Shown: piece by piece, positions 1 through 41,431 of the stretch
Numbering within the stretch: the first letter of the stretch is position 1
Layout of the letters: each line of letters begins with the position of its first letter
Assembly (NCBI GenBank): GCA_001949185.1
Contig: BDGG01000005.1
Span: 1,061,063 to 1,102,493 of the forward strand
Origin: Ramazzottius varieornatus
Taxonomy: Eukaryota > Animalia > Tardigrada
Direction: 5' to 3'
DNA: 41,431 nucleotides
Notes under the pieces: generated by a model
Seen by the model: the letters and a program-made list of their open reading frames with translations, nothing else
The model's database searches: none
Told to the model about the DNA's origin: nothing
Position numbers and translations under genes: made by a program

Positions 1-647
1 ACGGAGTCGAATTCTGCAGGCGATTACGCAAGGTTGTACGGCTGATCCTGTATATCTTTGCTGCAGAGGCTTGACTCTGGCCGTTCTTTACCTCGTGAAT
101 AGCTGCTTCCAACGACAACTCTTGGTGCACCTGAAACGCTGTTTTCAGCTGAGAACGGACAGCCATCGTGAGAGAGAAATATCGCAGTATGAAAGACCAG
201 AAAATCTGCAGGAAATATCCTTTTGTGAAAACTGGCAATGCAGTACGGCATCACTGCACGTATCGGGAGAGCTATACGTCATGGATTCCATGCTGAGCCA
301 ATGCAACGTTCATGATCGTGCTGTAAACGCAGAAACCGACGACATGACGTGGTGTTCCTGTTTGCAAGCATTTCTGCAAAAAACGACGAACGTGCCCCCT
401 AGCGGCCTTGTCTTGATTTATTTCGCAGGCTTTTTAACATTAGCGGGATGCTCCTGACTTCCAGAGCCTATATCTCCTCATTTTATCTCGTGAATCTCTT
501 CAAACTTAATAGAAGACTCGGCAAAGTTGTCGTTACAACGTATAAACAAGCAGTGGAAGATTCGGTCCAGTGGGCATCGAGAAAAAAGCCTGACCGAATT
601 ACAGTGTGAATCTCACCCTGACATAATTATGGAGTCTTCCTCGTACG
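1..647. repeat. Left copy of a long inverted repeat (cut by the window start); partner at 40736-41382
   Basis: Position x pairs with 41383-x; ORFs 24..254(-) and 41129..41359(+) translate identically, as do 71..457(+) and the matching part of 40926..41417(-); match stops after ...GGAGTCTTCCTCGTACG at 647. Confidence 0.95.
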
Positions 648-843
648 GGTTTCTGATGAGAAACTGCAACCGTCTCATGATAAGTCATCATAAGTCTTAT
701 GTCTTGATTTTGCGCTTACAGGGATCTTATGTAAGAACGTGAGTGGCACTTGACAAAGCGAAAAATCTTGCCTTGCAGATGCAGTGGTTCCCCACTTCGT
801 GACGAGAGGATAGAGAGCTGTTACGAGGAGTGGAGGGAATCGA

Positions 844-3800
844 ATGGGCACCGTCGAACGGGAGAGGATGGCACAACAACCTGCACTGCCACATGTCACC
901 AGCTATTCCACTGTCGCTACCAGGCAAAGCACCACATCGGGATCATACCTGCCAGCAGATGATGAAGGAGTAGATGACGGGATCAAGCGCAAAGGGGTTC
1001 TGAGGAAATTGAAGGTAAGATCGGAAGTTGCCTTATATCGCAACTGATGCCATAGTGCGGATGTTTTGCAGACTGGGAAGAAAAAGTATTTCGTACTTCG
1101 GAAAGCAACGCACGATCGTCCTGCCTTGCTGGAATATTATGATCAAGTGTCAAAGTATCAGAAAGGGGAAACGCCGAAGAGGACGATCATCGTTGGGGGA
1201 TGCTTCGCTGTCAACAAGAAAGAAGATTCCGGTGACAAGAAGGATAAATATGCCATCTCGATCTACGGCAATCCAGACACCTTCAGCATCGTGGCTGCTT
1301 CTGAGCAGGAGCAGATGGACTGGCTGAGGGATTTGGTTGAACTGCAGCAGACGGGAAACCTGGAGAATGCGCAAAATTCACCAACGTCATCGATAACTTC
1401 CGACCAGCCTTACTTCGGTAACAGAATTCCAACCCTTCATCTTCATTAAGAGCGCTATACTCTTGCTTTCAGATTACGTATGGAATGTCGAGGTGGAAAA
1501 GAAGAAGGGTGCCACAATGCAGTCCAGTATTGTCGGGCCTCAGCGACTGTGTGTACAGCTCCGAGCGGAAGAGAAGAAGAATCGGTTCGTCAAGTTGTTT
1601 CCGGTTACTGCAACTAGACCTGATCAAGGTGGAAAAGACTTTCCAGTAAGGCAGGTTTCATCGATTGTATCTCGAGATTACAGTCATGTGTCAGTCTATC
1701 AAATTGGCTCTTCCTTTCTAGTTGAAAGTACTGAGGCAAGTTGGCGTCGGCGGACGGCACGACGAGATCTTCTACTTGGAAGTGGGTCGTTCGGCCGTGA
1801 CAGGCGCAGAGAGTTTCGCCATGGTTTGTGAGAGTAAACATGCCGCTGCTCAGATGCACGATGTCATTGGCGAGTAAGTGCACATCCAATATAGAAATAG
1901 GGAGGGATGAATTTTCAAGCCAGGTCTACGAATGTCTCTACGAATCTTTATTGTAGAGCGATGCGCGTCCCTGATCCGACTGACACGTCAGAGAAATCCG
2001 GAAGCGGCCACCGAACTCGAAGCAACACTGATCATCACTCAGGAAGGTCTCGAGCTTCTTCTGACGCCCGGAGAAACACCTACGAGTCCGACAAAACTCG
2101 GCACGGAACAACGACCATCCCCCAGAACGAGATGGGACACACGGGAGGTGGATCCGCACCCATCCGGACCGGAAGTGGAAGGTACCCATCGTGCGTTTCC
2201 CGTTTGCGTTCTCTGTTAATCACCATCTAACTTCGTGTAATTTTTTTCAGCACGGCAAGCAGCAGAGAACGCCTCGCTCGTTCTGAAAGGATAGAAAATT
2301 ACATTACGCCAGCATTTCAGCAATCCACCTCGGTTAACGAGACTGAGAATTACCTTCCCGTCGACTTGAACAATGCATACTTTACTTGCGATTTCCCGTA
2401 CGTGACTTTACTCAGTTTGAGTCCTTTCTCCTCTTTGCCGTTGCTGACGGAACCGATTTGTTTTTGTCAGGGGCAAACCAGAGGCTCCGCCGCCTGACCC
2501 GAATTATGCCACTCTCACTCCCGCGGATACAAAGACACCGGCCAAAGCGCCAGTGAACCCGCGTGGTCCCCCACAAACGACAGTTTCTTCTTCAGTAGAA
2601 ACGGCTCGACAACCGCTCACCCCGTCCATACCGGAAGAGCCAAGTGATTATGCCATGATGATGCCAACCAAAGAAGCTAAACCAGGTAAGTCACCTGAAT
2701 AGAATCTTAATATCGGTTTTCCAAGTGGCGCGCGTTGTCAGCCAATAACTTCGGAAACGCGCGCCACTTGGGAAACGATCTAGTCGGCTCTGTTTCCCGA
2801 GTTCCCATACGATCAAGTGTTAGCTTTTCCCTTTTGCATCAGTGGCGCCAAAAGAGCCTGTGAAGCCTGCTGCCGAAGTGCAGCAGCAGAGTGGCAACTC
2901 GTTGGAAGAGTCGGGATACTTTGAGATGAACGTGGCGTCCAAAGACGCTCACAAGCCAGTGGCAACTACACCGGTACCTGCGCCGTCAAGGAGTGTGCCA
3001 GCCGCCAAGGTGCCAATCATCGTCACGGAGAAAGCCTCACCTGCTGGTGCTCCCGCTCAATTGCCTGCCGATACTCAGAATAGTTACATGATGATGACAC
3101 CCAGTAGCGCTGCAACTACTCCCAACGCATTGATGACAGACTCCCGGAGAAGTACCATGTCGAATGCGTCGTATCAGTCGCATGGCTCGGAGAAAGAAGA
3201 ACACGCTGACACAGTCGGTAAGAACATCACAGACAAAATTCCAATTTTTTCCTCCCGCTTCACTGATCGTCCTTTCTAGTGTAGTTACCAGTTGTGAAAA
3301 TGTCAGAGATTTATAGCGATCCATTTGAGCGTGCCCTTTTCCTACGGAAAGCCTGATAAGATCGTGCTCTGCACAGACTCGACAGGTGTTTTGGTTGAAA
3401 GGGCCAGAATCATTTTCTGAACCAGCATTGCTGTTTTGCTTTTCCTTTAATGTTCTGTGACACATCTTAAGGTTGGGTAACAATTGGTGAACGTTGGTTT
3501 GTTCTCGTAGGAGAAGTTACGTACGCGGTGATGGAGCCATCGGGTAACCGTTCCCGTCGAGGTGAAACCTCTTCGCGGGAAGCATCGACATCGTCCCTAG
3601 GGTCGTCTTTCGGTTGGGATCGGTTGAGCTCAGTCGGTTCTCGAACAGATTACAAGCTGGACAAGGTGCGAGCTTTCATGGCAGTGGAAGACGAGGGAAA
3701 CATGCGCGGGTTGAGGGCGTACTCCATCGGTTGCACACCGTCCAAGCCTGTCTCTGCATTTAAAGTCCCCGAGCCGCCCGCACCGAGTATCCCCGCGGAA

Positions 3801-4160
3801 AGTGCCTTCCGTATTCGAGCATTCTCTTTGGGCAATCACTCGTTGTCCCCTAACAGAAATCCCCGACGAGTTCTACCTCATTCACCCAGTGCAGCTTTGG
3901 TGTTAAATAGCTCACCCAGCACGAGTAGTCCCAGGGAAGTTCGCCATGTCAGCGTGAGCGATACCCAACTCACTCCAGAATCGTCAGAGAGAAGTACACC
4001 AGACTTCAACAAGAACAGAAAACAGCCCGCGACGTTGACGGAAGAGAATGAAGAAAGTACCAAGATGGAACTGGATTTTCGCAAACGCTCTGGGTAAGCT
4101 TACGGTGCTTGATTCCTGGTTTACCGGCCTCCAATTTATTCTTGTTCCCGTAGGACTTAA
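844..4160 (+). CDS. IRS: Insulin receptor substrate (IRS/chico-like), multi-exon
   Basis: PH domain (KGVLRKLK/KKYFVLRK...PALLEYY...PKRTI...CFAVNK...AASEQEQMDWL), IRS-type PTB domain (VWNVEV...FYLEVGRSAVTG...AAQMHDVI), long S/P-rich tail with YxxM motifs (YAMM, YFEM, YMMM, YAVM) and RAYSIG/RAFSLG; GT-AG introns such as 1015-1071. Stop is either 4097 or, after a last intron, 4160. Confidence 0.9.
2712..2803. repeat. Palindromic dispersed repeat, copy a (inside an IRS intron)
   Basis: TTTCCAAGTGGCGCGCGTT-loop-AACGCGCGCCACTTGGGAAA; loop and right flank resemble the copy at 12223-12367. Confidence 0.8.
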
Positions 4161-4479
4161 GGGGAAAAGCTCGACAGATGTTTGATATCCCGTAGCACCG
4201 GTGAGCTCAAGAAGACTGAAGTATGATGGAATGTCTTGTAGAGATCCATGCGTCTTCGCTTGATATCCACTGATTGTTTGCACGTAATTCTAAGGCTGTT
4301 TGCGAAGGTTTGAGATTTATGCACATTACTATGATAGATGAATTTAGAAATCAATATTGCTCTTAATGAATGTGTTATGGTCATAAAAACCGCGCTCCAT
4401 GAAATTTATTAATTTTTTATCGAATTTTGCTGCCCGATCGCCGGCGACTGTACAACAACGTGACCGCCTTGTACAGTTG

Positions 4480-4683
4480 TACAGTACAACATGGATGCCG
4501 GCAGTCAAAAAGTTCGTGCCATGATCCGATAGTAGGAGGTGCACCCTTGACAATTGACAATGATTTTCTGCTTGGGGGTTCGAAATTTGTTTTGGCGAAG
4601 CTGTCTTTGGGGTGGGGTCACCTCTCCTAGGATTATGGCACGAACTTCGTATGGCAAGCGGCATCCATGGAACTTGTACTGTA
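4480..4683. repeat. Imperfect foldback of about 200 bp (MITE-like)
   Basis: TACAGTACAA/CATGGATGCCG and AAGTTCGTGCCATGATCC on the left pair with GGATTATGGCACGAACTT and CGGCATCCATG/TTGTACTGTA on the right. Confidence 0.7.
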
Positions 4684-4711
4684 GAACATGTACTGTAGAA
4701 CTTTACAAAAC

Positions 4712-5358
4712 ATGAATTTCCCCTTCAACGTGTTCGGTGGAATGGGCGGAAGCTATCCTCCATACCAACTGCCAGGACTGACCGCGGGGTTCCTCATGGG
4801 TATCCCGATGGGTTCCCCGTTTGGCTTTCCTCTTGGTCCATCGATGGGTATGCCTCTGCTGCAACCTCTTGCTCAACCGAGATTCAAAGCTAACGAGTGG
4901 CTAGCCCTTCAAGTCATAGTTGCTCTGACGGACGCGGCGGTGGTCGTGGGGGTGGTCATGGCGCTGGACGGGGTGGTGGACGTGGCGGACGTGGCGGCCG
5001 CGCACAACGACGAAATGACGTTGAACGTGGTGGACACCAGGGAAGTGGACGTAATGGTGGCAGACAACGGGGAAGCCGCCCCGGTGACTTTGGAGGAGGA
5101 TGGCCGGCGAATGACCACCAAAACTCCGATCCGCCAAGCCAGGCGAATCAGGCTTCCGTTGGCACTACCAAGTTCGGAGGACGAACCCAAGTTAGCGATG
5201 AGGACCCTCGCGACGGAGAGCAAAGACCCGGCCACGAACATCGACCAGCTCGAGCATCAAACCGGGAACGACGAAGCCAGTCGGACATGGACACAGGACA
5301 CGGACGAGTGAGCACCTGGACGAAGGCGGAGAGAACGCTCTCTCACTTCCTTGTTTAG
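4712..5358 (+). CDS. Possible low-complexity protein: G/M/P/F-rich N-terminus then an RGG-rich region in another frame (intron or frameshift unresolved)
   Basis: ORF from ATG 4712 (MNFPFNVFGGMGGSYPPYQLPG...MGIPMGSPFGFP) overlaps ORF 4897..5358 (GRGGGRGGGHGAGRGGGRGGRGGR...). Confidence 0.35.
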
Positions 5359-6167
5359 CAATCAGTTCTCTCTGCAATGGCGAGTTTTTCACCTTTTCTC
5401 TGATACCTGATCTCGAATTATAGTTTCCGTGTGTCGACCTTCTGAAGTTATTCTTGATCGCTCCCCCTTGCCAAAGCTGGTGTTACTTTTTTCTTCTGTG
5501 TTTTGTTATCCTCTGCAGTGGCGGCCATGCAAAATAATTTGCCGGCAAAGACAGATAGTGCCCGAATGTACGACTTGTCGATGAGGTGAGCCGCAGAATT
5601 GCGCCTGGTATGATGACGTAAGGGCTCTCTCTCTCTCTCTGGCGGGGGAGTACTGTAGTGAGTTGGTTGTTTGTTGGACGAATGACATCCATATGTGATT
5701 ACTGCAGTGTAGTACACGCACGACGAGATATTACGGGCCAGGCGGAAAAGACGGCAAATTTACAATTTTTATGGAAGTCAGAAACAGAAATTGGAGAAAT
5801 GACGTAACGTAGTAAACTTCAACCGTAGAAAATCGTCATGGACAGTGGCCATCAGCTGATCAGCTGTTTTACTCTAACGCTTCTATGCTGCTGTCGACTT
5901 TCTCCCGGAGGCCGGAGAAGCCTTGGATTGGTTTGAACTGTTGAAGGTATAATAGTATCATTCAATATTAAGCCGAAAAGTTCAGAGAAGAAGGTAATTT
6001 CAAATTTCTCCAAACGACGAGTCACTGATCCGGCCCTGTTTTGTCCAACGATTGGCTGTGCAATTGCCTGCACATCTGCTTCTCTACTTCTCCGGCTCGA
6101 AGGCTGGATAAGTAGACAAACAAAATTTCATTTTCGTTGCTTCTGCTGTATCAGACTCAACAATCAC

Positions 6168-7389
6168 ATGTCGATCGATCGATCGCTTCTGACCATGTCC
6201 ATCCCCTCCAGTATGATGCCGTCCCGACTTAAGAACAAGGTCAGTAGTCCAGCCGTTGGAGGAAAGGCAAAAACAGGGGCGAAAGAGAAACCTCCCAGCA
6301 ACGAACGCCGTTACGACAAGTGGAACAATTCCCCTGCTGAGAGCGCTCTAGTTGACTGGCTCGAGGATCCCGATAATCTGGATCGATGGAAGTTCACATC
6401 CAAAGACAAAGGCTCTGGAAGGAAGAATACTTCGGGGAAGACGAGAATTGCTCTGGAGAAAGAGATCACGGCATATCTTCGAGCACGAGGCTTCGAGCGA
6501 TCGCTCGCGCAGGTGACTTCCAAGCTCAAAAGCCTCGAAACGTCCTACAGAAAGACCCACGACGAGCTTGTGAGTCAAACTGGGACAGACATTGATGATT
6601 TGGATCAGCGAGCGAAGATCGATACAGTCAGAAGTAAGTTTTTCGACCGATCGGTCGGGAATTATTTTTTGCTATGGTTCCACCAGTCCCATGCCGCTTA
6701 CTGTTCGCAGAGAAATTACTAACGAAGTGTTATCTCTGGGATCGTCTTCATCCCATCAACTGTGATCGACCGTCGATGGTTCCTCCAGCTGTGATGGACA
6801 ACACTGACCCTATCGACGAGAACGAGGATGAGAACGGTCTCCCTATGGAAGAGGACGTAGAAACAGTTGACGAGGATATCGGACTGGATGAAGTAGCGGA
6901 TGACGTCATGCACCACAAAAGCACACCAGAAGTGGAGTAACCTACTCAGGGTACAGTTAACGTCACACTCACCTGTATACATTATGCTTGATTGGCTGTA
7001 ACAGCACCAGACTACACGTTGAGTTCCTGAATGCCATTTCGGCAAACCAATCAACTATAAAATGCAAGGGTGAGTGAGATGTTGATTGTACTCCTGCAGC
7101 CAGTACGCCGGGACCTTCAAAAGGCATCAAGAAGGGAAAGGCCAAGCCTCTCAGTCTTCCGGAAGTCATCCAACAACAGACGCGCGAACGACTGGCGTTT
7201 GAGAAGGACAAACTGGCTCGACAAGAGCGTAAAGAGTACCTGGAGAGAGAAGAACGTGAGAAGGATCGCTAAGGGGAACTAGCGAAAATGCGACAGATCG
7301 AAAGAAATTCTTAACTGGAAATAGAATCGTTGAAACTACGTATCGAACTTGAAAAGCTAGAAACTTCGCTTGATCAAGCGTCGGTGTAA
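6168..7389 (+). pseudogene. Harbinger accessory Myb/SANT(trihelix)-like DNA-binding protein, spliced, with two in-frame stops in the C-terminal coiled coil
   Basis: WNNSPAESALVDWL...EITAYLRARGFERSLAQVTSKLKSLETSYRK; intron 6634-6710; CYLWDRLHPINCDRPS; acidic tract; last exon has TAA at 7270 and 7312 before TAA at 7387. Confidence 0.75.
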
Positions 7390-8609
7390 AAGTACCCGTT
7401 ATTTTCTAGAACTATTCGCTTCACTTGTTCTCTTCTCTCGATCGCGTTTACGGGTCCTGTTTCACGAGTTGTTTCCGGAAATCCGTTCATGTCCTTGTCT
7501 TTTTCTTTCCCCCGGTCTGAGTCGTACAAGTCGTCCAGTAAGAAGTTATGGAGAACGACGCAAGCTCTTGTGTAGAAGATCACCTTTTTGTGCTCCTTAA
7601 CCGTACGAACAGGAAAATTCAAACTGCGTAGAGAAGGGAATCTTCCCTTTACCATCCCAATACAGTGTTCATTCACTACTCGAGCACTCGCCAGGATTTT
7701 GTTAAATTTCTCATTGTCCATCCTTTCGGCAGCAGGCTTCTTGTAACAGGGAATAATATGCTCACTAACGGCAAACCCGCTGTCAGTTAGCAGATATTCC
7801 CCCGCCTCAAAGAACGAGCGATCGCTCGATTTCAACTTGCTGTGCCGGTAGACTCTGTTATCATGGGCAGCACCACAGAAACCCGCATTGCCATGTAAGA
7901 TACGTCGTTGATCATCACACACAATCAAAGCGGAAATTCCGTACTTATTCTTGTGGCTGAAATAGGCTGACCCACCCAGCGACGGCTTCTTCGCAAGAAC
8001 GATGATTGTTCCATAAGCAAATCCGATGCAGTTAGGAAAACCAGACTGTGTAAGAATGCGCTGCTTCATCCGGGATTTTTGCTCTTTGTTCGGCCAGGGA
8101 ACATACTTCTTTTCCAGAGAGAGGATGGCCTTCAAACAACGTTCACAGTACAATTCCACACTTCCTTCGGATATTCCAAAATGTCGCGCGATCTTGCCCA
8201 CAGGTGTGCCTTCGCAGCCGAGACGGTGAAGGAAGACGACGAGCTGGTACACGGGACGAGCTTGTTGATGTCGGGAGTTGTTCTGGAATACGGGATGGCG
8301 GCTGATCAGCCGTAGCAAATTCCGGAGAGACTCCTTGGACATTCTCACTTCTTGCCGCCAGCGATCGTTCTCCAGCTTAGGTAGAACGTTATAGAAGAAG
8401 TTTTTACTCTTCGGTACCTCTGTTCGGGGCAACAGGTAGCGAGTAGCGGAGATTAGACTGAGAATGTTCCGAGGCGACGTCAGTTTCTCTGCATCTTCCG
8501 TAGGGGGTAATTCATCGTAGTCGTCACACAGCAGCGAAACAACCTCTTCGGCCACGATCAGCGTCTCGAGATCCGCCACGATACGTTGTTTCTCGTGTGA
8601 AGAGGCCAT
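7374..8609 (-). CDS. Harbinger/HARBI1-type DDE transposase (DDE_Tnp_4-like), first catalytic Asp replaced by Tyr
   Basis: WRQEVRMSKESL; HTH region IARHFGISEGSV; GFPNCIGFAYGT (family DGT), GAAHDNRV, YLLTDSGF, FNKILASARVVNEHCIGMVKGRF, ACVVLHNF. ATG at 8609. Confidence 0.9.
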   Translation of the reverse strand: MASSHEKQRIVADLETLIVAEEVVSLLCDDYDELPPTEDAEKLTSPRNILSLISATRYLLPRTEVPKSKNFFYNVLPKLENDRWRQEVRMSKESLRNLLRLISRHPVFQNNSRHQQARPVYQLVVFLHRLGCEGTPVGKIARHFGISEGSVELYCERCLKAILSLEKKYVPWPNKEQKSRMKQRILTQSGFPNCIGFAYGTIIVLAKKPSLGGSAYFSHKNKYGISALIVCDDQRRILHGNAGFCGAAHDNRVYRHSKLKSSDRSFFEAGEYLLTDSGFAVSEHIIPCYKKPAAERMDNEKFNKILASARVVNEHCIGMVKGRFPSLRSLNFPVRTVKEHKKVIFYTRACVVLHNFLLDDLYDSDRGKEKDKDMNGFPETTRETGPVNAIERREQVKRIVLENNGYFYTDA

Positions 8610-9242
8610 CCTGAGCGCAGGAGATGATTCGTAGGGGAATGCAAAGAGGAGATACTTGCGAACGATCGTTCGTCTCGAAATTAGAGTGGGGAATTGGCGG
8701 TTCGAAATTTGAACAGGAGCATTCAATTATGGGAGAAGCAGAGAAGTCCTTGATTGGATGATTTGTTTTAAGGGAGGTCTAGCTAAATTTCCAGTTTACC
8801 TGCTTCTCTGATGCGTTTGGCTTGATATTGAATCATGCTATTGAAGATCTGACTGCTATAACATTAATATGACAAGCTTTTGTTCCCCAATATCCAGCAC
8901 GCACGTACAGCAGTGCAGCCTTCGATGTGGTTTTTACTTGAAGCAAGAATCACCTGCCCGTGCCGCCGTAGCGAAAGGGCCTGGTCCGTAATTTTTATTG
9001 GCCCGTAATATCTCGTCGTGCGTGTACAGTATCAGGTTTTACCGCGGAACGGACTTGCGTATCATCGGTTTGACGGCAAGGCGGTGAATCCGTTAACTTC
9101 CACATCAGAAAATTTTATTTACCGGCGAACTCGTGTCAGAAAGATCTCCCAACTTGTTTCTCGTTCCTCTTTTTCTCGATTTCTCCTCACCATCCCTCAT
9201 AGGCTGTTGTTGTTCGCTTGAGTGTCCAAAACCCTGAAAATC

Positions 9243-11982
9243 ATGGCGGAATACGATTTGACTCCAACTTTGTCGAAATTCTTCGACCGCCATCTCATCA
9301 TACCGCTGCTCGAATTCCTCGGTGGACGACAGGTAAGCTAGCTCTTCTTGCAGTATTCAAAACTCGTTCAGAGTAAGTGGTTCTCTTCTTCACAGCTGTA
9401 CGACATGAACGACATAGGGAAAGCTAAAATCAAAGTACTGCAAGACACCAAGATGTTCGATTACCTCCTGCAAGAATACGCAACCCTGACAGACGGAACG
9501 TCTCCTCCTCCAGGTATCTCTAGCGCATTGAGTTTCTTTCGTATCAAGCTACAGCGTGTATTCTGTAGAAATCCAACGGAAGAGGGAAGAGGTGATGGAA
9601 GATTTTGCTCGTATCAGCGAACAGAAGCAAGAAATCCTGGAATATTTTCAAATCCCAGCTGTTCAAAAGCTCATTGAGGTTAGCCTTGATTTGTTGTTAC
9701 GGGTTGATTGACGAATGGCTGAGTTTGCTCATTCCTGTTCCAGCTTCAAAGCTCTTTGTCTTCTTTGCAGGATGTCCCCGACAGTAATGTGCTGTACGAA
9801 CAGCTTTGTAAAGAGCACAATTTTGGATCGGACATGCTTGACAAAATCTACGACTGGGCCAAGTTCAACTTTGAAACCGGAAACTATCAAGAAGCAACGC
9901 AGTTTTTGGATCTCTTTCGATCAGTCGTAAGTGAGCTTGTCTTCATTCTTTCTTCAGTTCTCAAACGAAACAGAATAGGACTTCTCATTAACCATCACAC
10001 GATACCGGGACAATGCAAGGATGACCAAAATATAGATGACGAGTCTGAAACAGATGAGGACCAAAACGAGGCATTTGTCTGAAGCTTTTTCGTTCCTTCG
10101 ATCGGAAGTAGACTTCCGAGCTGGTGATTTCCGGTACGTAGAGCTCAACTTTCAACCCATTTCTTTGCTGTTGAGGCCCCCACAAGTCACAGCAAGCAAC
10201 GGTCGGCTCGATGGGGAAAAGCAGCCGGTGAAATTCTCCTGCAAGACTGGAACACTGCCTTGGAGGATCTGCAGCAGCTGAAGACTGACATTGACAGCTC
10301 AGCAAACCCCACAGAAATGGTAAGAATTGCTACATTCATGTTATATATTTACCCTTTACCGTTCTTTACTCATTCAGTCTCGGGTTCGGCCGGGTAGTGG
10401 GGTTTATTCATATTTTGATGTTTCTGCAGGACAGGAATTCGGTGCCCATTGCCGAGCTTCTCACGGAGCGCGCATGGCTCATACACTGGTCTCTATATGT
10501 CTTTTTCAACCACCCCCAAGGAAAGGACAAGATCGTCGAGTGGTGTCTAGGAAGCGCCGAGTACGTAAATCAAACCTTTATCTTTTAGAGTTCTAAAAAA
10601 ATGGATTGATGTAGTTTTTATAGTGTGTGTGATGACGCAATATTAGATGACGAGTCTGGGAAATCTGTGCGGACTAAAACGAGGGATTTGTCTGATATCC
10701 TTCACCAACCCCTTAGAACTGTGTTATCGCTGTTAAAGTAATCTCATATTGTCGTGTTGATTCGTTTTGCTTTTTGTAGTTACCTAAACGCCATCCAGAC
10801 TTTGTGTCCGCACATTCTGCGGTACCTCGTCGTAGCCATTTTGGCAAACAAGAACAAGAGAAGGCAGCATCTCAAAGAAGTCAAAGACGTTATCGAAATC
10901 ATCAAACAGGTATGTCTCGAAGCTATTGTCCCTACAGCGAGTTGAAGGTTTAACAGGGTTTTCATGATGACGCAGAATTAGATGACGAGTCTGATCAGTT
11001 AATGAGGACTAAAACGAGGCATTTGTCTGAACTTTCTTCGCTCTGTACAATTATGGTATGTTTGGTTTAATGAGTGGAATTGATCTTGACTGCTGATTGT
11101 GCATATTTTGATATAGGAGTCGTCGAACTACAGCGATCCAGTAACAGAGTTCGTCATCAGCGTGTTCGTCGAGTTTGACTTTGAGAAGTCGCAGAAGAAG
11201 CTACAGGAATGCGTAGTCGTCCTCGAGAACGACTTCTTCCTCGTCGGATGCGTCATCGATTTCATCGCCAGCGCCCGAAAGTACATCTTCGAGACGTACT
11301 GCCGAATCAACTCCCGAATCAGGTAGCGCTGAGTTTCATCTGTGTAGTCCGACACAGTAAAATTTACAGTGATGACCCAAATATAGATGACGAGTCTGAA
11401 GAAAAATATATGAGGACCAAAACGAGGCATTTGTCTGAAGTTAACAAAGATCTTCTCCGGTACTTGGAATGTATAGAGTGGTGAAAGATGGTCACTAACT
11501 TTATTCTTTTTCCTAGCATTGCCAGCATAGCAGAAACACTCAACTTGGGCGTCGATGATGCCGAGAAGTGGATCGCTAATGTCATCCGAGAAGCTAGGCT
11601 GGACGCTAAGATCGACGCTGCGAAGGTACGTTAAGATTTATACAGCACTGTTAGTAGTTTCTGTAAGAAAGAGGGAGCAGTGATGACTAATAATCTAGAT
11701 GACGAGTCTGAAAGACATGAAGACTAAAACGAGGCATTTGTCTGAAGCTTTCCTGATGTTTGAAATCCTGAGAAGCATTTGAGGATTTTTAAAGTATGGT
11801 TTTGAATGAAGTCGTTTTCGTAGGGGGAAGTCCTGATGGGTACTCCAGCCTTGTCGTCCTACCAGATGCTGATTGAAAAGACGAAGAACTTGGCTCTCAG
11901 GACGCAGCAGATGGTGAACGCGGTGGAAAAAAAGGCTGGTCCCAGGCCGGCTCCTTTCCAGGAAGCAAATGTAAATTATTAG
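9243..11982 (+). CDS. EIF3E: Eukaryotic translation initiation factor 3 subunit E (INT6), 10 exons
   Basis: MAEYDLT...[91 protein letters not shown]; ends ...EANVNY-TAG. Confidence 0.97.
10018..10082 (+). ncRNA. SNORD15: Box C/D snoRNA, SNORD15/U15-like, copy 1 (eIF3e intron 4); box C variant AGGATGA
   Basis: TAGATGACGAGT-CTGA (D'), ATGAGGA (C'), ACGAGGCATTTGT-CTGA (D); guides complementary to conserved LSU rRNA CCAAAUGCCUCGUCAUCUA. Confidence 0.85.
10629..10695 (+). ncRNA. SNORD15: SNORD15/U15-like snoRNA, copy 2 (intron 6), degenerate
   Basis: GTGATGA...CTGA; D' reads CTGG, C' reads GTGCGGA, D guide has GAGGGATTTG instead of GAGGCATTTG. Confidence 0.7.
10964..11030 (+). ncRNA. SNORD15: SNORD15/U15-like snoRNA, copy 3 (intron 7)
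   Basis: ATGATGA, AATTAGATGACGAGT-CTGA, ATGAGGA, ACGAGGCATTTGT-CTGA. Confidence 0.92.
11369..11438 (+). ncRNA. SNORD15: SNORD15/U15-like snoRNA, copy 4 (intron 8)
   Basis: GTGATGA, TAGATGACGAGT-CTGA, ATGAGGA, ACGAGGCATTTGT-CTGA. Confidence 0.92.
11680..11745 (+). ncRNA. SNORD15: SNORD15/U15-like snoRNA, copy 5 (intron 9)
   Basis: GTGATGA, TAGATGACGAGT-CTGA, ATGAAGA, ACGAGGCATTTGT-CTGA. Confidence 0.92.
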
Positions 11983-12222
11983 AGGTTTGATGGACGATCC
12001 TTGTTCCATACTTATCCTGGCGAGTAGACATGATCCAAGTTTGGCTCTTTTCTAGCAGCACTTAATTATACGTCTCGGGGTCTACGTTTTGTAGACAAGA
12101 TCATGGTACCGACCGTTTAAATATAGCATCATTCTAGTCTCTGTTACGCAACCTCCCGAGTATCAAGCGTTAGTTTCGCTTCATGGTAAAACGGGGAACC
12201 GTACGAAAATATGTTGGGATCG

Positions 12223-12367
12223 GATATTAACGTGGCAGCTCGGCGAACAACCTCGACAAGATGGTTTCCCCAGGTGGCGCACGCTTTTAGCCAGTAACAC
12301 CGGAAATGTGCGCCACTTGGGGAAACCATCTTGTCGAGGTTGTTCGCCGAGCTTCTACGTTAGTATC
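12223..12367. repeat. Palindromic dispersed repeat, copy b (best preserved; about 60-bp stem, 25-nt loop)
   Basis: AGCTCGGCGAACAACCTCGACAAGATGGTTTCCCCAGGTGGCGCAC pairs with GTGCGCCACTTGGGGAAACCATCTTGTCGAGGTTGTTCGCCGAGCT. Confidence 0.9.
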
Positions 12368-12631
12368 AGCACCATATATATTATTTACATCTGAGGCTAA
12401 TTTTGGGCGATGGTTCGACGGTATGGATACGGGAGAATCAAACTTTATTACAAGTTTGTGTAGACCAACAGCCTTGGTTCGCCACATGGACACTAAGCGA
12501 TGATCAGCCAAAAGGTATTCCACAGCATGAATTTTGCGTTGTGTGCTACAAGAGTGTACTGCAGATTCGAGGGAAGACAAACCATAATTCTTTGAGAGCG
12601 CAAGCTTCAAAGGTCGATGTTACTAGCTTGG

Positions 12632-13271
12632 TTAGCCCATCAGCTTGAAGAAGTTGTAGTACTGAGGACTTGCAGGTATGTTGGCTGATGATAAGTCTTC
12701 TTGGCTGTCTTCCGGTCGATCCGCAGTACTCCAAGCTAAAGGAAAACTGTCGTCGTGGAAAGGATTAGGATGAAAGGGGAGAAATTCGAGGAGGATAAGT
12801 AGGGGAGCATGCTTACGTTGTGGTATCACATACCGTCGAAGCCGATCCCGCTACTGCCCATCCTTTTGTAGTAGAGAGGCTCGGGCTCGTCTAGCATGAG
12901 GTCATCCGACTGGGGAAGTGAACGAGGGGCGAAGAACCAGTTGTTGCGCGGAACGAAAAACTCGCTGGAGCCTGGTTGACCAATCTTGGACACGGGCATG
13001 TCGAAGGGGCTTTCGACAGCATTCGTGGGCCGTGTCACGGCTGGATGCTTGGCGGAAGCGCCAGCTCGTCCGAGAAAGAAGCGCGGGTCAGCAAGGGAGC
13101 GAGGAGCCGCGCTGGCAAAGCGCTCAACCAGCAGGACAAAAACGAGTACCTATGACACCGAAAATTTTGAGGACTTTTGGCCCAGAGTGATCACAGGAAA
13201 TGAGATATCAATAGTAAAAGCACAAGAGAACCTTGAAAATTCATTAACACTTTTAGCACGATCGTTTTCAT
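12632..13271 (-). CDS. Secreted peptide precursor A, ending QYYNFFKLMG-stop (5' exon uncertain)
   Basis: Exon 13149-12834 (VLVFVLLVERFASAAPRSLADPRFFLGR...RNNWFFAPR...LYYKRMGSSGIGFD), phase-1 intron 12833-12736, last exon AWSTADRPEDSQED...FFKLMG; tentative first exon MKTIVLK 13271-13251 with a weak GTGTTA donor. Confidence 0.7.
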
Positions 13272-13800
13272 GTTTGCAGAATACTACCGTCCTCTTTGTG
13301 TATACAGGAATTTTATCGGCTGGTACCGTGTTGCAGAGGCTGGTCCAACCACTAGGCAATTTTCGAAATCTCAAAATTCGGATAATTGGCAGGCCATGAA
13401 CGCCAAATCTCAAAAGGGAGAACTGGTCGTCTTGATTTTCTTCTGACTGCACTGATGACTACAAAATTTATCCCAGGCTCGGCTTCTATAGATAAGACTG
13501 TCCCCAGTGCTCCAGTTTTTTTCTAAGCGAATACCGTGCACGTGTCTCGCGCGAAGAGACGAAACACCAAATTTCATCAAAACCACCCGAAACCGTAGAA
13601 AAAATTTCCAGCGTGCTGGGGTTTTGCTGGCCGCTGGTCGTTGGTGTTGCTTTGGTGAGAAGACCGAGGTACATGCAAACAAAAAGACACAGACCCCGAA
13701 AGACCAAAAGCTAAGACTGGGAGGTGAATAAAACTGAGTGATTGTATACACAAGGAGGACGGTCGTACGCAGGGTGTTAAAAAATATGAGCAGTGGTCAA

Positions 13801-14010
13801 AGTAACTCAGATCTCACGTGGTGAAACTCCAACTTATTGAGAGACGGCGGGCAAGCTCCTTCTTGACTGCTTGACGTTCTCACACCGTTTCACGAAGGTG
13901 ACCAAGTGTGACCAATGCAAACGGTAGCGATGGCGTCAAAAGAGCCAAATCTGAGGTCGCCCGCAATCTCTCAACTAGTTGGATTTTTGCCACGTGAAAT
14001 CTGAATTACT
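13801..14010. repeat. Degenerate foldback of about 210 bp (MITE-like)
   Basis: AGTAACTCAGATCTCACGTGGTGAAACTCCAACTTATTGAGAGACGGCGGGC vs reverse complement of the right arm AGTAATTCAGATTTCACGTGGCAAAAATCCAACTAGTTGAGAGATTGCGGGC; pairing continues inward (ACCGTTT/AAACGGT). Confidence 0.8.
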
Positions 14011-14939
14011 CTGCCTCCGGGCCCATTTTGAGAAGATGAAATCGTTTTCTCGAATTCGAATGGTTTCCGGACGGGTATCTACTTCCTGACGGAAGACAGT
14101 GTTTAGCTGCCTGTTCGACAGAACGAGGTGTCAGCATCGAAAACCTTTCATCAACCGTACGTTTCCCGTTCTAGGTACCGGACCGACCGTTAAGAAGCCG
14201 AAGGACGCTGGTAGAGCCATTGCGATGAGCAAGTCCGGACCGAAGCGGACAAAGTTTCCGTGGAAGTTCCCGGAGGAATGGAGCGGACTTCCCGACGAAA
14301 GAACCCAGTCAACAAGGAAAAGACGTCAAATGAGGTGAGATGGTGGCGAAGATTGGAGATACTCGAGAAAAATTGGGACGGGAGTGGAAGCGGATGTTGC
14401 TTGAAAGGGATAATGAGGTTTACGAGCACGATCGAGCTATCAAGCTTGATAGTTTTGACAAGTTTGGAGCGTTCTCTGATACCTGATCCAAATGGATATG
14501 CTCTGGTGGCAATTGTGGGCTTTTGTTGTTGTTTGAATGGTACACTATCAACTACTAGGGAAGACAATCACCGAGATGCGTCATGTTTGCTGGAAGCAGG
14601 AGACCATTTGTTTAGGGTCGCCAATTGACACGTATAATGACAGGCTATTCAGGCGAAACACGCTCAGCGTGACTTGTAAATGACTAGAGCACTTTTGGAA
14701 GTATACGGAGTTCACGAGTTTTTGTTTGGTGTGAACCCAACGAAAAGGGAGCGCCATGGAGAGAAAAGAGCGTCAAGCTCCGACGATGAATATGATACTT
14801 AGTTTAATGAAGGATCAGTGTTGAGAAAGAAAGGCGGTTGTGGAAAAGGACTGCTCCCTCAGGGCCGTTATCGGCTTCTTCTGTATAAGCTTGACTTCGA
14901 GGTTTGGGGCGTGGGCAAATGAATAGAACCAGATTGTTA

Positions 14940-14996
14940 TTTCCGGTGGCGCAGGTTTTCGCTACGACTGGCTGGAAGTATGCGCCACTTGGGAAA
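14940..14996. repeat. Palindromic dispersed repeat, copy c
   Basis: TTTCCGGTGGCGCA-loop-TGCGCCACTTGGGAAA. Confidence 0.7.
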
Positions 14997-15347
14997 AAGA
15001 ACATTGTTCAACTCAGTTGCCTACGTCCCATTTCATTCCCCTCAGACTCGCTCGAGGCGTGAAGGATGAGTGAATCATGCGTGAAAGCGGGAATGAAAGT
15101 GGTTTTCATGAGTCTCTATTTAATTTTGAGCAAAGGGTGAACGGGCGGCGCTTTCGTACGAGCATATGGCAACAAGGAACAGGCAGCGCATAGCGCTTTA
15201 CGAAGCTTTTGCGAAAAGGTACTTGGAACAATCCAGCTTTAGAACGGATCGTTGTATAAATAGTACGATGATACTAGAGGAAGACAGTGGTATTTGGTAA
15301 GGCATTTCAGTTTATAGAGGAAGATTAGGCGTGGAGTTGTCGGACTA

Positions 15348-18300
15348 TCACGAGCGCTGATCGAGCCACTCAACCATCTGGCGGCACACGTCATCGCCGA
15401 TCCCGTTGGGTTCGTCAAAGACACGGTGTAAGGCATTCGGTACTATCTGCAAGAACAAATATGAGCGTAGTGATACTTGATCAGTCGTTCGTTTCTTCAA
15501 AGTACAACTTCAGAAAGGCCAGAAGCGAAATTGGAGACCGGTAAACAAAACGTGCAAGATAAGTCCGGCACCCGTCCAGCTACTAACGACAAGAGGGTGC
15601 GCCACTTGGGACAACGACCTTGTACGTTTCCTATACACGCACGATGGGTAAGTATGGGACAGTAAAAAGTATGGGACATGTCTTTTCGCTACGACGGTAT
15701 GGGCAGGTGATTCTTACTATCAATATAAGTAAAAACCAGCACTGAAGGCTGCTTTGCTGTACGTACGTGCTGAGTATTACTGTAGGCCAATGAGCTGAAG
15801 ATGTCGATTTATAGCAGCAAATACAGTAGATCTCTTGTTTCGCCGGAACAACCGTACTTTCAACAGTCACAGGAGCATATCATGCCAAACATAGAATCTT
15901 CAGTCACAATAGGACTTGGAATTTGAACAGTCGAGCTGCCTCTCGTAGTCCCATTCTATTCTGGATAGCAAGAAGCGCGTGCTTCAGGGCTTTCTCGGTG
16001 TACCGTCGAGGTCGCTTGGTCTTAAAGGGCTGGGGCAGAAACGATATGAATTCGAGAGCGTCTCTGGCAGAAAGTAAATGAAAAATCCGCAGCCTCGAAG
16101 CGCAAAAGTCAAACAGCTGAATGTCACGGTCCATGACAATTTTCTACGGTTAAATTTCACTGCGTACGTCATATGCTCGATTTTCATTGCTGGCTCGCAT
16201 TCAGGACGTAAATTTGCCGCACTTTCCGCCTGTCCCATACTTTTTACTGTCACATACTTACCCATCGTGCGTGTACCGACCGCGGGGCCCGACCTCCTAA
16301 ATGATATTTTGGGAAATTTGCCGCGAGCTTTCGATCATAGGTTACCCGTGAAGTGCCTTTCGATCATAGGTTTACCCGTCTTCTCGAAGAATTCAGTTTG
16401 TTTTACCGTTTACTGTTTTGTGATTGATGATGGAGCTCACTGAGCTGGAAAGGCTTACCACAATTTTTTTGTCAGGACTGGCAGCCAGCTCCATGATCCT
16501 TTTGATTTCGGCAGCAGGAATCCATGGATCATTGCCGGCTTGAATACATAAGAAGGGCCAATTGACTTTCTTCATCTTCCTGTTCACGTCGTCGACACCC
16601 CGACGAAAGGCGTTCAACCATCCAGCTTTTAATCTTCCTTTGTAAATCAAAGGATCGTCTACATATTTCGCGATCTGTAAAGAAAATTAAAGTTGGGCCA
16701 GAGCCGCGAGAGGGACCAATGGAGAACCGTTGCAAGGTTTAACTCACTCTCCTGCATACAGCATCGTAAGCAGTGACCATGGTGCGTGTGTATGCAGGTG
16801 GGCGAAAACAGTTATATTCTGGTCTGACGACTTCCGTGTTGAGCAGTGGTTACTATCAGGTGCGCATGTACGACTTGCAACTTTTAGAAACCTTCAACTT
16901 CAAAAATTTGTGGTTTTGCTCTCCCTCGTCAGACCGTTCTGAAACTTCTTTCACGTCACTTGACAAACTCTCCTCTATCTACTAATGGTCGAGCGTTTCA
17001 TGCTTTGTGCTTCGTTGATGAACGATAAGTAATTTTTTGGGAGTCGCGCAGAAGGAAAATTTCGAGTGATTTGGAAATCTCAATGTTTCTAGTTTACCCT
17101 GCTTCGCACACAAAAGACAATATCGGTCTTATATGTAGGAGTAAAATGGCCAGCAGAAAATATGCGGGAGGTTGGATTGATTGTTTGCTTTCTGGAGACG
17201 TTTTACTCGAAAGATATCGCTGCTGAAGACGGAAATTGAAAGTGGACAACAACGTGCTGAGGGAGCTGGCCAAATTCGATCCATCCTAAACTATCCTGAA
17301 ACTCTTACGAGGCTTTAGGGTACGTGTCTAAGCTATTACCGGGCATTCACAAGAAAAGGGAAAGACAAGAAATAAGGGAGTTCTGTGCCCCATTTATCCT
17401 GCGCACCTCTGGAAAAAGATGGAAGGTGGAAGAGGTGGAACTGCAAACTCCCTTTTGCAGTCCTTGTAGTCGGGAGCGAGCACTAATATATTAGAAAAAA
17501 GAGCATCCTCAGCGAGAGAGAAAAATTTTCTCGCAAGGGGCTGCAAAAACGCGATCTAAGAGTTCATTTTTTTTCTTCCCTCATGTTCCTACAGTATCGG
17601 CATGGATTCACTACAGGAAGAAAGGCGGAAGTACCTCACTAGTTTAGACATTTGAGTGGTTTAAAAAGTCTGAGATCTGAAGTCAGGAAATTTATTCTAA
17701 AACTTTCCTCCAGAAAGTTGCAATTCATACTTCCGCACCTAATTTTATGACGCATGAGACACTTACAATATCAGGATCTGACGTAATGGCCGCCGCTTTC
17801 AGCTGTATCAGTCCGGCACCAGGGGCTATTTTTGCCATGGTTCTTCCCAGGAATCTCATTGTCGAGTTGTTGAATTTTTTGTCGATGGCCAGCCCCGGAC
17901 TGAGCAAGATGACTCCATCAAACAAGGAAGGAAACTGAAGTCCCGTGCTAACGGCGATAACTCCTCCCTACAATTACATGCACAAAGGTCCCATAAAGTA
18001 TGAATGCGCGCCATGCTATTTCCGGGTCAGAAGGTGACCCGGAATGCTCCCAAGTGTTCGACTTTATTATGGTGGTATGTTGGGCTCGTACCATGGAATG
18101 TCCAATAATAAACATGGGCATGTTGCGGAGCTTGCTTTTGACGCAGGAGACATGACATTCCACATCCCTACAATACTGATCGATGCTGTCGATGTGCGCT
18201 CGCTTTCCGCCCGATCTACCGAAACCCGCTACACAAAATAATTAACAATTAGTTTGACGAGTAAGGAGGCGGAAGTCCTGTCAACAAAATCCAAAAACAG

Positions 18301-18606
18301 CTCACGTACCATGATCATGGCCAAAAACCAGATAATTGTGGTCTAGAAGAGCTCGGGTAACTCTGCCGTAGGTCAGGAGGTATTCGCCGAAACCATGACT
18401 GAGAAAAACAGCTGCCCTGAAGTGAGAAAAAAATTGGGGAGAAATTCTACAAAATTCCGGAACTGATTTGGTGTTGTCAGAATGATAACACGGCCCTACC
18501 GCGGTGTGGAATTGTCTTTTGGGTACCAGTAATAAGAATGAAGTTCTACTCCGGTACAGCTCCGTAATGTGGACTCTTTGGAAGGGACAAGGTCAGTTTC
18601 CTCCAT
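15348..18606 (-). CDS. MGLL: Monoglyceride lipase-like alpha/beta hydrolase, 6 exons
   Basis: SHGFGEY, VFGHDH-AGFGRSGG, GHSM-GG nucleophile elbow, FDGVILLSP, YVDDPLIY, PFLCIQAGND, NALH; Ser/Asp/His triad present. Confidence 0.88.
15561..15625. repeat. Palindromic dispersed repeat, copy d (left arm decayed), abutting the MITE at 15634
   Basis: GGTGCGCCACTTGGGACAACGACCTTGT; loop CCAGCTACTAAC resembles CAGCCAATAAC of copy a. Confidence 0.55.
15634..16275 (-). mobile_element. Non-autonomous pogo-like TIR element with a psq-type HTH relic, in the last lipase intron
   Basis: 43-bp TIRs (42/43) CACGCACGATGGGTAAGTATGGGACAGTAAAAAGTATGGGACA at 15636-15678 and 16231-16273, TA on both sides; internal RRYTEKALKHALLAIQNRMGLREAARLFK resembles HTH_psq of pogo-family transposases. 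Confidence 0.88.
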
Positions 18607-19620
18607 GATGAAAATTATGCAAATTCGATTCTTTTCGAATTGAGTTTCACAAATAGCTCAACGCGACAATCGCCCAATAAGCTGATCGATCGTGGCTTGG
18701 AAATGGAATCGATGGTGTCACATGCCGAGGAGTAGAATGGTTAACCCCAGGAACAGGATGCGGTGATGAGCTTTCAGCTGGAATGAATTCCCGCCGCTAA
18801 AACTTTTCCAGAATGGCTTCCGGTCGAACCCGAAGTTGTCCAAATATCCACACAAATGGTAAGGAATTACCAATTTAAGGACAGATACAGAAAGCTAAGT
18901 GAGGATGACGATAGCACATTTTGTGTGACGTGAGCAACAGACTCTTCACTGTTCGTGCAGAAGCGAGGAACTGGTTATGATCATGGCTTGAGTCACTCGC
19001 TTGGTTGGGTTTTATGTCCGCTAGTCCGCTTAAGAGTACGACGACGTGGCTCATTTATTCATTCAGTTCCACTGTCGGCTGAGAAGCTGATGATCATACG
19101 TTGACAAAAGGCCTCTTCATGTCAAACGGAAGTAGTACGCATGTGCCGCAAATGCCGCATTTCCTTCGCAACCACCAACGGCTGTTTATGTCGACCAAGA
19201 TTATGCCTTGTCTTCGCTCTTTGAGCTTATGGCGTACAAGGTCCCAGAAGTTGGCAGCTGGTGTATCTTGGAGGCTAGCTGATAGCGTTGTGTATCGTGG
19301 AACCAGCTGTGGTAAATATCCGGGTCGTTCGCGGTAAACAGGGTGCTCCAGTTTACATTGCGCCAGAAAGCACACAGTCCTTCGACTTCATAAACGAACG
19401 TTATGTATTCGGAAGGACCTATCCGAAGGGTACGAGTGCGGATATGGCGGCCTTGTACGATGAGGACTTAAAACACGGCTGATTTTTACATGTGGTTTCG
19501 AAACACAATGGCGGAAACCCGGCCACAGGTTACATGAATAGTACCTTCACATGGTACAGCTGGTTCTTTGACATCAGTGGTCAAAACCTACTGAAATTTG
19601 ACTTCGGCAAACGAATTCAC

Positions 19621-19697
19621 CCAGATCGTCAGGTCATGTGGCGCATGTTCTCGGTGTTATCGCCCAAAGGACCGCGCCACTTGGGGAAACGAACTGG
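19621..19697. repeat. Palindromic dispersed repeat, copy e
   Basis: CCAGATCGT...GTGGCGC-loop-GCGCCACTTGGGGAAACGAACTGG; reverse-complemented loop contains TAACACCG as in copy b. Confidence 0.7.
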
Positions 19698-19935
19698 TTG
19701 ACTTCATTTGCTGAGATTCCAAATACAAGTAGGAGAAATTCTTATGCTCCGGTTTGAGCAGTATAGAAATGGCCGGAAAGAACTGCCTTGTTACGCCGCA
19801 AGGATGCTTTGTGTTGCGTTTCGTCCGTGACTAAAGATCGATGCGGAGAAGTTAATCGAGTATGACTTCTGACGTCATGTATGGGTTCGCTGAAGCGGAA
19901 TAAGAATCTGCAGATGAGCGTATTGTATAGAAGTG

Positions 19936-20976
19936 TTAACAGTATAAGAGCCGGAGCTTGTTGATGTCGCCGGATGAGAGACCCGTAGCTTTCCCAACGG
20001 TGACGCCCTCTTTCAGCGGCGTCATGGTAGGAATGGAAGCAGTTTTCGCCCGAAAAAAGCCGTCAGGGTGTGTTAGTGAGTTGTAATCATAGGGCATCTC
20101 CTCAAGTGGCAAGTCCGTCTTGTTTAGCTTGGCAAACAATGGAGCGTCAACTGAAAAAGAATAAAGCCTCTCATGCTTTCAAGCTTACTTGACTACAGAA
20201 GTGTGAAGGACTTTGCATGATGACGTACGTGGTGAGATGTTGTCCCAGTTGACAGTGATGCTGCTGTCCCGATCGGGACGCTGATGCTCGTTGGGGAGAC
20301 CCAGAAGATGCAAGAGCTGGCGTAGCATTTTTTTCCGCTCTAGGCAGAATGGCACCATCAGCTGCATTACTTGAGCTTTGCCTTGACGTCCCGTGGGACC
20401 GGCGCAGCTGCAAGATACAGTTGCAAGTTATGTACAGCTTACAAATTGCACTGCGATGTTAACACTTGATTCGGCAAACAATATATTAATGATTCTTCAA
20501 GTCAGGAAAACAGTAAACAAGGAAGTGATGTCTGATGATATTTGCTTGGGCGCGATCTTACTCAAATCCCGCGCTCAGCTCTACAAAGTCATCTTCCGTG
20601 GTTCGGGGCATAAAATGGATGCAGGAGGCTGCTTCAATTTCTTCCATGGCGTGCAGAATCGTGTTGTTTTTGCTGTCGAAATTCTCTGCAGGCACGTGTC
20701 CCAGATTATGAATACTATAGAGAGCAGATGTGATAACGGGGATTCGAAACGAACTTACGAACTGACTTGGATAGCTTGTAGGGAACCATTGCGTTTGGCC
20801 AGAGACTTGGAATGGTATCCCATCTTCCCACAGCGGTCACTACAATCGGCGAATTGGGAAGATATATCCCCCACATGCTTCAATATCACCACTAAAATGT
20901 ACGAAGCGTTCTTACCGCTGTACGTGAGAGTTAGCAGGAAGACTGATGCCAAAAAGATTGTCCGTGAACTATGCAT
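19936..20976 (-). CDS. Secreted astacin (M12A)-family homologue, predicted catalytically inactive, multi-exon
   Basis: Signal-like MHSSRTIFLASVFLLTLT; LWPNAMVPY; AMEEIEAASCIHFMPRTTEDDFV; RQLLHLLGLPNEHQRPDRD; PYDYNSLTH; GLSSGDINKLRLLYC. Confidence 0.85.
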
Positions 20977-21452
20977 GATTTCCGTAACCAGGACATAGGC
21001 CGGGTAAACAAAATCCGGAAGAGCACTTCCGTTTCAGCTGACCTGTGTTTGACTGCGTGCATGAGCATTGATTCTTCGGAGCAATCTTTTCGTTCTCCAC
21101 GACTTGTCTGCAACGTCTTCTCTGTTATCTTCTTGAAAATGAAAAATACTGGTTTGACAAGTGGGCAATGGCCGCGCTGTTGTGGCTCGAGGCTGCTATT
21201 AACGTCCTCTCTGTGGGGTTCCCGGTTGGCGCCACCTATGCCGCTAGCTTTTCCAGCTTCTTCCAACCTTACTGATTCGGTTTTACGAAAGTTTGCGGTA
21301 CAAATTTTATTCCTCGACAAACCGTAAGAGGTTGCAAAACTTATCATGTTTAGCACTTTCTGTGAGTAGGGTAATATGACTGGCGACACTAGGCAAAAAG
21401 AATTGTACATATAAATTTTAAGAACGTACTGTTGTAGCACACGATGCTGTAA

Positions 21453-22196
21453 CTAGCCCATCAGTTTGAAAAAGCTATATTGATTTTGGTAGTCATCCTC
21501 CCGGCTGTCTTCCGGTTTTTCATCCACAATCTTTGCAGCAGATAGACGAGAAGAAGAGTAGGGTCGGGAATGGAACATAGACGGTGGGGGCGCTACAAAT
21601 GTATGTGAAGTAGAAGCTTGGATAAAGAGTAAACTGATCCGAACATGCCACTAAATTATTTTCAACCCCGAAAATATGATTTCAGCTTTCGAAGTAGTCC
21701 ACAAATTAACTCGATGTTCCACGCGAAACAGTAATTACTAGCTGGCTACACAATTTGTCTGATCGTCCATTTAAAATCTGCGGAACAACCTACCTATGCG
21801 GGTTTGTCGTTGAAGGTTGCCGTCTCCGCCCATCAAGTCGTCGTCAGAATCGTCATAAGGCATACCGAAGCTCGGAGAGATAATGTCACTACTTTCCCCT
21901 CGGTTTCCGTAAGGGAGGAACCACGTTGAAGGCAGCGAGAAGTACATGTTATCTCTCGGTTGAGTGACCACAAAGTCCGAGACTCCTGAACCAGAACTTT
22001 GAGAGACCTGCGAAACGGGATACATCGCAGGTCTCGGCTTGGACGATGGGGAGCGCTGCCCACCGAGCTGCATGCGGTTATTATAAGCCGAACTAGCCGC
22101 GAACCGCATTGGTGAATGCGGTAACGCAGAAGTCTTCCCGAACCAAAGGACTAGCCAGAAAGCAACGGGTAGAAATTTCCCGATGAAAACCGCCAT
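21453..22196 (-). CDS. Secreted peptide precursor B, ending QYSFFKLMG-stop
   Basis: Signal peptide MAVFIGKFLPVAFWLVLWFGKTSA; PSTWFLP motif; acidic spacer; RQTR site; phase-1 intron 21793-21593; last exon APPPSMF...KPEDSREDDYQNQYSFFKLMG. Confidence 0.8.
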
Positions 22197-23334
22197 TGTC
22201 AATGAATTTTAGATTTCTAGAGGATAAAATAGGAAATCCAGCGTCTGAAAATATGAGAAAAGCGCTTTACAGTAGCGGAAAAACAGGATAAGGCTTAGCA
22301 GAGAGAACTGATGGGAAGAGCGTGAGTCAGACGGACTCTTTACCCTGCCAATTATCCGGGGGAGATTATATAGCATTGGCAAAGAGACAGATCCTTCCGG
22401 CAACGTTGGGAGAACGAAGGTTCTAATGTCAAGCCGTGGCTTTGGGACGGTTTTAAGCGGCAGTCAAACATTGGGCTTGTGTGGTGCTGGCATTGACACT
22501 GTAACGGCCTACAAAAGGGAATGAGGGCGGCATTGTTCAAGCAGGCGCCTGGAGTGAGGCTTCAAGGGCATATCAGATGACGTCCCATATGTCGCCTCTT
22601 TTGTCAACCACTTAAAAATATGGATTAAATACGATGGAAGGAGCAGGGAACTTGGGGATGATGCATGGTTAAGTGGCGACAGCTGGGCGAGCGAACCGGA
22701 AGTCCGCGCACGCCGATCTGGCGATCCAATTTCAAGCTCTTCTTTTCGACAATATAGCGGTGCCACCCTTCGGTTCGGCTATCTATCCGTACCGGCAATA
22801 ACTCAGCTTGCAACAAGTCTTTCCGGGATTACCGGGGTTAGCAAACAACGCGTTTCTTAAGCAGCAAGTCACAACATGGACAGACGGCAGTAAAAGACTC
22901 ATAGCGAGCCTGCGTTGGTCCTTTAACGATCATCTGAAATTCGGATACACATTAAATTATCATTTATTAGTCTAATTCGGAAGATTCTGGTTCGTGGTCT
23001 AGACCGAGTATAAAGCCTAGAGTTGCGGAAAAGGCGGTTAAAACATCGTGCAGTACTATGCAAAACCGATTGATAGTGGGTCCTGTTTGTCAAGGCAGGG
23101 TCTGTGTCTTACAAAGTCCAGAGTAATGCGACATTAAATTGCGGTATTAAATTAAACTTATTATTTAACTTGGGACTTCTGTTGTGTCACGGGAACGTAC
23201 TGAAGGATTAGCCGAAGTCCACGGAAATTGCATTGCGGCGGAAGCGAGAGGTCGTCTGGGAATCAAAGAGCACGTATATCAAGAGTAATCAAAGAGTACG
23301 TGCGCATGATCCGACGGCTTTCATTCGAGGGTCT

Positions 23335-23869
23335 TTATCCCAGGACCTTGAGTAACCTTTGGTTCTTGATGGGAGTATAGCGTGGGTGCATTTCATCCAT
23401 GTAGTGCATGTCGACCCTTAGGTTCTTGGCCGACGTACCCATGAAACTCGGGAGCCATTGACTTGATGCACCTGCATAACTTCAAGGTACTTCAGATGGC
23501 TGGAAACGTGGAAATGAATATCTTATGTGAAAGGACAAACGTACCCCGTTTGACGTCATCTTCAATTTCATCGGGCAAAGTGTAGTCGGCCGATGCAGCA
23601 GGCGCTCTTCCGAATGCCATAGGAAATCGCGGCCACTTCTTCAAGTTTGGCAGGAACCAGCTGGTCGGCGATTTGACAAAGGCACTTTTTTCCGTGTTGG
23701 TCGAAGAATGCCCAACTGGATCCGAAGGGTATTCCTCGTAGGAGGAGTATGTGCGTGTTTGCGCCATTGCAGGTGGCACCAGACTCGAGCTCGCCCGAGG
23801 TTCGGCCTTCACCAAGGGTCCACAAACGAGCGCAACCAGCTGGATGCACAAGACCTTCCTGATATCCAT
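23335..23869 (-). CDS. Secreted peptide precursor C, ending KNQRLLKVLG-stop
   Basis: Signal peptide MDIRKVLCIQLVALVCGPLVKA; PTSWFLP motif; KK-WPRFPMAF-GR; acidic spacer; DVKR; phase-1 intron 23544-23472; last exon GASSQWLPSFMG...RLLKVLG. Confidence 0.8.
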
Positions 23870-24673
23870 TGCAAAAGTTTAGAGAAACCAACTATCAAAA
23901 TAAAACGTTTATATCAAACGAGAAACGAAGCAATTAGCTAAACTAGAACGGGTCAACCTCACCCTCGACAGTAAGTCGATCACCACTATATCGAAAACTG
24001 AACGCGGAAACTTTCGCCAAGACTTTTGAGTGGCAAATATCCTGGATAGTGCCTAGTTTTAAGGGGTGAGCGGCGTCCCCAAGTTACCGTGTTTCACTGT
24101 AGATATTTTCAGGTCGCTCTAAATCGGTCGGGAGGCGCTGATGGTCCCAGAGCAAGTATGAACCCGCCCAGGACGAATACTCACCCAAAGTGTGCTGACG
24201 CTACCCATGCTCCCTTATGGATCAAGGAACAGGCGTATGTGTGATGATCCCGGACTCTGGGGGCAATGGGTGCGACAGGAAGGGCGTTGTAGAATCCAAC
24301 GTACCTTTATTTGCGCTGAAGTTAGTTCAAGCTTGCTCAAAGTGGGCATTCATTGTTCTGAGTATTGTTCGGCGGTTCTTCCACCAACGATAATGTCAGC
24401 AAACTATTTTCGATACTCTAGAGTCTCGATGAACGATCACCACAATACGTCGTGACGTCCGGAAAAAAACGATTGACTTCCGCAGACGTCTTTTTATTCC
24501 GCTCTATCCAGACTAGAATCAACAATGCACATTCTATATGTGTTGAATGATGTGGAAAAAGCTTATTAGTGAGCTTTGAAAACTGAACATCAATGGTTAA
24601 AAATAGCATTTCAGAATCGAAAGAAGTACAACGGCATCGATAAAAGCAAGAATAACTTACAGGAGCTGTTGGA

Positions 24674-26152
24674 TTATACTTCCGGTACAGTTTCGGAAAG
24701 AAACTGTTTGTGGTACTTAAACTGGAAAGTGTCGCGGATCCATGTCCAGTAGATTTGTCGCACACGATCATGAAGCTGAGCTAAGTCGTTACAAATTTCG
24801 ACCAACTTTTGCAATAGCCGGCCTTTTTCGTCGGCGGTGCTGGCTGTGTAGCCGTTTGCGATGTCCTCATCCAGTAGGTCTACCATGAAGCCCAAGAGGT
24901 GAGGAGATCGGTGCTCTTGGTTGTACAGGCCTTTACAGAGCTCGTTGACAGTGGAGAAGTGAGTCTTCCAGTTGTCCCGAAGCAATCTGTAACCACAAAG
25001 AAACGAATGTGAGATTGGCTAGGCGAAAACGAGGAAGCGAAAAAACCGTATCTTCGTACCCGCGCAAGTAACTCCAGGGGCTTTCGTTGTGCACTTGCGC
25101 ATTGATATGTGCAATCGTATACCTGTGAACAAAATGCAGTAGTCAAACAGAGACGCCACAGTAAACTTCGTAAACCCAACCACGAAATGTGAAAACGTCT
25201 ACTTGTACAGTATGCACAAAACCGGCATGTCTGACTTGGTAGACGCATGACATCACGTGGTTGAAATTCAGTAGCGGAATTTCGTATAACGTCATGCGCG
25301 AAATTGTCCGAGGAAACCCTACCGTATCTCTTCGGCCAGCGAATCTCCCTCCAGCAAAGTCTCTTTTCCACAAGCCTTCGGTAGATTATCTAGTACGAAG
25401 AATCGGTGCATCCAGGCGCTGTTGTTAAAGACATCTTCTTGCAGTAGCCTGTCTGTGAACTGTAACTCAGAATGGTCTAAAATCTGGAAGTGACGGAGGA
25501 TGTGCTGTCGATACTGCCAGACATGATAATTCTTAGCGTCGTTCTTTAGGATCTTAGCCGCGAAGTCCAACTCCTTCGACCAGTCTTTCAGCAACTCTAC
25601 AATCCTCTGTCGATGGTACCATACCTGGTAGTTTTTCGGGTGCTTCTCGATCACTCTAGAGATGTAACTCAGCTCGACATTCAGGTCGCGCTTCAAGAAA
25701 GCCAAGGCTTTCCTTCGATACACCCACACAGCGTAATTGGCAGCGTTCAGTTTCGCTGCCTGAGTCGCCACTTGCAGTCCTCTTTCCGATAGCTCTCCAC
25801 TAGCAGATATAGCTCGGAAATATCCAAAGACGCTCTGGAATCGTGCTTCGAAAGCGATGGGCATGACGGAGCCTACTACCAAAGCGACGGGTGTAACGTC
25901 TTTCCATTCGGGAAGTTCTTCGAAGAGGATACTTGTGCACTCGTCATCACTTTCTTCCGAGTCACTTTCCGATGCTCCACTTTGCATTGCTACATCTTCT
26001 TGCTGCTGCTGTTGGATCTTGGTGGTGTCTGCCGATTTTGTCGGAGCCCCGTCGACTTCGATCATCAAATCCACCGCTGAATCCTCCTTGTCCAGAGTTG
26101 TCTCGGCATCCCCCTGCCCTCGGCCTTTGCTGATCACTGCTTCGCTTTCCAT
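24674..26152 (-). CDS. FNTA: Protein farnesyltransferase/geranylgeranyltransferase-I alpha subunit, 3 exons
   Basis: PEWKDVTPV; PPTA repeats NAANYAVWVYRR, PKNYQVWYHRQ, DAKNYHVWQYRQ, DVFNNSAWMHRF, HNESPWSYLRG; HDRVRQIYW. Confidence 0.93.
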
Positions 26153-26599
26153 CACTTCTGCTCCTATGATTCCCGCCGCAATACCTATGACAGAAAGAGA
26201 TAGAGCCTTGATAAGAAGTTTTAGAACTTGAGAAGGTCGGGGGGAAACCTGGAAAAGATCGATCATTGATGTGACTGCGAAGTGAACCGTATTACTTGCA
26301 GTACGTACACTATTACCATAACGTCATGTCATAGATATCATGACTTCCGCGTGTACAGTACAGTGTACACACTCTGACTCTTGTCATAATCTCCCGCAAG
26401 TCCAGTTTCTCGACTTTCTCCGGTCTCAAGAATCCCGACGAAAGGGGAACGACCAGCACCAACGTGAATCCGAAACTGTGGAATCGTCAATTCATCAGGT
26501 GTAAAGACCAAAGTTACCCATCAGAGTTTCGCTAAGCATAAAACCGAAATGCGGTTTAAAAAAGAAGACATGGAAAAAAGAGCCGAAGGACATTTCCAC

Positions 26600-27175
26600 T
26601 CATTGCTTCTTGGTGGCAACTCTAGAAATCTCGAATCTCTGCTTGCTGGTGTGCCACAAAAAGTAAGGAATGCCAACGGTGGGAACACACATGATCAAAA
26701 AAGTAATCCAGTCAGCGTAATGAGGAGCGAAAAGGCGATTGAACTGATTAATTTCCCAGATTTGTCCTTCACCAGGCGAAGAAGTCCATCCAACAGCAAT
26801 CTGCGCATCTCTTGCTTCTCCAGTTCGATACTGGACTCGTGCAGCCGTAAAGTTGAAGATGCGGTACTCTTTTGGTTGCAAGATCAGCGTGTGAGTGACG
26901 TTCGCGCCAGGAGCGATGCGATCCCAATGAGCTTGAGTAAAGCCCGTAACGAAGTCAAAGTCAGCCTTATCGAAGTTGGATTCATCGAGGTGGACATCGT
27001 AAGCTGTAGAGTCACCGACGTTGTGGAGACCGTATTGGACCGTCACGTCTTTCTTCTGGACTAGATGTTGGTTGAGGATGTGCTTGGAGGCCAGGAGACG
27101 CGCACCAGAAGTTGCTTCTTGAGCCGCTCCGAGTCCAACCAGAGCGCACATCGCTATCCATAGCACGAGTCCCAT
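26600..27175 (-). CDS. SSR2: Translocon-associated protein beta (signal sequence receptor beta), single coding exon
   Basis: Signal peptide, ARLLASKHILN, YGLHNVG, WDRIAPGANVTH, FNFTAARVQY, TSSPGEG, C-terminal TM ending GIPYFLWHTSK. Confidence 0.95.
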   Translation of the reverse strand: MGLVLWIAMCALVGLGAAQEATSGARLLASKHILNQHLVQKKDVTVQYGLHNVGDSTAYDVHLDESNFDKADFDFVTGFTQAHWDRIAPGANVTHTLILQPKEYRIFNFTAARVQYRTGEARDAQIAVGWTSSPGEGQIWEINQFNRLFAPHYADWITFLIMCVPTVGIPYFLWHTSKQRFEISRVATKKQ

Positions 27176-27828
27176 TCTTGAGCTTTGCCGACTCCTCTAC
27201 AACAAAACAACCCGAGTTACGCAAGCACCCAACGGCGACGTTAAACGACTTACGGGAAGATTAGTACCACCGCGAAGGAAATCAGCCGGACACCTCGGAT
27301 CTTCTCCACGCATTTCCAGCTCATCCGTGACTTCAATATGACGTCACGGCCATGATGGATCCCCGTCGCCAGAACTGATACGAGACAAAAATCGTGACGT
27401 CAAGACCAGTAGGAACCTTCGGTTAATGAGCGTTGTCTGATCTTAGAGCCGCCCACCGATAGATAACGCGGTAGTCTTGCGCCACAACAACCCCGATCAA
27501 TCAGCGAGTTGGAGTAACTCCGACGCCGAGTAAGTACTGTACACGTTGGCTACCTTAATTATGGGCATGGGCAAAAATGTGGGTAGCGGAGCGAGAGCGG
27601 TGATGCTACGATTGATTCTATTGATTAGTCGACGTCAGCTAGCCGGTACCGCTTTCGCTCCGTCAGGACCGCCACTCACATTTTTGTCCATGCCCACATT
27701 TGAGGCAGACGCGTGTCCTGTGATTTTAATTTTATTGCATCCTTCACTTCGAAGTCAGAATTCAGATTCCTTGTCCGTTCTTCGCGTCCAACTCTAACTT
27801 TGAGTTGTATAACATCTACAGCTTGAAC

Positions 27829-29788
27829 ATGGCAGAATCTACTGGAGGAACGTACTGCTCGTTGTGCGGATCGGCGGACATCGTGACAGACTACAGCAAG
27901 GGCGAAGCGGTAAATCTCGAGCTATAATCTTCACCTCTTGGATATCTCGCAAGCATTTTCTCTTGTGTTTTCTAGGTATGTAGCTCCTGCGGTGCTGTTC
28001 AAGAAGAAGAGCTGATCACAAACACCATCCAGTATGAAGCTGGTAATTCTGGACATAACACGCTCGTCGGACGGAACGTCAACCTCGAAGGTAAAGGATT
28101 TATTCCGTCTTCTCGCGCATGATGTCATAAGCTTATACAGTATTTCCCGCGGAAATGCACTTCTGCATTGGTCTGTTGATTGCGTCGTGGGCGGATATGG
28201 CTGCCTTCGTGACATTCTCAGTTCACACTGTTTAGATGGACAGTGGATTGGTGCATCACCTATTGTTCATTTTGCAGCCGAAGGATATCTCGGTCAAACT
28301 GGCAACCCGATGAAAGGCGGTATCGCTCGATCATCCAGAGACACCACGCTGAGCAAGAATGAAGATCGTCTTCGTGGTCTCGGCGCTCAGTCGAAGTGCG
28401 GACCGGACATCTGCAATCACGGTTTTCGTGTATACAAGATGGCCTACGAAGCAGGCATGACTCGCAAACGTCCCCTCGAAACGGTACTCTGCGCCTGTCT
28501 GTACATCGCGTCCCGTCGAATGAAGACGGGTCACATGTTAGCTGATTTTGTCCATCTAGTCCACGGGGACTTTTACGAACTCGCACGAACAGTCAGGTTT
28601 TTCATCACGAGGTTGTGTATCACTGTCCCGATGTTGGACGCCACCATGCAAGTCGAACGGTTCTGTCACGAACTAGTCACGCATGATAGAACACTAGTCC
28701 CAAAACTCGTTAACTTGGGCCATAGGATCGTTGAGAGGATGAAGAAGGACTGGATCGATGCGGGGAGGAAACCTGGAGCGATTGCAGCAGCTGCGGTCAT
28801 CATAGCCTGTAGGGTGAATAACCATGAAGTAGCCATGGAAGACGTGGCGAAGATTGCACAGGTTTCTAGCATAACGATTAGGAGGAGGTTGCTGGAGTTC
28901 GCTCAGACGGAAAGCGCGAAATTGATGCCGAGTGAATTCTCTGCGGCGGACCTCCCTCGAGCCCAGCAACATCCTTGTATCGTCACTAAAGCCGCTGGAC
29001 GCTCCGCACCCCCCGTGAGTCGTCTTTCATAGCTTGTATCGTTCAGAGTAACTGTCCTGATGATCGTTTAAAATGACTTTGCGTTTCTTTCCGTACGAGA
29101 CCGATTTTCATTGTAGTGGCTAATCGACAACGAAGAGCGCTTAGGAGCTGCAAAGACGCTGAAAAGAATGTTGAAGCTTATCATTGATCTTTCCGGACGG
29201 GACGACGTTGACGGTAAGGCTTCGATCTCCACTGTAGCTGGAAGAAAACACGAGGGAAAACTGGGTAATGTTTCAGAAATCTAAACTAAGTTCGTCGTCC
29301 TGTTTTATCTAGAGGATGACTGGAACGATCTTCGGCACAGTCTAGTGAACCTGACTACAGCTATTGAAATGGCAGAGTCTCGGTGGCAGCTAACGGTGGA
29401 GAAGAGCTTATTTGTAGCGACCAGCTTGAAGTACGCCATAACCGACGAAGAGTTTGAAGGTGGGAGGAACATTGTCTGTGGAGAGTTCCTTCAGTCGATG
29501 ATGTGTAACGAGGCCGAAAGAGAAATCCGAGCTGGAAACCTGGACCACAAACATGGTGTCCTGATAACAAGAAGAGCTGATAAGAAACGGGAACTGGAAC
29601 AAGAAGAAGCTGAGAAACCCAGGCAGAAAACGAAAAGGAAGAATGCTAAAGGCGCCGCGCAGGGAAAAGGCACAGGAGTGCCTAAACTGGCGGAAGTGCA
29701 GAAGTCGAACAAGATTGACTATGAGCGGTTTAATGACTACCTCAAAGATTTTGATAGTAGTAACAACGATGAGCTGGATTTCACGTAA
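27829..29788 (+). CDS. BRF1: TFIIB-related factor BRF1-like (TFIIIB subunit), divergent, multi-exon
   Basis: Zn ribbon CSLCGS...GEA/VCSSCG; cyclin folds ACLYIASR...HMLADF, RMKKDWIDAGRKPGAIAAAAVIIACR, TIRRRLLEFAQTES; C-terminal SNKIDY. Confidence 0.8.
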
Positions 29789-30064
29789 TTTTTGATTTCA
29801 GCACCGACAAAGTCATTTTGTTTTATGTGAGTTGTTCTTTTGAATTTTTTCCTCATGGTGTTTTTCTACTAGCGGTTACTAGCGTCACCGTTTATCGTTA
29901 TGTTTGAGTTCTGTGTTATTTATTTGCAATAAAGAAACGTCATTGTACGTGGGGAGGTAAAAAAACTGTTGAATTCCGAATTTAGTTCCTTGGCGTTTAG
30001 AACAAGGCATGACAACTAACAGGATACAACGTGAACCAATGTGAAGTTTAGTGAGCGCTTTTAC

Positions 30065-31682
30065 TCAGACTTCGTCTCTCTGCTCTTCGAAATCGACAAC
30101 AGCCTCCATAGCGTCAAAATCTTCAAAAGTAATTTGGTCCTCGTCTTCGGCCAAGTGAGAAATGTCGGCGAGACTCGCTACGATATCGCCGGCTTCAGGC
30201 ATGGGCTCGTCTTCGTGAAGCCTTTTCTTCGGGCCACTCGAGACCATCGATGAGTTCTTCGGAAGGTAGTCTTTGATTCCCGCGGGCTAGAAACATAATT
30301 GTCACGAGCACGCGAGTATCGGCAAAGGTCTTGCTTCAGTTCACGTACAGTTACAGAAAAAGGGACAAGTGTTTCGCCCTTAGTTGGAGATTTGAACAGA
30401 AGAGCTGTTCGGATATTGTCCTTGAGGAACAGGATGACTCTGGTGCCACACGAGTGGCCCCAGCTAGCGCCCAGAGCAGGGACGATGTGGCCATCTTCAC
30501 CGGAAGGTCCGAACTTGGTGGTTACCTGGTTCGCTAGAACGACCTATAAAGCTTGTACTGTAGGACACAGAAACTGATAAACAAGGGAAAATAAAAAAAT
30601 ATTGGGATGGGTAAAGTGTACGTACCGCAAGTTGGTTCGTCGTGGCGATGGAGATCAACTTCTGCGTAACGCTGTTCAGGACTTTGGATCTTTCGGCCAT
30701 ATCTTCGAAGGCATATCGAAAAGGCGAAACTACACTGTCCATGACAATCAGTCGTACGTGTTGGTTGTACTTCAGAAAAGCTGGAAGGACGTTGACCGTC
30801 TTGATCACCTCGCGATAGTCACGACACCGGAAGATGGTAATGTTATCCAGAATTCTTTCCAGTGGGAGCTCTTCAGGCGGTGCTGCGCAATCTGGGAAGT
30901 AACAGCCGTGAGACTTGACAGTGGTATTTTCCACCGAAAACTGAGATGGACTGGACAGTCTAAGACAGTTGTGTGGGCAAACCGGAAACTTACTTTCGGT
31001 CTGGTCTCGGTTGAGTTCTTCAAGCATGGCCAGCGCCATCTCGGTCACTCTTTTCTCCACGAAAGATCCGTCAGTATCGATAAAGACGGCTCCCCCTTCA
31101 AGCCCATTAAGGACTTTCGGAATTTGTACGTTCACACAAAGCTGGAAACTGAAAGGAAGAAGACACTGACACTGACACGTATTTTAGGGAGTCCTCCAAG
31201 ATTGTGAGTTTCCCCTCCGCCGTACCACAGTTGTGTCTTTCCGATTCCCGGAGCACCAGATATTTCCGTCAGCTGCCCGATCTGAATACCTCCGTCCAGC
31301 AGATCGTCCAGCCGGGTGGATCCTGTTGTAATGGATAGGTTTGACTGGCTCTTCAGCAACAGGTCCATTCCTCTCAGGACGGAAACGTAGTCGGGCAAGA
31401 CTGATCCCCTGTAACTTCTGATCTGCTCGATGATACTCTTGGTTTCATCCAAAGACATTTGCAGCTCTGAAAAGTATGAAAACTCTGTTCAGACTGTGAT
31501 GTTCAGAGTTGGTGCGGTTAGTGAAAGTAGCAGACAAAGCTTTCTCAACACGAACTTGCGGATAGCGCCAAAATTTCAGCATCCGCCAGATCCGTAAAGG
31601 AGTCGATCTTTCCATATCCCAATTTAAGCAACTTGGTCCGAATGGCAGGCTCTAACGGCACTTGTCCTATATCCCGATCCAT
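30065..31682 (-). CDS. RAD51C: RAD51 paralogue C, multi-exon
   Basis: MDRDIGQVPLEPAIRTKL; LDDLLDGG; Walker A GAPGIGKTQ; VNVQIP...GLEGGAVFIDTDGSF; FRCRDY; Walker B LIVMDS...PFR; NQVTTK; PALGASWGH. Confidence 0.92.
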
Positions 31683-34569
31683 GATGACTGTCGAACGCCT
31701 CAGAAGGATGGATTGGGAAGGGATATCTAATATCTTCGCGAGGAGAGGAACGATCCGAATGAATCCATGTTAGACATGATATTACTGTCTCAAATGTCAT
31801 GCTATACCATGTCATGTCAGTGATACAGTACTTGTAACATAACAGGGCGGGCTTCTATTCTTTCTTGATCTGGGTTCGCCGCTTTGGGTTCGATTTTTAA
31901 TCCTTGCATTTGGGTGCATGATGCCTCCTGTTCGTGAGCTATCATCAATTCGACTTCCTTGAAAAATAAATTCTTATATCAATAGATCGACTCTGTCATC
32001 GTTACGGATGGCTTTGCAGACGGGCTTTCTTGCGTCAAGAATGCCGAAAACAACAGGAAAGTGTGACGAAAGAGGAGCTATCTTGCAGTCGAAGACTGAG
32101 CTCGAGGTTGATCCAGTGATCCTGGCATGGAGGTCAAGATGGTGTCGGATGGACTGGAAAAGGTGACGTTAGAGCGATTTCGAGGTGGCAGACATCTTCC
32201 GCTTCGTTCCGGGTCGCGATGAGATCTTCGCTTGTTTGGACATCTGCAAGACGCCAAGAAAAGCAGGTACGTTCATCATCCATCATATACCGCTTTCGCT
32301 AAAGGTCAAGTTACAATGATCTACGTGTTTGTTCTGTACAGTATAGTGGTCCCGTTCTGGCCAGTTTTGCCGTCTACGACGAAAGTGACATTTCGCAAGA
32401 CCAGTTTTGACTGCCGGGAGGATTTGTTTGGTGCTGGCGCCAACTCGTACGGGTTTCCATCCTCAGTTAAATCGTTATATTTATCGAGTGTGGCCTGTTA
32501 TTTGAAGAGTTGTGGTTTTGCTCGACGCATACCAAAATGTACTGGCGAAAAATAGTCGAGGAAATTCCGCCAGCGCCATCTACACCGCCAAGCAGTTCTG
32601 CTCTTCAGACGACGTCATCCCACTACTTCGTGTACGAAGAACTTCCTAACAACGTCGAATGGAACTGGGTAATCCCGGTGTCAGAAATGGAACTGACTCG
32701 ATGTGGTGGAGACCAAAGTCATCGGTACATCATCAGCCTTAGCGTCATTGCAAAAAGCTTTGGATGAAGAAGGACTAATTTGGCCATACCCTGACGAACA
32801 ACTGCAGTGGTTGGTGAAGTTGCTGAGTACGTTGGAAGGCTAGGTACTGGAAGCAGTCAAAGACGCAGAAAGCGAATGGCGGACAGCTGCGTAAATGTGC
32901 GTTGGTGTCACCAGAAAATTAACTTGGAGTGATACAATTTTCCATTTGCTGTAAATCCAACTGCGAAGACTTGCTGGACGAGCTAGCGTGGTATGACGAC
33001 GTTGGAGACTCAAGCTTTCGTCACTGGACCTGGCGTCCTTCAGGCATGCTTTGTTTTCGAGACTGTCAGTTCCCTTCGTACGACTACCAATTTCAGGAAC
33101 AGTCTACTTTGTCACGTACATATTAGGTGCGGAAGTATGACTTGTCCCCCTTAAAACACCTTGACTTCAAAATTCATAGTTCTGCCCCCCTTCGTCCGTC
33201 CATTTTAAAATTTGTTTCCCTGTCAGCCAACCAACTCCCGACCCTTGTTTGACACTTCATTGATTCAAGTTTCTTAGCTCTGGGGTACGGCAGGAATTAT
33301 TTTGGCTGAGTCATGCATAACTGAAATCTCGGAGGTTTTGCTGTTTGAATTCTTTGGAGGTACGAACGCATCTCGCACCGCCGACAAAATCTGATCCGTG
33401 TTTGACGATAAAACACCTAACAGTTTAGCGTGGGTGATTGGGACGATCGGTTTCGTTCTGGAGATTTTTCATTCAAAAGTTCTCCTTACGGAAGACTGAA
33501 ATTGAAAGTGAACGACAATGTACTGACCGATCATGTCATACTCGATTCTTCCCAAACTAGTGTGTAATTTTTACGGTATAAGACTGAGATGTGCCTCCCT
33601 AAAGTCTCGCTGTAAACTTAAACGGAACGGGGAAGGCGGAAAGAGAAGAGAATTTGATACCCCACTTACTTCGCGCGCTTCAGAAAGAACGCAAAGTTCT
33701 GCACTTTTTCCCTCTCTGGATTGCAAACAAGAACGACCCGATAGCAAACCGCATCGATATCGGCGACAACACAGGCACTCCGTAGAAGATTGCTAAGCGA
33801 GGAGCGGTGCGTTTCGACATAGGCTAACTACCACAGAAAAGTTCAAACCGTGAGCGGCACTAAAAGAGAACCATGACAACATCTTGATGGCCACCTCACA
33901 CACCTGACCGCTATAAATCTTTCTCTTCCAGCAATGCGATAACGTTATTCTATTCTTCTCTGGAACAGGCATTATTTATGGAAACCTTCCCGTTGAACAA
34001 ACAAAATTAATTCACGGACTGGACTCACTACTGTAGTATAACTGCTCCGGAGTGCACTCTGAACGAAACACTTACGCAAACTGCAGGAACAGGAACTGGG
34101 ATTTTCCGTTCAGGCTTCTTATAGCAGGATCTGCCTGCTAACAGATTGTCACCTGCTCAAGATATTGGACCTTCTCCAGCGAGATAGAGAAATTTTCCGA
34201 AAGTGGATTTGAAAAGTGGCGTTACGGAACTTATTGTCCCTCTTCTCCCAGGCTTTTGCAACGATGGAACGAAATGTCTCCCAAAAAAATCTCGGCAGTT
34301 CCGTGCTAGTGTGAGTGTATAAGTTGATAAGAAAGATTGAGGTATGGCGTCAGAAAAAATTTTTAACTTCGGCAGGGGCCACGGGGACAAGTCGTACTTC
34401 CGCACCTAATAATGTTCTAGTACTTTTCGTCGGCACTTTCGATGTACAATTCTATCTTTTCACGATCTTTTCACGATCTTGCCACGCGGGATGGAAGTTA
34501 TCACGACACACTGCGCAAGGTGTCTCCATTTCAGGAGAATTTCTTGTTTCTGATTTTAAAGAAATCTAT

Positions 34570-35261
34570 CTAGCCAGTGTAATCCACCACCGAAGTTTTC
34601 GGCATGTAGCATATCCGGTCACATCCTTGCATACAACAAATTCTTCCCCAACCGCCGCAGCTGTTGTCGTTGTAACACTGGTTTCTGCAAGGACTGGCTC
34701 GTATGGTCGATCCGACCCCGGCAGCCGACGAGGAAACCCCGGCGGGTATTCGGATCTCCACTTTATCGTAGCAAACAGGCACTACACAACAACTCGGTGT
34801 CGGCACACAGTACGCGAGCTTTCACAGAGAATAAGAGAGAAGGATTTCACACGAACCAGCAGGAGGATTGGGTGCCGCGGTCACAGGGTTCATTCGACAC
34901 TGGTAGGACTGCACGTTCGAGTTCGCCAGGTTTATGACGGCACAATATTTTCCCCAGCCGCAGTTGACTCCCTGCATTCGCAGATTCTGTCGGTCTCATA
35001 CAAGGTTATAATTAGCGAAACAGGTAACCGGACTGGGACCTACGTTGCAAGGGTTTCCGGATTGTCTGATCGCACCAAGGCGGTGAAGATTGTTGAGGAC
35101 AGCTCCATCTTTCGAAAGAAAACCGAATTTTATTTCTGGCTGGTTCGACCACAAATCCATTTCGATCACTTACTTTGCCCTTCTGCAGCAGGTAATGATA
35201 CCAGGAGACTCAGTGCTAGCACAAGAGACAGACTACCACGAATGATCGAACCGGAAGTCAT
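34570..35261 (-). CDS. Small secreted cysteine-rich protein with a C-terminal WAP (four-disulfide core)-like domain, about 4 exons
   Basis: Signal peptide MTSGSIIRGSLSLVLALSLLVSLPAAEG; 4-Cys module (NPC...VNCGWGKYC...YQC); 8-Cys domain VC...PCRNQCYNDNSCGGWGRICCMQGCDRIC. Confidence 0.7.
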
Positions 35262-36259
35262 GTTGAAACTGAATTACAGAAAGTCTAAGGTCTGGTTGAA
35301 AGGAACTACTCGGATAAACCTTAACGAGATAAGTTTTACTACGAATTTTAACAATTCACGAGTCTAAGTAACCGCCGAAGGGAATGAGATGGAACACCGG
35401 AAACTTGTGACGTCGAACTGCATGTAGCGAGAATCAACAGGTTGATATGAACTTGACATAGGCTTTTCTTATTCTTGAGGCTCAAACAATCGGTACACGG
35501 AAATCCTGGAGGGGAACAAACCAGTGTATGGGCGAATCGGACAAAAATCTCACGAAGCTCAGCATTTCGATGTTGTCATAAGGTGAATTCGACACACAAC
35601 ACGGATGTCGTCAACAAGCTTGCAGTAGCCGCAAGTCTTTCTTACGGGCCTCGAATTATCGCAAAAGTATTCACTACCTCGGGAAAGAAACTGCTGGCTC
35701 AGCACGGTCGACAGTCTTCAAAATGTTGTTTACTATTTCCCACCAGGGCAGTCAGAACTAAATTATTTTCGGGCGTCGTCACAATCTTTTTCGCGAAATC
35801 AGTCGTCTGAGCGGTTCGCGCTAGCCGAATTGGAAATGCAGTACCAGTGTCGAGTAGAGGTGGTGTGCGTATGGTCGGAAGCAATGACGTCGTTGCGGTC
35901 GTATGAAAGGTTGGTCGTTGAAGCAAGTCTCCGGGAACGATGCACCCGGGAACCGAGCGTTTGCATGCTAGAGGTTCCTATCATACCTTCGGCACGTCGA
36001 TGGAATTGATCGTTTTCGAAACACCGGAAGTCCCACCCTTCCCGGTAGAGTAAGGAGCCACCAATACAAGCTATCGTGTACCCACAGAATTAATAGTTAA
36101 CCGAACGATGAACCGCTCGATCGATTAGCACATGCAGTTAAAAAGAAGGCTCTTCCGGCACCCGGCTTTTGCACCAGGTTAAAGTTCACTGGAATTTCAC
36201 CGTTCATCTAATTACTTCACATCCACATCGTTCGGCGGCACTTTCCATCTTCCCGCAGA

Positions 36260-36928
36260 ATGTTCCAGCTCGAGTTCGGTACTATGATTATGGATTCGAC
36301 CATATCAGAGCTTGTCACAGCAATAAGGCGTTTGAACGCTACTTCCTCGTCCGATCCAGAGATCCGAGGCCTTTTGAAAACAATCAGCTCTCGCTTAGAC
36401 ATCGCCACGCAGTGTATCCAACTGAACAAAATACTGGTGAGCTTACTCAATCGCACAGTCGCTCAACATGCCAATTGGTCTTCGTCACAAGGAATCACCA
36501 CGTCTCTCCCATCCCAGTATGCCGCCGATGTCCATGGCGTTACTTATTCTAATAAGCCTGGATCGGACGACCATCTGTTCGACGAAGGGGCCGACTCCAT
36601 GTTCAATACCGTCATTGTCCTGATCATCTTTGTGGTCGGAATCACCCTGCTGATCATACGTTCTACGCGAGGTGGAGTTTGCGAACAATGCCAAGTACCT
36701 GCGGAAGAAGTGGTTACTCCTCCAAAAAAGATGTTTTTCCTAAACACGACGCAGATCGACCAGCGGAGGAGAAGACTGAGCAAAGTCGGGGACCAACCTG
36801 CGGAGCTCACGGCTGTGCGGAAACACCACGAAAGGAGAAACCAGGAAACCGTCATCGATATGGTCTTGGAAAATGAGTCAGATGAGAGGCCAAATAACCG
36901 CGTTACTTTCGCTGAAACTGATCTATGA
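36260..36928 (+). CDS. Hypothetical single-pass membrane protein
   Basis: 222-aa ORF with one hydrophobic segment VIVLIIFVVGITLLII followed by RSTR and a charged tail; no family recognised; start may be 36284 or 36290. Confidence 0.5.
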   Translation: MFQLEFGTMIMDSTISELVTAIRRLNATSSSDPEIRGLLKTISSRLDIATQCIQLNKILVSLLNRTVAQHANWSSSQGITTSLPSQYAADVHGVTYSNKPGSDDHLFDEGADSMFNTVIVLIIFVVGITLLIIRSTRGGVCEQCQVPAEEVVTPPKKMFFLNTTQIDQRRRRLSKVGDQPAELTAVRKHHERRNQETVIDMVLENESDERPNNRVTFAETDL

Positions 36929-37237
36929 TTACTGAAAAAGTTCTTTCTTCTGCTTTGAAAGTTGAACTCTGAAGGATGTCTTCACGCTTTTTGCTTGCAG
37001 GAAATTTATTGTCCGCCAACTGAGTAAATCGATAGATTTTAAAATTTTGGCTAGTTCAATTACAAGACACTCAGCGGATATTCCACGTGCAAGCTTTGGC
37101 TAAAACAACCGAGTAGTATACAAGTATCCAAAACATCAAACATAAAAGGTAAACGGCACTCAAAAGTTATATCATACAAAGAAAGCAAACCAGACTAAAA
37201 ACTGTGGAGTGCAAGGTAATCGATGAGCAATGCGCAC

Positions 37238-38929
37238 TTAGGCCACTTTCCGCATACCCATCCAGAGGACTGTAAAAAGGCTTCCACCAATACCGGAAAT
37301 GGCGTATACCTTTCGCCCCGTTTCGGTACTCCAAAAAACCGCATTCAGCCCGGTAAAGAATAACGCGGCAGGTAACACTTCAGACCAACTCAGCGATATT
37401 CGCTTACCGGTTCCAAGTGACTTCTTGTCCCGAATATAATTTTTGATTATTCTAGAATTTAAAAGCAAAAGTTCAAATTTGAATTTGCAACTCAACTCAA
37501 AAAAAGTATTCTCAGAATGGTTTCGTCGTGAATTTACTGGGTTTACCTGTCTTTCTGATGGAAACTTTGGTACAACCACTCCTGCGTGGCTTTCTCATTT
37601 GTTGGTAGGTCTTCCAAATCTGTTCTGTTGACGACAACATGAAGCTGTTCGTCCCAGCCATGCAAATAATCTGAAAAGGACCAAGCATGGTATTGATCTC
37701 TGTGTCAAGGAGCCGGAAGTTGGCTGAAATTTTCTTCAGTATAATTTTAGAAGACTGACCGTTCATGGTAGGAGCCACTCTTCTTTCCGCCAAGCCAGTA
37801 TCAGACAGTTCCTGGAAGGCTTGAGAGTACAGCACAGTGATGTCGTACACTGCGTTGAAGTGATTCTGCAGCGCCATCCGTGAAAGGAAGAAAGCTTTAG
37901 TCCGTGGTGACAGAACGTGCTGAAGTGCAGGCAAGCCTGCGAACAAAACGGTTCCTCAACATGATACGTTTAGCAGGAAGAAACCTCAAGATAGCATCTC
38001 GAGTGCAAAGAAAGACAGCACCTTCTTTCTTTGCGTACTCTTGAGACGAAGTGAGGGCTTCGGGGTTGTTCGGATTAAAGCGAGTTCCTTCGGGAAAGAT
38101 GATCATCCAAGTCTACAAACAAGAACCCAATGCCTCAGAATAATCAGCGTAAAGGTCTCAACTCATAAGAAATGTTTAAGATGGATGTTTACCTGCTTCC
38201 GGCGTTTCATGATGTCCTCCAGATTTCTCATCATCAGGTCCGTATTGAATTTCCTGCTCCGACGGACATAAATGCAATCGTGCTGTGAGAAAAACAATGT
38301 TCCTCTCCAGTACTTTGAAGTGCCATCACGACAGAAATTCGCATTCATACATTCACTCCTCATTCGCTCGTACTTGATAGAAGTAATAGCCGTACAATGG
38401 AAGAAACCGCAGACCATCTTTGAGGATATACCGCATCTGTCCTAGGTTTCCCTGTCGAACCGCCAGCATGTCCGCCACCACCCAGTCAACTGCGGAAAGG
38501 TAGAAAAGACGTTTATTTAGCAACAGTACAAACTGCGACAACGGTTGAGACGTAGAAAAAAATATCTGCCTGTTGACTGATGATTGGAAATGTACAGGAC
38601 AGATTCTTTCCGATTGAGGACATCTTCGATATCCCCATAGAACAGCACCTAAGAGCAAGATCTTACGTTTGGAGGATTGGATGGAATGCAGTAAAAAACT
38701 GGTCATCTACCTCTACAGGCGATAGCTTCTCGAAGAAGAACAGTACGAGCCTCTGGTATGTTCCCCACATCATGTCGTCCACTTCGCCGAACACCTTCGA
38801 AGGCAAAACTATGCTGACCACACGGAATGGCATCCATACTGCAAAGAAGCTCGGCGCAGTCGCCAGTAGAATAGTGAAGGGAAGAAGATCCGGCAGGGAT
38901 TTCAAGGCTAGCAGGATGCTGGCGAACAT
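37238..38929 (-). CDS. AGPAT5: 1-acylglycerol-3-phosphate O-acyltransferase 5 (LPAAT epsilon), multi-exon
   Basis: LLATAP...DDMMWGTYQRLVLFFFE; NHQS/VDWVVADMLAVRQGNLGQMRYILKDGLRFLPLYG; IFPEGTRFNP; HVLSPRTKAF; AVYDITVLY; C-terminal TM segments. Confidence 0.93.
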
Positions 38930-40614
38930 CTTCGGGCAGAAACAGCTGCGCAGCTACGCTGATGTCGCTGTCTCGCTGATCCCGCGAGCAACTCACAGCG
39001 TGACTGCGTCCGCCTAAAGGAGAGTAGTACTCCAAAGGTTGTAACTCGGTTAGATATCCGGAATAGTCATGGATGAGTTCGAGCCTCGATAAACTTCGAT
39101 CCGAGAATTCTGGACTTAGGAGTATCTGAGTATACCCAAAGGGACTCTGAATCGCCAACTCATCAGAGGAAGCTCGAGCTCCAGACAGCACGATCCTTTA
39201 CTCAGGATGATTCCCCGATTTTTTCTGATTTTTCTAATTTTTTTGACGAATTTTTCCAAGTTTTTGATGAGTCATGAGTCGTGATTTCGGATTTGATCAA
39301 TCAATTCTGTACTAATCATTCGAAGATATCGACGTATTGATTAATACGGAATTGATAACCCTGTTGATAGTACCACCTGACGGCACTGCACGATCAACAG
39401 GGTATAATAATGCACTATGCCTGTACGTACAACTGATGACTAATGGTAAAGACCACTTTCGGTGCCAAGAAATTTCTCTTTGATCTTCCGCCATAATCTC
39501 AGGCTTGCCATAGTTTGCCCTAGTATAAGGGCTTCAGAATGCCTAAACAGCTTTCTACGATGACTGAAGTCGTCTATGATTCATTCTAAAGCTCCGCTGG
39601 AAGGCCAGCCTTTGGGCGGAGCTCTCGCAAAATTGCGGATCTGCAGTTTTCTGAGGACAATGCGCCGATTGCGGCCGAAATTTCAGATCTGACTTAGTGT
39701 TGTTCTGATACGACAGCGGAACTAATTCGAATCCGGTCGCCCATGTTAAGTCTATGACTACAGCGGGCCATGTCGGAATTGAATTCTGCATTATGCCTTA
39801 AAATACATTGTATCGGAACAAGTCAGATTTTGACTTTTGAGGAAAGCCATTTTTTCGAACAGCCTTTCAAAAGGTTTTGGTAGATTTCTACGTTTTTGAT
39901 CGAAATTGAACACAAGGGGATTATACAGTTAGTTAACCCTTATAAGTTACAACCTGTGGCGCTAACAACGACTGCTAACGGCTTCAGTATTTTAGGAAGG
40001 GAGGATGCTGCGATGATCAGCACAGGGATCGACACATCCACTACTCTTACCCCTGCGGAAGTCACTGAGTCACCTGGCCGCGTCGTAATTTTACTTCAGC
40101 GGGTAACCGGTGGAATGAAGGAAGACCGACAAAAGCCGTCCACTAGCAGCCAGGAGATGTCCAAAGATTACGAACACGAAAGAGGTTCGAAGGTAGCAGC
40201 TACCGCAAGTTCTAGCTCGAAGAAATGTTGGTCCACTGAAGTGGGTACGAACATGAAGTAGATCTGTCCAGCTCAGAACTTTTCCGTTTCGGCCGCAGTT
40301 CCGCGTACGTTGGGTGATCGTTCTGGACGAGACAAACGGGTCGGTCGGAACGAGGAGAGTAAGTGGAGACGATATGGATGGGAGTTGATCTGTCGAATCC
40401 TCCGAAAAGATCGACTGAGAGACTCACGGCCACTGAGCACGAACGACTCATCGGGATCGGGAGACTACTGACTTCCGTCGGTCCGTCCTCAGTAGCTTTT
40501 CGGTGGGTTGTTGTATTAGACCAGGATGACTTCGTTCTCTTTTCTTGCAAGCTCGAGATTTTATGCAACTCGTCGCCAAGAACAATAGTGCAGGTATACA
40601 ATGGGTAGATGAAT

Positions 40615-40707
40615 TGAACCAGATCGTCAGCTTAAGTGGCGCGCGTTTTCATTGTTAGTGATCGAAAGTGTGCGCCCCCTCCTCCTCTGGGAAAATTATT
40701 TGGTTCA
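40615..40707. repeat. Palindromic dispersed repeat, copy f (degenerate), next to the right long inverted repeat
   Basis: TGAACCAGATCGT...AAGTGGCGCGCG-loop-TGTGCGCC...GGGAAA...TTTGGTTCA. Confidence 0.55.
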
Positions 40708-40735
40708 TTGCATTTGCCCAAGTCCCAAATTTTCA

Positions 40736-41382
40736 CGTACGAGGAAGACTCCATAATTATGTCAGGGTGAGATTCACACTGTAATTCGGTCAGGCTTTTT
40801 TCTCGATGCCCACTGGACCGAATCTTCCACTGCTTGTTTATACGTTGTAACGACAACTTTGCCGAGTCTTCTATTAAGTTTGAAGAGATTCACGAGATAA
40901 AATGAGGAGATATAGGCTCTGGAAGTCAGGAGCATCCCGCTAATGTTAAAAAGCCTGCGAAATAAATCAAGACAAGGCCGCTAGGGGGCACGTTCGTCGT
41001 TTTTTGCAGAAATGCTTGCAAACAGGAACACCACGTCATGTCGTCGGTTTCTGCGTTTACAGCACGATCATGAACGTTGCATTGGCTCAGCATGGAATCC
41101 ATGACGTATAGCTCTCCCGATACGTGCAGTGATGCCGTACTGCATTGCCAGTTTTCACAAAAGGATATTTCCTGCAGATTTTCTGGTCTTTCATACTGCG
41201 ATATTTCTCTCTCACGATGGCTGTCCGTTCTCAGCTGAAAACAGCGTTTCAGGTGCACCAAGAGTTGTCGTTGGAAGCAGCTATTCACGAGGTAAAGAAC
41301 GGCCAGAGTCAAGCCTCTGCAGCAAAGATATACAGGATCAGCCGTACAACCTTGCGTAATCGCCTGCAGAATTCGACTCCGT
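40736..41382. repeat. Right copy of the long inverted repeat (partner 1-647)
   Basis: Reverse complement of 1-647; 41383-41431 cannot be compared because the left copy is cut by the window. Confidence 0.95.
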
Positions 41383-41431
41383 CTTCCGTTGGTGCTCCAA
41401 CAAAATTCGCATCCCACGAAGAAGACCGTCT

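What the first reader, a model, noticed from the sequence alone, without database searches (positions are those of the whole stretch)
12632..23869. Cluster of three paralogous prohormone-like precursors yielding 42-46 aa amidated peptides (FFKLM-amide / LLKVL-amide)
Seen: three minus-strand genes (12632-13271, 21453-22196, 23335-23869) that the ORF track splits or truncates. They share a signal peptide, a central aromatic motif (NNWFFAP, STWFLP, TSWFLP), an acidic spacer, a basic site (KR, RQTR, KR), a phase-1 intron just after that site, and a terminal Gly before the stop. A and B also share PEDSxED and QY(Y)xFFKLMG. Established: basic site plus terminal Gly is the prohormone convertase/PAM amidation signature. 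Inference: mature peptides of 42, 46 and 44 aa from a lineage-specific peptide hormone family that I cannot assign to a known precursor.
Basis: partly seen in the sequence, partly recalled or inferred. Interest (0 to 1): 0.85.

Follow-up and report, generated by a model that had tools for sequence, protein, structure and literature searches.

The report
Tardigrade trio of hormone-precursor-like genes
Three neighbouring, expressed genes of the tardigrade Ramazzottius varieornatus encode small secreted, unstructured proteins built like peptide-hormone precursors, but their cutting, amidation and signalling role are untested and no relatives were found elsewhere.

Summary
The window is Ramazzottius varieornatus. 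The three minus-strand genes are real. A is RvY_10204 (150 aa) and B is RvY_10208 (180 aa). C (153 aa) has RNA support only.

The deposited isoform of A shows its equivalent intron. One correction: A starts at 14220, not 13271, which lies inside a 1,038-nt first intron.

All three have a signal peptide, a W-F-x-P motif, an acidic stretch, a basic site (KR, RQTR, KR) and a Gly-stop end. A and B are clear paralogues. C is a weaker but probable one.

The proteins are predicted disordered, lack cysteines outside C's signal peptide and match no Pfam family. No homologue turned up in about 1.8 billion representative proteins, in metagenomes or elsewhere in this genome. These searches missed even paralogue A, so orthologues as divergent as A is from B could be missed too.

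A protein language model places A among neuropeptide precursors of many unrelated families. It places B among secreted disordered proteins.

The prohormone reading is plausible (about 0.45) but unproven. This is a candidate orphan peptide-precursor family of moderate interest.

The parts
14188..14220 (-). Gene A (RvY_10204), coding exon 1: ATG at 14220 and the first 11 residues of the signal peptide. The donor GT follows at 14187.
   Evidence: The sequence was read. It matches the N-terminus of the deposited proteins P0003 and P0004.
12834..13149 (-). Gene A, exon 2: the rest of the signal peptide, the NNWFFAP motif (12945-12925), the acidic stretch and KR (12867-12862). It ends in phase 1 with the donor GT at 12833.
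   Evidence: Identical to P0004.
12632..12735 (-). Gene A, last coding exon: the PEDSQED motif, FFKLMG (12652-12635) and the stop (12634-12632).
   Evidence: An intron-retaining isoform (P0003) lacks this exon.
21794..22196 (-). Gene B (RvY_10208), exon 1: signal peptide, STWFLP (21929-21912), acidic stretch and RQTR (21809-21798).
   Evidence: RNA contigs of runs X1, X5 and X6 cover it.
21593..21793 (-). Gene B intron: 201 nt, GT..AG, phase 1.
   Evidence: Skipped by one contig in each of three runs from three studies (table 5).
21453..21592 (-). Gene B, last coding exon: PEDSRED, FFKLMG (21473-21456) and the stop.
23545..23869 (-). Gene C, exon 1: signal peptide, TSWFLP (23665-23648), a KK site, acidic stretch and KR (23551-23546).
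23472..23544 (-). Gene C intron: 73 nt, GT..AG, phase 1, directly after KR.
   Evidence: Skipped by contigs of four runs from four studies (table 5, read with the cut 2 places to the right).
23335..23471 (-). Gene C, last coding exon, ending LLKVLG (23355-23338) and the stop.
22950..23952 (-). Full extent of the gene C mRNA: 5' end near 23952, poly(A) site near 22950, and a 3' UTR of about 385 nt.
   Evidence: Contigs of run X8 end in cloning-adapter sequence at 23952 and in an oligo(dT) adapter at 22950 (table 7).

Best explanation
Shown: a small family of three same-strand genes spread over about 11.7 kb in Ramazzottius varieornatus. B and C are 1.1 kb apart. A lies 7 kb away, beyond an astacin gene and a hydrolase gene. 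The genes encode 150-180-aa secreted, intrinsically disordered preproproteins.

Inferred mechanism:
1. The signal peptide takes the protein into the secretory pathway.
2. A subtilisin-like proprotein convertase cuts at the conserved basic site that follows the acidic stretch (KR in A and C, RQTR in B).
3. A carboxypeptidase trims the basic residues.
4. The terminal Gly of the released 42-46-aa C-terminal fragment is converted to an amide, giving ends of the form F-F-K-L-M-amide in A and B and L-L-K-V-L-amide in C.
5. This hydrophobic, Lys-centred amidated end is the part that selection keeps. It would be the receptor-contacting end of a signalling peptide.
6. The N-terminal fragment, with its conserved W-F-x-P motif, is a co-released partner or a sorting piece.
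For: - Gene models and expression.
- Hydrophobic N-termini with small residues at positions -1 and -3 of the likely cut.
- Only one dibasic or RxxR site in the body of A and of B. C has two (KK, and KR at the shared position)..
- The A and B basic sites align exactly, 15 residues after a shared DDLM.
- All three end in Gly-stop after a hydrophobic-hydrophobic-K-hydrophobic-hydrophobic motif, with p about 8e-4 for C against A/B.
- 21 of 33 and 8 of 15 identical residues between A and B use different codons. Synonymous sites are therefore well diverged, and the shared motifs are kept by selection rather than by recent duplication.
- PHM-like and convertase P-domain genes are present in the genome.
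- The nearest named clusters to A in the ESM Atlas are almost all neuropeptide precursors (CAPA 0.91, DH31 0.90, galanin 0.89, PDH, PBAN, NPFF, NPY, UTS2B, CCK).
Against: - There is no evidence of cleavage, amidation or the expressing cell type.
- No orthologue was retrieved, so cross-species conservation of the Gly and the basic site is untested.
- The C-terminal fragments of A and B have net charges of -3 and -1 and are proline-rich and weakly amphipathic (helical moment at most 0.32). This is unlike most long peptide hormones.
- B's nearest Atlas clusters are secreted disordered proteins such as casein, PRAP and DUF1373, all scoring below 0.9.
- The Atlas hits for A share no single family, so they support only a class-level likeness.
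- A has an annotated isoform without the C-terminal exon.
- Ile follows B's cut site. This is unfavourable by published cleavage rules that I recall but did not check here.
Confidence: 0.45

Rival explanations
1. The proteins act at full length as secreted, intrinsically disordered proteins, for example as cuticle, eggshell, gut-lumen or adhesive components. On this reading the basic site and the terminal Gly are not processing signals, and the conserved C-terminal motif is a binding or assembly motif.
For: - Predicted disorder: Atlas models have pLDDT 0.40 and 0.50.
- B's nearest clusters are secreted disordered proteins: casein, proline-rich acidic protein, DUF1373, SPACA7.
- The proteins are Ser/Pro/acidic-rich, evolve fast and lack cysteines outside C's signal peptide.
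- A has an isoform without the C-terminal exon.
- Transcripts are assembled in most whole-animal RNA runs, so expression is not very rare.
Against: - It does not explain why the only strongly kept features are one basic site at a fixed position and a Gly-terminated hydrophobic end.
- A's nearest named clusters are neuropeptide precursors.
Confidence: 0.33
2. They are host-defence peptide precursors: an anionic propiece is removed at the basic site and an amidated C-terminal peptide acts on microbial membranes.
For: - The layout of signal peptide, acidic propiece, KR and a Gly-terminated peptide is also that of many antimicrobial peptide precursors (established knowledge).
- C's fragment has net charge +3.
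- Tandem, fast-evolving families are typical of immune effectors.
Against: - The A and B fragments have net charges of -3 and -1.
- The best 18-residue helical hydrophobic moments are only 0.23-0.32 and prolines interrupt the fragments. This is unlike membrane-active helices.
Confidence: 0.07
3. They are very diverged members of an already described neuropeptide family: pyrokinin/CAPA-type, CRF/DH44-type, tachykinin-type or NPY/NPF-type.
For: - Top Atlas cluster for A is 'CAPA peptides-like' at 0.91, with PBAN at 0.87.
- A contains FFVPR and FFAPR, and all three contain W-F-x-P. These recall the W-F-G-P-R-L core of tryptopyrokinins (from memory, a lead only).
- The F-F-x-L-M end recalls substance P.
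- A 42-46-aa amidated peptide at the precursor's end recalls CRF/DH44.
Against: - No Pfam family at E up to 1 for B or for the separate exons of A and C.
- The F-x-P-R motifs are not followed by Gly plus a basic residue, so no PRX-amide can form.
- The tachykinin Gly is replaced by Lys.
- Tardigrade tachykinin and natalisin precursors are reported as other genes (PMC6880623, citing Koziol 2018).
- There is no amphipathic helix.
- The Atlas hits disagree on the family.
Confidence: 0.08
4. They are young orphan genes that are transcribed and translated but have no selected function.
For: No detectable homologue outside this genome.
Against: - Three copies keep the same architecture, motifs and intron phase.
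- Synonymous sites have diverged.
- Splicing is clean in several independent studies.
Confidence: 0.05

Closest known systems
Generic amidated neuropeptide / peptide-hormone precursors of arthropods (e.g. CAPA, DH31, PDH precursors)
   Same: - A small preproprotein with a signal peptide, an acidic spacer, a basic cleavage motif and a peptide ending in a Gly amidation donor.
- These are A's nearest named clusters by protein language-model features.
   Different: - No sequence homology to any of them.
- The predicted product is long (42-46 aa), acidic or neutral in A and B, and proline-rich.
- Nothing about processing or expression site is known.
CRF / insect diuretic hormone 44 family
   Same: One long (about 41-46 aa) amidated peptite-style product at the C-terminal end of the precursor, ending in an aliphatic residue. 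C's end (N-Q-R-L-L-K-V-L) loosely resembles the N-R-x-x-L-x-x-I/V ends of that family, as I recall them.
   Different: - No PF00473 hit at E up to 1.
- No amphipathic helix, with helical moment at most 0.32 and internal prolines.
- No conserved N-terminal S-L-S-I-type motif.
Tachykinins (substance P, ...F-F-G-L-M-amide)
   Same: The predicted end F-F-K-L-M-amide in A and B shares four of five positions with substance P's end.
   Different: - The defining Gly (F-x-G-L-M in deuterostomes, F-x-G-x-R in protostomes) is Lys here.
- The peptide is four times longer, with one copy per precursor.
- Tardigrade tachykinin and natalisin precursors are described as separate genes (PMC6880623).
Secreted disordered proteins of vertebrates (caseins, proline-rich acidic protein, DUF1373)
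   Same: Signal peptide, disorder, and Ser/Pro/acidic composition. These are B's nearest clusters by language-model features.
   Different: The scores are 0.81-0.87, which is chance level for this tool. There is no homology, and these proteins have no conserved basic site plus Gly end.

Membership tests
Amidated peptide-hormone / neuropeptide precursor (functional class) | N-terminal signal peptide | tested here: met
   Each has a hydrophobic core in its first 25 residues (10-residue Kyte-Doolittle means of 2.5-3.4) and small residues before the likely cut. This is a heuristic check; no SignalP was available.
Amidated peptide-hormone / neuropeptide precursor (functional class) | Convertase-type basic cleavage motif flanking the peptide | tested here: met
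   The motifs are KR, RQTR and KR at a position shared by the three genes. This is the only such site in the body of A and of B. Only the motif is shown, not cleavage.
Amidated peptide-hormone / neuropeptide precursor (functional class) | Gly amidation donor at the peptide's C-terminus | tested here: met
   Gly-stop in all three genes. Amidation itself cannot be tested here.
Amidated peptide-hormone / neuropeptide precursor (functional class) | Mature peptide conserved across species | tested here: inconclusive
   No orthologue was retrieved. The searches also failed to report paralogue A when queried with B, so divergent orthologues would be missed. No other tardigrade genome was searchable.
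Amidated peptide-hormone / neuropeptide precursor (functional class) | Expression in neurosecretory or endocrine cells and detection of the processed peptide | not testable with these tools
   Only whole-animal RNA contigs were available.
Tachykinin | C-terminal F-x-G-L-M-amide (deuterostomes) or F-x-G-x-R-amide (protostomes) | tested here: not met
   The ends are F-F-K-L-M-Gly and L-L-K-V-L-Gly, with no Gly at the third position. The signature is taken from PMC6880623.
CRF / DH44 (Pfam PF00473) | Match to the family profile and an amphipathic helical peptide | tested here: not met
   No Pfam hit at E up to 1. Helical moment is at most 0.32, with 3-5 prolines per fragment.
NPY / NPF (Pfam PF00159) | Match to the family profile and a C-terminal R-x-R-F/Y-amide | tested here: not met
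   No Pfam hit, and the ends differ. The P-E-D-S-x-E-D ... Y-Y stretch only loosely recalls the P-G-E-D-A-x-x-E-D ... Y-Y stretch of NPY, as I recall it.
Pyrokinin / CAPA (PRX-amide) | F-x-P-R-[LVI] followed by Gly and a basic site | tested here: not met
   A has FFVPR-N and FFAPR-S with no Gly or basic residue after them. B and C lack the Arg. No PBAN Pfam hit. The Atlas likeness is a lead only.

The most novel reading that the evidence does not exclude
A Ramazzottius-lineage (or tardigrade-specific) family of long C-terminally amidated signalling peptides (...FFKLM-amide and ...LLKVL-amide) with no counterpart among known bilaterian neuropeptide families. It would be produced from three paralogous precursors and act through a still unidentified receptor.
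Probability: 0.3. Interest if true: 0.6.

Novelty: new member of a known kind. Interest (0 to 1): 0.4.

Why it matters
Tardigrade neuroendocrinology is known almost only from homology-based lists of precursors. A lineage-specific peptide family would be missed by that approach. It could be linked to tardigrade-specific physiology such as moulting, osmotic control or entry into dormancy. The three genes give concrete targets, because the predicted peptide ends can be searched for in mass spectra and the genes can be knocked out. If they turn out to be ordinary secreted disordered proteins, the finding adds only three annotated 'hypothetical proteins' with corrected models.

Tried and rejected
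- Full-length B by phmmer against 1.84 billion representative proteins: only itself, plus a spurious bacterial repeat protein (P0002, E=6e-4, repeats of the type F-R-P-S-T-G-T-W-F-I-V-P). I rejected this as compositional.
- Word-indexed searches with B exon 1, B residues 135-180 and A exon 2: only the deposited R. varieornatus proteins.
- JGI metagenome scans with B and with a Y-x-FFKLMG-stop DNA pattern: 25 pattern hits, none with the family's upstream motifs.
- Own-genome searches with B, C exon 1, both exon profiles and two C-terminal patterns: only these three genes. Three other pattern hits (L019-L021) lack the family features. L019 ends Y-R-F-F-K-L-L-G-stop but has no signal peptide, W-F-x-P or acidic motif nearby, so I treat it as chance. 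The reversed-pattern control gave 6 hits per strand.
- Pfam: nothing except a sub-threshold DUF1459 hit.
- Papers: no mention of RvY_10204, RvY_10208 or RvY_10209, or of FFKLM-type peptides. None appeared in the supplements of two R. varieornatus transcriptome papers, and a third paper had no supplementary files held. Koziol 2018 on tardigrade neuropeptide precursors is not held, so I could not check whether it lists these genes.
- No shared non-coding repeats or promoter words among the three genes. The only DNA-level links are the two coding motifs of A and B.
- The antimicrobial-helix and CRF-helix readings are rejected on charge and hydrophobic moment.
- No joined spliced model of gene C was handed to any search tool; its exons were searched apart by reference. 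A and B were searched as their deposited full-length records.


Full report
**Source and gene models**

The first exon of gene B is 100% identical to 'hypothetical protein RvY_10208' of Ramazzottius varieornatus.

I laid Logan contigs of four runs from four studies on 21300-24000. In three of them one contig skips 21593-21793 (201 nt, GT..AG on the minus strand). In all four a contig skips 73 nt of gene C. Read with the cut two places to the right, that is 23472-23544, again GT..AG.

One run's contigs end in cloning-adapter sequence at 23952 and in an oligo(dT) adapter at 22950. This brackets a full-length C mRNA.

Gene A is RvY_10204, with two deposited isoforms:
- P0003 (118 aa) retains that intron and ends GFDGM.

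Both begin MALPASFGFLT. That peptide is encoded at 14220-14188 and is followed by GT. The next exon starts at 13149 after an AG. The rest of A is right. I could not check A with reads because the single read-laying run was used on B and C.

**Shared anatomy**

The proteins are 150, 180 and 153 aa long. Each has:
- a hydrophobic N-terminus with small residues before the likely signal-peptidase cut;
- an aromatic-proline block (NNWFFAP, STWFLP, TSWFLP), preceded by a weaker copy of the same kind;
- an acidic run;
- a basic site (KR, RQTR, KR);
- a phase-1 intron, which splits the codon directly after the site in C, lies one residue after it in B, and lies nine residues after it in A;
- a last exon ending in Gly-stop.

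In A and B the basic sites align exactly, 15 residues after a shared DDLM. Apart from a KK in C, these are the only dibasic or RxxR sites outside the signal peptides. There are no cysteines outside C's signal peptide.

**Is the similarity more than chance?**

- A against B is clearly significant. BLASTP gives E=5e-6 for the last exon. Global alignment scores exceed all 500 shuffles for both exons, with z=6.8 and z=4.1.
- C is much further away. Its first exon gives E=0.012 against B and is reached by 12 and 24 of 500 shuffles against B and A. Its last exon as a whole is not significant.
- C's last six residues (LLKVLG) score 14 against FFKLMG. A random hexapeptide reaches that score with p about 8e-4. 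An N-Q just upstream is shared with B.
- Together with position (1.1 kb upstream of B, same strand), intron phase and layout, I accept C as a probable distant paralogue.
- Among residues identical between A and B, 21 of 33 and 8 of 15 use different codons. The duplication is therefore old at synonymous sites, and the motifs PEDSxED and FFKLMG are maintained by selection.
- FFKLMG-stop occurs only twice in the 55.8-Mb genome. Profile and pattern searches of the genome found no fourth member.

**Relatives elsewhere**

None were found. The following searches gave nothing relevant:
- phmmer of B against 1.84 billion cluster representatives;
- three word-indexed searches;
- two metagenome scans;
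- Pfam.

This absence is weak evidence. The same phmmer search did not report paralogue A, so an orthologue as diverged as A is from B would be missed. The key reference for tardigrade neuropeptide precursors (Koziol 2018) is not held. Held papers do not mention these genes or peptide ends.

**What the proteins look like**

The ESM Atlas holds both deposited proteins. Its models have pLDDT 0.40 for B and 0.50 for A, which indicates disorder.

By language-model features, B's nearest clusters are secreted disordered proteins of vertebrates, all scoring below 0.9. A's nearest named clusters are almost all neuropeptide or hormone precursors of different, unrelated families: CAPA 0.91, DH31 0.90, galanin 0.89, then PDH, PBAN, NPFF, NPY, UTS2B and CCK. 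The tool warns that such scores are only leads and that disagreement among families means no single family is right. I read this as class-level support: A 'looks like' a prohormone. It is not evidence of membership in any family.

The predicted C-terminal fragments have net charges of -3, -1 and +3 and contain 3-5 prolines. Their helical hydrophobic moments are at most 0.32. This argues against CRF-like or antimicrobial amphipathic helices.

The genome carries copper-monooxygenase-domain genes and several proprotein-convertase P-domain genes, so the required enzyme families exist. These hits do not separate the amidating enzyme from its paralogues.

**Mechanism**

The best-supported reading follows the classical prohormone route:
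1. Entry into the secretory pathway.
2. Cleavage at the single conserved basic site.
3. Trimming of the basic residues.
4. Amidation of the Gly-terminated fragment.
5. The conserved hydrophobic, Lys-centred end acts as the active end of a signalling peptide.

The shown steps are the genes, their splicing and transcription, the motifs and their conservation among paralogues, and the disorder. Every processing step, the cell type and the existence of a receptor are inferred. I put this reading at about 0.45.

The main rival (about 0.33) is that these are secreted disordered proteins acting at full length. Minor rivals are host-defence peptides, diverged members of a known family, and functionless orphans.

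**Comparison with known families**

- The layout is that of amidated-peptide precursors.
- The tachykinin signature fails because Lys replaces the defining Gly. Tardigrade tachykinin and natalisin precursors are reported as other genes (PMC6880623).
- CRF/DH44 and NPY/NPF profiles do not match, and their structural hallmarks are absent.
- The F-x-P-R and W-F-x-P motifs recall PRX-amides and tryptopyrokinins. They are not followed by Gly plus a basic site, so that membership also fails.

I file the trio as a new, so far orphan, member of the known kind 'peptide-precursor-like secreted proteins'.

No joined spliced model of gene C was given to any search tool; its exons were searched apart by reference. 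A and B were searched as their deposited records.

**Verdict**

Noticed in passing
window 1-647 and 40736-41382: A perfect (100%) 647-nt inverted repeat has one arm at each end of the window, 40 kb apart. The left arm starts at base 1, so the repeat may be longer. It could be two copies of a mobile element, a recent inverted duplication or an assembly artefact.
   Followed up: partly
window 22950, 23389, 23952 (run X8): Contigs of one 2024 run end in Gateway-type cloning adapter sequences and an oligo(dT) adapter. That run is therefore a cloned cDNA library. It holds gene C at full length but not gene B.
   Followed up: partly
window 12736-12833: Gene A has a deposited intron-retaining isoform (RvY_10204-2, 118 aa) that stops two codons into the intron and lacks the whole C-terminal exon. 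Its abundance is unknown.
   Followed up: partly
window 16390-18200 and 19930-20900, minus strand: An alpha/beta-hydrolase (Hydrolase_4) gene and an astacin metalloprotease gene lie between genes A and B on the same strand. A prenyltransferase-alpha gene and a TRAP-beta gene lie downstream at 25.3-27.2 kb. They would serve as synteny anchors.
   Followed up: partly
runs X21-X24: Four runs of the same species, probably RNA (the run kind is only the tool's guess), hold almost none of the B-C stretch, while 14 others hold about 60% of it. Expression may depend on stage or condition. Run identities are coded, so I could not say which.
   Followed up: no
L019 (G000:C1:8071202-8071222, minus): An open frame ends Y-R-F-F-K-L-L-G-stop, close to the A/B ending, but none of the family's other features are nearby. 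I treat it as a chance match.
   Followed up: partly
window 23641-23610, minus (gene C): Between KK and a Gly-Arg lies W-P-R-F-P-M-A-F. This could in principle be released as a second, short amidated peptide. The flanking sites are not conserved in A or B.
   Followed up: no
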